DNA of 64,000 bases, from NCBI GenBank assembly GCA_964536925.1, contig CAZHZF010000001.1, positions 150 through 64,149 on the forward strand, in the 5' to 3' direction. The notes under the pieces were generated by a model. It was not told the DNA's origin. It saw only the letters and a program-made list of their open reading frames with translations, and did not search any database. The stretch comes from an uncultured Dehalococcoidales bacterium. Its GTDB lineage: Bacteria; Chloroflexota; UBA6077; FW602-bin22. Shown here in pieces: positions 1 through 64,000 of the stretch. Position numbers and translations under genes: made by a program. Each line of letters opens with the position of its first letter. The stretch's first letter is position 1.

Positions 1-2
1 TC

Positions 3-317
3 TCACAGCCCGGGACCGGCGATGCCGCCTACTTCGTCATGTGGGCGCAGCGCATTCTGGCTCACCCCCTGCCCTCGAACCGTCAGGTGCGGGCTGGCGG
101 CCTCCACGGGATGGTCCTGGACCGCCTGCGTCGTCCATTCCACTCTCTGATCCGCTATTACGTGGACGCGCAAGCCGCACGCCAGGAAGAGATCGCAACC
201 TGGCTGATCCGAGCGGTGAGCGCGCTCGCGAGTGCCGACGCGGAGATCGCGCGCCTGAGGGCGCGTGTGGATCGCCTTGAGAAGGACCGCGGCGCGCTGC
301 CCCACAACGAACCATGA
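3..317 (+). CDS. 5'-truncated protein ending in a coiled-coil segment shared with neighbouring glycosyltransferases
   Basis: Frame is open from position 3 (SQPGTGDAAYFVMWAQR...RLRRPFHSLIRYYVDAQAARQEE...LRARVDRLE). Its stop overlaps the next ATG (ATGA 314-317). Confidence 0.7.
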   Translation, partial: SQPGTGDAAYFVMWAQRILAHPLPSNRQVRAGGLHGMVLDRLRRPFHSLIRYYVDAQAARQEEIATWLIRAVSALASADAEIARLRARVDRLEKDRGALPHNEP

Positions 318-1426
318 AGGTCGGCGTGACACCGCCCGATTGGAGTCACCTGAAATCCCTCCTCGCCGGAGGCAGGCTCGTACAACTGATTTCCGACCTT
401 TCTGCCGGCGACGCGGTCAGTGAGGATGCGATCGCCTGGCAGCGCGCGTTGGAGCGCGCCGGGATCGATGCGCCGATCTACGGCCGGACTATCGTTGCCG
501 GCCACGGGTCGCGCGCGTGGCCGATCCACCGCCTGCGTCTGACGCCGCACGACGTGCCGATCCTCCATTACTCGGTCTGGTCGGAAGCCGCCGATCTTGT
601 GGCGACGCTTCAGCGCCCCACGATCCTCGACTACCAGAACGTGACGCCGCCCGAGTTCTTCACGCAGTTCGAACCGTCGATGGTTGCGGAGACGTCTCGA
701 GGTCGTGCCGCACTGCGGACCATCGCGCCTCTATGCTCGCTCGCGATCGCGCGTTCCGAGTTCAGCGCGGGAGATCTTCGCGAGGCCGGATTCCGAGAAG
801 TCCGCACGCTCCCGATCGTCCTGCGGGCCGACGCGATGCACGATCGGGGTGAGGCGGTCGCCAATCCCGCGACCCTCCTCTACGCCGGTCGAGTCGTCCC
901 CAACAAACGCGTCGAAGATCTCCTCGCGATCCTGGCCTATTGCCGTCGTGTCCGACGGGACATCACGCTCGCCATCGTCGGCGCGTGTGATCCGGCCTCC
1001 GACTACTACCGCGCGCTCCATCGTTACGCCTTCCGACTCGGCGTAGACACCGCGGTCCGCTTCACAGGCAAGGTCCCTCGTGCGCGCTACGTCGCGGAGT
1101 TTCGGTGCGCTCAGGTCTTCGTGACGATGAGCGAGCACGAGGGTTTCGGCGTTCCGATCCTGGAGGCTTTTCGCGTCGATCTGCCGATTGTGGCGCGCGC
1201 GGCCGGTGCGATCCCCGAGGTCGTCGGCGATGCGGGGATCCTCATCGAAGGACGGAGGCCCGATATCGCGGCCGAAGTCATCCTCGAGGTTCTGGCCGAT
1301 CGCTCGCTGCGCAGTCGGATGATCGAGCGAGGCAAGGTGCGCGCCGCCCTCTACTCCGCCGATCGGGTGATCGCCCGTCTGGCCGATCTCTTGACCGATG
1401 GCGTCGAGGCGATCCGAGGACGGTAG
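314..1426 (+). CDS. GT4 (GT-B) glycosyltransferase
   Basis: LLYAGRVVPNKRVEDL and SEHEGFGVPILEAF motifs, typical of Glycos_transf_1. Confidence 0.9.
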   Translation: MKVGVTPPDWSHLKSLLAGGRLVQLISDLSAGDAVSEDAIAWQRALERAGIDAPIYGRTIVAGHGSRAWPIHRLRLTPHDVPILHYSVWSEAADLVATLQRPTILDYQNVTPPEFFTQFEPSMVAETSRGRAALRTIAPLCSLAIARSEFSAGDLREAGFREVRTLPIVLRADAMHDRGEAVANPATLLYAGRVVPNKRVEDLLAILAYCRRVRRDITLAIVGACDPASDYYRALHRYAFRLGVDTAVRFTGKVPRARYVAEFRCAQVFVTMSEHEGFGVPILEAFRVDLPIVARAAGAIPEVVGDAGILIEGRRPDIAAEVILEVLADRSLRSRMIERGKVRAALYSADRVIARLADLLTDGVEAIRGR

Positions 1427-1433
1427 GGCCGCT

Positions 1434-3476
1434 TTACGTTCGCCGCACCTCGTACAGACCGATTGGGTATGCATAGGGACGGGTCGCCCGCGGCATTCTT
1501 TCGGATTCAAGGACGATCTCTTCCAGTGGGGGGGAGAACCTGCGGGCGCGCTGCCAGAGGCGTCCATAGGCCGGGACAGTCAGCGCCTCCCCCTCACGAA
1601 AGAGATAGAGCGGTTTTCCGGCGCTCTCCCAATACGTCAGCGCCCGCTCGATCGCGTCCGGACCTCCGGGTCTCTCGTACAGGATGAACGACGCGCGCTC
1701 GCCGATGAACTGCAGGGGCGCGGAGAAACGCCATCCGGCGAGGTCATCGTCGAACAGCACGATCGCATTCGGCGGGAGGTCCGCGGTCATCGCATGGATC
1801 AGCTCGGTCGCGCCGCGGTACTCCCTCAACGTGACGAGCGGTCCCCAGCCAGTCACCGTCCATGCGAGCGTGCCAATCGTCAGCATCGCCGGAATCGCGG
1901 CGGTGACACGGGACTGCACCGCTGTCCACCGGTTGAGGGCGGGTGCGCCGCGCATGGAGGCGAGCGCGATACCCGCTCCGAGAACGATCGCCGGCACGGT
2001 CATGGTGAGCCAGCGGCGCGCCGCCCACGGATACTCCGGATGGATGCGGGGATCGAGCATCACCAGCGCGAAGTCGATCGCGAACGATGCCAGTAGGAGG
2101 CCGGTGACCGGCGTGGCGCAGCGGCGCCAGAGCAGGACGAGACCCGCCAGACCCAGGGCGACTCCCGCCGGAGTGAGGAACCAACCCAGACGAGGGAGCG
2201 CCTCGAGCCGGTTGCGGATGGCGACGCTCGCCTCCCGGGTCAGACCGCTCGTCTCTCCGCCGAGATCGAGCGGCCGGACGAACCACAGCCACACGGCGGC
2301 GATCACGATCGCCGCCAGGGCCGCGCGCCATAGCCCGTCTTGTGCCCTGCCCCGCAAGGTCTGGACGCGTGTGGCGAGGTCGATCCGCCGGAATCCGGTG
2401 ATGACCAGGATGATGGCGGCCCCACCGAGAGGAAGGATCCAGAGGGGCACACCATCGCGCGCGCCGGGTATCTGGCCCGCCACGTAGAACGGCGCGACGA
2501 TCGAGTTGTGCGCGATCGCGTGCGCGACCGGCCCAAGCGAACCCGCCGCCAACCACGGCAGCACCCCGGCGCGGGCTCGGAGGATCACGGCGCATCCCCA
2601 CACCGCCGCCAGCGCCACGAGCGGGAGAACAGCCTCCAGCCTGGCCAGCCCTCCGATCCCCAGCGTCATTCCGGCCAGCAGTGCGAGCCATCGCGAATCG
2701 CGGCGCTCCGCGAGCAGCGCGCCGAGGATGCCCGCCAGTAGCGTCGCCTGTGACAGCGTCTCCGCAGCCGGATATCGGCCGAACCAGACTTGCAGCGGGT
2801 TGACCAGGAGAAGCGCGCCAGCGGCGAGGCCCGCCGCGCCTCCCGCGAGCGCTCGAGCCAGGAGCGACAGCGCGACGATGGATCCCAGGGCGAAGAGCGG
2901 CGGTACGTGGAGACCCGCGTCGATCCCTCCCGCGGACATCCCCACCGCAATCGCTGCCGGCAGGAGGTGGAGCCCGTGCGGAACAACGAGGCCGGAGTCG
3001 GCGTCCGCGCGCGCCATGTAGAAGCCCTTGAGCCGATTGACGTGGGAGCCGGGCGCGAGGGGCGGGCCGAACACGGCATCGCGCGCGTCGGCGGGAAGGG
3101 CCGCCACTTCCGGGTCGACCCAGAGGATCGAGCCGTTTCGGGCTATGTGCGCCGCGGTGGAGACGTACACGCCCGGATCGAGGCCACCGAGAACGTACTC
3201 GTGGGGACGCAGGTACACGATCGCGCCCAGGAGGATGAGCCCGCCGAGCGCGAACGTGAAGGGACGATCGATCGTCACCCAGGCTCCCGTACCAGGCCAG
3301 CGCCACACCAAAACGGCAAAGCCGATGGGCACGACGAAAGTGGGGTAGGCGCCGATCCCGCGTGGGTACCAGCCCAGGTCGGCCAGAATCAGGGAGATCC
3401 AGGCGGAGAGGATCAACCCTACAAGAGCGGCGAACGCCGCTCGATCGAGGCTATCGCCGCGGTAGGCCCGGCTCAT
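1434..3476 (-). CDS. Polytopic membrane protein, probable GT-C (PMT/ArnT-like) lipid-linked-sugar transferase
   Basis: More than 10 hydrophobic helices, an acidic GGLDPGVY loop after the N-terminal helices, a WFGRYPAAETL motif and a soluble C-terminal domain. Lies inside the GT cluster. Confidence 0.65.
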   Translation of the reverse strand: MSRAYRGDSLDRAAFAALVGLILSAWISLILADLGWYPRGIGAYPTFVVPIGFAVLVWRWPGTGAWVTIDRPFTFALGGLILLGAIVYLRPHEYVLGGLDPGVYVSTAAHIARNGSILWVDPEVAALPADARDAVFGPPLAPGSHVNRLKGFYMARADADSGLVVPHGLHLLPAAIAVGMSAGGIDAGLHVPPLFALGSIVALSLLARALAGGAAGLAAGALLLVNPLQVWFGRYPAAETLSQATLLAGILGALLAERRDSRWLALLAGMTLGIGGLARLEAVLPLVALAAVWGCAVILRARAGVLPWLAAGSLGPVAHAIAHNSIVAPFYVAGQIPGARDGVPLWILPLGGAAIILVITGFRRIDLATRVQTLRGRAQDGLWRAALAAIVIAAVWLWFVRPLDLGGETSGLTREASVAIRNRLEALPRLGWFLTPAGVALGLAGLVLLWRRCATPVTGLLLASFAIDFALVMLDPRIHPEYPWAARRWLTMTVPAIVLGAGIALASMRGAPALNRWTAVQSRVTAAIPAMLTIGTLAWTVTGWGPLVTLREYRGATELIHAMTADLPPNAIVLFDDDLAGWRFSAPLQFIGERASFILYERPGGPDAIERALTYWESAGKPLYLFREGEALTVPAYGRLWQRARRFSPPLEEIVLESERMPRATRPYAYPIGLYEVRRT

Positions 3477-4696
3477 TCCTCGTGAGAGCGATTCTTGCGC
3501 TCGCGATGCTCGAGGCTCAGCAGCCGCGACTCGAGGTCACGCAGTATCCCGGCGACCTGCCGGTTGATCTCGTCCTGCTGCCGCAGCGCCGGTTCGACGT
3601 ACCACCGTGTGGAGACCTCGTTCCACCGGCGACGCACAAACGTGATCAGGGCGCCCGCGAAGGGGAGGCGCGACGCAAGTGTGCCAGGCTTAAGCGGCTC
3701 GGTCAGCGGCCGGGCCACCGACGAGACAGGTGGCGGGATCTCCCCCTCCGCAAGCGTGTGGAGGATCCGTGCGATTTCGCGGCGCGACTCTGTTCTGTCG
3801 CCAGGGTCCGTCTGGAGTCGCTCCGACCATCGGGCCCAGACCGCGCGCAAAATGACTCGCTCTTCGTCCGTCGCGGCGAGTGCGGCCAGACCACGTTCGG
3901 CGAATGGCAGGTCGCGGATCACCTCCGGTTGAGAGCGATGGCGGAGCATGAACCTGAGGCGGCCCTCATGATGGTTGCCCAGCTTGGCGGGCATATCGCG
4001 ATTCGCCACGGTCGACTCGTCGTGTGTGCCTCGGACACGTGGACTCACGACGATGCGCCACCCCGCTTGCCGGGCCCGAAAGCAGAGGTCAGCATCCTCG
4101 TAGTAGAGGAAGTACGCCTCATCAAATCCGCCGATCGACTCCACCATCGCCCGCCGCACGGCGATCGCAGCGCCCGTGACGAACTCGACATCCCGGAGCG
4201 CCTCCGCACCCGACGACATCTCGATCCGGTCATCGTGGAAGGGCGAGCAATCGGGCATGCGCATCCGACCGCCGAAATGCTGGATCGACCCGTCGCGTCG
4301 GCGGAGCAGACAGCCAACGATCCCGATCCGGAGATCCGAGCCAAACACGTCGAGGACGGCAGAAACGGCACCCGACTCCAGGCGAACGTCCGGATTGAGG
4401 ACCAGGGCGATCTCCGTCTCCAGCGCTGCGATTCCCTGATTCGCCGCGCGGGCGAATCCAAGATTCTCCGCGTTCGCGATGCACCGAACCCCTCGCTCGG
4501 CCGCCACCTGTGGAGTCCCGTCGGACGACGCGTTGTCGACGACGATGATGTCTGCCAGTCGCGTCGTCTGACCTTCGAGGGCGTCCAGGCAGACGCCGAG
4601 GTCAGCTCCGGGGTTGTGGCTGACGATCACCGCGCCGACTCGCGGTTGCGGCTCGGCAGCGCCCGTGTCTTTCACAGCGGTACGCAATCGTCGCAC
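3473..4696 (-). CDS. GT2 glycosyltransferase (rhamnosyltransferase-like) with C-terminal coiled coil
   Basis: VIVSHN, IIVVDNASSDGT, NLGFARAANQG, LNPD and YFLYYEDADLCFR motifs. Start is probably GTG 4696 or 4675, not 4807. Confidence 0.88.
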   Translation of the reverse strand: MRRLRTAVKDTGAAEPQPRVGAVIVSHNPGADLGVCLDALEGQTTRLADIIVVDNASSDGTPQVAAERGVRCIANAENLGFARAANQGIAALETEIALVLNPDVRLESGAVSAVLDVFGSDLRIGIVGCLLRRRDGSIQHFGGRMRMPDCSPFHDDRIEMSSGAEALRDVEFVTGAAIAVRRAMVESIGGFDEAYFLYYEDADLCFRARQAGWRIVVSPRVRGTHDESTVANRDMPAKLGNHHEGRLRFMLRHRSQPEVIRDLPFAERGLAALAATDEERVILRAVWARWSERLQTDPGDRTESRREIARILHTLAEGEIPPPVSSVARPLTEPLKPGTLASRLPFAGALITFVRRRWNEVSTRWYVEPALRQQDEINRQVAGILRDLESRLLSLEHRERKNRSHEE

Positions 4697-4760
4697 AGGT
4701 TGTCCGGCCGCGTCGGCGGCACGGGAGGATGTGGCCGCTCCGTTGGCGTACCCTAAGGCA

Positions 4761-6287
4761 GTGCCCCAGGGCGAAGACATCGATCGTCTGCATCGGCGCC
4801 TCCGCAACGAAGTGTGGAATGGCGTGCGGTTCCAGGAGTTTGCCTGGCCCGATATCAGCCTGCGATCGATCGCACGCGATGGCGCCGGGACAGTCGCGCG
4901 CGCCGTTGCGCGTCTGCGACAGCCGTTCCACGATCTGGCCCGCTACTACGCCGAACGTGCCGCACGGGTGGCGATCGACACCGATCGTCGGGTCCACGCT
5001 GACCTCGTGCACAGGGTTGAACTGCTGCGGAGCGATATCGAGCGCGTTCTCGCCGACACTGCGGCCTCTCGCGACTTCGCTCGATCGCCAGACGCGGTTA
5101 ACCCGGTCGGCGGATCTGGTCCGAGGCGGCGCGTTCTCTGCGTCGTGCAGCGCTACGGCCGCGGTGGCGCCGAGCTCGTCTGTCAGGCGGTTGCCGAACG
5201 CCTGGCAATGCGCCACGATGTCACCGTTCACACGACCTGTGCTCTCAGCGATCGTACGTGGGCAAACGAGCTGCCCGCCGGTGCCGAGGTGGTCAACGGT
5301 GTCCGGGTCGTTCGGTTCTCGACCACGCGGAACCGCGACCCGGATGCGACCCTGATGGAGATCCCCCACGACCCGCCGGCACAGCGAGTCGCGGATCTCG
5401 CCTGGCTCGCCGCACAGGGTCCGCACGCACCGACGCTGCTCGAGGCGCTCCGTCGCGAGGCTACCTCGTTCGATGCGACCCTCTTCTTCACGTACCTGTA
5501 TGAGCCCACGGTCCTGGGGATACTGGCGGCCCCGGAGCGTTCCATACTGGTCCCGACCGCGCACGATGAGGATGCGCTGCGCGTCCCGGCGATTGCCGAG
5601 GCGTTTCGGGCAGCGCGCTACCTCGTCTTCCTCACACCAGCGGAGCGCGACCTGGTCACGCGGACACTGCAAGAGATCTCCGCACCTCACACGATCGCGT
5701 CAATCGGGATGAATGGCACCGCCGCCGGCGATGGGCGCCGGTTCCGCGAGCGACACGCCCTCGGCTCGGAGACCGTCTTCCTCTACGTGGGCCGGGTCGA
5801 TGCCGGAAAGGGCTGCGCCGATCTCGTTCACCACTGGCGGGCGAACGCCTTGCCGGCATCCCGACTGGTGCTGGTTGGCGAGGATCGCCTCGGTCTCAGC
5901 GGCGGCGATGGGATACTCTCCCTCGGATACCTCATGGATGAGGAGCGCGCCGACGCGTACGCGGGGGCCGACGTGTTCGTCCAGCCATCCGCGCTCGAGA
6001 GTCTCTCCCTCGTTCTCCTCGAGGCATGGCAGTACGGCCTCCCCGCGATGGTGAATCAGCGATCGCCGGTACTCCTCGACCACGTGCGAAGGGCGCAGGG
6101 CGGCCTGTATTACGGCGACGCCGACGATTTCGGCGCGATCGCGCGTTACCTGATCGCACGACCTGACGAGCGGCGGCGCCTCGGCGTCAATGGCGCCACG
6201 TATGTCGCCCGCGAGTACACCTGGGAGAAGTTCGACCCGATCTGGGATGCGGCGATCGAGGCGGTCGCGACGCGACCCACTCAGTGA
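4761..6287 (+). CDS. GT4 glycosyltransferase with N-terminal coiled-coil extension
   Basis: RYG..GGAE, LYVGRVDAGKG and PSALESLSLVLLEAW motifs. GTG 4761 was chosen; it lies 6 nt after TACCCT. Confidence 0.88.
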   Translation: MPQGEDIDRLHRRLRNEVWNGVRFQEFAWPDISLRSIARDGAGTVARAVARLRQPFHDLARYYAERAARVAIDTDRRVHADLVHRVELLRSDIERVLADTAASRDFARSPDAVNPVGGSGPRRRVLCVVQRYGRGGAELVCQAVAERLAMRHDVTVHTTCALSDRTWANELPAGAEVVNGVRVVRFSTTRNRDPDATLMEIPHDPPAQRVADLAWLAAQGPHAPTLLEALRREATSFDATLFFTYLYEPTVLGILAAPERSILVPTAHDEDALRVPAIAEAFRAARYLVFLTPAERDLVTRTLQEISAPHTIASIGMNGTAAGDGRRFRERHALGSETVFLYVGRVDAGKGCADLVHHWRANALPASRLVLVGEDRLGLSGGDGILSLGYLMDEERADAYAGADVFVQPSALESLSLVLLEAWQYGLPAMVNQRSPVLLDHVRRAQGGLYYGDADDFGAIARYLIARPDERRRLGVNGATYVAREYTWEKFDPIWDAAIEAVATRPTQ

Positions 6288-7585
6288 TCCCCGCGCGCCT
6301 CGCGCCGAGCGATCGCCAGTGATTCGTGCCCGCTCCGCATGAAGGCCGGTCGGACCCTCTCATAGACCCGATCCCAGGTATGGCGCTCGCGGACCCGGCG
6401 CGCGCCGTGCTGCGCCATCCGCGCTCGCAGACCCGCGTCGGAGAGGAGTCGCGCGATTGCATGCTCGATCGCGTCCACATCGCCAAACGGCACCACCAGG
6501 CCGGAGCGCTCGTGTTCGACCACGTCACCCACACCGCCCGCGTCGGCCGCGACCACCACCTTGCCGTTCAGCCACGCCTCCAGGAACACGATGCCGAAGG
6601 AGTCGGTGCGACTCGGCAAGACGAGGAGGTCGATCGCAGCGAGCAGACCTCGCTTCTCATCGTCCGAAGCGGATGGCAGGACAACGATCCGCTGTCGTGT
6701 CGTCTCGGGCAGAGTTCCCAGGAACGTGGCGAATGGATCGGTCATCGCGCCTGCCATCACCAGTCGCGCCACCCCGCCGCGCGCCCAGTGAGTTTCCATC
6801 GCCCGAACCGCGTGGTCCGCGCCCTTGTCGAACGCGAGTGTCCCCAGGAAGCCCACCAGCGGACCAGGCAGGTCGTGACGCGCGCGAAAGGCGTTCCCGT
6901 CGCCCCCGATGACGGCGTCGGGGTCGACTCCCGCGCCGCCGGTCCAGAGTCTCGCCTCATTCAGGCCCCGGTCCACGTAGAACCGCGCCTCCGTGGGCGT
7001 CTGGATCAGAACGCCATCGGCCGAACACACCAGACCCACCTGATGCTGCATCGTGTAATAGCGACGGACCGAGCCTCCCGCCGACTCGCCCAGATGCGTC
7101 AGGGGCGACATGAGGAACGGCGCGCCGGCGTTGCGGGCGTGGTCGCGTGCCGGGAACAGGAGCGCCTCCAACGCGATGTTCATGCCGTGGACGACATCGA
7201 ATCGACCGGCCGACTCGTCGAGTGCGCTCCGCAGTCCCGGCACGAACGGCGCGGCCAGGCAGAGGCGCGCGAGCAGTCCCCCCGTCCCTGGTACGCGATC
7301 GATCTCGGCGAGCAGCCGACGCGCAGCGCGAAATCCGATTCCCGGCGGGGGAAGATGCCGGATCGGGAACCGCTCGATGCGTACGCCATTGTGGACCTCG
7401 CTCTCGCGAGAGATGCGCGCCTTGCGATGATCCCAGAGATAGGCGAGGTCCAGTGCGTCGGTCGTGAAGACGGTGACGTCGAACCCCTCCGCGGCCTGGC
7501 GCTCCGCGTACGCCTGAAGGTGGATCTCCGCCCCGCTGACCACCGGCCAGTAGCGGATGTTGACGTGCAGGATGCGGTGGGGCAC
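6281..7585 (-). CDS. GT4 glycosyltransferase
   Basis: YWPVVSGAE, FLGTLAFDKG and PSRTDSFGIVFLEAW motifs. Start GTG 7585; the ORF track's longer N-terminus overlaps the M24 gene. Confidence 0.88.
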   Translation of the reverse strand: MPHRILHVNIRYWPVVSGAEIHLQAYAERQAAEGFDVTVFTTDALDLAYLWDHRKARISRESEVHNGVRIERFPIRHLPPPGIGFRAARRLLAEIDRVPGTGGLLARLCLAAPFVPGLRSALDESAGRFDVVHGMNIALEALLFPARDHARNAGAPFLMSPLTHLGESAGGSVRRYYTMQHQVGLVCSADGVLIQTPTEARFYVDRGLNEARLWTGGAGVDPDAVIGGDGNAFRARHDLPGPLVGFLGTLAFDKGADHAVRAMETHWARGGVARLVMAGAMTDPFATFLGTLPETTRQRIVVLPSASDDEKRGLLAAIDLLVLPSRTDSFGIVFLEAWLNGKVVVAADAGGVGDVVEHERSGLVVPFGDVDAIEHAIARLLSDAGLRARMAQHGARRVRERHTWDRVYERVRPAFMRSGHESLAIARREARGDH

Positions 7586-7614
7586 TGGCGCCTCAGCAGC
7601 CGGCGCCGGGTCTC

Positions 7615-8793
7615 TCAGGCAATGTCGAGATCCGCATGGCTGATCAGCCGCCCTCGATCGGTCTCGACCACGCAGATATCCTCGATGCGGCAGCCGCCGA
7701 CGCCAGGAATGTAGACCCCGGGTTCGATGCTGTGGACGTGCCCGGCCTCCAGGGTATGCGTCGAGTGCGGCGCCACGAACGGGATCGGCTCGTGATACCG
7801 GAAGCCGATCCCGTGGCCGGTGTGATGCACGAAGGCGTCGCCCAGGCCCGCCGCCGCGATGATCGATCGGCCCGCCGCGTCCACATCGACACCGGTCGCC
7901 CCCGCGCGCACCGCGCCGGCCGAGGCCGCGTGCGCCTCTCGCACGAGGGCGAACAGATCCCGCTTCTGCTGATTGGCAGTGCCCGCACATACGGTGCGGG
8001 TCAGGTCGGACCAGTATCCGTCCACCACGACACCGAGTTCGATGACCACCAGGTCGCCTCGCTCGAGCCGCCGTGCCGATGACAGCGGATAGTTCCAGTT
8101 GCCGGCCGTGGCGAGACCCGAGGTCACCTGTGCCCAGGCGAAGGCGTGCCGTGCCCCGCGATATCCCGGGCCGCCCACGCGTACCGCGCTCTCCACGGCC
8201 GCGGACACGTCGACCTCACGGTTGCCGGGCTGCGCGTGCTCCTTGAAGGCGATCAGTCCGAGCGACGCCACTTCGCTGGCGACCTCTAGCCTCTCGATCT
8301 CACGGGCGGTCTTGCGCGCACGCAGAGCGTAGAGAAGTTCGGTCGCGTCGATCGGCTCGCATGCGAAGGCCTCGCCGATCAGCGCCTGCCCAGGACCCCC
8401 GACGCCCGTCGGTTCGCCCGAGAGCGCGTTCGGCGCGATCGTCTCGAAGCGTCCCTCGATACCGATCCGCCCACCTCTGAGACCGCGTTCCTCGGCGATA
8501 GTTCGCGCGAGACGGAGAAGGTGGGCCGGCGGAAGCTCGTACCGATTCTGCCACGTATCGTATTCGCGGACATCGTCGATCCACCCGCGATCGACAAACT
8601 CCCGCTCGAAGCGCGGTGCGATGAGCACCGGTTCGCCGACGCGGGGAAAGATCGCCATCGACGCGCCAGCGACCGAGTAGTAACCACTGAGCAGGACGAT
8701 ATTCTCGGCAAGGCGGCAGACGAGGGCATCGAGCCCTGAAGCCTCGAGCGCCTCCCGAATTCGCAACCATCGTTCGCGATCGGGTTCACCCAT
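7615..8793 (-). CDS. Xaa-Pro aminopeptidase / M24 family peptidase
   Basis: Creatinase-type N-domain, then GYWSDLTRT, HHTGHGIG..HEP, SIEPGVY and GCRIED motifs. ATG 8793 with GGAGG SD. Confidence 0.9.
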   Translation of the reverse strand: MGEPDRERWLRIREALEASGLDALVCRLAENIVLLSGYYSVAGASMAIFPRVGEPVLIAPRFEREFVDRGWIDDVREYDTWQNRYELPPAHLLRLARTIAEERGLRGGRIGIEGRFETIAPNALSGEPTGVGGPGQALIGEAFACEPIDATELLYALRARKTAREIERLEVASEVASLGLIAFKEHAQPGNREVDVSAAVESAVRVGGPGYRGARHAFAWAQVTSGLATAGNWNYPLSSARRLERGDLVVIELGVVVDGYWSDLTRTVCAGTANQQKRDLFALVREAHAASAGAVRAGATGVDVDAAGRSIIAAAGLGDAFVHHTGHGIGFRYHEPIPFVAPHSTHTLEAGHVHSIEPGVYIPGVGGCRIEDICVVETDRGRLISHADLDIA

Positions 8794-8835
8794 CTCAGCC
8801 TCCGCGGATCGGCGCGAGTTTACACTTGAGGTGCG

Positions 8836-8955
8836 ATGAGGAATCGGCGGCAGACGACGCGAGCGCAGCGGGTCTTCGCCATCCTGGCGCTGATCGTGAT
8901 CGTCTCGATGCTGCTCTCGACGCTCATACCCGTCGTGGCAACGCCCGGCCCTTAA
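8836..8955 (+). CDS. 39-aa single-pass membrane peptide (below the ORF-track cutoff)
   Basis: Manual translation MRNRRQTTRAQRVFAILALIVIVSMLLSTLIPVVATPGP*. Upstream are TACACT (8821-8826) and GAGG. Basic N-terminus followed by about 20 hydrophobic residues. Confidence 0.6.
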   Translation: MRNRRQTTRAQRVFAILALIVIVSMLLSTLIPVVATPGP

Positions 8956-9845
8956 TCCTCGTATCCCGCGGTCCGTATCCGCCGGTACGATGCGAGTCGA
9001 TCGGGGTGAATCTCGCCGCGCTCGGTCGCCGTCGCGATGGCGCAACCGGGCTCGCCCAGGTGCGCGCAGTTCGTGAAGCGGCAGCGGCCCAGCGCGGCGC
9101 GGAACTCCACGAAGTGCGGCGCGAGTTCATCAGACGCAACCCCCGGCAGCGCGAGTGCGCGCACCCCGGCCGTGTCGGCCAGGTAACCCGAGCCGAAGCG
9201 CACCAGACGGGCACCGCGCGTCGTGTGTTTGCCTTTGCCGGAGGACTGGCTGAGCGGTCCTACCGCCATGTCCGAGCCCGAGACCCGGTTGATGAGGCTC
9301 GTCTTGCCAACGCCCGATGGCCCAGCGAGAACCGCGATCCTCCCCGCCAGAGCGTCCACGATCGGACCGATGCCCGCGCCCGTTCGTACCGAGATCGGGA
9401 ACACCGGGTATCCGATCGCGCGGTAGGGATCGAAGCGGGAGAGGAGTCCGCCGCGAGGGTCGAGATCGATCTTGTTCACGCAGACGATCGCGTGCAGGTC
9501 GTGGTAGGAGGCGAGGATCAGGAACCGATCGAGCATGCCCAGGTGAGGCTCCGGTTCACATACCGCGAAGACCGCCACGAGGTGGGTCGCGTTCGCCAGG
9601 ATTACCTGCGGACTATGCCCCGGGAGGATCGCGGCGCGGGTCAGGACCGAGCTTCTGGGCAGGACCTCGGTGATCGCGGCCGTACCAGGTGCCGCCGGAA
9701 GAATGACGACCCGATCGCCCACGGCGATCCCCTGGCGCTGATGCTTCAGGCGTCCGCGCGCGGTGCATCGGAAGAACTCCGCGTCGCACTCCACATCGTG
9801 GAATAGCCCGTGGGAGCGCACCACGGTGCCCGATCGCGTGCTCAG
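8952..9845 (-). CDS. rsgA: Ribosome small subunit-dependent GTPase A
   Basis: OB-fold N-terminus, circularly permuted NKID / GPSGVGKTS / DTAG motifs, and Zn site CRFTNCAHLGEPGC. Start uncertain (CTG 9845 overlapping the upstream stop, or a nearby GTG). Confidence 0.92.
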   Translation of the reverse strand: MSTRSGTVVRSHGLFHDVECDAEFFRCTARGRLKHQRQGIAVGDRVVILPAAPGTAAITEVLPRSSVLTRAAILPGHSPQVILANATHLVAVFAVCEPEPHLGMLDRFLILASYHDLHAIVCVNKIDLDPRGGLLSRFDPYRAIGYPVFPISVRTGAGIGPIVDALAGRIAVLAGPSGVGKTSLINRVSGSDMAVGPLSQSSGKGKHTTRGARLVRFGSGYLADTAGVRALALPGVASDELAPHFVEFRAALGRCRFTNCAHLGEPGCAIATATERGEIHPDRLASYRRIRTAGYED

Positions 9846-10573
9846 GTGGAAAGCCTTCGCACGCGGTAGCGGCAGAACAACTCGGACTGATGAACGTACA
9901 CGGAGACCAGGTCGCACGTGCGATCCAGACGCGCCCGCGCCGTCAGGGTCAGGCGGCTGCCGCCCGTCAGGCGCGGGCCAATCGTGAGGAATAGCTCGTC
10001 GATGAGGTCTGCCTTCAGGGCCGATGTCAGGAGGCGAGGGCCACCCTCCACGAGCAGTCGCCTCACGCCATACCGGGTGGACAGGTGACGGACGACCGCG
10101 GCGAGCGCGCGCCGCCCGTCGACCGGGACAACCTCTGCCCAGTTCGAGGCGCCTGCCTGGTTGTCCGCGCGGGTCGCGAACACCAGGGGGCGTTCGGGCA
10201 GCGTCACGCGTTCGGCGGAACTCTCGCCGACGGCCGTTCTCCCGGCGACGATCGCGAGGCGCGGTTGATCGGTCTGTCCGCGCGAATGCCGCATGGCGAT
10301 GAGTTCCGCGGGAAGAGCCGTTGCCACGGGCTCGTCGCGCCAGGTCGTCGCCCCGACGAGGATGCAATCGGCCCACGCTCGCAGGCGGAACATGAGATGT
10401 CGATCGAGTCGCGATCCGATCCCCGAAGATCGGCCCTCGATCGCCACCCTCCCATCAATGGTCGCCGCCAGATTGGCGATCGTGGCGATCCCGAGGGTTC
10501 CGGGTTGCACGGACAGGTCGTCGTACCATGTGGCACTGGTTGCAGCGGGGGTGTGAGCGACCAACGGCTCCAC
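9842..10573 (-). CDS. RibD C-terminal / dihydrofolate-reductase-like domain protein
   Basis: NLAATIDGR, ADCILVGATT, LLVEGGPRL and IDELFLTIGP motifs. Start GTG 10573 is approximate. Confidence 0.85.
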   Translation of the reverse strand: MEPLVAHTPAATSATWYDDLSVQPGTLGIATIANLAATIDGRVAIEGRSSGIGSRLDRHLMFRLRAWADCILVGATTWRDEPVATALPAELIAMRHSRGQTDQPRLAIVAGRTAVGESSAERVTLPERPLVFATRADNQAGASNWAEVVPVDGRRALAAVVRHLSTRYGVRRLLVEGGPRLLTSALKADLIDELFLTIGPRLTGGSRLTLTARARLDRTCDLVSVYVHQSELFCRYRVRRLST

Positions 10574-10617
10574 TGTATCGGCGCCAGGCGTGCCCGGGTA
10601 GCGACCGACCGTTCGCC

Positions 10618-10623
10618 TATAAT
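10618..10623 (+). promoter_or_regulatory. Consensus -10 box of the nuo operon
   Basis: TATAAT, followed by GGAGG (10633-10637) and TTG 10646. Confidence 0.6.
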
Positions 10624-10645
10624 CCGGCGCGCGGAGGTGCCGCCG

Positions 10646-11017
10646 TTGCCCGAGCCGACACTTCTCACACTCTACGGCTATATCGGGGTCATGCTCGCCG
10701 TGGCGGTGGTCTTTGCGGCGATCCCACTGGTTCTGGCGCGGTTTGTCCGCCCGTCGCGACCCAATGATGTCAAGCTCTCCACGTACGAATGTGGTATGGA
10801 GACGATCGGTCCGACGTGGATTCAGTATCACGTGGGCTTCTACATCTATGCGCTGGTTTTTGTCATCTTCGACGTAGAGACCGTGTTCTTCTACCCCTGG
10901 GCACTGGCGTACGGTCAACTTGGCCTGTTTGCGCTCGTCGAGATGGCGATCTTCGTCGCGATCCTCGTCGTTGGTCTGATGTATGCGCTGAGGAAGCGCG
11001 TGCTCCGCTGGTGGTGA
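10646..11017 (+). CDS. nuoA: NADH-quinone oxidoreductase subunit A
   Basis: YECG loop and [15 protein letters not shown] motif. Confidence 0.95.
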
Positions 11018-11036
11018 GAGCAGGGGGGATCGCTCC

Positions 11037-11597
<561 letters not shown>

Positions 11598-11602
11598 GCC
11601 TG

Positions 11603-12154
11603 TTGGCCTCGGCGGAACTCGCGCGCCGCATCGCCGCGCGCTTTCCCTCGGCGAGCATCGTGCCCGTCGAAAGTAATGTCGGCGGGATCCTGATCGACCG
11701 AGCGTCTCTGGTCGATGTCTGCGCCTTGCTGCGCGACGATCCAGGGTGCCGTTTCGACTACCCGGCCAGTCTTACCGCCATCGACTATCTGGATTACTTC
11801 GAGGTCGTTTACCAGATCCGCTCCCTGGCCCGCGGCGAGGATGCGACACTGCGATGCCGTGTCCCGCGTGATGACGCCCAGGTCCCCAGTGTCACGCCGG
11901 TCTGGCCCGGGGCGGATTTTCAGGAACGGGAGATCTTCGACCTGATGGGGATCACCTTTCCCGGGCATCCGAACCTGCGGCGCATCCTGCTGTGGGATGA
12001 GTTCGTCGGCCACCCACTGCGCAAAGACTTCGGGTTGCCAGCCCCGCTCCCTCCCGCCGTCCACGAGGCGCTCGAGCGCGAGGGTGTGGCCGCGGCAAAC
12101 GTCATCGGCCATACGCCGCCAGGGCCTCGCGCACTCGATCGGAGATCGTCCTGA
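11603..12154 (+). CDS. nuoC: NADH-quinone oxidoreductase subunit C
   Basis: ADFQEREIFDLMGI.F.GHPNLRRILL and GHPLRKDF motifs. Start TTG about 11603. Confidence 0.93.
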   Translation: MASAELARRIAARFPSASIVPVESNVGGILIDRASLVDVCALLRDDPGCRFDYPASLTAIDYLDYFEVVYQIRSLARGEDATLRCRVPRDDAQVPSVTPVWPGADFQEREIFDLMGITFPGHPNLRRILLWDEFVGHPLRKDFGLPAPLPPAVHEALEREGVAAANVIGHTPPGPRALDRRSS

Positions 12155-13329
12155 TGGCCGACGCAGAGACACTCGCGGTCAACAGTCTGGCCTCGGAGCC
12201 CAGTTTCGAGACCAGCGCCGTTCAGGTTGGCGCCAACCAGATCGTCATCAACCTGGGCCCGCAGCATCCCTCCACGCACGGCGTCTTCCGCCTCGTCCTC
12301 ACCCTGGAGGGAGAGACGATTCGGGCGGCGGACTCGGTGATGGGTTACCTGCATCGCGGTACCGAGAAGATCTGCGAAGAGGGCACCTACCTCCAGAACG
12401 TGACGCTTACCGACCGACTCGACTACCTGGCCGGGATGTCCAACAACATGGCGTACTCGATGGCCGTGGAACACATGGCCGGACTGCGCGTCCCCGAGCG
12501 CGGCGAGTACCTCCGCGTCCTGTTCGCGGAACTGCAGCGCTACGCCAGCCACTGTGTCGCGGTGGGCACCTTCGGGGCCGACGTGGGTACGTTCTTCACG
12601 CCGCTGCTCTACACGTTTCGCGAGCGCGAGGCGATCCTGGATCTGTTCGAGCTCGCCTGCGGCGCACGGATGACCTTCACCTTCATTCGCCCGGGGGGCG
12701 CGGCACTCGAACTTCCGGAGGAGTTCTTCCCCGCCTGCGAGAAGTTGCTCGATGACCTGCCCCGTAAGGTGGACGAGTACGAGCGTTTGCTCACCAACAA
12801 CGAGATCTTCACCGCCCGCACCCGGGGTGTTGGAAAGATCGCGGCGGCGGATGGCATCGCCTGGGGCGTCAGCGGGCCGAACCTTCGCGGGTCGGGGGTC
12901 CGGTACGACCTGCGACGTGATATCCCGTACTCCGCATACCCCGAGTTCGACTTTGCCGTCATCACCCGGGACGAGGGGGACGCCTATGCGCGATACCTCG
13001 TGAGGATCGGCGAGATGCGCGAGTCGATCAAGATCGCGCGTCAGGCGCTCGCGAAGTTGAAGTCAACGTCCGGCCCTACGGCTCTCAAGCTCGGGTCGTT
13101 CTTCCGCGCGCCGGCCGGCGAGGGGTTCAGCCGCATCGAGGCGCCGCGAGGCGAACTGGGCTTCTACGTGGTGTCCGACGCCGGCATCGCCCCGTACCGC
13201 TGCAAGTGCCGGGCGCCGAGTTTCATTAACATCGGGCCCCTCGCCGAGATGCTGCGCGGCTGGAAGGTCGCCGACGTCATTGTCATACTCGGTTCCATCG
13301 ACATCGTGCTCGGGGAAGTTGATCGTTGA
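12154..13329 (+). CDS. nuoD: NADH-quinone oxidoreductase subunit D
   Basis: NLGPQHPSTHGVFRL, GYLHRGTEK, EAPRGELG and DIVLGEVDR motifs. Confidence 0.97.
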   Translation: MADAETLAVNSLASEPSFETSAVQVGANQIVINLGPQHPSTHGVFRLVLTLEGETIRAADSVMGYLHRGTEKICEEGTYLQNVTLTDRLDYLAGMSNNMAYSMAVEHMAGLRVPERGEYLRVLFAELQRYASHCVAVGTFGADVGTFFTPLLYTFREREAILDLFELACGARMTFTFIRPGGAALELPEEFFPACEKLLDDLPRKVDEYERLLTNNEIFTARTRGVGKIAAADGIAWGVSGPNLRGSGVRYDLRRDIPYSAYPEFDFAVITRDEGDAYARYLVRIGEMRESIKIARQALAKLKSTSGPTALKLGSFFRAPAGEGFSRIEAPRGELGFYVVSDAGIAPYRCKCRAPSFINIGPLAEMLRGWKVADVIVILGSIDIVLGEVDR

Positions 13330-14387
13330 TCCCAATCCCACAGATCGCGCTCGACGGGCAGCCGTTCACCGGACTGCGCGACATCATCGTGATGATCCTG
13401 GGTCCGGCCGTGCCGGAGTGGGTAATCGGCATCGTACTCACACTCGTCGGCCTGACGTTCCTCATCGGATTTATGACCGTGGTCGTGATGAGCCTGGTCT
13501 TGATGGAGCGCCGGGTCATCGCCTTCATGCAGGATCGGCTCGGTCCGAATCGGGTCGGCCCGGAGGGGCTGTTTCAGACCGTCGCCGACGTTGTGAAGCT
13601 CCTCTCGAAAGAGGACATCATCCCCCGCAATGCCGATCGGCCCACCTTCCTGCTCGCCGTCCCCGCGGCGGTCATCCCCAGCTTGCTGATCTACGCGGTG
13701 ATCGAGTGGGCGCCTGGTATGTCGCTCGCCGATTTGAACATCGGGTTCCTCTACATCCTGGCGATCTCGTCTCTCACCACGATCTCTGTGATCATGGCGG
13801 GCTGGGGATCGAACAATAAATACGCGCTGCTGGGGGCGATGCGCGCCGCGGCGCAGATGATCTCCTACGAGATTCCGATCGTGATGTCGCTTGTCGGCGT
13901 GGCGATGATCGTCGGCTCTCTCAAGATCACCGACATCATCGGCTGGCAGATCGATGCCGTGTGGCTGATCCTGCTCCAGCCGCTCGGATTCCTCGTGTTC
14001 TTCATCTCCTCCCTCGCCGAACTCAACCGAACGCCGTTCGACCTCATGGAGGCGGACTCGGAGATCGTCGCCGGCTATCACATCGAGTACAGCGGCATGC
14101 GCTTCGCCCTGTTCTTCCTCGCCGAATACCTCAACGCCTTCGCCGCGGTTGCCATCGCGGTGACGATCTTCTTCGGGGGATGGCAGGGGCCGTTCTTCCC
14201 GCCGTACGTCTGGTTCGTCCTCAAGTGCTATGCCCTCTTCTTCGTCCTCATCTGGCTTCGCGGCACGCTGCCGCGCGTGCGCGTCGATCAACTCATGGGT
14301 CTGGCGTGGAAGGGCATGGTCCCGCTCGCGCTCGCGAACATCCTGATCACCGGCATCGGGATGTGGGTCTGGAACGAGGTGTTCTGA
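13326..14387 (+). CDS. nuoH: NADH-quinone oxidoreductase subunit H
   Basis: ERRVIAFMQDRLGPNRVGP and AELNRTPFDLMEADSE motifs. Confidence 0.97.
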   Translation: MIPIPQIALDGQPFTGLRDIIVMILGPAVPEWVIGIVLTLVGLTFLIGFMTVVVMSLVLMERRVIAFMQDRLGPNRVGPEGLFQTVADVVKLLSKEDIIPRNADRPTFLLAVPAAVIPSLLIYAVIEWAPGMSLADLNIGFLYILAISSLTTISVIMAGWGSNNKYALLGAMRAAAQMISYEIPIVMSLVGVAMIVGSLKITDIIGWQIDAVWLILLQPLGFLVFFISSLAELNRTPFDLMEADSEIVAGYHIEYSGMRFALFFLAEYLNAFAAVAIAVTIFFGGWQGPFFPPYVWFVLKCYALFFVLIWLRGTLPRVRVDQLMGLAWKGMVPLALANILITGIGMWVWNEVF

Positions 14388-14388
14388 G

Positions 14389-14838
14389 ATGGCGGTACTC
14401 GGCGGCTTCGGTCAGGGAATCGCGATCGGCATGAAGACGACGCTCGATCATTTCTTCAAGCCGAAAGTGACGGTCCAGTACCCCGAGGAGAAGATTCCCC
14501 TCTCGCCGCGTTTTCGCGGCGCCCCGAGCTGGGTGTTCGACAACACGACCGGGCGCTCGCGTTGCGTGGGCTGCGGGCTCTGCGTGCAGGCCTGCCCGAA
14601 GGGCGTGATCGAGATGCGCACGACCAACGGCCCCGGCGGCGTCCGGATGGTGGACTACTACGCGATCCACATCACGAGGTGTCTGTTCTGCGCCCTCTGC
14701 GTCGAGGCATGCCCGTTCCGGGCGATCGAGATGAGCCACGAGTTCGAGCTTTCCCAGTTCGAACGGACCGACCTCGTCTATACCCGCGAGGACTGGCTTG
14801 GTCGCGAATCGGTCACCGGACCCGGTTCGAGGACCTGA
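14389..14838 (+). CDS. nuoI: NADH-quinone oxidoreductase subunit I
   Basis: TVQYPEE and two CxxCxxCxxxCP ferredoxin motifs. Confidence 0.95.
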   Translation: MAVLGGFGQGIAIGMKTTLDHFFKPKVTVQYPEEKIPLSPRFRGAPSWVFDNTTGRSRCVGCGLCVQACPKGVIEMRTTNGPGGVRMVDYYAIHITRCLFCALCVEACPFRAIEMSHEFELSQFERTDLVYTREDWLGRESVTGPGSRT

Positions 14839-14841
14839 CGG

Positions 14842-15339
14842 ATGGCGCCCGACTTCCTCGGACCGCTCGTTTTCTATGCGGCGGCAGCGGTGCTCATCGT
14901 GGGCGCACTCGCGGTCGTGTTCCTCCCACGGATCATCCACGCTGCCCTCTCGCTCGTGCTGTTCTTCATCGCGACCGCGGGGATCTTCATCCTGCTCCAC
15001 GCCGAGTTCGTGGCCGCGGCGCAGATCCTCATCTACGCCGGGGCGATCACCGTCCTCGTCCTCTTCGCGGTAATGCTCACGCAACAGTCGCAGTCACTGG
15101 AGTCGAATCCGTTCAATGCGCAGGGCCTCGTGGCATCCTTCGTCGCGGCGGCGGTGTTCGCGGCGATGCTCCCTGCGCTGCTCGCCATCCCCGGCACCAA
15201 CCGGCCGGGACCGAACATCGACCTCATTCCGGAACTTGGCAGGGCGATGCTGGGGCCCTGGATCCTCAGTTTCGAGATCGCCTCGGTGCTTCTACTCGCG
15301 GCGCTCATCGGCTCGATCGTGATCGCGAAGGAGAACTGA
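14842..15339 (+). CDS. nuoJ: NADH-quinone oxidoreductase subunit J
   Basis: AEFVAAAQILIYAGAITVLVLFAVML and FEIASVLLL motifs. Confidence 0.95.
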   Translation: MAPDFLGPLVFYAAAAVLIVGALAVVFLPRIIHAALSLVLFFIATAGIFILLHAEFVAAAQILIYAGAITVLVLFAVMLTQQSQSLESNPFNAQGLVASFVAAAVFAAMLPALLAIPGTNRPGPNIDLIPELGRAMLGPWILSFEIASVLLLAALIGSIVIAKEN

Positions 15340-15343
15340 GGCG

Positions 15344-15676
15344 GTGGAGACGATCGGCCTCAGCCACTATCTCGTCCTCAGTGCGATCATCTTCACGATC
15401 GGCCTCTACGGCGCCCTCGCCAAGCGCAACGCCGTGGTGATCCTGATGTCGATCGAATTGATGTTCAACGCGGTGAACATCGCCTTTGTGGCGGTGTCCC
15501 GCTACGGCCCCGTCCCCCCGGGGGCACCCGGGGTCGACCTCACCGGCCAGATCTTCGCGCTCTTCATCATTACGGTCGGCGCCGCGGAGGCCGCGGTGGC
15601 GCTCGCCATCATCCTGGCGATCTACCGTCTGCGCCGCACGGTCAGCATCGACGATCTCAGCCTGATGAAGTGGTGA
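15344..15676 (+). CDS. nuoK: NADH-quinone oxidoreductase subunit K
   Basis: ILMSIELMFNAVN and AAEAAVALAI motifs. Confidence 0.95.
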   Translation: METIGLSHYLVLSAIIFTIGLYGALAKRNAVVILMSIELMFNAVNIAFVAVSRYGPVPPGAPGVDLTGQIFALFIITVGAAEAAVALAIILAIYRLRRTVSIDDLSLMKW

Positions 15677-15677
15677 T

Positions 15678-17825
15678 GTGACTCCGTATCTCTGGTTGAT
15701 TCCGGCGCTCCCTCTCGTCGCGTTCTGCCTGATCACCGCCTTCATGCGGCGGCCAATGCGATTCGCGGGGTACGTCTCGGTCGGGGCGATCGCCGGCTCG
15801 TTCGTCATCGCGATCCTGACGCTCATCGAGGGGATCTCGGGTACGGCGGCCGCGATCGCCCGTCACGACGAGCATGCCTGGAGCATCGTCCGCACCTATG
15901 AATGGTTTTCGGTGGGATCGCTCGCGGTCCACCTTTCCCTGGCAGTCGACGGACTCGGTGCCGTCATGCTGGTCGTCGTCACCCTGGTATCGATGCTCGT
16001 GCAGATCTACTCGCTCGGGTACATGGTCGAGCACGGGGAGATGGACCCGGGGTTCAGCCGGTTCTTCTCCTATCTCTCTCTCTTCACGTTCTCCATGCTG
16101 GGGCTCCTGCTCGCCGACAACTTCGTGCAACTGTTCATCTTCTGGGAACTCGTTGGTCTCTGCTCCTATCTCCTCGTCGGCTTCTGGTACCACAAGCCAG
16201 AGGCTGCGGAGGCTGCGAAGAAGGCGTTCATCACCACGAGGTTCGGCGACCTGGGATTCCTGTTCGGCATCTTGATCGTCTTCGGCGCCACGGGCACCTT
16301 CGCCTTCAGCGGTGTGCTCGAAGCGATCGAGGCCGAGCGTCTGGCCGGGCCCCTGCTCGCGATCGCGATGATCCTGCTGTTCTGCGGTGCGATCGGCAAG
16401 AGCGCCCAGTTCCCGCTGCACGTCTGGCTTCCCGATGCGATGGAAGGGCCAACGCCCGTTTCCGCGCTGATCCACGCCGCGACGATGGTCGCCGCGGGCG
16501 TCTACATGGTCGCCCGGCTATTCAGTCTCTTCGAGGCATCACCGGCGGCGATGGATTTCGTTGCCTGGATCGGCGCCATCACCGCACTGTTCGCGGCCAC
16601 GCATGGTCTGGTGATGCGCGACATCAAGCGGGTTCTCGCCTACTCGACGGTCTCGCAACTGGGATACATGATGCTCGCGCTCGGGATCGGCGGCCTGGCC
16701 GCGGGTGTCTTCCACCTCACCACGCACGCGTTCTTCAAGGCGCTGCTCTTCCTCGGGTCAGGCTCGGTCATCCACGGCTCGGGCGAGCAGGACATGTACC
16801 GCCTTGGTGGCCTGGGATCGCGGATGCCGACGACGCGCTGGACGTTCCTGGTCGGCTCGCTCGCGTTGGCGGGCATCTTTCCGTTCGCCGGCTTCTGGAG
16901 CAAGGATGAGATCCTGCTCGAGGCGCTCAGTCACGATCGGCTGCTGCTGCTCGCCATCGCGGTCGTAACGGCATTCCTCACCGCCTTCTACATCTTCCGC
17001 GCGTACTTTCTGACGTTCTCGGGCGCCCCGCGCGAGGGCTGGCGGGATCCGGACGCGTTGCACGCGGTCGATGCAGCCCGCTTCACGGTCGATGTCACCC
17101 ACACCACCGATCCCATCGAGAAGGTCGCCTACCTGCCACATGCGTACTACCGTGCGACCCATGGTCCGGTGACCGAAAGCGAACACCGCCACGCCGATCG
17201 CGGCGGGGATCCTGGGCACGCACCCTCCGCCCACGTCGACGATCGCCAGGCGGATCACGGACACGCGTCCGGCCATCATTCGAGCGGCGCCTCACACGCG
17301 CACGAGTCACCGGCGTCGATGACAGTCCCTCTGATCGTCCTCGCCGTGCTTGCGACGGTCGCCGGATTCGCCGGGGCACCCTTCCTGGGCAATCCGTTCG
17401 CGACCTTCGTGACCGGCCACGAACACGTGCTCCCATTCAATCTCGCCCTGGCCGGAGGAACGACGCTTCTGGCGCTCGCCGCGATCTTTCTGGCGCATCG
17501 GATGTATGCCCGCGCAGATTTCCGACGCGATCCTCTGGTCGATTTCCTCGGTCCGATCTATGGCCTTCTCGCGCATCGCTACTACGTGGATGAGTTCTAC
17601 AACTGGCTCATCGGCCTGGCGATCCTCGGCACGGCGCGGGGCGCCTCGTGGTTCGATCGGCAGGTGGTCGATCGGATCGTCGATCTCTTCGGCTGGGTCA
17701 CGCTGAGGGCGGGCCGATTCGCCACCCTGGCGCACACGGGGCGAGTGCCCAACTACGCCCTCGTCGTCTTCGGTGGTGTGGCAGTGATCATCGCGGTGCT
17801 GTTCGTTCAGCCGGTGCGGGGCTAG
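15678..17825 (+). CDS. nuoL: NADH-quinone oxidoreductase subunit L (long His-rich insertion)
   Basis: FIFWELVGLCSY, GKSAQFPLHVWLPDAMEGPTPVSALIHAATMV and THAFFKALLFL motifs. Confidence 0.96.
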   Translation: MTPYLWLIPALPLVAFCLITAFMRRPMRFAGYVSVGAIAGSFVIAILTLIEGISGTAAAIARHDEHAWSIVRTYEWFSVGSLAVHLSLAVDGLGAVMLVVVTLVSMLVQIYSLGYMVEHGEMDPGFSRFFSYLSLFTFSMLGLLLADNFVQLFIFWELVGLCSYLLVGFWYHKPEAAEAAKKAFITTRFGDLGFLFGILIVFGATGTFAFSGVLEAIEAERLAGPLLAIAMILLFCGAIGKSAQFPLHVWLPDAMEGPTPVSALIHAATMVAAGVYMVARLFSLFEASPAAMDFVAWIGAITALFAATHGLVMRDIKRVLAYSTVSQLGYMMLALGIGGLAAGVFHLTTHAFFKALLFLGSGSVIHGSGEQDMYRLGGLGSRMPTTRWTFLVGSLALAGIFPFAGFWSKDEILLEALSHDRLLLLAIAVVTAFLTAFYIFRAYFLTFSGAPREGWRDPDALHAVDAARFTVDVTHTTDPIEKVAYLPHAYYRATHGPVTESEHRHADRGGDPGHAPSAHVDDRQADHGHASGHHSSGASHAHESPASMTVPLIVLAVLATVAGFAGAPFLGNPFATFVTGHEHVLPFNLALAGGTTLLALAAIFLAHRMYARADFRRDPLVDFLGPIYGLLAHRYYVDEFYNWLIGLAILGTARGASWFDRQVVDRIVDLFGWVTLRAGRFATLAHTGRVPNYALVVFGGVAVIIAVLFVQPVRG

Positions 17826-17828
17826 GCA

Positions 17829-19286
17829 ATGATCACCGCCACCCTCGCGATTCCGGTCCTGGGCGCGCTGGTCCTCGCCATGCTCCCGCGCGATAACGTC
17901 CGTCTGATCCGGCAGACCGCGGTCGCGTTCGGGTCCATCGCGTTCATCCTCTCCCTGTTCCTCTGGGTCGGCTTCGACCGGACCCGTGACGGGATGCAGT
18001 TTGTCGAGCGGGTGCCGTGGATCCCCTCGGTGGGCATTCAGTATCTCGTCGGCGTCGATGGTCTGTCGTTGCCTCTCGTTGTGCTGACGACGCTCCTGAC
18101 GCTCCTGGCGATCCTGGCGTCGATGCATATCGACCTGCGGCCACGCGAATACTTCGCGCTGCTCCTCGTTCTCGAGGCCGGCGTCCTGGGTGTCTTCACC
18201 TCGCTGGACATGTTCCTGTTCTTCCTCTTCTGGGAAGTGGAACTGATCCCGATGTACTTGCTCATCGGCATCTGGGGCGGTGCTCGTCGTGAGTACGCCG
18301 CGATCAAGTTCGTCCTCTACACGCTGGTCGGGTCGGCCTTCATGCTGGTCGGTATCCTCGCCCTGTACTTCAACTCACCGGCGCCGCACACGTTCGACAT
18401 GCTCCTACTCGGCCAACTCGAATGGACCAAGGCGTTCGCGCTCATCGTGTTTCCGATCCTGTTCTTCGGCTTCGCCGTCAAGCTGCCGATCGTCCCCTTC
18501 CATACCTGGTTGCCTCACGCCCACGTCGAGGCGCCCACCGCGGTGTCGGTGCTCCTTGCCGGTGTCCTGCTCAAGATGGGCGGCTACGGCATGCTGCGGC
18601 TCTGTCTCACGATTCTTCCCGACGCGGCACGGGAGTACGCGTTCTGGATCGGCATCCTCGCGGTGGTGAACGTTCTGTACGGCGCGCTCGTCGTCCTGGC
18701 GCAGCACGATCTGAAGGCGGTGGTCGCCTACTCGAGCGTCAGTCAGATGGGATACGTGCTCCTGGGCATCGCCGGTCTCACCTCCATCAGCCTCGCCGGT
18801 GCGTCGATCCAGTTATTCAGCCACGGGCTCATCTCGGGGCTGCTCTTCCTCCTGGTGGGGTCGGTCTACGAGAAGACGCATACACGGCAGATCGCCGAAA
18901 TGCGGGGTCTGGCGCCGCGGCAGCCTATCCTGGCGGCGACTTTCACGATCGCCGGCCTCGCCACGCTCGGCCTTCCGGGACTGAGCGGTTTCATTGCCGA
19001 GTTCGTGACCTTCGTCGGCGCCTACCCGGTCCAGCCGGTGATCACCCTGATCTGCGTGTTTGGGATCGTCCTCAGCGCCGGGTACATGCTATGGACGGTG
19101 CGGCGCGTTTTCTTCGGGCCGCTCGATGGGCGCTACAGCGGCCTGGGTGACGCCAGGGGTGTGGAACTCGTACCCCTCTTCACGCTGGTCGCCCTGATCG
19201 TCCTGTTCGGGAGCGTGCCCTCGCTTCTCATCGACGTCATCAACCCCGGGGCCGATGCCCTGGCCCTTCGGCTGGGTCGCCCGTGA
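17829..19286 (+). CDS. nuoM: NADH-quinone oxidoreductase subunit M
   Basis: FWEVELIPMY, VKLPIVPFHTWLPHAHVEAP and GLPGLSGFIAE motifs. Confidence 0.96.
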   Translation: MITATLAIPVLGALVLAMLPRDNVRLIRQTAVAFGSIAFILSLFLWVGFDRTRDGMQFVERVPWIPSVGIQYLVGVDGLSLPLVVLTTLLTLLAILASMHIDLRPREYFALLLVLEAGVLGVFTSLDMFLFFLFWEVELIPMYLLIGIWGGARREYAAIKFVLYTLVGSAFMLVGILALYFNSPAPHTFDMLLLGQLEWTKAFALIVFPILFFGFAVKLPIVPFHTWLPHAHVEAPTAVSVLLAGVLLKMGGYGMLRLCLTILPDAAREYAFWIGILAVVNVLYGALVVLAQHDLKAVVAYSSVSQMGYVLLGIAGLTSISLAGASIQLFSHGLISGLLFLLVGSVYEKTHTRQIAEMRGLAPRQPILAATFTIAGLATLGLPGLSGFIAEFVTFVGAYPVQPVITLICVFGIVLSAGYMLWTVRRVFFGPLDGRYSGLGDARGVELVPLFTLVALIVLFGSVPSLLIDVINPGADALALRLGRP

Positions 19287-20716
19287 GCTCAGAGTTCAAT
19301 CTCGTCCACATTCTGCCCGAACTCCTGGTGGTTGTGCTCGCCTGCACGGTCGTGGTGGTTGACTTCCTGGCGAAGCGCCACGACACGCAACTGAATCTCG
19401 GCTATCTCGCCGCGATCGGCCTGGTGGCGCCGTTCGCGGCGCTCGCCGGGCTCGCCGGGCGCAACGAGGTCTCCTTCTTCGGTTCCTTCGTCGTGGACCC
19501 GACGGCGGTGTTCTTCAAGGCGCTCTTCCTCCTCGCGGCGGCGGTGACGTTGCTGATCTCAGTGGATTACGCCCGCGAACGCACGCTCCCGCCGGGCGAG
19601 TACTACGCGATGATCCTGTTCGCGACCTTCGGTTTCATGTTCCTGGCGAGCAGTCGCGAACTGATCACCGCCTATGTCTCGCTCGAGATGGCGAGCATCT
19701 CGCTCTACGTCCTCGTCGGGATGCTCAAGGCCGACCAGCGTTCGACCGAGGCGGCACTGAAGTACCTTCTGCTCGGCGCTCTCTCGTCGGCTGCCTTCCT
19801 CTACGGCATCGTGCTGCTCTACGCCGCGACCGGCACGACCGTCCTGCCCGAAATCGCCCGCCGGATCGAAAACAGCGGTCCACTGGCCGCGGTGGCCGTC
19901 GTTCTGGTGCTCGCCGGTGTCGGTTTCAAGATCGGCGCCGTGCCGTTCCACCTCTGGGTGCCCGACGTCTATCAGGGTGCTCCCACACCCACGACGGCCT
20001 TCCTCTCCGTGGCGAGCAAGGCGGCCGGTTTCGTGCTGCTCATCCGCGTCTTCGGCCAGGGACTGATCCCCCTCGAACCACTCTGGGCGCCGCTAATGGC
20101 GACCCTGGCGGTCATCACGATGACGGTCGGGAACGTGGCGGCGCTCCGGCAGTCGAACGTGAAGCGTCTCCTCGGCTACTCCTCGATCGCACAGGCGGGC
20201 TACGTGTTGCTCGCGCTGGCGTCCTTTCAGCCGGAGACCGCCTCCGGACTTATGTACTTCCTCCTCGCGTACGTCCTGACGAATCTGGGCGCGTTCGCCG
20301 GCATCATCGCGATCGCCAGCGCCGTGAAGTCGGAGGAGATCGACGGGATGCGCGGGTTGGCGCGCCGCGCTCCGTGGCTCGCTCTCTTCACGACGCTGAG
20401 CTTTCTCTCGCTGATCGGTATGCCGCCGATGGGTGGGTTCGTCTCCAAGTTCTACCTGTTTCTGACGGTCTATCAGCAGGGACTCGTCCTTCTGGTCCTG
20501 ATCGCCGTTCTGAACACCGCGATCGCGGCCTACTACTACATCCGCGTCATCCGCGCGATGTACTTTCTCGAGGCTTCTGACGCGACCGCGATCGTTCCCG
20601 CGGGGGCCGTCCGTCTGGCGCTGATCGCGGCCACGGTCGCGACGGTCGCGGTGGGCATCCTCGCCGCGCCCTTCATCCAGATGACGCTGGTGGCTGGACA
20701 GGAGTTGTTCCGGTAA
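19283..20716 (+). CDS. nuoN: NADH-quinone oxidoreductase subunit N
   Basis: EAALKYLLLG, FKIGAVPFHLWVPDVYQGAP and GMPPMGGFVSKF motifs. Confidence 0.96.
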   Translation: MSSEFNLVHILPELLVVVLACTVVVVDFLAKRHDTQLNLGYLAAIGLVAPFAALAGLAGRNEVSFFGSFVVDPTAVFFKALFLLAAAVTLLISVDYARERTLPPGEYYAMILFATFGFMFLASSRELITAYVSLEMASISLYVLVGMLKADQRSTEAALKYLLLGALSSAAFLYGIVLLYAATGTTVLPEIARRIENSGPLAAVAVVLVLAGVGFKIGAVPFHLWVPDVYQGAPTPTTAFLSVASKAAGFVLLIRVFGQGLIPLEPLWAPLMATLAVITMTVGNVAALRQSNVKRLLGYSSIAQAGYVLLALASFQPETASGLMYFLLAYVLTNLGAFAGIIAIASAVKSEEIDGMRGLARRAPWLALFTTLSFLSLIGMPPMGGFVSKFYLFLTVYQQGLVLLVLIAVLNTAIAAYYYIRVIRAMYFLEASDATAIVPAGAVRLALIAATVATVAVGILAAPFIQMTLVAGQELFR

Positions 20717-20722
20717 CGGCTC

Positions 20723-22867
20723 TCAGTGCCCCGGTTTGGGGGTCGCGACGGTCGTCGATCGTGGCGTGGGTGTGACGGTTGCCGCGGCCCGCGTCGCGGT
20801 GGCGACCCGGGCGGATGAGGTCGCGGTCGTGGCGGGCGATGGAACGGGCGTTGGCGTCTGATTGCCGCGCGGAGTGGCGGTGACCGTCGCTGCGGGCGTC
20901 GTCCTGGCCGGTGTGCCGGTGCCGGCCGGCGTGCCCGTCCGAACCGGGCGAGGGGTCATGGTGATGTCGGGGACCGGCGTGATGAAGCCCGCCGCACCGG
21001 CCGCGGGCGTCGCCGGGCGATCGGCGATCGGTGTGCGATCGACTGCTTCTCGCGCCGGATCGCGCGGTCCGCCGTAGAGCGTCACGTTGCGGGATGGCCC
21101 ATAGGTCGAGCGCAGTCTCGTCTCGTCCACGATGCGATCCCCGCGGACGACGGTGCGGACGATCGTGGCCTCGAAGCCATCCTGGGCACTCTCGATCTTG
21201 ATCTCGCGGCCCGCCGGCAGGTCGGGGTCGTGCTGCCAGAAGACCCGAGGGTCCGACTTGACGACGCGCTCGATGTGCGGTGGTTCCGCGCGGACCTCCC
21301 AGTCCGGCTTCACGCCCCAGAGCGAGGTGCGCAGGGTGTTACCGTCGGTGGTCGCGCTGACGATGACGGGTGATCCGGTGCTGTTCCGCCAGCGCAGATC
21401 GATGGCGTACAGCAGCTCTCCCTTCGTGTTGTAGACCTGATCGATCGTCGCATCCAGGCCGCGCATCCCTCTGGGGGGTGTGCCGTAGCGGGGGATCCAG
21501 TACAGGTGCCAGTTCCGCTCGACGATCGGCAGTCCGGACCAGAAGACGCTCTGGAAGAGTGTTGTCGCTACCTGGCAGATGCCCCCACCCTCGCTGGGTA
21601 TGGTGACGATGTCGTCACCCCTCCGCGTGATCCCATAGCCGCTGCGATAACCGGCGCGCAGGCTGACTTCGCCGACCGCCTCATTGAAGGAGAAGGTCGC
21701 TCCGGGCGGCACGATGACGCCGTTCAGGCGTCTGGTCGCGAGTTCGACGTTGAACATCCGGTCGGGCAGGGTGCCGCCGTAGACGGTCGAAGCCTCCTCG
21801 ATGAGGTCCGGGAAGTCCGCGGCCGTCAGCGTCGCCTCGTCGAATCGGGCTCGGACCGGAGTGATGGAGAGCGACACGACACGGGTGGGCGAAGTGATCG
21901 CCTGACGCACGCGCTCCACGTTCGCCGCGATGTCGACTTTTCGACCCGTCTGTGCTGGACGAACTGTCCTGAGCCCCGCGCGCGTGCGCTCGATGCGCGC
22001 ATCACGCGGGCCGACATCGACCTCGGCGGCGATCTTCCGGACCCAGGCGGTCAGTCGCGTGCCATCGACCGCGAGTTGATACGTCGGCGGATTGGTATCG
22101 GTGGTGACGAGGGATGTCATTGCGATCAGGTCCGACTGGCTGAGGTGCCAGCGCTTGACGCCGCCATCGAACTCCGCCTGGACGGTCAGCGAGGAGGAGA
22201 CCGCGTTCTCGGCTGCTTGCCGGATCGCCTCGAGGTCCCCCTGGAAAGCCGGCGCCTCGACCTCCTCGACCACCAGCGCGATCGGCCCTGGCTCCCGCCG
22301 AAGGATCGTCTCGCGCAGGATCCGCGTGGTGCGGTCGACCTCCAGCTGCGAGCCACTGCGTGCCGGAAGCACCACGACACCGCTTCCTGGCTGCAGGCCC
22401 AGTTCTGCCCGGCGTGGCGGTGACTCAACCTCGTCTGCCAGGCTCGCCACGAAGGCACGCACGCGCGTCTCATCAACGTGGATCCCTGGCTCGGGGATCG
22501 CGATACGCAGGTGCTGGCCGAGGAACCCGCGCTCCAATCGCTCGATGGGCACCGTCGATTGCCCCGCGGCGAGGGCCGCCCGCAGCGTGGGCTCGAGGTC
22601 GTTGCGTGCGCCGAGTTCGCGCGGTGTGACTGTCCACTCGCGGTGGTCGGCACGGAGAATGATGGCCGTATCGAGGTATTTTTCATAGCGCAGCGCCACG
22701 GTCGCGCGCGCCGCCTGTGCGTCCATACCCCCGATGTCGATGCCCGCGACGTCGACCCCGGGCTGGACCTTGCTGGCAAAGGCGCGGTTGAACACGGCGT
22801 AGGCGAGGAGGACGGCCACGGCCGCGCACACGGCGAGTCCGGCCAGAGCGACGGTGAAGAGTCGCAC
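20723..22867 (-). CDS. Membrane-anchored VanW-family protein with peptidoglycan-binding (YoaR-like) repeats, G5-like domain and Pro/Thr-rich tail
   Basis: N-terminal TM helix, then NGVIVPPGATFSFN, GGGICQVATTLF, ERNWH and DATI motifs. C-terminal ATP/TPT repeats. Confidence 0.88.
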   Translation of the reverse strand: MRLFTVALAGLAVCAAVAVLLAYAVFNRAFASKVQPGVDVAGIDIGGMDAQAARATVALRYEKYLDTAIILRADHREWTVTPRELGARNDLEPTLRAALAAGQSTVPIERLERGFLGQHLRIAIPEPGIHVDETRVRAFVASLADEVESPPRRAELGLQPGSGVVVLPARSGSQLEVDRTTRILRETILRREPGPIALVVEEVEAPAFQGDLEAIRQAAENAVSSSLTVQAEFDGGVKRWHLSQSDLIAMTSLVTTDTNPPTYQLAVDGTRLTAWVRKIAAEVDVGPRDARIERTRAGLRTVRPAQTGRKVDIAANVERVRQAITSPTRVVSLSITPVRARFDEATLTAADFPDLIEEASTVYGGTLPDRMFNVELATRRLNGVIVPPGATFSFNEAVGEVSLRAGYRSGYGITRRGDDIVTIPSEGGGICQVATTLFQSVFWSGLPIVERNWHLYWIPRYGTPPRGMRGLDATIDQVYNTKGELLYAIDLRWRNSTGSPVIVSATTDGNTLRTSLWGVKPDWEVRAEPPHIERVVKSDPRVFWQHDPDLPAGREIKIESAQDGFEATIVRTVVRGDRIVDETRLRSTYGPSRNVTLYGGPRDPAREAVDRTPIADRPATPAAGAAGFITPVPDITMTPRPVRTGTPAGTGTPARTTPAATVTATPRGNQTPTPVPSPATTATSSARVATATRAAATVTPTPRSTTVATPKPGH

Positions 22868-22880
22868 CGACCGAGTATCG

Positions 22881-22898
22881 ATTTACTTGACAGTAAAT
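22881..22898. promoter_or_regulatory. AT-rich operator-like palindrome between divergent vanW-like gene and prfA
   Basis: ATTTACT-TGAC-AGTAAAT is a perfect 7-bp inverted repeat in roughly 70% GC DNA. Confidence 0.55.
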
Positions 22899-22946
22899 GG
22901 GTGTTAGAACCCCGCCGACGAGCCGGCCTGCCATAGAATCGATCGT

Positions 22947-24029
22947 GTGGATCTGCAGACGCGGGCGCAGCGCGTGGTCGAGAAGTTCGAGGACCTGGAG
23001 GGTCAACTGGCTCGCCCCGAGGTCTTCGGCGACCCGTTGCGTCTGCAGGAGGTCGGTCGGGAGCAAGCCGCGGTGGCCGAAACGGCCCAGCGCGCCCGAA
23101 CGTGGCTGACCGTCCAGCGCGATCTCGACGCGGCGCGGGCTCTTCTCCGGGAGTCGGAGGGGGACGCGGACCTCGAGACCCTGGCGCGTGAGGAGATCGC
23201 TGATCTCGAGCGGCGCGAGGCGGCCCTCCGGCCGACTCTCGAAGAGGAGCTCCGCGAGCGGGATCCGAACGAAGACAAGAGCGTGGTCGTGGAGATCCGC
23301 GCGGGTGCCGGTGGAGATGAGGCGGCGCTCTTCGCGGCGGATCTCTATCGGATGTACTGCCGCTACGCCGAGCGACGACGCTGGCCGGTCGGACTGGTCG
23401 ACCTCAGCGAGAATGGCATCGGTGGAATCAAGGAGGTCGTGTTCGAGATCCGCGGCCGTGGTGCCTACGGCCGTCTCCGGCACGAGAGTGGCGTCCATCG
23501 CGTCCAGCGGGTCCCAGCGACGGAAGCCCAGGGGCGCATTCACACCTCCACCGCGACGGTCGCGGTCCTTCCGGAGGTGGAGGAATTCGCCGTCCAGATC
23601 AATCCAGAAGATGTGCGGGTGGACATCTATCGCTCCGGCGGCGCGGGCGGCCAGAACGTCAACAAAGTGGAGTCCGCGGTCCGGCTCACGCACATCCCCT
23701 CGGGGATCGTGGTTCAGTGCCAGGACGAGCGATCGCAACTGCAGAATCGCGCCAAGGCCATGGCGGTCCTTCGGGCCCGCCTGTACGATCTCGAACAACG
23801 ACGGCGGGCCGCGTCAATCGGCGATGCGCGCCGCAGTCAGGTGGGTACGGGCGATCGGAGCGAGAAGATCCGTACCTACAACTTCCCGGAGGATCGCATC
23901 ACCGACCATCGGGTTGGCTTCAAAACCCACCAGATCGCGCGCGTGCTCGATGGTGAAATCGACCCGATCGTCGAGGCCCTCATCGCTGCGCAGGAGGGAA
24001 GCCTACCGGCCGCCGACCAGGCAGCCTGA
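22947..24029 (+). CDS. prfA: Peptide chain release factor 1
   Basis: GAGGQNVNK (GGQ motif) and VPAT (PxT, RF1-specific). Upstream of prmC. Confidence 0.97.
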
Positions 24030-24095
24030 GCGGCGGACCCATCGCAGCGGCCGTGACGCGCGCCGCACGCGCTGGTCGTGGGCGCCGGTCCTGAT

Positions 24096-24974
24096 GTGAG
24101 CGACGCGCTTACCGTCGGAGCCCTCCTCCGTGCCGCCACGGTATGGCTTCGCGAGCAGGGCGACGAGGAGGCGCGGATCGATGTCGAACTGCTGCTCGCG
24201 CGCGCGCTGTCGGTCGATCGTGCCGGGGTTTTCGCGCGCCTCGGCGAGACGCTCGAACCCCATCAGCGACTGCGCTTCGAGGAGTCGCTCGAACGCCATG
24301 CCCGCGGCGAGCCGATCGCCTATATCCTCGGCGAGCGGGAGTTCTTCGGTCTCCCGTTCACGGTGCGCCCCGGCGTGCTCATACCCCGTCCTGAAACCGA
24401 ACTGATCGTCGAGGAGGTCCTCGGGTTCATTCGCCAGCGCGGATTGCCCACCCCTCGCATCCTCGATGTCGGTACGGGTTCCGGCGCCATCGCCGTCGCC
24501 GTCGCCCGCTCGGTGCCGACCGCCCGGGTCCACGCCACGGACATCGATGGGCGCGCCATCGAACTCGCTCGCGAGAACGCCATCCGCCACGACGTGCGCG
24601 AGCGGATCGACTTCCAGCAGGCCGACCTCCTCGAGGGTGTCGTCGGCTCGTGGGATGTGATCGCCGGGAACCTACCGTACATACCGACCGACACGGTGGC
24701 GCATCTGGACCCCTCACTGACGAATTGGGAGGGGCGGCTCGCGCTCGACGGGGGCGCCGACGGACTCGCGCCGCATCGGCGACTCCTCTCCCAGGCTCGG
24801 GCATTGCTCGCGACGCCCGGCATGGTCATCCTCGAAGTGGCGGACGATCGCGGGGAGGCGGCGATGAGCCTCTTCGCCACCGCGCTGCCCGACACCGACA
24901 TCGTCCTGCTCACCGACCTGTTTGGACGCGATCGCGCCGTGCGCGCTATCCTCGGCGACCGGGAGGCATCATGA
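24096..24974 (+). CDS. prmC: Release factor glutamine methyltransferase
   Basis: GEPIAYILGEREFFG, VLIPRPETE, DVGTGSG and NLPY (variant of NPPY) motifs. Start GTG 24096. Confidence 0.95.
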   Translation: MSDALTVGALLRAATVWLREQGDEEARIDVELLLARALSVDRAGVFARLGETLEPHQRLRFEESLERHARGEPIAYILGEREFFGLPFTVRPGVLIPRPETELIVEEVLGFIRQRGLPTPRILDVGTGSGAIAVAVARSVPTARVHATDIDGRAIELARENAIRHDVRERIDFQQADLLEGVVGSWDVIAGNLPYIPTDTVAHLDPSLTNWEGRLALDGGADGLAPHRRLLSQARALLATPGMVILEVADDRGEAAMSLFATALPDTDIVLLTDLFGRDRAVRAILGDREAS

Positions 24975-25420
24975 TCGCCATCGGTGCGGATCACGCCGGC
25001 GTACGCCTGAAATCCCAGATCGCCGCCTTTCTGCGCGATCGAGGCGAGGTTGTGAGCGACCTCGGGACCCACGATGAGAGCTCAACCGACTACCCCGACT
25101 ACGCGGAGAAGGTGGGGCGTGAGGTGGCCGCCGGGCGTGCCGAGCGCGGCATCCTCATCTGCGGCACGGGAATCGGGATCTCCATCTCGGCGAACAAGAT
25201 CGACGGGATCCGCGCCGCGCTGTGCGGAGATACGTTCTCGGCGCGCATGAGCCGGGAACATAACGATGCCAACATCCTCTGCCTCGGCGCCCGTGTGCTG
25301 GGCGACGGTCTGGCGCTGGACATCGTCGCGATGTGGATGGATGCGCGGTTTGCCGGTGGCCGGCATCAGCGGCGGGTCGACAAGATCGCGGCATTGGAGA
25401 GCGCCCCGGTCGCGCGATGA
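24971..25420 (+). CDS. rpiB: Ribose-5-phosphate isomerase B
   Basis: IGADHAG, DYPDYA, ICGTGIG, REHNDANIL and GGRHQRR motifs. ATG 24971 with GGAGG SD. Confidence 0.96.
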   Translation: MIAIGADHAGVRLKSQIAAFLRDRGEVVSDLGTHDESSTDYPDYAEKVGREVAAGRAERGILICGTGIGISISANKIDGIRAALCGDTFSARMSREHNDANILCLGARVLGDGLALDIVAMWMDARFAGGRHQRRVDKIAALESAPVAR

Positions 25421-26508
25421 CCGCGACTTTCCCGGCCATCGTGGGGCACCCGCGACCGAAGCGCCTGCTCGCCGCCGCGCTCGCCGGAACGCCCGGTCAC
25501 GCCTACCTCTTCCTCGGACCCACGGGAGTCGGCAAGCGCTCGGTCGCCCTCGCCTTCGCGCGAGCGCTGAATTGTGCCCAGCGCTCACCCGGAGATGCCC
25601 CGCCCTCGCTCTTCGACGACCTCGCCTCACCTCCCGCCGCGCGCGGCGACGCCTGTGGAGAGTGTCGCTCCTGCCGTCTCATCGACGCGGGCACCCACCC
25701 CGATGTCCGGGTGATCGATCGTCTGACCGGTGCCGACGAGCGTCGCGCCCGGGCGCCGAAGAACATCTCCGTGGAGGTGGTCCGCGCCGCGACGATCGAC
25801 GCGACCCGGCGCCCCGAGATGGGCGGGAGGCGTGTGTACATCATCCATCGCGCCGACGAACTCTCGCTGCCGGGTTTCGATGCACTCCTGAAGACGCTCG
25901 AGGAACCGGCGAGTAGCGTTACCTTCCTGCTCACCGCAGTCGACGAGGGGCTGATCCCGCCCACGATCATCTCGCGCTGTCAGATCGTCCGCTTTGGCCC
26001 GATCCCACGGCCGGATCTGACGGATTTCCTCGTCGGTCGACACGGGGCAGAGGACCGCCTCGCCGAGCGAATCGCCCGCGCGGCCGATGGGTCACCGGCG
26101 ATCGCGCTCGAACTGCTGGCCGATGGTGCCGATGGAAAGCGACGCCTGGGGTATTACGCGGAGGCGTTCGCGCTCAGTCGCGCGTCGGTAGCGGACCGAC
26201 TCGCCCGCGTCGAGGCGCTCATGCGCGCCCACTCCAGCGATCCGGCGCGGACCACAGAACTGCTCCGCGCTCTCACGCTTTTGTGGCGCGATGTGGTGCT
26301 TGCGCACACCGCGCAGCAGGAACGAACGGTTCTGAGCGGAGTCCAGCCGGAGGTGGAGGCTCTTACCCGCGCGCTCGGACTCGACGCGGCGCGTCAAGCA
26401 CTGGTTGCGCTGGTGAGCGCCAAGCGACAGATCGACGAGAACGTCCAGACGCGGATGGCCCTCGAACTCCTCCTGATGCGCCTCCCCGTGCCAGGACCCG
26501 CGAGCTGA
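25417..26508 (+). CDS. holB: DNA polymerase III subunit delta'
   Basis: HAYLFLGPTGVGK, Zn motif C...ACGECRSC, GTHPDV and ALLKTLEEP..TIISRCQ motifs. Confidence 0.92.
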   Translation: MTATFPAIVGHPRPKRLLAAALAGTPGHAYLFLGPTGVGKRSVALAFARALNCAQRSPGDAPPSLFDDLASPPAARGDACGECRSCRLIDAGTHPDVRVIDRLTGADERRARAPKNISVEVVRAATIDATRRPEMGGRRVYIIHRADELSLPGFDALLKTLEEPASSVTFLLTAVDEGLIPPTIISRCQIVRFGPIPRPDLTDFLVGRHGAEDRLAERIARAADGSPAIALELLADGADGKRRLGYYAEAFALSRASVADRLARVEALMRAHSSDPARTTELLRALTLLWRDVVLAHTAQQERTVLSGVQPEVEALTRALGLDAARQALVALVSAKRQIDENVQTRMALELLLMRLPVPGPAS

Positions 26509-26534
26509 TCGTGGCTCCCGAGGCCGGCACCCGC

Positions 26535-27452
26535 CTACCGCATCCGGAGCGCCAGGACACTGCTCACCGCGGTTAGCGCCGCCAGGCCAATGAGAACGGC
26601 CCACGGGACCTCGGCGATCCTCCGCTCGGCAGGCAGCGCCGTCCCAACCGCCGTGGTCTCTGCAGCCTTGGCGCTGTCGGCCGCTGCCCCGGCCGCTGAA
26701 GGAAGCGTCGCGCCGTCCCGCGCGGCGAGGCGCCCCGCCACGGTGTCAGGTTGTGCCACGACCCCGGCCTCAGGGGCCCTTGGCAGGGCTGCCGGCACCG
26801 CTCGAACGATGGTGGGGGCTCCATCGACACGGGCCGGCGGTGCCCCCGCGGCGGCCGCTGGCGCCGGCCGAGCGGTGAGGGGAGTCGCATTGGCTCGGAC
26901 CGTCGGGGCGGCTCCGGAGGCCGCCGCACCTGTGGCGGGTTGGGCGACCGCCTCCCTCACCGCCAGATCGGCCGCGGCGGCGCGGGGGGCCGGGGCCGGC
27001 GCCTGGGCTGCTGGTGCCGCCGCCGAGAACGCCTGCGCGGCAGGTGCCGGGGCAGCGGCCGGCTGAGCCAATGCCGCCACCGGCATCGCGTCGCGGACAA
27101 CGCGCTCCGGAGGCGACACGAGCGCGGCAGCGCTCACGGCGATGAGCATGGCCGCCATCGCCGCGGCCGCGTTTCGGTACATCAGTCGGGGCGAGGGTGC
27201 GATCCGGGTCGGCACCATCGAGGGCCGCAGCGCAAAGGAGCGTGGAGCGCGAATCGGTTGAACTCGTCGCAGCAGATCGCGGGTCTGTCGAATCGCGGCC
27301 AGTTCATCCCGGCATCGGGCGCATCCCGCGATATGCCGGTCGATGCGCCTCCGGGCGGGCGCATCCAGACGATCGTCCAGATACGCGGAGAGATCGGCTC
27401 CGGCGTGCGCGTCGCCCCACAGGCGGCGCAGGGTCTCATTCACCATTCCCAT
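26535..27452 (-). CDS. Zinc-binding (ZAS) anti-sigma factor, membrane-anchored with Ala/Pro-rich extracellular region
   Basis: LSAYLD.....RHIAGCARC (HxxxCxxC) and two hydrophobic helices. Abuts the sigma gene's stop codon. Confidence 0.88.
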   Translation of the reverse strand: MGMVNETLRRLWGDAHAGADLSAYLDDRLDAPARRRIDRHIAGCARCRDELAAIRQTRDLLRRVQPIRAPRSFALRPSMVPTRIAPSPRLMYRNAAAAMAAMLIAVSAAALVSPPERVVRDAMPVAALAQPAAAPAPAAQAFSAAAPAAQAPAPAPRAAAADLAVREAVAQPATGAAASGAAPTVRANATPLTARPAPAAAAGAPPARVDGAPTIVRAVPAALPRAPEAGVVAQPDTVAGRLAARDGATLPSAAGAAADSAKAAETTAVGTALPAERRIAEVPWAVLIGLAALTAVSSVLALRMR

Positions 27453-28082
27453 TCAGGCCACACTCACATGACGATACGCGGCCGGCAGAAGTTCCTCCGA
27501 TTCCCGGAGAATCTCGCGCAGCCGCAGGCGACCGCGGTTCAAGCGTGACTTCACGGTGCCGATGTTGACGCCAAGGGCCTCCGCCGTCTCCTCGTAACTG
27601 AGGCCGTGAATGTCGATCATCGTGATCGCGGCGCGCTGATCGACGGGGAGGCGCAGGATCGCCTGGTTGATGTGTTCTGCGAGTTCGCCGCGCAGCGCCG
27701 ACTCCTCGGGCGGCATTTCGTTCCCCGGGGGATCGATCGCCATCTCCTCCCCGTCCCCCTCGCCCGCCGGTACGGTGAGCGGCGAGGTCGGGTGGCGGCC
27801 GTGCCAGCGCAGCGCGTCGTGCGCACCGTTGGAGACGATCCGCAGGAGCCAGCCGCGGAACGAGCCACCGCGGAACGATGCGATGGCGCGGTACGCGGCG
27901 ATAAACGCATCCTGCACGACATCCTCGGCCGTGGCCGCGTTCGCGACGATGCGGTATGCGACGCCGAAGGCCAGATCCTGGTGGCGCTCCACCAGTTCGT
28001 TGAAGGCGTCGAGGTCGCCATCGGCAGATCGCGCCGCGAGTGCCACGTCATCGGCCGCGGCCCGTGTGTGTTGACGCCACAT
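27453..28082 (-). CDS. ECF RNA polymerase sigma factor
   Basis: AEDVVQDAFI and FRGWLLRIVSN (region 2); SYEETAEALGVNIGTVKSRLNRGR (region 4.2). Confidence 0.95.
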   Translation of the reverse strand: MWRQHTRAAADDVALAARSADGDLDAFNELVERHQDLAFGVAYRIVANAATAEDVVQDAFIAAYRAIASFRGGSFRGWLLRIVSNGAHDALRWHGRHPTSPLTVPAGEGDGEEMAIDPPGNEMPPEESALRGELAEHINQAILRLPVDQRAAITMIDIHGLSYEETAEALGVNIGTVKSRLNRGRLRLREILRESEELLPAAYRHVSVA

Positions 28083-28171
28083 GGTGCCCTCTATATACTG
28101 CGCACGCTCTGTGGGCGGGTCACGGGTGACCTCTGGTCACCCGTTTTTTGTTTGATCGGGGACTGTGAATC

Positions 28172-29203
28172 ATGAAGATCGGGGTTCTGACCGGGGGCGG
28201 CGACTGCCCCGGGTTGAACGCGGCCATCCGCGCGGTCGTCCGCAGCGCCGAGAGTAAGGGCTGGTCGGTCACCGGGTTTCTCAATGGTTGGGCGGGGTTA
28301 CTGGGCGAGGGAATCGCCCGGCCGCTGACCTCCGGCGACGTGTCCGGCATCCTTCCGCTGGGCGGCACCATCCTCGGCACCTCGCGCACCAATCCGCTGC
28401 GCCAGCAGGCGCATATCGACCAGGTGGTGGCGAACTTCGAGCGGCACGGGATCGACGCTCTGGTCGCGATCGGCGGCGACGATACGCTCTCTGTGGCATC
28501 GCGCCTGCACGATCTGGGCCTGAAGACCGTCGGTGTGCCGAAGACGATGGATAACGACCTCGCCGAGACGGATGCCTGTATCGGATTCAATTCAGCGGTC
28601 ACGATTGTTGTCGATGCGCTCGATAAACTGCATACGACCGCCAGTTCGCATCATCGGGTAATGGTCGTCGAGGTGATGGGACGTGACGCGGGATGGGTCG
28701 CCACGATCGGCGGCCTGGCCGGTGGTGCCGACTACATCCTGATTCCCGAGGTCGATGTGCCCGTGGAGACGGTGTGCGACAGCCTGCGCCGACGCCGACA
28801 GCGCGGGAAGGACTTCAGCGTGGTCGTCGTCTCCGAGGGCGCCAAGTTCCCGGACGTCCCGGTCGAACTGAGTGATTCGACGACCGACGCGTTCGGTCAC
28901 GTCCGTCTGGACCGCCGTAACGTCGGTGAGGTCCTCGCGCGTGAGGTCGAGAGGCGTACCGGGTTCGAGACCCGCACGACGGTCCTCGGTCACCTCCAGC
29001 GCGGCGGATCGCCGACGGTGTTCGATCGGGTCCTGGCGACGCGCACGGGCGTTGCCGCGGTGGGCTACATCGCCGAAGGTCGCCTTGGTCATCTCGGCGC
29101 GCTGCGTGGAAACGACATCCTGCCGGTGCCACTGAAGGACGTCGTGGCCCACAACCGCACGGTCGATCTCGATCTGTGGCGGCTGGCCTCCACCTTCTAC
29201 TAG
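28172..29203 (+). CDS. pfkA: 6-phosphofructokinase, PPi-type signature residues
   Basis: TGGGDCPGLN, GGTILGTSR, GGDDT, PKTMDND, VMGRDAGW and GHLQRGG motifs. Confidence 0.93.
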   Translation: MKIGVLTGGGDCPGLNAAIRAVVRSAESKGWSVTGFLNGWAGLLGEGIARPLTSGDVSGILPLGGTILGTSRTNPLRQQAHIDQVVANFERHGIDALVAIGGDDTLSVASRLHDLGLKTVGVPKTMDNDLAETDACIGFNSAVTIVVDALDKLHTTASSHHRVMVVEVMGRDAGWVATIGGLAGGADYILIPEVDVPVETVCDSLRRRRQRGKDFSVVVVSEGAKFPDVPVELSDSTTDAFGHVRLDRRNVGEVLAREVERRTGFETRTTVLGHLQRGGSPTVFDRVLATRTGVAAVGYIAEGRLGHLGALRGNDILPVPLKDVVAHNRTVDLDLWRLASTFY

Positions 29204-29219
29204 GCGTCCCACCGGGGAC

Positions 29220-29693
29220 TCAGCCCTGCGTGAACCCGGCGATCTCCGCTCCCGTGAAGTCGGCGAGTTCCTGGGGAGAGAGCGGGAAGACGTCGTAGGC
29301 GCTGCCCGCGGCGGCCCAGACTTCAACGAACCGGAAGAGTTCGCGATCGAGCAGCGCCCTCATGGTGGTGCCATCGGCGGCCGTGCGCACCGGTGGAATT
29401 CCGCCGATCGCGAAGCCGGTGATTCGCTTGACCTCCGTAGCCGAGGCCATACGCGCGCCCGTCGCGCCCAGCAGCCGTGCCGCCTCGGCCAGGTCCACCC
29501 GGCGGTCGCCGCTAACGAGCGCGAGCGCGGGGCGCGTATCGGCGATCAGGACGAGCGACTTCACGATCGCACCCTGCTCCGTTCCCAGCGCGGCCGCGGC
29601 GAGCGCCGCCGTCCGCGTATCGTCGGCGAGGTGCACGATGCGATCGCCGAGGCCAAAGCCAGCCAGGAGCGCGCGGACCCGATCGACGCTCAT
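29220..29693 (-). CDS. YbaK/EbsC aminoacyl-tRNA deacylase family protein
   Basis: AIVKSLV, TGFAIGGIPP and WAAAGS motifs. Confidence 0.9.
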   Translation of the reverse strand: MSVDRVRALLAGFGLGDRIVHLADDTRTAALAAAALGTEQGAIVKSLVLIADTRPALALVSGDRRVDLAEAARLLGATGARMASATEVKRITGFAIGGIPPVRTAADGTTMRALLDRELFRFVEVWAAAGSAYDVFPLSPQELADFTGAEIAGFTQG

Positions 29694-30946
29694 CGCGGAT
29701 CGACGGGAGTCCGCCGTGCGATGCGGCGGCGGATTCGTTCGAGTCGGTGCTCCAACCCCTCGCGCAGGCGCTGCCGCTCGAATGTCGCGAGGTGAGCGGA
29801 AATGCGCGGGAGCACGCCGAGCGCCCTCGTCGTCAGGTCGCCGGCGCGCGCGTAGTCGCGCAAGCGGTGTTCAGCGTGCTTCGCCAGTTCCACGTACGGC
29901 TCCAGAGAGAGCGCCCCGGCCTCGGCGAGCGACTCCCAGATCGCGACCGCGCGATCGCGGCGGTCCAGGCGGCGATAGAGCAGCGCCGCCCGCGCGCGAA
30001 GCACCTCGTCATCGAATCCGGGATGGGCGCGCGCGCGTTCGAGACAGAACAGGGCGCGATCGGTATGTCCGGCATCCTCGAGCACACCGGCGACGCTCAC
30101 CAGGTCGCACGGGTCGTGCTCGTCTGGCGCCGGGGGATCGCCTACCGCGCGCCCGAGCCGCACCAGCAGCGCGGTGAGCGTCAGGATGTCCTGCGCGTTG
30201 TGGGCGAGGATTGGCTCCAGCGCCGAAGGATCGCGACTCCGCAGGTACTGGAAGTACTGCCCCGGGATCGCCCAGCCGGGGATGTCGTCGTCCCGATCTG
30301 CCAGGCCGAGCACGGCCGCCTCGAGCCTCTGCAGCGCGCAACCGCCGAGACGACGGCGGAAGATGCGTCGTGCCGGGAACAGCAGATCGCAGTGCAGCGG
30401 CGCGCGCGGCCAGTCGTCCAGCCGGTGGTAGAGGAACCGTGTCTCCAGGAGAGGCCAGTCGAACGTCTTGCCGTTGAAACTGACGATCGCGTCCTTCCCA
30501 CGCAGGATCGCTGCGAGCCGCTCCAGCGCGGCACGCTCCTCGGCGGGGTCGTCCACCACGATCTGATCGATCCGGAACCCACCCTCAGCGAACGTCCCCA
30601 CGCCGAGGAGAAACGCGAGCGTGCCGGTGCCCCCGGAGAGGCCGGTCGTCTCGCAGTCGAGGATTGCCAGACGCGCGGGATCGACCCAGCGGAATCGCTC
30701 GTCGCCGCTGAGGATCGCCAGTTGCTCGCCGCGATGGGCCAGGGCGTCGGAAAGCGTGACGCCGGCGTGGATATGGTCGAGCGGGTGCGCGCGGGTCTGG
30801 ACGGTGACGCCATCGGGCCGCGATCGCGCCAGGTCGCGCTCCACGGTCGCGGTGCGAGGCTCGCGCCGGGTCGATGGGTCGGGCGGAGCGAGGCTGCTCG
30901 CCCTCTTCAGGTAGCCCAGGCGGAGTAGCCGCTCTCGCGCGTCCAC
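29690..30946 (-). CDS. YprB/MrfB-like RNase H-like (DnaQ) exonuclease with C-terminal TPR-like helices
   Basis: LDCETTGLSGG, VSFNGKTFDWPLL, HCDLL..ARR and HNAQDI motifs; C-terminal ELAKHAEHR.RDY. Confidence 0.88.
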   Translation of the reverse strand: MDARERLLRLGYLKRASSLAPPDPSTRREPRTATVERDLARSRPDGVTVQTRAHPLDHIHAGVTLSDALAHRGEQLAILSGDERFRWVDPARLAILDCETTGLSGGTGTLAFLLGVGTFAEGGFRIDQIVVDDPAEERAALERLAAILRGKDAIVSFNGKTFDWPLLETRFLYHRLDDWPRAPLHCDLLFPARRIFRRRLGGCALQRLEAAVLGLADRDDDIPGWAIPGQYFQYLRSRDPSALEPILAHNAQDILTLTALLVRLGRAVGDPPAPDEHDPCDLVSVAGVLEDAGHTDRALFCLERARAHPGFDDEVLRARAALLYRRLDRRDRAVAIWESLAEAGALSLEPYVELAKHAEHRLRDYARAGDLTTRALGVLPRISAHLATFERQRLREGLEHRLERIRRRIARRTPVDPR

Positions 30947-30979
30947 GCCAACTAATCATAACGTTGGGAGTCCTCCATA

Positions 30980-30991
30980 GAACAGATGTAC
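30980..30991. promoter_or_regulatory. Putative LexA (SOS) box upstream of the exonuclease gene
   Basis: GAAC-AGAT-GTAC, one mismatch to GAAC-N4-GTTC. It overlaps the -35 position of a minus-strand TATGAT -10 (30955-30960). Confidence 0.55.
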
Positions 30992-31271
30992 CAGGCCGCC
31001 GTGCTGGCGACTGCTCGGGTGGATCATCGGACTGAGTCCGAGGACGATCGCGTCGCCACCGTAGGAGCAGCGGCGTACGATGACGGCGCCGTGTGACGAT
31101 GGCGTACTACTAGCATCACGCGTCTCGCGGGTACGCAGGGAGGCGGCGCGCATCCTTGACGGGACTCGTGTCGTGGGCGGACGACCAATCTGCCGCCCTG
31201 CAATGCCGCGAACATCATCGTCCTTCCCATCGCGGCCGCCATAATCGGGCGATGCCGGGGCGGAGCGTCCA

Positions 31272-32417
31272 GTGAATCGCGTACCGGTCCGTCCTGAGAT
31301 GCTTCGCTGGGCCCGAGAGCGTGCCGGCCTATCCGCGCACGATCTCGATTCGCGGTTTCCTCGGCTCTCCGCGTGGGAACGAGGCGATCGCCACCCGACC
31401 TTCAGGCAACTCGAGGAGTTCGCCAGCGCAACGCGCACTCCCTTCGGGTACCTCTTTTTTTCTGAGCCACCCGAGGAACCCGTGCCGATCCCAGACTTCC
31501 GCACAGTCCGCAGTTCCGGCATTCGACGACCCACCCCGGACCTCCTGGACGTGATCTATCTGTGCCAGCATCGCCAGGACTGGTATCGAGACTATGTCCG
31601 TGCCGAGATCGGCGAGTCCCTGCCCTTTGTTGGCGCGGCAGCGGTCGGGGACGACATCGTCCGTACAGCGTCGGAGATTCGGCGGCGACTCGAGTTCGAT
31701 CTGGATGACCGGCGCCGAATGGCAACCTGGACCGATGCGCTGCGGCGGTTCATTGAACAGGTGGATGCGCTGGGTGTTCTGGTCATGGTGAGCGGCGTGG
31801 TCGGGAGCAACAATCGGCGGCGCCTCGACCCACGTGAATTCCGGGGTTTCGCGCTCGCGGATCCTTACGCACCGCTGGTATTCATCAATGGCGCGGACAC
31901 CAAGGCAGCTCAGATGTTCACGCTGGCACACGAGCTCGCCCACGTCTGGCTGGGACAGACTGCCCTGTCGGATGCGGGCCCGGCCGGTGCGCCCGCCGAG
32001 ACTGTGGAGCGCTGGTGCAACCTCGTGGCCGCTGAGATGCTCGTACCGCTTGAGGTCCTCGGCGCCGAGCGGAATCGCTCCACAGCGCTCCGCGAGGATC
32101 TCGACAGGCTAGCGCGCCGATTCAAGGTGAGCACGTTGGTCGTCCTTCGCCGAATGCGCGACGCGGGGATGATTCGGGGCGATGCGTACGCCGATGTCTA
32201 CAGGGAGGAGGAGCAACGCCTGCGCGATACGGCGCGAGGCAGTGGCGGAGACTTCTATCTGACGCTTGGGGCTCGCGTCTCCAAGCGCTTCGCGCGCGCT
32301 CTTGTCGGTAGTACTCTGGAGGGCCAGACCTTGTACCGCGAAGCCTTCCGTCTGCTCGGGATCAAGAGGGAGGCGACGTTTCGCGAATTGGGTGCCCAGC
32401 TGGGATTTCCCGGCTGA
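31272..32417 (+). CDS. XRE-HTH + ImmA/IrrE (M78) zinc metallopeptidase
   Basis: N-terminal LRWARERAGLS...WERG..PT..QL HTH and FTLAHELAH (HExxH). Confidence 0.9.
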   Translation: MNRVPVRPEMLRWARERAGLSAHDLDSRFPRLSAWERGDRHPTFRQLEEFASATRTPFGYLFFSEPPEEPVPIPDFRTVRSSGIRRPTPDLLDVIYLCQHRQDWYRDYVRAEIGESLPFVGAAAVGDDIVRTASEIRRRLEFDLDDRRRMATWTDALRRFIEQVDALGVLVMVSGVVGSNNRRRLDPREFRGFALADPYAPLVFINGADTKAAQMFTLAHELAHVWLGQTALSDAGPAGAPAETVERWCNLVAAEMLVPLEVLGAERNRSTALREDLDRLARRFKVSTLVVLRRMRDAGMIRGDAYADVYREEEQRLRDTARGSGGDFYLTLGARVSKRFARALVGSTLEGQTLYREAFRLLGIKREATFRELGAQLGFPG

Positions 32418-32908
32418 TGCCCTACCTGTTGGATGCGAACGTGTTCATCGAGGCCAAGCGCCGCCATTACGGCTTCGACTTCTGCCCGGCATTCTGGGAC
32501 TGGCTCGACACACAGCACGCTGCTGGCAGCGTCTTCAGCATCGAGCGGGTGGGTAACGAACTGCTTGCGGCCGACGACGACCTGAGCGAATGGGCCGCCC
32601 GACGCGGCGCCGCGTTCTTTCTGCCGCCGGATGAACGGCTGTTGCCCAGCCTGGAGGCCGTCGCCGCGTGGGTACGTGGCCAGAGATTTCGGACCGGGGC
32701 CATCGGAGCGTTCCTCGAGGATGCGGATTACTTTCTCGTCGCGCACGCACACGCGTATGGGTACGTGGTCGTGACCCACGAAGTCCCCAGCGATGGTGTG
32801 CGGCAGGTCAAGATTCCGAATGTTGCGATCGGCGTGAAGCTCAGGTGCATGACGCCCTATGAGATGCTCCGAATCGAGCGGGCGCGATTCGTCCTGGCTC
32901 CGACGTGA
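32417..32908 (+). CDS. DUF4411-like PIN-fold protein (putative toxin)
   Basis: YLLDANVFI, FCPAFWDWL, ADYFLVA, VVTHE and KIPNV motifs. TGATG coupling to the peptidase gene. Confidence 0.82.
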   Translation: MPYLLDANVFIEAKRRHYGFDFCPAFWDWLDTQHAAGSVFSIERVGNELLAADDDLSEWAARRGAAFFLPPDERLLPSLEAVAAWVRGQRFRTGAIGAFLEDADYFLVAHAHAYGYVVVTHEVPSDGVRQVKIPNVAIGVKLRCMTPYEMLRIERARFVLAPT

Positions 32909-32975
32909 ACTACGTAGGCAACAGCCTCCCATTGAACGCCACCGTCTCGATCGCTCGATTCGACGGCCGGGTTCG

Positions 32976-33004
32976 TTGACGCCCCTACAACACGGGGCTA
33001 CGAT
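32976..33004 (+). promoter_or_regulatory. sigma70-type promoter of the tRNA
   Basis: TTGACG-N17-TACGAT ending 10 nt before the tRNA. Confidence 0.65.
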
Positions 33005-33014
33005 TCCCCGGCGC

Positions 33015-33086
33015 GCCGATGTAGCTCAGGGGTAGAGCAGCTCTTTCGTAAAGAGCAGGTCGAGGGTTCGAATCCGTCCATCGGCT
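33015..33086 (+). tRNA. tRNA-Thr (anticodon CGT)
   Basis: Acceptor GCCGATG/CATCGGC; D-arm GCTC/GAGC; anticodon arm GCTCT-TTCGTAA-AGAGC; TTCGAAT T-loop. One G.G mismatch in the T-stem. CCA is not encoded. Confidence 0.93.
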
Positions 33087-33184
33087 CCCGACGACTGGAT
33101 GCGCCCGGTACGTTTGCCCCGGGTGTCTGTCCTGCTTCCGCTCGCTGGCCCGGCCGGCTATCGTCCCGCGGTGGAGGTAGCATC

Positions 33185-33406
33185 GTGAGCGAAGCCCTTC
33201 CCTGGACGCCCTATCACATCGCCGAGCAGAACTCCCCGGCGCTGCTCGAACCCGTCGCCGCCGAACTCGCGCGCCTGACTGGTCGGCTCGAGACGTACCA
33301 TCGACGACTGCACATGGCCGCGGCCGATCGAGCCCGGGTGGATCGAGCGCGCGAGGTCGTCGCGCACGCCCAGCGGGAACTCGCCGCGCTGGCGGCCGAG
33401 CGATGA
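33185..33406 (+). CDS. Small helical hypothetical protein (73 aa)
   Basis: GGAGG SD, and its stop overlaps the next ATG (ATGA). No recognisable family. Confidence 0.6.
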   Translation: MSEALPWTPYHIAEQNSPALLEPVAAELARLTGRLETYHRRLHMAAADRARVDRAREVVAHAQRELAALAAER

Positions 33407-34140
33407 CCGCCCGGAAGCGCGTGCTCATCACCGGCGCGGCGGGTCGCATCGGGAGCCACCTCGCCGCGACGCTGAAGGATCGCTACGACCTTCGCCTTCA
33501 GTACAACCGCACCGTCCCGACGAGCCCACCAGTCGCGGATGTCCACATCGCGAACTGTGCCGACTACGAGGCGCTCGCGCCCGCGCTGGTGGGCATGGAT
33601 GCCGTCGTGCATATGGCTGCCGATCCCAGCCCGCGTGGGACCTGGGAGAGTGTCCTGGAGAACAACATAGTCGGTGCGCGGAACGTTTACGAGGCTGCCC
33701 GTGTCGCCGGCTGCCGCAAGGTCGTCTTTGCCACCACCAACCACGTGATGGGGATGTACGACCGCGATCAGCAATGGCCCATCTACTGCTCTCAGCCGGT
33801 GCGGCCGGATTCGCTCTATGGCGTCTCCAAGGCCTTCGGCGAGACCCTCGGACGCTGGTATCACGACCAGCACGGGCTGTCGGTGATCTGCCTCCGGATC
33901 GGCTGGTTCCTCCCGAAACCGCACGACGAGATTGGCCTCTGGATGTGGCTCAGCCCCAGAGATGCGACCCAGGTGGTCTGGCGGGCGATCGAGAGTCCCA
34001 TCGGCTACGGCATCTACTACGCCATTTCCCGCAACGCGCGCCGCCACTGGGACATCACCGAGACGATCGAGCGACTCGGCTACCGGCCCGAGGACGATGC
34101 CGAGGCCTACGCTCAGGGGATTCTGGGACCTGGAGGGTAG
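33403..34140 (+). CDS. NAD-dependent epimerase/dehydratase (uronate-dehydrogenase-like SDR)
   Basis: ITGAAGRIG, LYGVSKAFGE (YxxxK) and LRIGWF motifs. Confidence 0.88.
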   Translation: MTARKRVLITGAAGRIGSHLAATLKDRYDLRLQYNRTVPTSPPVADVHIANCADYEALAPALVGMDAVVHMAADPSPRGTWESVLENNIVGARNVYEAARVAGCRKVVFATTNHVMGMYDRDQQWPIYCSQPVRPDSLYGVSKAFGETLGRWYHDQHGLSVICLRIGWFLPKPHDEIGLWMWLSPRDATQVVWRAIESPIGYGIYYAISRNARRHWDITETIERLGYRPEDDAEAYAQGILGPGG

Positions 34141-34146
34141 GTAGGC

Positions 34147-35589
34147 GTGCTCCGCGGGATCGCACGCACGGCGCTCCTGGCGTTCTCCCTCCTGGTCGCG
34201 TGTGGCGCCGAGCCGCCTGGCCAGAGCGCCGATCGCGCCGCGACCGTCCGCTCCGAAGCGGTGGCGATCGCGCAACAGGGGCCCGCGGGCGATGTTCGGA
34301 CCGCGGCCCCAGCCTCAATGGCGACTCCCGTCCCCGCCTCTGCGACTCCCGGACCCGTCGTGACCGCTTCGCCGGCGACCCCGATCGCCGTGCCACCGAC
34401 GGCTCGACCTCCGCTTCCGCCGCCGCCGATGGTCCCGACGGCCACACCGCACCCCGGTTACCCGGGCCAGTCGAATCTGGTACCTCCCGGATACCCGACG
34501 CCCGAGACCGCGTTCGAGCGGCTCGTCCCCGGCGGCCCGGCGCGCCATCCCGGGTCCCTGGCCTGGGCGCGCCCGGGACCGTACCTGGGGGCGGCGTTCG
34601 ATCGCGAGCAGGTCCAGTCCTTCCGTGGCGACGCCCGACTCGCGACGACCTACTACTTCTACTGGCACGACCTGACCGATCCCGCCCGGCGTGCCCGTTT
34701 CACGGAGCGGTTCAATCTGCCGCCGAACCCGGATCGGTATCACTACCTGTTCCCGGATACGCATTACCGCGAGTTCGCGGATATGCGCGCCGCGGGCCTG
34801 GACTTCGTCCTGCCCGTGTACTGGGGTGAGCCCGGTCACCCAGGACGTACGACCGGCCCGACCTCCCCTCACTACTGGAGCACCGAGGGCATCGCGCCCA
34901 TGGTCGAGGCGCTGGATCGGCTCGCCGGCGAGGGCAACGCGCTCAAGCTTGGCCTCTTCTACGACACGACGATCCTGGCCAACGCCGATCTCCGCACCGA
35001 GGTCGGTCGTGAATACTTCTACATCAACGTGCGGGACTTCTACTCGCGCATCCCGCCGCGTCACTGGGCGGCGATCGACGGCCGCCCCGTGGTCTGGCTC
35101 TACGACACGCTCTGGGTCGCTTCGTTCGATCAGGGGACGCTCGACTATCTGGCCCGCCGGTTCGCGGCAGATTTCGGGGGCTTGCAGCCGTATGTCGTCG
35201 CGGAATCGCAATGGGAGTTCGCCAAGCACGCCGGCGACACCCCACGCCTCCGGGTCGACGGTCTGTACGGGTGGGGCGCCGCCCCGTTTGGCTTCAACGT
35301 CGACGGACGGTTCACCATCGCCCAGGTCGGGCCGGGATTCAAAAACACCCAGTTCTGTCAGGGCGGCGCGGCCCAGAACTGCTTCGACATCGATCGGGAG
35401 GGCGGCCGGCGGTACGAGCGCCAGCTTCAGCAGGCGGTCGCCAGCGGACGCCGCATCATCGCGGTCGAGACGTGGAACGAGTTCTCGGAGGGCACGGAGA
35501 TCGCAGAGACCCGGCGCGATGGGCGCCAGTACATCGAGTTGACCCGACGGTACCTCGATCGCTGGAGGGGTAGAATCCCGCCCAATTGA
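34147..35589 (+). CDS. Lipoprotein with GH99/GH71-like (DUF5010-like) glycoside hydrolase domain
   Basis: Lipobox LLVAC, Pro-rich linker, then YFYW, IDGRPVVWLY and TWNEFSEGTEI motifs. Confidence 0.7.
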   Translation: MLRGIARTALLAFSLLVACGAEPPGQSADRAATVRSEAVAIAQQGPAGDVRTAAPASMATPVPASATPGPVVTASPATPIAVPPTARPPLPPPPMVPTATPHPGYPGQSNLVPPGYPTPETAFERLVPGGPARHPGSLAWARPGPYLGAAFDREQVQSFRGDARLATTYYFYWHDLTDPARRARFTERFNLPPNPDRYHYLFPDTHYREFADMRAAGLDFVLPVYWGEPGHPGRTTGPTSPHYWSTEGIAPMVEALDRLAGEGNALKLGLFYDTTILANADLRTEVGREYFYINVRDFYSRIPPRHWAAIDGRPVVWLYDTLWVASFDQGTLDYLARRFAADFGGLQPYVVAESQWEFAKHAGDTPRLRVDGLYGWGAAPFGFNVDGRFTIAQVGPGFKNTQFCQGGAAQNCFDIDREGGRRYERQLQQAVASGRRIIAVETWNEFSEGTEIAETRRDGRQYIELTRRYLDRWRGRIPPN

Positions 35590-35603
35590 CCCGGAGGTGG
35601 GTG

Positions 35604-36239
35604 ATGAGCCGCGTCCTCGTTCTCAACGGTACGAATCACAATTTCCACACCTGCGCGCCGACCATCCACGCCGCGCTCCAGGGGGCGGGCCATCAGAGCA
35701 CGCTTACCGATGACAAGGATGTCCTTGCGAGAGGACTCGGCGCGTTCGACGCGATCGTCCTGGGCACCGGCTTCACGCGCCGCGAGCGACTGCCGGACGG
35801 TTCGCGCAAACTGCACTACGAACTGAACGAGGCGCAGACCCATGGATTGTTCGGCGCTGTCGAGGCCGGCAAGGGGTTCGTCGGCATCCATGGCACGGGT
35901 TGGTGGATCGATGGCGCTTCCATGCGGCTCACCGGAGGCACCGCGAACTGGCATCCACCGGGGCTCGAGTTCACGGTAAAGATCGATGCGCCCGACCACC
36001 CGATCTTCAAGGGCATCTCGGACTTCACCGTGCACGACGAGATCTACATGTCGGCCTGGGATCCCACCGTGACCGTCCTCGCGACCGCGGCCTGGAACGG
36101 GCAGAACCTGCCCATGGCCTGGACGCACTCGTACGGGCGAGGCAAGGTATTCTTTACGACGCTCGGCCATGCAAACAACACGTTCGAGACCGCCGCGGTG
36201 CAGCGCATGCTCGCCAATGCGGTGGCCTGGGTGAGCTGA
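35604..36239 (+). CDS. ThuA-like (class I glutamine-amidotransferase fold) protein
   Basis: GKGFVGIH, DHPI..G..DF...DEIY and GKVFFTTLGH motifs. Confidence 0.85.
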   Translation: MSRVLVLNGTNHNFHTCAPTIHAALQGAGHQSTLTDDKDVLARGLGAFDAIVLGTGFTRRERLPDGSRKLHYELNEAQTHGLFGAVEAGKGFVGIHGTGWWIDGASMRLTGGTANWHPPGLEFTVKIDAPDHPIFKGISDFTVHDEIYMSAWDPTVTVLATAAWNGQNLPMAWTHSYGRGKVFFTTLGHANNTFETAAVQRMLANAVAWVS

Positions 36240-36243
36240 GGCA

Positions 36244-36269
36244 TCGGGCGTGGTGACCGCCACGCCCGA
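36244..36269. terminator. Hairpin between convergent genes
   Basis: TCGGGCGTGG-TGACCG-CCACGCCCGA, a 10-bp stem with no U-tract. Confidence 0.5.
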
Positions 36270-36278
36270 ATCGCCGCC

Positions 36279-37646
36279 TCAGGCAGTCGCGCGGATCGCT
36301 TCCTGGATGGACTCCCCGAGGATGGTCACCGCGCGGTCGATCTGCTCGCGCGTCGTCACCAGAGGCGGAGCGAGGAAGAGCGCCTCGCCTCCGGCATAGG
36401 CACGCGTTCGCGTGATGAGGCCGCGACCCGCGGCGATTGCGATGGCGCGGTTTCCGACTCCACGCTCGGGCGGGAAGCCCCGGCGGCCTTCCTTCGCCGC
36501 GACGATCTCCACCGCCGCCATCATCCCCAGGCCGCGTGCACCGTCGATGTGGGGCGAGGCCTCCAGATCGCGCATGCGCTTCTGCAGGTAGGCGCCGTTT
36601 TCGGCCGCGCGCTCCACCAACCGCTCTTGCTCGAAGACCCGCAGGTTCGCCAGGCCCACCGCGCAGCAGGTCGGGTGTGCCGAGTAGGTGTAGGCGTGCA
36701 TCCACGCGCTGGCGCCGCTTCCCGAGCGGATCGTATCGGCGATCGCGTCGGACACCATGATGCCGCCGAGCGGGACGTAGCCGCTGGTGATGCCCTTCGC
36801 GAAACTCATGATGTCCGGCTGCACGCCCCAGTGCTCGAGCGCGAACCACCGGCCGGTGCGCCCGAAGCCGGTGATGACCTCGTCGGCGATGAACAGCACG
36901 TCGTACCGATCGCAGATCTCCCGGATGCGCGCGAAATAGCCATCCGGCGGCGGGATTACGCCGCCGGCGCCCATCACCGGCTCGGCGATGAAGGCCGCCA
37001 CCGTGTCGGGGCCTTCGGCGAGGATTCTTTCCTCCAGCGCCGCTCCCGTGGCAGCGGGCCAGACCGCCGGATCGACCCCCGCGGGGCATCGATACAGATA
37101 GGGCGCGTCGATCTGCACGAACTCTGGAACGAGCGGACCGAACATCGTGTGGTAGACGCTCATGCCGGTCGCGCTCATGGCCGCCATCGTGACGCCGTGG
37201 TAACCATGATGGCGGGAGATGATCTTGACTTTGCCGGGCTTGCCTTGACGCTTCCAGTAGTAGCGCGCGGTTTTGAATGCCGACTCGTTCGACTCGGCGC
37301 CACCCGAGGTGAAGAACACCGTGTTCAGGTTGGGATAGGCGAGCCCGGCGAGACGTTCGGCTAGCTCGATCGCCGGCTCGGTCGACTGCCCGACGTAACC
37401 GGAACAATAGGCCAGCGTGCTCATCTGCTGGTGCGCCGCGGCGGCGAGTTCCTCACGGCCGTGGCCGACATTGACATTCCACAGCCCGGAGAGGCCGTCG
37501 ATGTACTCCTTGCCCTCCAGGTCCCAGAGCAGGGCGCCCCGACCGCGCGCGAGGATGCGGGCGCGATGCGCACTGTTATGCAGGGGATGGATGAGATGCC
37601 GCTGATCGGTTGCGACCAGCCGTTCGGACGCGACCTGCTGCACCAC
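36279..37646 (-). CDS. Class III PLP aminotransferase (omega-amino acid:pyruvate type)
   Basis: YIDGLSGLW, SGGAESNE, YHG, FIAEP, DEVITGFGRTG and AKGITSGY motifs. GTG 37646 with AAGGAG SD. Confidence 0.93.
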   Translation of the reverse strand: MVQQVASERLVATDQRHLIHPLHNSAHRARILARGRGALLWDLEGKEYIDGLSGLWNVNVGHGREELAAAAHQQMSTLAYCSGYVGQSTEPAIELAERLAGLAYPNLNTVFFTSGGAESNESAFKTARYYWKRQGKPGKVKIISRHHGYHGVTMAAMSATGMSVYHTMFGPLVPEFVQIDAPYLYRCPAGVDPAVWPAATGAALEERILAEGPDTVAAFIAEPVMGAGGVIPPPDGYFARIREICDRYDVLFIADEVITGFGRTGRWFALEHWGVQPDIMSFAKGITSGYVPLGGIMVSDAIADTIRSGSGASAWMHAYTYSAHPTCCAVGLANLRVFEQERLVERAAENGAYLQKRMRDLEASPHIDGARGLGMMAAVEIVAAKEGRRGFPPERGVGNRAIAIAAGRGLITRTRAYAGGEALFLAPPLVTTREQIDRAVTILGESIQEAIRATA

Positions 37647-37715
37647 GACTAGCTCCTTCGTTCTCCCCGGGGCGGAACGTGCCGGGCAGAACCGGCGGCT
37701 AGGGTAGCATGGGGT

Positions 37716-39170
37716 GTGTCGCTCGACGGCGCGCTCGGCTTCCCCCTCGCGATCGTCGCCGGCCTCCTGGCGCTCGCGGCCACGATCGAGCGACTCGCCG
37801 CGGATCGCTCGCGAGCCGTTCCCTTCGCGGTGGCTGGTCTGTCCGCCGGATGCGCGACGTGCCTGTCGCTGACCTCCGCCGACCTGACCGCGGCGGTGAT
37901 GTGGGGGTCGGTGGGCGCGATGGCCGCGTGGCTGGCCTGCCGTGCCGATCCGCGAGAGGCCCGAGCCGGTGGCCGCGGGATCACCGCGTTCGTCCTCGTG
38001 TGCCTCCTCGCCGATACCACCATCGTGCTCGCCGCCGCGATCGCCGATCCCACCTTCCTGCTCTCGGCACTCCTGTTCGCGTTCTGCGCGCGAGGTCGGG
38101 TCGTCCCGATGAACGGCTTCGGCATCGAACTGAGCCGCTTGCCGGGCGCCAGCTACCTCCTTGGCTCCATGCTCGCCCAGATCGTCGGGGTCGGATATCT
38201 CGTCCGTGCCGTCGTGGGCCACGGTGCGCCGATCGGGGCTGGCGTCATCCTCGCCGTTCTGGCCGCGCTCGGCGCGCTGGCGGCGAGCCTGCTGGCACGC
38301 CGGTTCCGTCTCGCGGTGGATGTGGGAATCGGGGTCGAACTCGCCGTTGTGGCGGCGGGCCTCTCGCTCGGGACGCCCTTCGGCGTGATCGGCGCGATCC
38401 TCGTCGCCTTCGGTGCGGTCCCCGCGTGGGCCGCGATCGCACTGGCCGCCGACGCAGCCCATCGCCATGGAGCGCAGACGCGCCGGATCCCCGGGGTGCT
38501 GGGCGCTCTTCCCGGTGCCATCGGCCTGTTCTGCGCGCTCGGCATTCCGCCCTCGGCCGCGTTCCTGGGGCGATGGATCCTCCTCCTGGCGCTCCTCGAG
38601 GCGGGCGAACCGGGCGTGCTGGTCGTATTGGTGTGCGCTCTGGTCGTCGTCGCTGCGGCGATCGTTCGGCGCGCCAGCGGGCTTGCTCTTCCCAGGGCCG
38701 CGGTCGGGCCGTCCGAACGGGTCGCGGTGACCGCCGCTCTGCTCTGGATCCCGCTGGTCCTCGGGATCCTGCCCGCCATCGCTCTCATCGTCGGTCCCCT
38801 CGGCGGGGCCGCCGCCGCGACGTTCCCGACCGTGGTCTGGGATCTTGGGTTGGGGCGTCTGTTCGGCCTCTCCGGCACAGTGGCCCTGACACTGGCGTGT
38901 GCGATACCGCTGGGCGGCATCGCCCTCGCGCGCGCCCGCGACTTCGCGTGGGCAGGCCGCACGCTCGCCCTCTGGGGCGAAGCCGCACCCGACGGTGGCG
39001 AGATCGCCAGGAACCTCGTGCTCCAGGGCCTACCGTGGATCTTCGCCCGTCCGTTCCTCATCGCGGCCGGTGACGCGATCGCCCGTCCGCTCGCCACACT
39101 CGAGAAGGCGCCAGCGCACCTCCTCGTCATCGCGCTCCTCGGAGTCCTTGCCATCCTCGCCACGTGGTGA
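37716..39170 (+). CDS. Degenerate MrpD/NuoN-like polytopic membrane protein
   Basis: About 14 hydrophobic segments; remnant motifs AFCARGRVVPMNGF, VGYLVR and LGIPPSAAFLGRW. Confidence 0.6.
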   Translation: MSLDGALGFPLAIVAGLLALAATIERLAADRSRAVPFAVAGLSAGCATCLSLTSADLTAAVMWGSVGAMAAWLACRADPREARAGGRGITAFVLVCLLADTTIVLAAAIADPTFLLSALLFAFCARGRVVPMNGFGIELSRLPGASYLLGSMLAQIVGVGYLVRAVVGHGAPIGAGVILAVLAALGALAASLLARRFRLAVDVGIGVELAVVAAGLSLGTPFGVIGAILVAFGAVPAWAAIALAADAAHRHGAQTRRIPGVLGALPGAIGLFCALGIPPSAAFLGRWILLLALLEAGEPGVLVVLVCALVVVAAAIVRRASGLALPRAAVGPSERVAVTAALLWIPLVLGILPAIALIVGPLGGAAAATFPTVVWDLGLGRLFGLSGTVALTLACAIPLGGIALARARDFAWAGRTLALWGEAAPDGGEIARNLVLQGLPWIFARPFLIAAGDAIARPLATLEKAPAHLLVIALLGVLAILATW

Positions 39171-40927
39171 GCGTTCTGCCCGGCGATCCGTCGGAGTGGG
39201 CCAGCGTCCTCATCGCCACCCTCATCGTCGCCAACGGGGCGATCGCGTTCCTCTTTCACGGGCGGAGAGCGCGCTCCCTGGGACTCGGCGCGCTGGCGCT
39301 GGCGGTGGGGATGTGCCTCTATCGGGCGACCGGAAGCCTCGTCCACGGCGTCGTTCCGGTGGCGGCGGTCGGCGGCGCGGGTGTCTGGGCGACGTGGCGT
39401 TGGTCAGCAATCCGAGAGGGCGATCGGCTCAGCCGCCTACAGACGCCGCTGCTGGTCGGCGCGGCCGGGATCGCCGGCTTCATCCTGGCGAGCGAGTATC
39501 CGCTGACAGGAACCGGCCGCCTCGATGCTGAGCTGGCCTGGGCATGGCCCGTCCTCGTCGCGGGAGTGCTCCTGATTGTCGAGCGCGGCGGATCGGGCCT
39601 CATCGCGAGCTCGGTTCTCCTCTCCGTCGGCGCGCTCGCGCTTGGCGTTCACCAGGGCCTGGGGATCGCCGCCGCACTGGGCCTGATGGTGCCGGGCTTC
39701 CTGACCGCCATCGCCCCCTCGGTACCGATCGCGTGGAGGTGGGATCGCCTCCCGCCCCGACTCTCGATCTCGGTGCGCGTGGCGGTAGGAGCTGCCGCTT
39801 GCGTGCTCCTCATGATCCCCGTGGCGCTCCGCGGAGTGCAGTCGCCCCTTCCGCCGGTGACTGCATTCGTGCCTCACCTGCTGGCGCTCTGCCTCGGCGG
39901 AGTCTCCCTTCTCGCGTCGGCGCGGCGCACGCTCGATGGACACTCGTTCGCTCTCCCGCTTGGTGCGCTGACCCTCGCATCGGCGGCGTGGATCGCCACC
40001 GATCACGTCTGGACGGGAATCCTCGCCACGCTGGCAGCCCTCCTCGCGCTCCGTGCGACCGTCGCGACCGAGCGTGAGCCGGAGCGGGTCATTTCACGCA
40101 CGACCGCGATCACCGTGCTGGGGACGATCGGATCGCTCCTCCCCGCCCTCGTCGAACAAGCCGGCGGGGGCAGTGTCGATCCGCTCGCCGCCCGGCTCAT
40201 GCTGGCGGTCCTGCTCGCATGCGGCCTGAGCTTCTCCGGATTCGGCACGTTTGCCGTTCCGCCCGCGCCGACCGCGGAGTACTGGATCGCGCTCGCGGCC
40301 AGTTCACTGGGCGGCGCGGCCATCGTCATGCGCGCGCTAGAACTGCATCCGTGGCTCCTCGGACTGGTTGGTGCGCGCGGGTTTCTCGCACTGGTCGGGG
40401 TGGTTCTGCTCCTCATCGGAAGCCTGTGGGCGTTCGTCGAGCGCCGACCCGGGGGGTTCCTTCTGGCGATCTCGGCGTACCCCCTTGGGACCGCGCTCCT
40501 CGGGCTCGGCGCGGGACTCGAACCGTCGCTGGCCGCCGACGCCGCGTTGAGCCGTGTCGGTTGGCTCGCCGTGTGCGGCCTGGCTTTGGTCGGGCGGGAG
40601 GGACGCGGCGGACGTGGGCGCACTCCCCTCGCTCGCGCCACCGATAGTGCGATCGTGACGTTCATCGCCGGTGCCCTCGCGCTCGCGGGTCTGCTGCCCG
40701 CGGGCACGCCACCTCTGGGTGGTGAACTGATCCGCGGCGTCCTCTCCAATCGTCCCGAGATCGCACTCATCTTCGGCGCGTCCGCCCTGGCGTGCATCTG
40801 GCGGTTGCGCATGCTGGGGGACTTCTGGTCCCGCGCCGAGGAGGAGCGGCCGGCAGGTGTCCAGGTTCCGCTCGTCGGCGCGTGGGTCCTCGCCGGTCTC
40901 ATGGTCCTCCACGGCGTGGCGCTCTGA
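39167..40927 (+). CDS. Second degenerate MrpD/NuoN-like polytopic membrane protein
   Basis: Very hydrophobic; remnants GSLWAFVERR..FLL...LG..LLGLG and LALAGLLP. GTGA overlap with the upstream stop. Confidence 0.5.
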   Translation: MSVLPGDPSEWASVLIATLIVANGAIAFLFHGRRARSLGLGALALAVGMCLYRATGSLVHGVVPVAAVGGAGVWATWRWSAIREGDRLSRLQTPLLVGAAGIAGFILASEYPLTGTGRLDAELAWAWPVLVAGVLLIVERGGSGLIASSVLLSVGALALGVHQGLGIAAALGLMVPGFLTAIAPSVPIAWRWDRLPPRLSISVRVAVGAAACVLLMIPVALRGVQSPLPPVTAFVPHLLALCLGGVSLLASARRTLDGHSFALPLGALTLASAAWIATDHVWTGILATLAALLALRATVATEREPERVISRTTAITVLGTIGSLLPALVEQAGGGSVDPLAARLMLAVLLACGLSFSGFGTFAVPPAPTAEYWIALAASSLGGAAIVMRALELHPWLLGLVGARGFLALVGVVLLLIGSLWAFVERRPGGFLLAISAYPLGTALLGLGAGLEPSLAADAALSRVGWLAVCGLALVGREGRGGRGRTPLARATDSAIVTFIAGALALAGLLPAGTPPLGGELIRGVLSNRPEIALIFGASALACIWRLRMLGDFWSRAEEERPAGVQVPLVGAWVLAGLMVLHGVAL

Positions 40928-42102
40928 TGTTCCGGCGCTGGCTCCGGCGCGGCGAACTGCCGGCGCTGCTCGGCTGGGACCTGTGGACGCTCCGTGAGAT
41001 CGCTTCCTGGGGCGACGGGGGGCGGCGCCTGGGTGCGCGTTGGGAGGAGGTGGCCGGCCCGCGTGTCGCCGCGATCCTCGGGATGCGCACGGTCGACCTC
41101 TGGCGGGAACGATCCGTCACACGCTGGCTGGGGACACTCGGCGTGCGTAACCCCGATGTCATCGCGGTTGGGGTCGCTCCCGGCGGAGGAACCATCCTGC
41201 GCCCGATCGACCTCAAGTTCACCCTCGATACGGCCGAGCACGATCAGGTGTCAGCGCCCGTCCTCACCCGTCTCCTGGAGGTCGGAGGCGATCGCCTGGC
41301 CGACCTCCTTCCCGAGGGCTGCGAGGGCGCAACTGTGGGGGATGGCCTCTTCTTCGCCCCGGCACGGCAATTGAACGCGGCTTACCTCCAGTCGAAGGTC
41401 AATCGCGCGCAGTCGCGGCCGATCGTGACGACCGATGTCCACCTGATCCCGATCGGCGCAGAGGAGTTTCACGAACCCCTGCCGGGCTGGAGCCTCGCCC
41501 GCCGCCTCGCGCGTCTGGATAGCCGCGGCGATGTCTTGTCCGACTTCGAGGTGGCATCGACCTACTACCTTCTCGGCGTCGGCGTGTTCGGCGCGGCGAT
41601 GGCCGAGCGCCGGACGATCTTTGCCGAGCGCGACGGAATCTCGGACGATGAGTTGCTCCGGAACGATCCGCGCGACGAGGAGGCCGCCGATGCGATCGTG
41701 ACGGCTTCTATCGCGGACGGTGAGCGCACCTCGCGTGCGATCGTTCGTGGCTTCGAGCGACGCCGCGCGGCGCGCAAGGATCTGGTCGAGCGCCGTCGGA
41801 CGATCGAGCAGTTGCCCTACGGGTTCAAGGCCCTCAATGGCGATGCGCGGCGCATTGGCGTCGATACGGAGAGTCCCGCCGTTCAGATGGCCATCCGCAC
41901 CGTGCATCGAAGGCTGGCGCAGGAGCATCGCGTGCGCGTGCGCGAGCGCGGGCGCGCGCTGATGGCGGGCGGCCTGAGCGAGACCGAGGCCCTGGACCGG
42001 CTCGCGTCATCGGCCGACGTCGAACGCCGCACCCTCAAGCGCGACGCGCTCGATCTCCTCTCAGACCTGCTTCGTGAGGCGCCGGCAGCCGACTCTCAGT
42101 GA
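40927..42102 (+). CDS. Soluble hypothetical protein with PD-(D/E)xK nuclease-like motif
   Basis: RNPDVIAVG...LRPIDLKFTLD, followed by a helical Arg-rich C-terminus. TGATG coupling. Confidence 0.55.
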   Translation: MFRRWLRRGELPALLGWDLWTLREIASWGDGGRRLGARWEEVAGPRVAAILGMRTVDLWRERSVTRWLGTLGVRNPDVIAVGVAPGGGTILRPIDLKFTLDTAEHDQVSAPVLTRLLEVGGDRLADLLPEGCEGATVGDGLFFAPARQLNAAYLQSKVNRAQSRPIVTTDVHLIPIGAEEFHEPLPGWSLARRLARLDSRGDVLSDFEVASTYYLLGVGVFGAAMAERRTIFAERDGISDDELLRNDPRDEEAADAIVTASIADGERTSRAIVRGFERRRAARKDLVERRRTIEQLPYGFKALNGDARRIGVDTESPAVQMAIRTVHRRLAQEHRVRVRERGRALMAGGLSETEALDRLASSADVERRTLKRDALDLLSDLLREAPAADSQ

Positions 42103-43577
42103 CCTCCGCCCCGCCCGGCGGGCTGACTCGTCACGATCCGTGCCCCGTTGGGGCCCGCCTCGGGAGCGAGCCACTCCGTATGAAAGGCGCCCGGGCGGTC
42201 GATGCGCTCGTACGTGTGAGCGCCGAAATAGTCGCGCTGTCCCTGGATGAGATTGGCCGGCAGGCGCGCCGCGCGATAGCTGTCGAAGTAGGCAAGGGAC
42301 GACCCGAACGCCGGGCAGGGGATGCCCAGTCCGATCGCGGTGCGCACGGTGTGGCGCCATCCCGCCTGCCGCTCGTTGATCGCGGCCCGGAAGTCGGCGT
42401 CGAGAAGGAGGTTCGGCAACTTCGGATCGCGCGCGAACGCAGCCTGGATCTCGTTGAGGAGACGGGCACGGATGATGCAGCCGCCTTTCCAGATGCGGGC
42501 GATCTCCGGTAGGTTCAGGTTGTAGCCGCGATCCGCCGAGGCAGTCGCGAGGAGCGACATCCCCTGCGCGTACGAGGCGATCTTGGAGGCGTAGAGAGCC
42601 TGACGCACCGCGCCGATCAGGCGATCGGCCGACGCTCCGCGCAGGCGCAACTGGCGTGGCCCCTTCAGGGCCTTCGCCGCGGTCACCCGCTCCGCTTTGA
42701 GCGCCGAGATGTTCCTCCCCCACAGGGCGGCCTCGATCGTCGGGATCGGCACGCCCAGCTCCAGTCCATCCTGACCGGTCCACCGTCCGGTCCCCTTCTG
42801 GCCCGCGCGATCGAGGATCACATCCACGATCGGCCGCCCGGTATCGCGATCGACGGACTGGAGGACCGCGGCCGAGATCTCGACGAGGTAGGAATCGAGT
42901 TCGCCGCGGTTCCACTCCGCGAAGATGCCACCGATCTCGACCGCGGAGAGCCCGCACCCGCGGCTGAGGATGTCGTAAGCCTCCACGATCAACTGCATGT
43001 CGCCGTACTCGATGCCGTTATGAACCATCTTGACATAATGACCGGCCGCGCCGGTCCCCATGTACGCCACGCATGGTCCATCCGGAACCTTCGCGGCGAT
43101 GGCGCCCAGCACGCCCGCGATCCGCGGATAGGCGGCCTCGGGACCGCCCGGCATGATCGACGGGCCGTTGAGCGCCCCCTCCTCGCCGCCCGAGACTCCG
43201 ACGCCGAAATAGTGGATGCCCGTGGGCGCGATCGCGGCCGAGCGACGCGCGGTATCCTCGAAGTAGGAGTTGCCACAGTCCATCACCAGATCGTCCGGCG
43301 CGAGCAGGGGCAGGAGTTGATCCAGAACCGAATCGACCGGCTTCCCGGCCTGAACCATGATCGCGATCGAACGCGGTCGCGCGATCGTCCCCACGAACTC
43401 CTCGAGGGTGTAGGCCGGCGTCACCGGCTTCCCGGCGGTTCGGCGCGCGACGTACTGCTCGGTGACGGCGCGGGTGCGGTTGTAGACCGCGATCGGGAAG
43501 CCGTGATTGGCGATGTTGAGCGCGAGGTTCTCGCCCATCACGGCGAGGCCGATCAGACCGATCTGTGGCGTGGCCAT
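42096..43577 (-). CDS. gnd: NADP-dependent 6-phosphogluconate dehydrogenase
   Basis: GLIGLAVMGENLA, YVKMVHNGIEYGDMQ, IWKGGCIIRA and QGQRDYFGAHTY motifs. Confidence 0.97.
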   Translation of the reverse strand: MATPQIGLIGLAVMGENLALNIANHGFPIAVYNRTRAVTEQYVARRTAGKPVTPAYTLEEFVGTIARPRSIAIMVQAGKPVDSVLDQLLPLLAPDDLVMDCGNSYFEDTARRSAAIAPTGIHYFGVGVSGGEEGALNGPSIMPGGPEAAYPRIAGVLGAIAAKVPDGPCVAYMGTGAAGHYVKMVHNGIEYGDMQLIVEAYDILSRGCGLSAVEIGGIFAEWNRGELDSYLVEISAAVLQSVDRDTGRPIVDVILDRAGQKGTGRWTGQDGLELGVPIPTIEAALWGRNISALKAERVTAAKALKGPRQLRLRGASADRLIGAVRQALYASKIASYAQGMSLLATASADRGYNLNLPEIARIWKGGCIIRARLLNEIQAAFARDPKLPNLLLDADFRAAINERQAGWRHTVRTAIGLGIPCPAFGSSLAYFDSYRAARLPANLIQGQRDYFGAHTYERIDRPGAFHTEWLAPEAGPNGARIVTSQPAGRGGGH

Positions 43578-43655
43578 GTACTCTCTCCCGTCGCGTCGCG
43601 CAGCCGATCATACGGCACGCGCGCGCGTCGCACGCGGAGCCGGTACGATGTGTCT

Positions 43656-44057
43656 ATGTCTGAACCGAGCGCTTCCGGTTCCGCCTCCTACTCGATGCGG
43701 TCGGGCGACTGGGGCGAGGTCGACCGTGCGGACTGGGAAGAACTCCTCGCCCTGGCCGCGCTGCTCGGGCGGGCGATCGAACCCGGCCACCCGGAGCGCC
43801 CGGCCCCGCTGACACTGGCGCTGAAAGCCCAGGAGATGGCGCAGCGACTGTTCGCCGGGCTTGCCGGTGAGGAGCGCGATCTGCGTCAGGTCATCACCAC
43901 GCTGCGCACTGCCCACGCGGTCGCGTGGGACATGTATGACGCGCGTCAGGCCGAGCGTGTGACGGTCAGCGCCCACATGGCACGTCTGCGATCGACCATC
44001 GATGAGTTCGAGGCCGATCTGCGGCGGCTCCTCGAGGAATCGCCACCCGCGCCCTGA
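43656..44057 (+). CDS. Hypothetical helical protein (133 aa)
   Basis: ATG 43656 lies 6 nt after TACGAT. Amphipathic helices; divergent from gnd. Confidence 0.65.
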   Translation: MSEPSASGSASYSMRSGDWGEVDRADWEELLALAALLGRAIEPGHPERPAPLTLALKAQEMAQRLFAGLAGEERDLRQVITTLRTAHAVAWDMYDARQAERVTVSAHMARLRSTIDEFEADLRRLLEESPPAP

Positions 44058-44125
44058 CGGGTTGAATCGGCTCGTCTGGGAGGCGTACGTTCGCGGCAAG
44101 AGTGCCCGCGAAGATTCCCGACGGA

Positions 44126-45211
44126 TCAGTCGTCGTGCGTCTCGTACCACCGCAGCGCGTCGCGATCGATCTTCCAGCCGATACCTGGTTCGTCGGTCAT
44201 CACGATCTCCGAGTTCTCCACCACGAGCGGCGCGATCGTGACCGGGGCGCTGCTGACGCGGCCGAAGTACATCCCGACCTCGACGATCATGCCGTTGGCG
44301 ACGCCAGCCACGCAGTGTGCGCCCACGTGTCCGTTACCGTGCGGGGCCATGGGAAGGCCGTGCGCCGCGGCGTAATGAGCGATCTTTCGCCACTCCGTCA
44401 GGCCACCACAGATCAGTGCGTCGGCCTGCACGATGTCGCACGCGCGGTGATCGATCATGTCGCGGAAGGCGTGGAGCGCGCCAACGTTCTCCCCGGTCGC
44501 GACGGGCAGGTCGAGCGCCCGGGCCACCTCGGCGCAGCCGCGGTGGTCCCACGGGTCCACCGGTTCCTCCAGCCAGTAGAGGTTCTCTTCGCCCACCGCC
44601 CGCGTGAAACGGATCGCTTCATACGACGTCCAGGCGTGGTTCGCATCGATCATCAGACCGACTCTCGCGGGAAGTGCCGCTCGCACGGCCCGCACGCGGG
44701 CGAGGTCCTCGTCGAAACCGAGCCGGCCCACTTTCATCTTCACGATGTCGAAGCCGTGGCCCGCAAAGTCCATCATCTCGTTCACCAGTTCGTCGATGCC
44801 CTTGCCTGGCTGATACATCCCACCCGCGCCGTACGCGCGCACGCGCCGCCGCGCTCCGCCCAGAAGGCGCCAGACCGGCTGGCCGAGAGCCTTGCCCAGG
44901 AGATCCCAGATCGCGATGTCGACGCGGCTCAGGGCCATCACATCGTCGGTCTTGGGATGGCGCCAACCCTGCCAGAGCTGCGCCCAGATTGCCTCGATAT
45001 CGCGCGGGTCCATCCCGAGGATCGCCGGCTTGAGGTCGGTCTCGACGACCGACGGATGCGCGGCTCCGGGACAGAAACCGGTCAATCCCTCGTCGGTAAA
45101 CACCTCGACGTACCCGAAGATGCGGCGCTGATTCGCGTAACCGCCATCGGTGTTCGGGCGCACGCCAGGACCTCGATCGCGGTAAACCGAGCGGACATCG
45201 GTGATCTTCAT
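44126..45211 (-). CDS. Mandelate racemase/muconate lactonizing (enolase superfamily) enzyme
   Basis: DIAIWDLLGK, VKMKVG, LMIDAN, WLEEP and VATGEN motifs. Confidence 0.92.
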   Translation of the reverse strand: MKITDVRSVYRDRGPGVRPNTDGGYANQRRIFGYVEVFTDEGLTGFCPGAAHPSVVETDLKPAILGMDPRDIEAIWAQLWQGWRHPKTDDVMALSRVDIAIWDLLGKALGQPVWRLLGGARRRVRAYGAGGMYQPGKGIDELVNEMMDFAGHGFDIVKMKVGRLGFDEDLARVRAVRAALPARVGLMIDANHAWTSYEAIRFTRAVGEENLYWLEEPVDPWDHRGCAEVARALDLPVATGENVGALHAFRDMIDHRACDIVQADALICGGLTEWRKIAHYAAAHGLPMAPHGNGHVGAHCVAGVANGMIVEVGMYFGRVSSAPVTIAPLVVENSEIVMTDEPGIGWKIDRDALRWYETHDD

Positions 45212-45234
45212 GGCGCGGAATATACTCGCGCCCG

Positions 45235-46263
45235 GTGACCCGCCCGGCGCTCGGACTCGATAGCTACTCGCTGCGCCTTCAGGGATGGGATGCCTTCGCG
45301 TTCATCCGCTATGCCGGTGCGATGGGCCTCGACGCGGTGCACTTCTCCGAGCGCGCGAACCTCGCTTCGCACGATCGCTCCTATCTGCGCGAGGTGCGCG
45401 ACGAAGCTCGCGCGCAGGGCGTGGCGCTCGAGGTCGGGCTCGGCAGTATCGATCGGTACGCCGCCTCGTTCGATCCGACGCACGGCGACGCCGAGGAGCA
45501 GGTCACTGCGATGATCCAGGCCGCGGCCGAGGTCGGGTCACCCATCGTGCGCTGCTTCCTCGGTGATCGGCGCGACCGGGCGGGAGCCGTCCCCCTCGAG
45601 GCGCACATCGCCGAGTGTGAGCGCGTGATCGCTGCGATCGCTCCGGTCGCACGGGCCAACCGCGTGCGCCTGGCGCTCGAGAACCACGGCGGGGTCGATC
45701 TCCTCGCCCGCGAACTGCGCGCGATCATCGAGCGGCGGGGATTCGACGTGGTCGGCGCCTGCCTGGACACGGGCAATCCCGCCTACGCGGGCGAGGATCC
45801 ACTCCTGGCCGCCGAGATCCTCGCTCCGTACGCGTTGACGACCCACGTGCGCGACACCGCGGTGTGGGAGGCAGCGGACGGCGCGATGGCGCAGTGGGTT
45901 CCGCTCGGCGAGGGGAATACCGATCTCGCGGGTATCCGTGATCTCCTCGTCGCGCATGCCCCGGAGTGCCCCTTCGATCTCGAGATCATCACGGGGACTG
46001 GCCCGGCCCGCGTTCCGTACCTCACGTCCGAGCACGCGATGCTCTACCCCGAAGTCCCCGCAATGGACGCGGCCCGATTCGCCCTCCTGGCCCGAGACGG
46101 GACGCGGCGCGGCCTCAGGCCGCGCACCCAGGTCCTCGCCGTGCGCGCAGGCGCCACGCCGCCCGACACGCTGGAGCGTCTGCGGATCCAGCAGCGCGCG
46201 GACTTCGAGTCCAGTGTCGCGTACGCCCGCAGTCGGCTGCATCTCGGGCGGCGTCCCGCGTGA
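45235..46263 (+). CDS. Sugar phosphate isomerase/epimerase (xylose-isomerase-like TIM barrel)
   Basis: LALENHGG, CLDTGN, THVRD and PLGEG motifs. Confidence 0.88.
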   Translation: MTRPALGLDSYSLRLQGWDAFAFIRYAGAMGLDAVHFSERANLASHDRSYLREVRDEARAQGVALEVGLGSIDRYAASFDPTHGDAEEQVTAMIQAAAEVGSPIVRCFLGDRRDRAGAVPLEAHIAECERVIAAIAPVARANRVRLALENHGGVDLLARELRAIIERRGFDVVGACLDTGNPAYAGEDPLLAAEILAPYALTTHVRDTAVWEAADGAMAQWVPLGEGNTDLAGIRDLLVAHAPECPFDLEIITGTGPARVPYLTSEHAMLYPEVPAMDAARFALLARDGTRRGLRPRTQVLAVRAGATPPDTLERLRIQQRADFESSVAYARSRLHLGRRPA

Positions 46264-47639
46264 TGCCCCGCGTCGCGGTGGTCGGCTGGGACGGGCTGCG
46301 CCCGGACCTGATCGATGAGACGACAACCCCGACCCTGTCCGCACTTCGTGCCCGCGCCTTCCGCTTTCCGCGCGCCCGGTCGGTGTATCCGAGCGAGACG
46401 CGGCCCAACAACGCCACGATCGGCACGGGTGCCCAGCCCGGCGCGCACGGGATCACGGCCAACCACATGTTCGCTCCGGACGTCGTCGGTCACCTGAACA
46501 CCGGCAACCCCTCGCACCTGCTCGCCATTGGACAGAGGCATGGCCGGGTGGTTCTCCCGCTCACCCTCGGCGAAGTTCTCGCCTCGGGCGGGAGGCGCCT
46601 GGCCGTGTTCGGGTCCGGTTCTCCCGGCCAGACACTCCTCCAGAATCCCCACGGTGCCGGATGGACGGTCAATCGCGCGTTCCGTATCCCCGTCGAGATC
46701 GACGCCCTGCTCCCACCGATTCCCGCGGGCGATGCGGATCGGGACACGGTCGACCGCTTTCTGCAGACCGCGCTGCTCGATGTGGCGCTGGCCCGACTGG
46801 ATCCGGACGTCTGCATCCTCTGGTCGTCCGAGCCGGATGGATCGCTCCACGCGCACGGCCTCGGCTCCCCGGAGGTGCGCGCGGCGCTGCGCCGGAACGA
46901 CGACCGACTCGCGCTTCTGCTCGATCGGCTCGACCTGAACCGCACGACGTTGCTGTTCCTCTCCGACCACGGCCACGCGTCGGTGCGCCCGGGCGTCTCC
47001 GTACGCGCCGAGCTCGAGCGCGCCGGCCTGGCGAACCCGGCACAGGTCGAAGTCACCGCCGCCGGGCGTGGCATCCACCTCCGTGGCGCGGCGCGAGCGA
47101 GGCTCCCGCGCATCGCGGCGTGGCTCGCGGAGCAGACCTGGTGCGGCCCGATCTTCGCCCGCGATGACCTACCCTCGGCCGACTTCCCCGCGACGGTGGC
47201 CCCGGCGTCATCGCTCTGGGGAGGCGCCGCCGGTCGATGGGTGCCGGATCTCTTCTGGTCGCCGTCCTGGGGCGACGAGCCGAACCTCCACGGCGTCCCC
47301 GGCTGGTCGACCGGCGATGCGGCGAGCGCCGACCGGCTGCAATCCGATCACGGCGCGCTCTCCCCCTGGGAGATGGGCAATGTGATGTTCGCCATCGGCG
47401 CCGGCGTGTCCGCATCGGCGGACTCATCGCTGCCGGCCAGCCCGGCGGATATCGCGCCCACGATCCTCCACCTGCTCGGGTGCGAGCAGCCGACGTCGAT
47501 GACGGGTCGTCCGCTGCGTGAGGCGTTCGGTGGCGCGACCTCGCCGGAGTCAGCGCGGATCATCAGTCGCGGCGGCTGGGGCGTCCTTCGCGAGCGACGC
47601 GTGGGGACCGCGACGTATGTGGACGTTGCGCGGGACTGA
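46263..47639 (+). CDS. Alkaline phosphatase superfamily / nucleotide pyrophosphatase-like enzyme
   Basis: VGWDGLRPD, SVYPSETRPNNATIGTG, EPDGSLH, LSDHGH and SDHG motifs. ATG 46263 overlaps the upstream TGA. Confidence 0.88.
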   Translation: MPRVAVVGWDGLRPDLIDETTTPTLSALRARAFRFPRARSVYPSETRPNNATIGTGAQPGAHGITANHMFAPDVVGHLNTGNPSHLLAIGQRHGRVVLPLTLGEVLASGGRRLAVFGSGSPGQTLLQNPHGAGWTVNRAFRIPVEIDALLPPIPAGDADRDTVDRFLQTALLDVALARLDPDVCILWSSEPDGSLHAHGLGSPEVRAALRRNDDRLALLLDRLDLNRTTLLFLSDHGHASVRPGVSVRAELERAGLANPAQVEVTAAGRGIHLRGAARARLPRIAAWLAEQTWCGPIFARDDLPSADFPATVAPASSLWGGAAGRWVPDLFWSPSWGDEPNLHGVPGWSTGDAASADRLQSDHGALSPWEMGNVMFAIGAGVSASADSSLPASPADIAPTILHLLGCEQPTSMTGRPLREAFGGATSPESARIISRGGWGVLRERRVGTATYVDVARD

Positions 47640-47640
47640 C

Positions 47641-48207
47641 TCAGCCCTGGTTGCGGATCAGGTCGGTCGGGGCACCCAGCGCGCGCAACGCATCGCGGTC
47701 GAATCGCGGCGCGATCGCCTGGGGCGACCAGACCCGGTTTGAACTGCGCAGCACCACGATCCAGGTGCCCTCCGTCCGATCCGTGATTCGCACCGCGGCC
47801 CAGCCGGGTTTGCCGTCGATCGCCAGTCCCTCCAGATCCTCCAGGGGCCGGGATATGGATGCCGCGGCATAGGTTCGCGCCGCCTGAACCATCTGATGCA
47901 CTTCGCCGGTCCCGGCGGTCAGATCCTGGTAGGTCTGGACGATGAGGAACGGGTAGACCAGCGAGGGGAACATCACGACCGCGGCGATCCCGACCGTGGC
48001 CCACGATCGCAGCGCGATCCCGCGGACCAGGAACGCCGCGGTGAACAAGAAGAATGCGACGCACACGAGGATCTTTCCCGCGGCCTGGACCAGCGCGCAA
48101 TCGAGCGGACCGCAATCGGTCGTCTGCGCGCCCATTCCCGGCAGGATCGCCAGGACGAGCGCTGGCCCGGCCAGGATCGCGCCGGAACGGACGAGCGCGC
48201 GACTCAT
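47641..48207 (-). CDS. Hypothetical membrane protein
   Basis: Three hydrophobic helices and a small soluble C-domain. ATGA-coupled to argC. Confidence 0.6.
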   Translation of the reverse strand: MSRALVRSGAILAGPALVLAILPGMGAQTTDCGPLDCALVQAAGKILVCVAFFLFTAAFLVRGIALRSWATVGIAAVVMFPSLVYPFLIVQTYQDLTAGTGEVHQMVQAARTYAAASISRPLEDLEGLAIDGKPGWAAVRITDRTEGTWIVVLRSSNRVWSPQAIAPRFDRDALRALGAPTDLIRNQG

Positions 48208-49274
48208 GGATAGAGCGGCACGCGGTCGAGTCCGAGCGTCTCGGGAAGGCCCAGCATCAGATTGATGTTCTGGAGGGCGTTGCTCGCCTGCCCCTTCATC
48301 AGGTTATCGATCGAGGAGACGATCACCAGCATTTCGTTGGCGGCATCCACGAAGAGCGAGATGTCGCACAGGTTGCTACCGTGGACCGCCTTCGGCCCGG
48401 GCGCAGTCCCTGAAGGCAGGATGCGCACGAACGGCTCGCCCCCGTAGGTGGCCTGGTAGAGGTCCCTCGCGTCCGCTGGGGTTGTTGCCTGGCGCAAGGG
48501 CGCATAACACGTGCACTCGATACCCCGGGAGATCGGCACGAGATGCGGCACGAACGTCAGCCCGATCGATTGGCCGGCATAGCGACTCAGATGCTCGGCC
48601 GCCTCGGTGCCGTGCTGATGTGCCGCGATCCGATACGGCGTGATGTTCTCGACCCTCTCCGGGAAATGGAAGGTCGGTGACGGTTTCTTGCCGGCGCCGG
48701 AGATCCCGGTCTTGCCATCGACCACGATGCCGCGCGGCTCGACGAGCCCTGCCTTCAGCGCAGGAGCGAGCGCAAGCTCCATCGCGATGGAGAAGCATCC
48801 CGGGTTGCCCACCAGTCGGGCGCCCACGATGTCGGACCGGAAGAGTTCCGGCACCCCGTAGGCCGCCTCGCCCAACAGATGGGGACACAGGTGCGGCTTC
48901 CCCGCCACGGACGGCTGCCGCTCCGCATAGCGTGCGTACACCGCCGGATCGCGAAACCGGAAATCACCTGAGTAGTCGATGACCTTGATGCCTCGGTCGA
49001 GCAGCGCGGGAGCGCTCTGCATGGCGATGCGATCCGGCGTCGAGAAGATGACGATGTCGGCGTCTTCGCCGATCCGCGCCTCCTCCGCATCCTCCACGAC
49101 GCGATCGCAGAAACCGCGCAGGTGCGGGAAGAAGTCGCTGATCGGCTTCCCCACATCGGAACGGGCCAGAAGCGAGGTGATCTCGATTCGCGGATGGCGG
49201 ATCAGTTGCTCGGTCATCCCGAGGCCGCCATACCCGGTCGCGCCGACGATCTGGGCCCTAAAGGTCTCTGCCAT
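48204..49274 (-). CDS. argC: N-acetyl-gamma-glutamyl-phosphate reductase
   Basis: VGATGYGG, VIDYSGDFR, NPGCF, GISGAG and IDNLMKGQASNALQN motifs. Confidence 0.96.
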   Translation of the reverse strand: MAETFRAQIVGATGYGGLGMTEQLIRHPRIEITSLLARSDVGKPISDFFPHLRGFCDRVVEDAEEARIGEDADIVIFSTPDRIAMQSAPALLDRGIKVIDYSGDFRFRDPAVYARYAERQPSVAGKPHLCPHLLGEAAYGVPELFRSDIVGARLVGNPGCFSIAMELALAPALKAGLVEPRGIVVDGKTGISGAGKKPSPTFHFPERVENITPYRIAAHQHGTEAAEHLSRYAGQSIGLTFVPHLVPISRGIECTCYAPLRQATTPADARDLYQATYGGEPFVRILPSGTAPGPKAVHGSNLCDISLFVDAANEMLVIVSSIDNLMKGQASNALQNINLMLGLPETLGLDRVPLYP

Positions 49275-49301
49275 CGCCGGCGATTATCGTTCGGTCTCCC
49301 T

Positions 49302-50543
49302 GTGACTGGCAGCGTTCCCATAGCCGCGCTCCTGAAACGTGTCGTGTCCCCTATCGGCTTCTTCCTCGCGCTCTCTCTCGAGGTGGCCACCGCCCAGGTG
49401 GAGCGGGAGGTGCCGGGCGGCCGCTGGTATTCGCAGACCGGTACGCCGGAGGTCTCCGGGTACGCCGTGGTGGACGATGCCCGGGCGCGGATCTGGAGCG
49501 GGTACCGCGATCTGGGCGGGGTGGAGGCGCTCGGCTATCCGATCTCGCGACGCTTCACCCAGGACGGGTTCATCGTGCAGGCGACCCAGCGCGCGATCCT
49601 GCAGTGGTCCGAGCAGGATGGTGCGCTGCGCGTGACCAACCTGCTCGATCGGCTCGCTGCCGAAGGATTTGACTCCGTCCTCGCCTCGCGCTGGCAGGTT
49701 CCGCCGATGGTGCGCTTCGATGAGAGCGGCCTCCCCTGGACCGATATCGTCGCGGGTCGGCTCGCCCTCCTCGGCCAGGAGAACTCACTGCGCGCGTACT
49801 ACTCAGCGGTGGAGGATCCGCTGACGCGATTCGGACTGCCGACCTCGCCTCCGACCGATCGGGGAAGCCATGTCGCTCTCCGCACGCAACGGGCGTTCCT
49901 GCAACTCTGGAGGGTGGATACGCCCTGGGCGAGGGCTGGTGAGGTCACGGCGGGCCTGGCCGGAACGATCGCGGCCGAGGTCGGATTGGTCCCCGCGGAG
50001 GCGCGGATTCCAGAGGCTCCGTCGGCGACCTCCGCCACACCGTCGCTTCGGGCGGTGGCCGCGCTTCTTCCCGGACCGGAAGTGCTGTCCGCCGCGGCGC
50101 GGACGATCTGGGAGGACGTGTCGCCCTCAGCGACGCAGGCCGGGGTCGTGGTCGCGCGGCGGGCCTCCGTCAACGGCGACCTGGCTAAACCCGAAGTCGC
50201 CACCACGCGACGCCTGATCGTTCAGGTCGCCCGTTATCCGAACGTCTCCGCCGCGCTTGGGGCGTGGTCGCGCGAGAACGCCGCCGGGTGGTCGAACGGC
50301 GATCCAGCGATGAGTCTGACGGGCGTGGCGGACATCGGTGTAGGAGATGCCGGGGTGATCGCCAGGTTGGTCGCGGGGGATGTCGGGTGGAGTGGCCACC
50401 TGGTCGTTTTCCGGCGAGGAGAGGTAATCGCTTCGGTCGCCCTCCTCGCCCCGGGTGGGCCGGGCGACCGAGGGCGCACGGTCGCGATCGCACGAGAGAT
50501 CGATGCTCGCATCGTCAGGGAGGCGGCGGATCCCTCTCCATGA
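49302..50543 (+). CDS. Secreted protein with Chloroflexi-type GG..GYPIS (LGFP-like) repeats
   Basis: Signal-like N-terminus, DLGGVEALGYPISRRF and RFGLPTS repeats. Start codon uncertain. Confidence 0.65.
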   Translation: MTGSVPIAALLKRVVSPIGFFLALSLEVATAQVEREVPGGRWYSQTGTPEVSGYAVVDDARARIWSGYRDLGGVEALGYPISRRFTQDGFIVQATQRAILQWSEQDGALRVTNLLDRLAAEGFDSVLASRWQVPPMVRFDESGLPWTDIVAGRLALLGQENSLRAYYSAVEDPLTRFGLPTSPPTDRGSHVALRTQRAFLQLWRVDTPWARAGEVTAGLAGTIAAEVGLVPAEARIPEAPSATSATPSLRAVAALLPGPEVLSAAARTIWEDVSPSATQAGVVVARRASVNGDLAKPEVATTRRLIVQVARYPNVSAALGAWSRENAAGWSNGDPAMSLTGVADIGVGDAGVIARLVAGDVGWSGHLVVFRRGEVIASVALLAPGGPGDRGRTVAIAREIDARIVREAADPSP

Positions 50544-50582
50544 ATTGCCGAGCGGTACGGCGTGGCAGCTTGGGCCAATAAG

Positions 50583-50612
50583 TTGACACCGCTATTGCCA
50601 ACTCAATAACGT
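50583..50612 (+). promoter_or_regulatory. Promoter with operator-like palindrome upstream of the peptide ABC operon
   Basis: TTGACA-N18-TAACGT; the spacer contains TATTG-CCAACT-CAATA (50593-50608). Confidence 0.55.
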
Positions 50613-50649
50613 GTGCCGATCAGCGAGCCGAAAGGTGGCTCGCGACGCG

Positions 50650-52593
50650 ATGGAGGAGACAAGAGTGACTATCCGAAGACTCGGACGGCGCGGCCTTCTG
50701 GCCGGCGGTCTGGCCATCGGCGCGGGAGCGTTGGTGGCGGCCTGCGCGGCTCCGGCCCCGACCGCCACACCGGTACCGGCGAAGCCGGCCGCGCCCGCCG
50801 CTCCGCCGGTTGCACCAGCAGCCCCGGCGCCCACGGCGACGACTGCGCCAGCGGCGGCGCCCGCCCCGACCAAGCCCGCCGAGGCGCCGAAGCCCGCGGC
50901 GGCTGCGCCGGCCCCGACCAAGCCCGCTGAGGCGCCAAAGCCGGCCGCGGCGGCCACTGGGCGCGGCTCGGCCGGCACGCTGAAGGTCCTCTACTGGCAG
51001 GGCCCGACCATCCTGAACCATGCCCTCGCCGTCGGCACGAAGGACATCCACGCGTCGAGGTTGGTGACCGAGCCGCTCCTGAACTACGACGAGGGCGGGA
51101 ACCTGGTGCCGGTGCTCGCCGCAGAGGTGCCCAGCCGTCAGAATGGCGGACTGTCGGAAGACGGAAAGTCAGTTACTTACAAGCTCAAGAAGGACGTTAA
51201 GTGGGCGGACGGGAAGCCCTTTACGTCCGACGATGTCGTCTTCACGTACAAGTTCATCATCAACAAGGAGACCGCGTCGACGCAGGTAGGATCCTACACC
51301 ACGCTTGCGGATGTCGTGGCTGTCGATCCCTCTACCGTCCGGCTGCTGTTCAAGTCGGCGACTCCGGCCTGGTTCGTGCCCTTCGTCGGCGAGAGTGGCC
51401 AGATCCTCCCGAAGCACGCGCTCGAGGCGTACCAGGGCGCGAAGGCCCGCGAAGCACCGTTCAATCAGAAGTCGTTCGGTACGGGTCCCTACATGGTCGA
51501 CAGTTTCAAGCCGGGCGACTCCGTCATCTATGTCGCGAACCCGAATTATCGTGACCCGGCGAAGCCAGCCTTCGGCCGCGTTGAGATGAAGGGCGGCGGC
51601 GACGCCGTTTCGGCGGCTCGGGCCGTGTTCCAGACCGGCGAGTACGACTTCGCCTGGAACCTCCAGGTGGAGTGGCAGGTCCTCGAGGAATTGACGAAGG
51701 CGGGCCGCGGCACCCTGCTCACGCTGCCGGGCATCGGCGTTGAGTCGGTCCACTTCAATGTGACCGACCCCAACAAGGAAGTCGATGGCGAGAAGTCGTC
51801 TCTCAAGTCGAAGCACCCGTTCCTGACCGACAAGCGCGTCCGGCAGGCTCTCTCTCTGGCAATCGATCGCGACACGATGGCCAAGCAGTTGTACGGCGAA
51901 ACCGGTGTCGTTACCCCGAACGTCCTGACGACGCCGCCGAAGTACGCCTCGAAGGGACCGAAGTACGTCCTGGACGTCGCCCAGGCGAACAAGATCCTCG
52001 ACGATGCCGGGTACAAGCGCGGAGGCGACGGCATCCGCGTTACCCCCGAAGGCGTGAAGATGAAGATCGTCTTCGCGACGAGCATCAACAGCCTGCGCCA
52101 GAAGGAGCAGGCGGTCATCAAGGACGGTTGGACCAAGATCGGGATCGATACCGAGCTCAAGGCCGTCGACGCGAGCGTGTTCTTCGCCAGCGATCCCGGC
52201 AAGCCGGACACCATCAACCGGTTTGAATGGGATGCGATGATGTTCACGTCGACCTTCGGCTCTCCGTGGCCAGCCGGCTACATGGAGTTCTGGTACTCTG
52301 GCGACGTCGCCCGCGATGTGGCTCAGAAGTCGAACCAGTGGGCGGGGGGCAACAGGCAGCGCTGGATCAGCGCCGAGTTCAACAAGCTGTACGATCAGGC
52401 GCAGGTCGAACTCGACGCGGAGAAGAGCACGGCGCTCTGGCACCAGTTGAATGACCTCGTCGTCAACGAGTACATCAGCATCCCGCTGATCGACCGCAAG
52501 CGGGTCGATGCCTATTCGAAGCGGATCAAGGGGCCGAAGCTGGTTCCCTTCGATTCTGATCCGTGGAATATGGGCGACTGGTCGCTCGCCTAG
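50650..52593 (+). CDS. Peptide/nickel ABC substrate-binding lipoprotein (Tat-exported)
   Basis: RRGLL Tat motif and LVAAC lipobox, Pro/Ala linker, then YKLKKDVKWADG.PFTSDDV and FGTGPY (SBP family 5). Confidence 0.93.
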   Translation: MEETRVTIRRLGRRGLLAGGLAIGAGALVAACAAPAPTATPVPAKPAAPAAPPVAPAAPAPTATTAPAAAPAPTKPAEAPKPAAAAPAPTKPAEAPKPAAAATGRGSAGTLKVLYWQGPTILNHALAVGTKDIHASRLVTEPLLNYDEGGNLVPVLAAEVPSRQNGGLSEDGKSVTYKLKKDVKWADGKPFTSDDVVFTYKFIINKETASTQVGSYTTLADVVAVDPSTVRLLFKSATPAWFVPFVGESGQILPKHALEAYQGAKAREAPFNQKSFGTGPYMVDSFKPGDSVIYVANPNYRDPAKPAFGRVEMKGGGDAVSAARAVFQTGEYDFAWNLQVEWQVLEELTKAGRGTLLTLPGIGVESVHFNVTDPNKEVDGEKSSLKSKHPFLTDKRVRQALSLAIDRDTMAKQLYGETGVVTPNVLTTPPKYASKGPKYVLDVAQANKILDDAGYKRGGDGIRVTPEGVKMKIVFATSINSLRQKEQAVIKDGWTKIGIDTELKAVDASVFFASDPGKPDTINRFEWDAMMFTSTFGSPWPAGYMEFWYSGDVARDVAQKSNQWAGGNRQRWISAEFNKLYDQAQVELDAEKSTALWHQLNDLVVNEYISIPLIDRKRVDAYSKRIKGPKLVPFDSDPWNMGDWSLA

Positions 52594-52604
52594 TCCATTG
52601 CGAC

Positions 52605-52641
52605 GGGGTGGTCCGGGTGTGTAACCCGGGCCACCCCATTT
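52605..52641 (+). terminator. Stem-loop between SBP and permease genes
   Basis: GGGGTGGTCCGGGT-GTGTA-ACCCGGGCCACCCC followed by ATTTT. Confidence 0.7.
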
Positions 52642-52663
52642 TCCCCGAGGATCGAGGAACCGG

Positions 52664-53608
52664 GTGACGACCTACCTGCTGCGCCGGGTGAGCATCGCGT
52701 TACCGACGCTGATCCTGATCAGCGCTATCGTCTTTGGCATCCTGGCGCTGGCACCAGGCGATCCGCTGGCGCAGTTCGCGGCGAACCCGGATGTGCCCAC
52801 GGAGGTGCGCGAGAACGTGCGCCGCCAGTTCGGGCTCGATCAGCCGATGCATGTACGGTACGTCAAGTGGGTCGGCTCGATGCTTCAGGGCGACTGGGGA
52901 TACTCCTTCGCCAGCCGCGTGAATGTTCTCACGCTGATCGTTCAGCGCCTCCCTACCACGATTCTCGTGATCGGCACGGCCTATGTCATTGCAATCCTCA
53001 TCGCGATACCTCTCGGCGTGATCACCGCCGTTCGGCAGTACTCCATGATCGATCAGGTTGTCACAACACTAAGCTTTATTGGATTCTCGCTCCCGACGTT
53101 TTTCACCGGTCTCATTCTCATCATCATCTTCAGTGTCAACCTTAACTGGCTGCCGTTCGTCTACGATGCCAACACGACAGATCTCTGGGTGCAGATCAAA
53201 CAGATGATCATGCCGGTCGCGGTTCTGGCGTTGTTCCAGGCCGCGTCGCTGGCCCGATTCGTCCGCGCGTCGATGCTCGACAACCTGGGTCAGGACTACG
53301 CCCGTACCGCGCGCGCCAAGGGGCTGCGCGAGGGCATCGTGGTCGTGCGGCACGTGCTCCGGAACGCCCTCTTCCCGGTCGTCACCCTTATCGCCCTGCA
53401 GTTGCCGAACGTGTTCACCGGCGCCGTCGTGACCGAGCAGATCTTCCGTGTGCCGGGCATGGGTGCCCTGCTCATCAAGTCGATTCAGGACGGCGATACC
53501 CCCGTGGTGATGGGGATCGTCCTCCTCTCCTCGGTGCTGGTCGTCGTGATGACGCTGGTCGCCGATGTGCTCTATGGCGTGCTCGACCCGCGCGTGAAGT
53601 ACGCCTGA
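52664..53608 (+). CDS. Peptide ABC permease (OppB/DppB-like)
   Basis: FGLDQP and DYARTARAKGL (EAA loop) motifs. Confidence 0.93.
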   Translation: MTTYLLRRVSIALPTLILISAIVFGILALAPGDPLAQFAANPDVPTEVRENVRRQFGLDQPMHVRYVKWVGSMLQGDWGYSFASRVNVLTLIVQRLPTTILVIGTAYVIAILIAIPLGVITAVRQYSMIDQVVTTLSFIGFSLPTFFTGLILIIIFSVNLNWLPFVYDANTTDLWVQIKQMIMPVAVLALFQAASLARFVRASMLDNLGQDYARTARAKGLREGIVVVRHVLRNALFPVVTLIALQLPNVFTGAVVTEQIFRVPGMGALLIKSIQDGDTPVVMGIVLLSSVLVVVMTLVADVLYGVLDPRVKYA

Positions 53609-54552
53609 TGGCTCGCGTCGCCGCCTCCTACCCGGCCGCGACCGTTCCCGGCGCCGATTCTGTCCTGGAGTTGCCCGAGCGTACGCTCTGGGGTGATGCC
53701 TGGCGTCGCTTCCTCGCCCACAACCTCGCGAGGTTCGGCCTCCTGCTCTACCTCCTCATCGCCGTCACGGTGGTGGCGGGGCCGCTGATCTGGACGACCC
53801 CGGTCGCCCAGATCGACTTCACGCGATCGAACGCCGGCGTGTCCTGGGATCATCCGATGGGCACGGACGATCTGGGGCGGGACACCTTCGCCCGGGTCCT
53901 GCTCGGCGGCCGCGTCTCGATTGCTGTGGGCATCGCGGCGATGCTCATCTCCATCTCGATCGGAGTCCTCGTGGGTGCCGCCGCTGGATTCTTCGGCGGA
54001 AAGGTCGACCTGGTCCTCTCCCGCGTGATCGAGGTCTTCCTCTCGATCCCGCAACTGCCGCTGCTGCTGGTGGTCACGTACCTGTTCAGGCCGATCTTCG
54101 TGAACGCACTGGGCCCAGAGATCGGCGTGTTCGTGATGATCGTCTCCGTCATCGGCGGGCTCAACTGGATGCCCACCTCACGCCTCGTGCGGGCGGGGTT
54201 CCTCTCGTTGCGGGAAAGGGAGTTCATCGAGGCGTGCCGCTGCCTCGGCGTGGGGCCAGGCCGGATCATCCTGCGCCACATGCTGCCGAACACGCTCAGC
54301 CCCGTCATCGTCTCGGCGACGCTGGCGGTCGGCGCGGCGATGATCGCCGAGGCGACGCTCTCGTTCCTGGGCCTTGGTTTCCCGCCGGACTTTCCGACCT
54401 GGGGGCGGCTCCTCAACGACGCCCAGAACTACATCACGCTCAATCCGCTGATGGCGATCTTCCCGGGCACGTGCATCTTCCTGGCGGTGCTCTCGGTCAA
54501 CTTCGTGGGTGATGGTCTGCGCGACGCGCTGGATACGCGTCGCGCGGTGTGA
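53608..54552 (+). CDS. Peptide ABC permease (OppC/DppC-like)
   Basis: HPMGTDDLGRD, FIEACRCLG, EATLSFLGLG and GDGLRDALD motifs. Confidence 0.93.
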   Translation: MARVAASYPAATVPGADSVLELPERTLWGDAWRRFLAHNLARFGLLLYLLIAVTVVAGPLIWTTPVAQIDFTRSNAGVSWDHPMGTDDLGRDTFARVLLGGRVSIAVGIAAMLISISIGVLVGAAAGFFGGKVDLVLSRVIEVFLSIPQLPLLLVVTYLFRPIFVNALGPEIGVFVMIVSVIGGLNWMPTSRLVRAGFLSLREREFIEACRCLGVGPGRIILRHMLPNTLSPVIVSATLAVGAAMIAEATLSFLGLGFPPDFPTWGRLLNDAQNYITLNPLMAIFPGTCIFLAVLSVNFVGDGLRDALDTRRAV

Positions 54553-54555
54553 CGG

Positions 54556-55836
54556 TCAGTCCAGCCGAAAGCGGGCGAACAGGTTGTAGCGCGGGCTCAC
54601 GATGACCGTGACGCGGTACGGTCCGGCGCTGGCGAACGTCTCTGGCGCCTCCAGGGGGATATCGACAGTGCGCACCGCCCGAGGCGGGATCAGGTTGCGC
54701 GGCATCGATTCGCCCGAGCTATACGCGAGGACGCCGGCCGCATCGACGACATAGAAGTCGCGGTCCTGGCCGGTGGGGTCGTCGAGGGTGGCGCCCACCA
54801 CGAGGGGCCGCGTCGTCCGGTTCTCGGCGCTGAGGCGCAGCGTGACGCGCTTGGAACGATTCGGTCCGCTCGCGGTAGTGAGGGAGAGCGCGGTCAGCGA
54901 CCAGATCTCGCCGACCTCGACACGCTGCTCCGGCCCGCGCATGTCCGCCGCGTCGGTCGCGCGCAGGATCCCGGAGGCGCGCTCGCCGTGCCGTAACGGG
55001 ATCGTCCGGCTGACGCTTCCCGCGTCGATCCCGAAACGCACCCTCAGCACGAGCGGATCGACCGCCGCGGCGGGGAGCGGGAACACATAGGTCAGATCGA
55101 TCGCATCGCCCGGGGCGGACAGGAAGTTGAAGCTTCCGTTCTCCTCGCCGGTCGCGCTGAGAAACCCGCCACCATATTCGTTGCCACTCGCGTCCTCGAT
55201 GCGCAGGGTCAGCGTTGGCGGCTCCACGAACTGGATTGGCTGCAGCACCGCGCTTCGTTCGCCGCTCGCCTGCGACCGCGGTGGGGGAGACTCGCGGGTC
55301 AGTGGGATCGAGAGCGTCGCCGCACGCGACCCATTGTTCTTGATCGAGAACGTGATGGCAACGCGGCGTCCCGTCGCCGACGGCGCGATGTCGACCGCGG
55401 TGACCACGAACTGCCAGGCATCGGACTCGATCGTGTCGCCGACGCGCGCCGCCCCCGAACCCGCGGCCCGGGCCGCCGGCGCGGCGGTGGGCGTCGCGAT
55501 CGGCGTGGCCGGCGCGGCAGGGGGGATTGCCGGGATGGGGGTGGACACGCTGCCGGGTTGGTTCGGCGGGGGTGTTGGCGCAGCGGCCGCGGGGGGTGGA
55601 GGCGGTGCCGCGCCGATCGCCGCTGTGGTGCCAGCCGGACGCACCGCCGCGGCGACGAAGAGGCCCAGAGGACCGATGAGACCGCTCGCCACAAGCGCCC
55701 AGAAGAGGATCGCGAGGAGGGTGACGAGCGCGAGCGTCGTGCCAGCGAAGAACCAGACCGCGACCGACCGGCCGCCGGTCGCCGGGCGATCGGTCATCCG
55801 TCGAGGATCGTAGGGCGGTCCATCCGGCGCGGACAA
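54556..55836 (-). CDS. Membrane-anchored protein with Pro/Ala linker and two Ig-like (DUF4352-like) beta domains
   Basis: N-terminal TM helix, PPPP/ATP linker, and VGDTIESDAWQFVVT...VAITFSIKNNG repeated as VGEIWSLT...VTLRLSAENRT. Confidence 0.65.
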   Translation of the reverse strand: MSAPDGPPYDPRRMTDRPATGGRSVAVWFFAGTTLALVTLLAILFWALVASGLIGPLGLFVAAAVRPAGTTAAIGAAPPPPPAAAAPTPPPNQPGSVSTPIPAIPPAAPATPIATPTAAPAARAAGSGAARVGDTIESDAWQFVVTAVDIAPSATGRRVAITFSIKNNGSRAATLSIPLTRESPPPRSQASGERSAVLQPIQFVEPPTLTLRIEDASGNEYGGGFLSATGEENGSFNFLSAPGDAIDLTYVFPLPAAAVDPLVLRVRFGIDAGSVSRTIPLRHGERASGILRATDAADMRGPEQRVEVGEIWSLTALSLTTASGPNRSKRVTLRLSAENRTTRPLVVGATLDDPTGQDRDFYVVDAAGVLAYSSGESMPRNLIPPRAVRTVDIPLEAPETFASAGPYRVTVIVSPRYNLFARFRLD

Positions 55837-55890
55837 CTTAAGCGGAGTGTCCGACCGAGGATCGGCGGATCGGCGGTACCGCGCCGTGAG

Positions 55891-56784
55891 TCAGCCCGGC
55901 AGCGTCTCCCAGCGCCACGCGTACCCACCCTCGGACCGCACAATGCGGCCGAAATAGGGCGGCCCGGCGTGGCCGAAGGTGCAGAGCGCCTCCGCCGTCT
56001 CGACGCGCTCGCACACCATCGCGCGCGACCGACGCGCGGTGACGAGATCGACGCCCCGCGGCGCCCAATCCTGGTGCTCCACCTCACAGGCGAAGTGGAA
56101 GAGATCGGTCAAATGGAAGAACGGTCGCTCGCCGGTGGTCACCTCCACAATCGCGTGGCCGGGACTCTCACCCGGGCGATGGCGGACCCACAGGTCCGAC
56201 GCGACCTCAGCGTCGCCCTCGACGAGATCGAGTTGCCCGTGAGCCTCCACGCTCAGGAGGTGCCGCGCGGCGAGGCCCAGTGGATCATCGCCACCGCGCG
56301 CGGGCTCCCACTCCCGCCGCTGCAGGACATAGCGCGCACGCGGAAAACGGGGTGCCCGCTCGCCATCCCGCACGACCGTGCAGCCATCGATATGGTCGCC
56401 GTGGAGATGCGAGAGGAGTACGTGCGTCACGTCGTCCGGGGCGATCCCGAGCAGTCCGAGCGCGGCCTCTCGTCCGGCGGTTCGCTCCAGGCCATACGCG
56501 GGCCACGGGCCATCGTCCAATGGCTCGCCAAAGCAGGGGTCGACCAGGGCCAGAGAATCGGCGCCCTGGATGAGGACGCAGTTACAGGGAATCGAGGCGC
56601 CGCCACGCTCGTCCGCCGATGGCACCACCGCGCGCCACTGATCGAGCGGTACCGGACTCCCGTCGCCCCGGCGCACATCCGGTTCCCAGCGGATATCGCC
56701 CTCGCGAATGACCGTGATCGTGAACGGCCCGACCTGCCGCGACGCAATGAACTCCGCGGCGGATTCGGATGGATCTACGGACAC
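55891..56784 (-). CDS. MBL-fold metallo-hydrolase (AHL-lactonase/MPH-like)
   Basis: SHLHGDHIDG (HxHxDH), PGESPGH and TDLFH motifs. Confidence 0.88.
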   Translation of the reverse strand: MSVDPSESAAEFIASRQVGPFTITVIREGDIRWEPDVRRGDGSPVPLDQWRAVVPSADERGGASIPCNCVLIQGADSLALVDPCFGEPLDDGPWPAYGLERTAGREAALGLLGIAPDDVTHVLLSHLHGDHIDGCTVVRDGERAPRFPRARYVLQRREWEPARGGDDPLGLAARHLLSVEAHGQLDLVEGDAEVASDLWVRHRPGESPGHAIVEVTTGERPFFHLTDLFHFACEVEHQDWAPRGVDLVTARRSRAMVCERVETAEALCTFGHAGPPYFGRIVRSEGGYAWRWETLPG

Positions 56785-56815
56785 GGTGCGCGTCCCCGAC
56801 GATGGCCTGCGTTCG

Positions 56816-57214
56816 TCAGCGTTCGATCCGACTCCGCACGTAGGTCTGGAAATTCGCGGTACGCGGCACGCCGTCCTCGCTCAGACGCACCTTGAGAAAC
56901 TCGTGTTCGTCCATCCCATCGCAGGGGTCGTCAGGATCGTCCCAGCATTCCTCACAGCGCACAGCGTTACAGCTGAAGCACCGCGAATAGGGGATCAGCA
57001 CGTTCACCTGACCGCCGACGGTCTTCTGCTCGGTGACCTTCTTGCAGAGGCCGCAACGCGCGGTTGTGATCACGTCAGGTCGTATCGCCACTTCGACCTC
57101 GCTTCCGACGGTTTCGCCACCACCCTCGTCCGATGGGGAGCCCTTGAAGGCACGCGCAACCGCCCACTGTTGACGGCTCCCGCGCTGTCGGATCCGCTGC
57201 CTGCCGCGTGCCAT
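56816..57214 (-). CDS. Small Cys-rich zinc-finger protein with Arg-rich N-terminus (132 aa)
   Basis: CGLC, CFSC, CEEC, then C and HEF. ATG 57214 lies downstream of a perfect minus-strand TATAAT (57248-57253). Confidence 0.7.
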   Translation of the reverse strand: MARGRQRIRQRGSRQQWAVARAFKGSPSDEGGGETVGSEVEVAIRPDVITTARCGLCKKVTEQKTVGGQVNVLIPYSRCFSCNAVRCEECWDDPDDPCDGMDEHEFLKVRLSEDGVPRTANFQTYVRSRIER

Positions 57215-57459
57215 CGCATCGCTCAGCGTCTCTCTATGGTCCCACCGATTATAGAGCAGCGGTAGCACCCTCCTGCCCACAGCCAGCCGGGCATGACGTT
57301 CCCCGAACGCCGACGCGCTCGGCCCCCGATGCGTGCATGCGACCATCGGTCGCCCCTCGCACGCGCGCGTGAAGAGCGGCGTGACCCTCTTATGCCTTTC
57401 GAACAGGCCATCGGCGAGCGCGAGCATTGACGTAACGGCTGCCTTCGCACAATCGGCGC

Positions 57460-59241
57460 GTGAGCCCGGCCCGGGCGCTCGCGCTGGTTCTGCTCGTCCT
57501 CATTCTGACCGCATGCGATGTCGCCCGTGCGCAGACGGCATACCGCTCCTACGTGCCCGTCAGCTACCGTGCTGTTCCGGAAGGGCCGGTCGTCGAGCTT
57601 CCGGTCGCGTCGCTCGTGCTGGCGCCTAGCGACGTGCGCTCGATCACCGGACAACTCATCTTCCTCGACCTCAGTGCCTCCGGACCGACCACGCCCGACG
57701 ACCTCTACACCACGTGCGACGCCAGCACGACGCAGCGACGGAGCGGTGCGAACGCGTCGGCCCAGCGATCGGTCCTACGCTCTGATGGCAGCGCCGGGGT
57801 GATTCAGGTCGATCACCTTGTCGCGACGTTTGGTAGCGCCGGCCTCGCCTCGCTGGTCATCGGCGATCTCGAGCGCTGCACGAGCGGCGCGTGGCTGCCC
57901 ATCGGGACGGATACCGTCGGAAACGAGTCTCGGGCGTGGCTGGCGCGCAGCGAGGTCCAGGGGCAGCGCGAGTATCTCCTGCACTTCCGCACGCGGAACG
58001 CCGTGCAGAGCCTGCGCTTGCGCGCCGCCGGCGGAGGGCTCGAGCCAACCCTTGCCCTGGGGCGGGTCGCGGCTATCCGCGCCGATCCGTCGCCACCTAC
58101 GCCTACCGCCACCACGACCGCGACGCCGACGATCACGCCGACCGCGACCCCTACTCCGACCGCCACCCCTACTCCGACCGGCACCGAGACTCCCAGTCCC
58201 ACCCCCACAGCGACGGGAACGCCGACCGCGTCGCCCTCGGCCACCGCCAGCGCGACGGAGACACCGACCCTGACTCCCACCGCCACGCCTTCGCCGACCG
58301 CGACGTGGACACCCTCGCCGACCCCGACGCCGACCGCCACCTCCACCAGCACACCCACGGCGACCACCACAGCCACGCCCACCTCGACCGCCACGGCCAC
58401 CAGTTCGCCGACACCGTCGCCGACCGCGACCGCGACGCCCACTCCGACCGCCACATCGACGCCGACGTCGACCGCGACCGATACACCGTCCCCGACGTGG
58501 ACCCCGACCTCAACCCCCTCCGCGACGCCGACTTCCACGATGACGTGGACTCCCACGGCGAGCCCCACGATCACGCGGACACCGACGGCGACACCGACCG
58601 ATACCGCCACACTGACGCCGACCGCGACATCGACGCCGACCATCACGCCCTCGTCGACCGCGACCGCGACGGCCACCTCCACGCCGACCGTGACGCCGAC
58701 GTTCACCCCCACCGCCACCGCGACGCCATCGGCGACGTCGACCGCGACGGCCACGGCGACCTTCACCCCGACCCCGTCACCGACGCCGACCCCGCCGCCG
58801 GGGATCGAGATCGCGGCCGGCCGCTCTGCCATCGCCTCGGACGCACCGAACGACCACCTCGCCGCGCACGCCGTCGATGCGCTCGCGGGTGGTCCGAACG
58901 GTCAGAATGCCTCGACCTACTGGCTCGCGACGGGCCAGGCCACCTCCGCCACGCCGCGCACGGTCACCGTCACGCTCTCCGCGGCCGACACCGTCTCGGC
59001 GGTCCAGGCCCGGCTCGCCTTCACCGGCACCGGCGCGGTGACGGCGCGCATCATCCTCCGAAACGGCAACTTCGACGAGATCGCCAATGAGGAGATCGTC
59101 AACGGCACGAAGGCCGATGGCGACACCGTCTCCTACGTGTTCGCCACGCCGGTGCCCGATGTCGCCTACGTACGGCTCGCCTTCACGTCAACCGGGTCCG
59201 GCATCGTACCGGGCGTCCGTACGTTCGGCGTCTATCGCTGA
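57460..59241 (+). CDS. Secreted protein with long Thr/Pro mucin-like stalk and C-terminal discoidin/galactose-binding-like beta domain
   Basis: Signal peptide, then RSYVPVSYR, an N-domain, about 230 aa of TPTAT repeats, and AVDALAG...STYWLA...VRL. Confidence 0.75.
58095..58800 (+). repeat. Degenerate coding tandem repeat (T-P-T/A-T units)
   Basis: Recurrent acgccgacc/accgcgac codon blocks. Confidence 0.8.
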
Positions 59242-59248
59242 CCCTCGT

Positions 59249-59470
59249 TCACGCCGCCAGACGGGAGCGCAGTTCGGCGCGCCTCTCCGGCGAGAGCGTC
59301 GACCAGAAGGACACGAACGCCGACTGCAGATCCGCGCCCAGGCGCGCCCCACGGGCCTGTGACTCCAGCGCGGCGACGTCCCGGTGCGCGCGCCGGCGCG
59401 CCCCAACGGGACGCATCGCGCGCGATCGGCGCCCGGACTCCGGAAACAGCGTCAACTGCGTCGTACGCAT
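59249..59470 (-). CDS. 73-aa orphan protein with N-terminal beta-clamp-binding motif (QLTLF), putatively SOS-regulated
   Basis: MRTTQLTLFPE...; GAGGG SD about 8 nt before ATG; dedicated consensus promoter containing a LexA box. Confidence 0.75.
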   Translation of the reverse strand: MRTTQLTLFPESGRRSRAMRPVGARRRAHRDVAALESQARGARLGADLQSAFVSFWSTLSPERRAELRSRLAA

Positions 59471-59508
59471 CGCGGTGCCCTCACTAGATCATCCGTTCTG
59501 CCTACGCC

Positions 59509-59537
59509 ATAGTAGAACGGACGTTCGATATTGTCAA
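59509..59537 (-). promoter_or_regulatory. sigma70-type promoter containing a perfect LexA box
   Basis: Minus strand TTGACA (59532-59537)-N17-TACTAT (59509-59514). The spacer holds GAAC-GGAC-GTTC (59515-59526). Confidence 0.85.
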
Positions 59538-59568
59538 CCATTATGCGCTGGGGTAGCCTGCCACCTCC

Positions 59569-60810
59569 ATGCAGCGCGCGCGTGTCGGCATCGTCGGGTG
59601 CGGCCCGATGGGGCGCCGCCACGTGGCGGGATATGCCGAACTCGCGACCACCCCCTTTGCGAACGTCGAGGTCGCCGCCGTCTGCGACCTGAACGATCGG
59701 GCAGCCGAGCAGATGGCCGAGGAGTGCCGCGTCCTCCTGGGCGCCCGTCCTCGTGTCTTTCAGTCGATCGCCACGATGGCCGAGGCGGTGGATGGCCTGG
59801 TCGGCGTCGACATTGTCACCGACCCGCGCAGCCATCATCGCATCGCGATCGAGTGCCTCGACCGCGGCCTGCACGTTCAGGTCGAGAAGCCGCTCGCGAT
59901 CACCATGCGCGCATGCAACCTGCTGATCCGCGCATCGCGCCGTTCGCGCAGTCGCCTGTGTGTCGCTGAGAACTTCCGACGGGATCCGATGAACCGGCTC
60001 GTCCGCGCGCTCATCGATGACGGCGCGATTGGCGATCCTGAGATGATGATCGAGATCTCCGCGCGCGGTGGCGATCGCGTCCTGGGCTCGGAATGGCGCC
60101 ACGATGCGCTGTCGGGTGGCCTCCTCCTCGATCTTGGCGTCCACACGGCCAGCCTGCTGCGCTATTTCGGCGGCGATGTCGAGAGCGTGATGGGTGTGAC
60201 ACGGCTCGCACGGCGCCGTCGACGCCGTGTCGGTCGCGGCGCGCGCGAGGGCGAGTGGATCGGCGCGACCGCGCACGATCTCCTCACGGCGGTGCTTCAG
60301 TTCCGCGGCGGCATGGTGGGCCAGTGGTGCCTCAATGCCGCCGCGGCGGGTCATATGGTGCGCCAGCGCGTGCTCTACGGGTCCCGTGGTTCGATCGTCG
60401 CTCCGGTTGACGCCTCCGGGCGCAGTCCGCGCCTCGACCTGATCGACGGTCAGTGTCTGACCGATGACGCCCTACTCGAACACGCCACTTCGTACCGACT
60501 GGACGCGCTCGGCGCCCACCTGTTCGGCGCGGAGCGACCGACGTCCTACCGCCTCAGCACACCGGAGATCGATCGAAAGTTGCTGGCGATGGAGTTGCAC
60601 GGGTTCGGCGACGTGATGGCCGCGGGGGCCCTACCCGAGGTCGATGCGCTTGGCGGGAGGCGGGATGTGGCCCTGGTGTGCGCGATTCTGGAGAGCGCCC
60701 GCGTGCAACGGGCCATCGCGCTCGACCAGGTGGAGTCCGGCGATCACGACCTCGCCCAGCGCGACGTGGACGGCGATCTCGGCCTCATCGAGGTTCCCGG
60801 CGCGGACTGA
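59569..60810 (+). CDS. Gfo/Idh/MocA family oxidoreductase
   Basis: VGIVGCGPMG, HVQVEKPLA and GGLLLDLGVH motifs. Confidence 0.92.
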   Translation: MQRARVGIVGCGPMGRRHVAGYAELATTPFANVEVAAVCDLNDRAAEQMAEECRVLLGARPRVFQSIATMAEAVDGLVGVDIVTDPRSHHRIAIECLDRGLHVQVEKPLAITMRACNLLIRASRRSRSRLCVAENFRRDPMNRLVRALIDDGAIGDPEMMIEISARGGDRVLGSEWRHDALSGGLLLDLGVHTASLLRYFGGDVESVMGVTRLARRRRRRVGRGAREGEWIGATAHDLLTAVLQFRGGMVGQWCLNAAAAGHMVRQRVLYGSRGSIVAPVDASGRSPRLDLIDGQCLTDDALLEHATSYRLDALGAHLFGAERPTSYRLSTPEIDRKLLAMELHGFGDVMAAGALPEVDALGGRRDVALVCAILESARVQRAIALDQVESGDHDLAQRDVDGDLGLIEVPGAD

Positions 60811-60902
60811 CTGAGGCCGGTCGTCCCGCTCCACCCCAGCGGCGTCTGACTGACACGTCCGCGGCGCTGAGAAGGGCCACGCGTGCCCCCCCGGTCGCCA
60901 AT

Positions 60903-60923
60903 GATTAGTTTGTGCAACTAATC
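60903..60923. promoter_or_regulatory. Operator-like inverted repeat upstream of the ABC exporter pair
   Basis: GATTAGTT-TGTGC-AACTAATC, a perfect 8-bp inverted repeat lying over the -35 region of TAGATT (60934-60939). Confidence 0.65.
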
Positions 60924-60946
60924 GGGCGCTTGCTAGATTCCGCGCG

Positions 60947-62713
60947 GTGCGCACCCTCCTCCGCCTGACCGGATACCTCCTCCCACACTGGTGGATGGCC
61001 GCGGGGGTGGTCCTGATGCTCGGCGCGATCACCGCCCTGCGTATGACCCCGGCCTACTTCACGCAGATCGTCATCGATGACGTCATTCCTGCCCGTCACT
61101 GGCAGAACCTGGCGCTCCTGGTGTTCGGCGTCTTCGCCTCGGCCGGCATGCTGAACGTCCTGACATCCGTCCAGACGTACCTCGGGCAGATGATGGGTCA
61201 ACGCGTCATCTTCGACCTTCGCTCCGATGTCTACCGGCACCTCCAGTCCCAGTCGATGAGTTTCTACGACGAGAACCAGACGGGTCAGTTGATGTCGCGC
61301 GCGACCAACGATGTCGGGATGGTGCAGTTCTTCATCACCGGCGCTCTGATTCAGGCGATCAACTTCGTCCTCATGGTGGGCTTGAACGTCTGGGCCATGG
61401 TGACCATCGATGCCTGGCTGACCGTGCTCACCCTCTCGGTGGCCCCGCTCATCGTCGCCATCCAGATGCAGGCATCGACCGTGATGCCCATGTGGCGCGC
61501 GATCCAGCAGCGGATGGCCAGCCTCAGCACGATCCTGCAGGAGAACATCGGCGCGATCAAACTCGTCAAGGCGTTCACGCGCGAGGAGTTCGAGGCGAAT
61601 CGCTTCAACCAGGTCCTGTGGGACGTGCGCCAGATGCGCCTGCAGACCAGCCGATCGATGCAGGCGTTCATGCAGTCGATGATGCTCGCGACGATGCTCA
61701 GCCAGGGTCTGTCCCTGTGCTACGGCGCGTTGCTGGTCGTGGACGGACGCATCACCATCGGGCAGCTCTTCGCATTTCAGAGCTACGCGATGCTGCTCTG
61801 GATGCCGACCCAGATGCTCGGCTTCATCAACATGATGAGTCAGCAGGCGATCGCCGGCGGCGAACGCATCTTCGAGATCATCGACACCCCGCTCGATGTC
61901 GCCGAGCGGCCGGGCGCACGCGACCTCCGACCGATGCGTGGGGACGTGACCTTCCGCGAGGTCAGCTTCGCCTACGGATCGGCCCCGCCCCTGCTCCGGG
62001 GCATCGACTTCCACGCCTCGGCCGGGCGGACGATCGCCATCGTCGGGCCGAGCGGTGCGGGCAAGAGCACGCTGATCAACCTCATCCCGCGCTTCTACGA
62101 CGCGACCGCCGGGCAGATCCTGATCGACGGGATCGACGTGCGGGACCTCACACTGACGTCACTGCGGTCTCAGATCGGGATGGTGATGCAGGAGACCTTC
62201 CTGTTCAACATGACCATCCGGGAGAACATCAGCTACGGGCGGATGGACGCGACCGAGGCGGACATCGTCGCCGCGGCGAAGGCCGCGAACGCGCACGACT
62301 TCATCCGCGAGCTGGGCGCCGGGTACGACACGATGGTCGGAGAAAAGGGGGTACGCCTCTCCGGCGGGCAGCGCCAGCGCATCGCCATCGCGCGGGCCAT
62401 CGTCGTCGATCCGCGCATCCTCATCCTCGACGAGGCGACCTCGGCCGTCGATTCGCGCACCGACTACCTGATCCAGCAGGCGCTCGATCGGCTGATGGTG
62501 GGACGCACGACGTTCGTCATCGCCCATCGGCTCACCACCGCGATGCGCGCCGACGAGATCCTCGTCCTCGCCGATGGCGCGATCGCCGCGCGCGGATCCC
62601 ACGCTGAACTGCTCGAACGCAGCCCCACCTATCGCACGATCTACGAGACGCAGTTGCGGCCCGCGCAGGACGCCATCGAAGCCGCCTCGCTCTCTGTCGC
62701 CGCGGGAGGCTGA
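60947..62713 (+). CDS. ABC exporter, fused permease/ATPase (half 1)
   Basis: TM domain, GPSGAGKST, LSGGQRQR, ILILDEATS and IAHRL motifs. Confidence 0.95.
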   Translation: MRTLLRLTGYLLPHWWMAAGVVLMLGAITALRMTPAYFTQIVIDDVIPARHWQNLALLVFGVFASAGMLNVLTSVQTYLGQMMGQRVIFDLRSDVYRHLQSQSMSFYDENQTGQLMSRATNDVGMVQFFITGALIQAINFVLMVGLNVWAMVTIDAWLTVLTLSVAPLIVAIQMQASTVMPMWRAIQQRMASLSTILQENIGAIKLVKAFTREEFEANRFNQVLWDVRQMRLQTSRSMQAFMQSMMLATMLSQGLSLCYGALLVVDGRITIGQLFAFQSYAMLLWMPTQMLGFINMMSQQAIAGGERIFEIIDTPLDVAERPGARDLRPMRGDVTFREVSFAYGSAPPLLRGIDFHASAGRTIAIVGPSGAGKSTLINLIPRFYDATAGQILIDGIDVRDLTLTSLRSQIGMVMQETFLFNMTIRENISYGRMDATEADIVAAAKAANAHDFIRELGAGYDTMVGEKGVRLSGGQRQRIAIARAIVVDPRILILDEATSAVDSRTDYLIQQALDRLMVGRTTFVIAHRLTTAMRADEILVLADGAIAARGSHAELLERSPTYRTIYETQLRPAQDAIEAASLSVAAGG

Positions 62714-62715
62714 CC

Positions 62716-64000
62716 GTGGCGAACATGTGGGCGTTCGGATCCACCGAGGAGGTGCGGATCGCCGATCCCCGGGGCACGTTCGTGCGCCTCTGGGGATACA
62801 TGGCCGAGCACCGTGTAACGCTGCTCGCGGTAGCGGCCGCGATCCTGGCGGTCTCGCTCCTCTCGATGCTTCCGCCCTGGCTCGCCAAACACGTGATCGA
62901 CGAGATCATACCGGCCGAGGTTGAGGTCGCCACGAAGCTCTTTCAGATCGGCCTGGCGCTGACGGTCGTCCACATCGCGCGTGCTCTCCTCACTTACGCC
63001 AACCGGTATGCGATCGCGCTCGTTGGGCAGAAGGTGGTGCTCGCGATCGGGCGGGAGATGTTCGGCCGCCTCGAGCGGATGCCGCTTCGTTACTTCGAGC
63101 GTCAGGAGTCCGGCGTCACGATGTCGCGCCTGGTGAACGATGTGAACGCGCTCCAGCAGGCGCTGATCGGTCCGACGGTCAACGCCGTCGTGGGCGTCAT
63201 CGACATGTGCATCTACCTGGTGATCCTCAGCACCCTGAACTGGCGCCTCACGCTGATGATCGTGGCGACGGTTCCCGCGCTCATCGTGACCACGCGCATC
63301 ATCTCCGACATCCTGCGCGTGCGCTATCGCAAGGTGCAGGAGTCGGCCGCGCGGGTCAACGCGGTCCTGCAGGAGAACGTCGCCGGCGTGCGGGTGGCGC
63401 GCGCGTTCGCCCGCGAGAGTGCCGATCAGCAGCGATTCGATACCCAGAACCGGCAGAACATGGGCGCGAACATGGAGGCGGTGCGGGTCCAATCGATCGC
63501 GACGCCGACCATGCAGATGATCGCGGCGGCGGGAACCGCCCTCGTGCTCTGGTACGGTGCGGCTCAGGTGATGATGGGGCAGGCGACGGTGGGCGAACTC
63601 GTCGCGTTCATGACCTATCTGGTCGCCTTCTATCAGCCGATCGCACAGTTCAGCGAGGTCAACAACGTCGCGTCCCAGGCTCTCGCCGCTTCCGACCGGA
63701 TCTTCCAGTTTCTCGATGAACCGATCGAGCGCGAGCGTCCCGACGCGCGCACGCTGCCGCGCATTCGTGGGCGGGTCGAGTTCGACCACGTCGATTTCGG
63801 ATATCAGCCGGGGCAGCGCGTGCTGACCGACATCCACCTCGACATCGCGCCGGGTGAGATGATCGCGCTGGTCGGGCACACCGGTTCCGGGAAGACGACC
63901 CTGGCGAATCTCGTCGGTCGTTTCTACGACCCGACCGCCGGATCGGTGCGCGTGGACGGGCACGACCTGCGAGAGGTCACGCTCCATTCGCTGCGTTCGC
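62716..64000 (+). CDS. ABC exporter, fused permease/ATPase (half 2), truncated by window end
   Basis: Not in the ORF track because it has no stop. GTG 62716 after GGAGG; MANMWAFGSTEEVR..., TM domain, then Walker A GHTGSGKTT near 63875-63900. Confidence 0.92.
   Translation, partial: MANMWAFGSTEEVRIADPRGTFVRLWGYMAEHRVTLLAVAAAILAVSLLSMLPPWLAKHVIDEIIPAEVEVATKLFQIGLALTVVHIARALLTYANRYAIALVGQKVVLAIGREMFGRLERMPLRYFERQESGVTMSRLVNDVNALQQALIGPTVNAVVGVIDMCIYLVILSTLNWRLTLMIVATVPALIVTTRIISDILRVRYRKVQESAARVNAVLQENVAGVRVARAFARESADQQRFDTQNRQNMGANMEAVRVQSIATPTMQMIAAAGTALVLWYGAAQVMMGQATVGELVAFMTYLVAFYQPIAQFSEVNNVASQALAASDRIFQFLDEPIERERPDARTLPRIRGRVEFDHVDFGYQPGQRVLTDIHLDIAPGEMIALVGHTGSGKTTLANLVGRFYDPTAGSVRVDGHDLREVTLHSLRS

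Follow-up and report, generated by a model that had tools for sequence, protein, structure and literature searches.

SOS regulons stop cell division through small lineage-specific proteins. As for replication elongation, the only SOS control that we know of is the debated UmuD2C/TLS-polymerase checkpoint of E. coli. UmuD, a substrate of Lon and ClpXP, is a LexA-like self-cleaving protein of the S24 type whose partner is the Y-family polymerase UmuC. The UmuD2C complex is SOS-induced and contacts the beta clamp, and the slowing of Pol III that has been proposed for this checkpoint gives time for accurate repair (PMC4045847). Here we describe a 73-aa protein that would resemble UmuD2C in being LexA-repressed, clamp-contacting and limited by proteolysis, although its versions of these properties are predicted. 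It differs from UmuD in that it has neither an S24 nor any other Pfam domain, is predicted to be all-helical and has no polymerase partner gene, and from UmuD2C in that a canonical clamp-binding pentapeptide stands at its extreme N-terminus.

Pol III alpha, translesion polymerases, MutS and Hda all bind the DnaN (beta) clamp in a hydrophobic cleft, and the consensus for clamp binding is QL[S/D/x]LF. Pol III alpha, Pol II/IV/V, MutS, Hda and ImuB all share with the 73-aa protein a pentapeptide of the form Q-L-x-L-F in a disordered terminal segment, which in Hda is also N-terminal. In all of these proteins, a catalytic or AAA+ domain is attached to the pentapeptide; the 73-aa protein has only a hairpin of some 50 residues in that place, and therefore appears to be little beyond a regulated clamp ligand. 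Another likeness is to small proteins that are toxic via DnaN. SocB of Caulobacter is a clamp-targeting toxin that is removed by ClpXP. RipA of Streptococcus pneumoniae acts through DnaN, as indicated by suppressor mutations in the hydrophobic pocket, and is genetically linked to ClpX, since its effect surfaces on ClpX depletion; SocB is mentioned in the same paper (PMC12795458). Both belong to two-gene toxin-antitoxin or adaptor modules not described with LexA operators, whereas the 73-aa gene is monocistronic, vertically inherited and LexA-boxed, and its product has no detectable sequence similarity to either of them.

A third group comprises SulA, YneA, SidA, ChiZ, DivS, DinI, YebG and YnzC, which are small, LexA-controlled, non-catalytic binders of cellular machines and often orphan or phylum-restricted, as the 73-aa protein would also be. 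The 73-aa protein is not homologous to them and has no membrane anchor, and its predicted target is the clamp and not FtsZ, the divisome or RecA. Neither a SulA fold, nor a membrane anchor, nor a LysM domain was found in it with Pfam, NCBIfam or in the sequence itself.

Promoter, operators and translation signals

The feature under study lies on the minus strand, at about 59249..59537, of the 64,000-nt stretch of DNA that was analysed (the window; Table 1). An earlier note on this DNA had described a TTGACA-N17-TACTAT promoter with a perfect box in its spacer, a GAGGG Shine-Dalgarno sequence followed by an ORF starting with MRTTQLTLFPE, and a monocistronic arrangement. All of these are present in the sequence, with the 3′ neighbour convergent (its stop codon 7 nt apart from that of the 73-aa ORF) and the 5′ neighbour, a GFO/IDH/MocA gene, divergent. 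The promoter agrees with the consensus at 10 of 12 positions, and no second promoter-like site was found in 59100..59700, for which shuffled sequences gave an expectation of 0.0. The window holds no copy of lexA, recA or dnaN. An Rfam search of the region 58900..59900 returned zero RNA families and, because of this, a known riboregulator was dropped as an alternative.

Table 1. Features of the 73-aa gene and its promoter within the 64,000-nt window
Feature	Position	Strand	Remarks
-35 hexamer TTGACA	59532..59537	-	motif inspection and promoter scan
Promoter spacer, 17 nt, ATATCGAACGTCCGTTC	between -35 and -10	-	
Operator 1, perfect LexA-type (Cheo) box GAAC-GTCC-GTTC	59515..59526	.	fills promoter spacer, abuts -10
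-10 hexamer TACTAT	59509..59514	-	motif inspection and promoter scan
Operator 2, imperfect box GAAC-GGAT-GATC	59487..59498	.	1 mismatch; about +5..+16 of predicted transcript
Shine-Dalgarno GAGGG	59478..59482	-	7 nt 5′ of ATG at 59470
CDS, 73 aa, stop codon included	59249..59470	-	
Candidate beta-clamp-binding motif QLTLF, codons 5-9	59444..59458	-	
Candidate clamp-binding peptide of the 73-aa protein, MRTTQLTLFPES			
Variable Arg-rich disordered linker, codons 10-21	59408..59443	-	low conservation, indels
Helical hairpin domain, codons 22-72	59255..59407	-	AF2 helices 22-58, 61-72
Leu-Ala-Ala-COOH, candidate ClpX degron, codons 71-73	59252..59260	-	like ssrA tag end

Operator 1 (GAACGTCCGTTC, 59526..59515 in the minus-strand reading) is the sole perfect GAAC-N4-GTTC within the window. 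This lone match is not significant by itself, because 0.64 perfect boxes are expected per window by chance and 51 of 100 shuffles contained at least one. The position of the box and its conservation, unlike the single match, are beyond chance. Operator 2 (GAACGGATGATC, 59498..59487), absent from the earlier note, is numbered relative to a transcription start that is itself a predicted position. With box 1 inside the -35/-10 spacer and box 2 over the predicted +5..+16, the two boxes overlap with the core promoter and the predicted start, an arrangement in which binding would repress.

The earlier note had proposed looking for an upstream SOS box in homologues, and this search was positive in every case: a perfect GAAC-N4-GTTC lies flush with the -10 hexamer in 11 out of 11 distinct orthologous promoters. 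The arms of the box are invariant, N4 takes nine different sequences among the 11 promoters and the flanks vary, giving an extended consensus of [CA]GAAC-N4-GTTCTA. The -10 pattern TAnnnT is kept in all 11 and the -35 TTGACA in nine; the remaining two carry TTGACG together with an 18-nt spacer. A second box is found 25-31 nt 3′ of the first, again in 11 of 11, being perfect in locus L001 (GAACAAACGTTC) and GAAC-N4-GATC in eight others. This promoter/operator architecture persists through about 50% sequence divergence, as do the N-terminal motif and the C-terminal end of the protein that are described below. Across the ∼99 kb of family loci, the sole perfect box outside the promoter is an intragenic site on the L001 contig. 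In addition, the boxes remain with the small ORF where a 197-aa gene takes the place of GFO/IDH/MocA as divergent neighbour. We rejected the possibility that the box serves the GFO/IDH/MocA gene, given that the promoter faces the small gene and none faces the opposite way, and that in L022, L023 and L027 the neighbour differs and the distance from the box to the small ORF is the same.

Tandem boxes over the -35/-10 spacer and +1 are the classic LexA arrangement, and GAAC-N4-GTTC is a LexA motif common to Firmicutes, Actinobacteria and Chloroflexota. Among widespread regulators, we are aware of none besides LexA with exactly this palindrome. The motif is said to have been found also in Dehalococcoides (Chloroflexota) by Fernandez de Henestrosa et al. 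(2002, J Bacteriol). For Firmicutes and Actinobacteria, GAAC-N4-GTTC is documented as the LexA motif (PMC3323433). Control of the 73-aa gene by LexA, presumably the protein that binds the boxes, is well supported by the arrangement and conservation of these sites.

Coding status and distribution of the family

The GC content of the ORF by codon position is 0.72/0.64/0.85, resembling that of the neighbouring genes. We calculated dN/dS for eight orthologues and obtained a value of 0.14 against an 88%-identical orthologue and of 0.28-0.54 against more distant ones; for two further orthologues dS was saturated and gave no ratio. The coding status that the earlier note had attributed to the ORF is upheld by its GC3 of 0.85 and by the dN/dS range of 0.14-0.54, and the 73-aa ORF is a real coding gene under purifying selection. 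A spurious ORF in a high-GC genome was ruled out by the GC3, the dN/dS values and the conservation of the family.

The orphan family consists of 59 protein clusters (90% identity) of about 72 aa, all of them metagenomic, and the only named members come from Chloroflexota MAGs. One of these is FJ033_01140 (protein MBM4416913.1), carried by a sister MAG, and the samples that contain the family include lake and soil metagenomes such as the Ga0194132/Ga0194110 series. The distribution is narrow, with all of the family falling within one clade of uncultured Chloroflexota, and none of the members has a cultured host. A pattern search of GTDB species representatives produced 38 pattern matches, none of them confirmed, and a degenerate DNA pattern for DL[RKH]SAF[AV]SFW gave nine loci in GTDB, all chance matches. 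These chance loci belonged to Acidobacteriota, Planctomycetota and other phyla. The very narrow family, along with zero GTDB matches by the patterns used, excludes a general bacterial role in replication control.

Most of the locus context was obtained through exact-protein look-ups, the metagenome scan adding just three loci. The neighbours at the family loci encode an oxidoreductase, ABC transporters and metabolic functions. A phage or mobile-element gene was ruled out by the conserved housekeeping and transport synteny and by the absence of mobile-element genes nearby. Searches with the 73-aa protein gave no match in Pfam or NCBIfam (E up to 1-10), none in PADLOC, one meaningless match in PHROGs (E 0.067), and none in a profile search of PDB sequences or with Foldseek against PDB. 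With Pfam, NCBIfam, PHROGs, PADLOC and PDB all empty, the earlier statement that the protein has no catalytic domain holds, and the literature searched likewise yielded no published equivalent, in agreement with the claim that no gene of such form has been described.

Candidate clamp-binding peptide, helical hairpin and C-terminal end

Conservation of QLxLF in homologues, which the earlier note had put forward as a check, was borne out: Q[LM]x[LM]F occupies residues 5-9 in 55 of the 57 full-length members. Conservation reaches at least 90% for Q5, L6 and F9, and position 3 of the motif (residue 7) is variable. By form, the 57 members comprise QLPLF (36), QLSLF (6), QLTLF (4), QLSMF (4), QLALF (2) and one each of QMTLF, QLLLF, QLELF, KLPLF and QLSLS. 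The chance expectation of the motif is 0.001 per 73 aa, and no match was found in the 14,402 aa of the other proteins of the window. In the AF2 model, residues 1-21 are without secondary structure, with a mean pLDDT of 55 and 52 in the two 10-residue blocks covering residues 1-20. A conserved motif in a segment predicted to be disordered, beside a poorly conserved linker, is the hallmark of a short linear motif. The ImuB clamp motif, QLPLWG, has been validated as needed for clamp foci (PMC10421592). The commonest form in the family, QLPLF, resembles it. These features suggest that the QLxLF peptide is a DnaN ligand. Against this, a five-residue motif may serve some other partner, and QLSLS and KLPLF are exceptions to it.

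The basic linker and the short helical C-terminal domain given in the earlier note are both seen, in the sequence and in the two AF2 helices, respectively. The pLDDT falls below 50 at residues 13-16, within the linker, and the whole proteins of the family have a mean net charge of +5.2. The protein is highly charged throughout and its 73-aa sequence contains no hydrophobic segment of membrane-spanning length. The hairpin has a conserved core, LG[CA]DLRSAF[AV]SFWxxL[SP]PERRAELRxR, in which R40, L44, G45, D47, L48, S50, A51, F52, S54, F55, W56, L59, P61 and E62 are near-invariant, and its mean pLDDT is 93, 95 and 91 in the blocks covering residues 51-73. It is thus the most conserved and most confidently folded part of the protein, ahead of the motif. 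Possible functions of the hairpin are self-association and the binding of a partner.

The protein ends in RLAA, a feature overlooked in the earlier note, and an [LIV]AA end is present in 56 of 59 members. Elsewhere in the window, AA ends occur in one of 37 genes, and 1.7% would be expected. The main ClpXP determinant of the ssrA tag, and of degrons like it, is a terminal Ala-Ala-COO- (PMC7652416), preferably with Leu before it. From this end we infer that the 73-aa protein would be turned over through ClpXP. AF2 predicts residues 61-72 as a confident helix, with residue 73 alone non-helical, and since the Ala-Ala lies at the tip of this helix the degron may be inaccessible; fraying of a short terminal helix, which may occur, is no sign that the tail is accessible. 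The Ala-Ala end could also be kept merely as a component of the fold.

Possible role of the 73-aa protein and alternative explanations

The explanation that we favour, tentatively and with a confidence that falls a little short of even, is that the 73-aa protein is a LexA-repressed, probably short-lived beta-clamp ligand that competes with polymerases after DNA damage. The locus would be a stand-alone SOS gene in a clade of high-GC Chloroflexota. In the undamaged cell, LexA dimers would sit on the two operators, one in the spacer of the near-consensus sigma-70 promoter and the other at the transcription start, and this double occupancy would hold a strong promoter shut. Upon DNA damage, RecA-stimulated cleavage of LexA would release a burst of the 73-aa protein, whose disordered QL-x-LF peptide, joined by the basic flexible linker to the small helical hairpin, would enter the hydrophobic cleft of DnaN. 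With the cleft occupied, the replicative polymerase would be outcompeted and elongation slowed or re-routed during repair, a checkpoint-like role whose logic would be analogous to that of UmuD2C. The [LIV]-Ala-Ala end would make the protein a ClpXP substrate, so that the block would decay upon re-repression by LexA. Clamp binding and the checkpoint role are what we infer from sequence only. An inhibitory effect on replication is likewise conjectural, and the sequence fits inhibiting or recruiting alike.

A stricter version of the same idea is that the protein is the first dedicated SOS replication-elongation checkpoint protein, LexA-gated and ClpXP-timed, which solely plugs the clamp cleft; we consider it doubtful in this form. 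If a pure cleft plug were true, DNA damage would reach the hub of the replisome directly, with no polymerase or protease domain involved, and, if the hairpin dimerises, both clefts of the DnaN dimer could be plugged together. More broadly, the conserved operators, peptide and C-terminal end make the 73-aa protein a credible candidate for a new damage-induced replication regulator. Such a LexA-repressed, probably proteolytically timed clamp ligand would represent a simpler, genetically separable checkpoint and a natural peptide inhibitor of DnaN. DnaN is an antibiotic target validated via griselimycin.

The order of conservation within the protein bears on the best-surviving alternative, that of a clamp-tethered adaptor. 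In this case, the motif would dock on DnaN and the hairpin would bring a damage-response partner to clamps left behind at stalled forks or gaps. RecA, a nuclease, or a polymerase of the translesion or DnaE2/ImuB type could be this partner, and the outcome would be promotion of tolerance or repair instead of slowed replication. As the hairpin outranks the motif in both conservation and fold confidence, a specific binding surface is suggested, and hub-type accessory proteins that bridge clamp and polymerase are known, for instance ImuB (PMC10421592). SOS control and the motif itself fit an adaptor and a blocker equally well. We nevertheless regard the adaptor as unlikely, with zero linked candidate partner genes across the loci examined, a hairpin of 50 residues that is small for a specific adaptor, and a tight double-operator repression of a near-consensus promoter that is more typical of harmful products.

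SOS regulons typically hold one small, fast-evolving, lineage-restricted division inhibitor, and these inhibitors are non-homologous between phyla. The 73-aa protein, being small, orphan, monocistronic and tightly LexA-boxed, would suit such a description, and it could then be an SOS effector with a target other than the clamp, either a division inhibitor (SulA, YneA, SidA, ChiZ or DivS-like) or a modulator of RecA or LexA (DinI or RecX-like). However, unlike YneA, SidA, ChiZ and DivS it is without a transmembrane segment, signal peptide or LysM domain, no SulA, DinI, RecX, YebG or DUF896 match was obtained with Pfam and NCBIfam, and the N-terminal peptide fits the clamp consensus at each position, the free third included. 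We give this explanation a small chance.

It is improbable that some regulator different from LexA operates at the palindromes and that the gene, despite its conserved promoter architecture, lies outside the SOS response. Room for this is left by the lack of lexA in the window and by the chance expectation of 0.64 GAAC-N4-GTTC sites per 64 kb. Yet [CA]GAAC-N4-GTTCTA agrees with the Cheo-box core and inner flank, tandem boxes at the spacer and +1 form the layout classically associated with LexA, and the motif is that of LexA in Chloroflexota. The same motif belongs to the LexA of Firmicutes and Actinobacteria (PMC3323433). Finally, a clamp-directed toxin of a TA-like or selfish module, in the manner of SocB/RipA and only incidentally LexA-controlled, is highly improbable, for although clamp-targeting toxins restrained through ClpX exist (PMC12795458) and the Ala-Ala end would suit constitutive removal by ClpXP, the gene is monocistronic in all loci with no adjacent antitoxin or adaptor gene, housekeeping synteny is kept over about 50% protein divergence with mobile-element genes absent nearby, and the PADLOC and PHROG searches were without match.

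The case also illustrates that operator and motif signatures, where they are conserved together, can point to testable functions for orphan small proteins of uncultured phyla. If LexA control alone holds, the locus would provide a clean, strongly repressed SOS reporter promoter for Chloroflexota.

Reality, spread and inheritance of the small gene

Judged from its sequence, the 73-codon ORF is a real gene. Its GC content by codon position (0.72/0.64/0.85) shows the same profile as that of neighbouring genes. Comparison of the window gene with its closest orthologue gave a dN/dS of 0.14 (Nei-Gojobori) and comparison with seven more distant orthologues gave values of 0.28-0.54 at a dS near saturation, while for two further orthologues saturation of dS prevented a ratio from being calculated. 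A single-sequence search retrieved two relatives (88% and 60% identity), phmmer, run exhaustively against 1.84 billion cluster representatives, retrieved six, and a profile search defined a family of 59 clusters at 90% identity. The two clusters below 70 aa, with lengths of 49 and 40 aa, represent truncated proteins; the six above 76 aa (80-112 aa) carry mostly N-terminal extensions resembling mis-called starts. The reach of the family is limited, since the 59 clusters, among 5.8 billion, all belong to one uncultured Chloroflexota clade. All members are metagenomic, the only named ones coming from “Chloroflexi/Chloroflexota bacterium” MAGs (MBM4416913.1, that is FJ033_01140, and HEY3082739.1), and no member was found among GTDB representatives within reach of the sequence patterns used.

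The window (67.6% GC) is ordinary chromosome, with the nuo operon, prfA, prmC, pfk, gnd, asd and an Opp-type ABC importer. As the earlier note had proposed, the small gene is monocistronic: one neighbour, a 593-aa ORF, is convergent, its stop codon lying 7 nt from that of the small gene, and the other, a GFO/IDH/MocA oxidoreductase gene, is divergent. In distant relatives the small gene adjoins the same GFO/IDH/MocA gene and an ABC exporter pair, and this conserved placement argues that it is vertically inherited and not mobile.

Promoter, operators and probable LexA control

Features of the small gene and its neighbours in the window
Feature	Position	Strand	Basis
-35 TTGACA	59537..59532	-	sequence reading
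Promoter spacer ATATCGAACGTCCGTTC	17 nt, between TTGACA and TACTAT	-	sequence reading
Putative operator 1, GAACGTCCGTTC	59515..59526		
-10 TACTAT	59514..59509	-	sequence reading
Putative operator 2, GAACGGATGATC	59498..59487		
Shine-Dalgarno GAGGG	59482..59478	-	sequence reading
Small-gene ORF, 73 codons	ATG at 59470, end 59249	-	sequence reading
Convergent 593-aa ORF	57460..59241	+	
Divergent GFO/IDH/MocA oxidoreductase gene	59569..60810		

The promoter that the earlier note had described, with a perfect GAAC-N4-GTTC box inside its spacer, is present at 59537..59509, and so are the Shine-Dalgarno sequence and the start of the ORF. It is the single promoter-like site that a scan of 59100..59700 returned (10/12 consensus positions; 0.0 expected in shuffles), and no terminator was found in that interval. 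So close a match to consensus is unusual for a promoter in a genome of 68% GC. The box in the spacer is the sole perfect GAAC-N4-GTTC within the 64-kb window; because 0.64 are expected per window and 51/100 shuffles contain at least one, it is not significant by itself. The second box, with 1 mismatch, would lie at about +5 to +16 if transcription starts, as predicted, ~7 nt past the -10. Shutting of a strong promoter by two operators is the arrangement of tightly repressed SOS genes with harmful products.

We compared 11 distinct promoters, that of the window and those of the metagenomic loci L001, L007 and L020 to L027. TTGAC[A/G] and TAnnnT were present in 11/11, separated by 17 nt, or by 18 nt in two cases. 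The upstream SOS-type box is likewise kept in the homologues, a perfect GAAC-N4-GTTC forming the last 12 nt of the spacer in all 11. The arms of the box are invariant, its N4 is GTCC, TTAC, CTGC, GTGC, GCGG, GCGC, CTAT, GGCC or GCCC, and variation extends to the spacer bases beside the box. A second box follows 25-31 nt 3′ of the first in 11/11 promoters, perfect only in L001 (GAACAAACGTTC) and reading GAAC-N4-GATC in eight; this recurrent GATC arm suggests that the site is either weaker by design or bound cooperatively with the first box. In ~99 kb of family loci, one perfect box was found outside this promoter, intragenic, on the L001 contig. Where a 197-aa gene replaces the oxidoreductase as divergent neighbour (L022, L023 and L027), the distance from the boxes to the small ORF is retained, which assigns the operators to the small gene. 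In L024 (2862..3001) and L025 (440..579) the operators lie ~139 nt before the called start, compared with 51-68 nt elsewhere, which implies a long leader or a mis-called start.

The extended box consensus, [CA]GAAC-N4-GTTCTA, is of the Cheo-box type, the published LexA motif of Firmicutes and Actinobacteria (PMC3323433). Neither lexA nor recA is present in the 64-kb window. The Cheo-box LexA motif was reportedly also shown for Dehalococcoides, a Chloroflexota member, by Fernandez de Henestrosa et al. in 2002. Taken at the level of sequence, the small gene is very probably under LexA control.

Protein modules and proposed action on the clamp

Alignment of the 59 family members divides the product, MRTTQLTLFPESGRRSRAMRPVGARRRAHRDVAALESQARGARLGADLQSAFVSFWSTLSPERRAELRSRLAA, into three modules. 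Residues 1-9 have the consensus M-x-A-T-Q-L-P-L-F, with conservation of 90% or more at Q5, L6 and F9 and free choice of residue at position 7. QLPLF occurs 36 times, QLSLF 6, QLTLF and QLSMF 4 each, QLALF 2, and QMTLF, QLLLF, QLELF, KLPLF and QLSLS once each, the last in L025. Q[LM]x[LM]F thus fits 55/57 full-length members, so that the motif singled out in the earlier note is kept in homologues; as aligned, it matches the clamp-binding pentapeptide pattern at each position. By chance, 0.001 matches would be expected in a protein of 73 aa, and the other proteins of the window, 14,402 aa in all, contain none. The commonest variant, QLPLF, resembles the QLPLWG motif of ImuB, which is experimentally required (PMC10421592).

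The basic linker claimed for the protein is recognizable, and the helical C-terminal domain is predicted likewise. Residues about 10-21 are variable, indel-rich and Arg-rich (mean net charge of whole family proteins, +5.2), and AlphaFold2 with the family alignment assigned no secondary structure to residues 1-21 (mean pLDDT 55 and 52 for two blocks spanning residues 1-20) and predicted helices at 22-58 and 61-72, with block-mean pLDDT >90 for residues 51-73. The C-terminal core, residues about 40-73, is highly conserved (LG[CA]DLRSAF[AV]SFWxxL[SP]PERRAELRxR[LIV]AA); 56/59 members end in [LIV]-Ala-Ala, and an Ala-Ala end occurs in only 1/37 other window genes. Foldseek gave no PDB structural match to the predicted fold. 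Searches of Pfam, NCBIfam, PHROG, PADLOC and PDB sequences returned no match either, in keeping with the claimed absence of a catalytic domain. On these searches, no homology-based comparison places the protein in a described family.

From these conserved features we infer each binding and functional step of the following model. LexA would keep the strong promoter shut until DNA damage frees a pulse of the 73-aa protein, whose exposed N-terminal peptide would enter the DnaN cleft in competition with Pol III alpha and other clients. The hairpin may bind a partner or may self-associate, in which case the dimeric clamp would meet a bivalent ligand. The Ala-Ala-COO- end would make the protein short-lived, so that its effect would end on the return of LexA. 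Binding to the clamp is somewhat favoured, and an inhibitory “checkpoint” outcome is possible but less likely than not. Ala-Ala-COO- is the key ClpXP determinant of ssrA-type degrons (PMC7652416); turnover by ClpXP is possible rather than probable here, the case for it being weakened by the position of the Ala-Ala end at the tip of a confidently predicted helix.

Precedents for the logic of this mechanism are UmuD2C, RipA and SocB. SocB is a clamp toxin similar to RipA that ClpXP removes. UmuD2C, induced in the SOS response, acts as a checkpoint in contact with the clamp (PMC4045847). The small toxin RipA is directed at the clamp, and its effect emerges once ClpX is depleted (PMC12795458). Functionally, the 73-aa protein would be at once a small lineage-specific SOS effector and a competitor for the clamp cleft, each a known idea; the earlier note knew of no described chromosomal SOS gene of such form, and we found no equivalent in the literature searched.

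A positive adaptor, recruiting to the clamp a factor for repair or TLS, would fit the data almost as well; no partner gene is linked. The protein could possibly act on a target other than the clamp, as a division inhibitor or RecA modulator for example, although it has neither a membrane anchor nor the folds of known proteins of these kinds, and in that case the motif would match the clamp pattern by coincidence. Both the motif and the geometry of the operators make it unlikely that the boxes serve another regulator than LexA, and a toxin of toxin-antitoxin type is unlikely for a monocistronic gene in stable synteny.

Paralogue and other genes of the window

The sister MAG, which carries the 88%-identical orthologue FJ033_01140, also encodes a divergent 85-aa paralogue, P0064 (FJ033_10740; L019 740..997), adjoining a MocR-like gene. 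It retains the C-terminal F..F.ARLSPERRAELRAW helix and lacks QLxLF, the Ala-Ala end and a GAAC-N4-GTTC box; no other relative of it was found among 5.8 billion proteins.

A one-mismatch box sharing the GTTCTA arm, GTACATCTGTTCTA (30978..30991, - strand), may be a second, weak LexA site of the window. It lies ~20 nt 5′ of the Shine-Dalgarno sequence and start of ORF 29690..30946/30959 (-), which encodes 418 aa including an exonuclease-like domain (PF13482, RNase_H_2). At 31272..32908, a gene for a fused HTH_3 and Peptidase_M78 (IrrE/ImmA-like) protein of 381 aa overlaps by one base the start of a gene for a 163-aa DUF4411 protein; the pair resembles a regulatory or toxin-antitoxin-like module of two genes amid housekeeping genes.

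The convergent 593-aa protein, without Pfam match, combines a signal-like segment at its N-terminus with ~300 residues of low-complexity repeats rich in Thr/Pro/Ala/Ser; the antisense strand of its ORF yields long spurious ORFs, and no terminator was detected between it and the small gene. A 426-aa protein (54556..55836, -), also without Pfam match, has counterparts of 413-445 aa at the same position in relatives (e.g. L001 8467..9708), and its gene sits between a metallo-beta-lactamase-fold gene and Opp-type permease genes.
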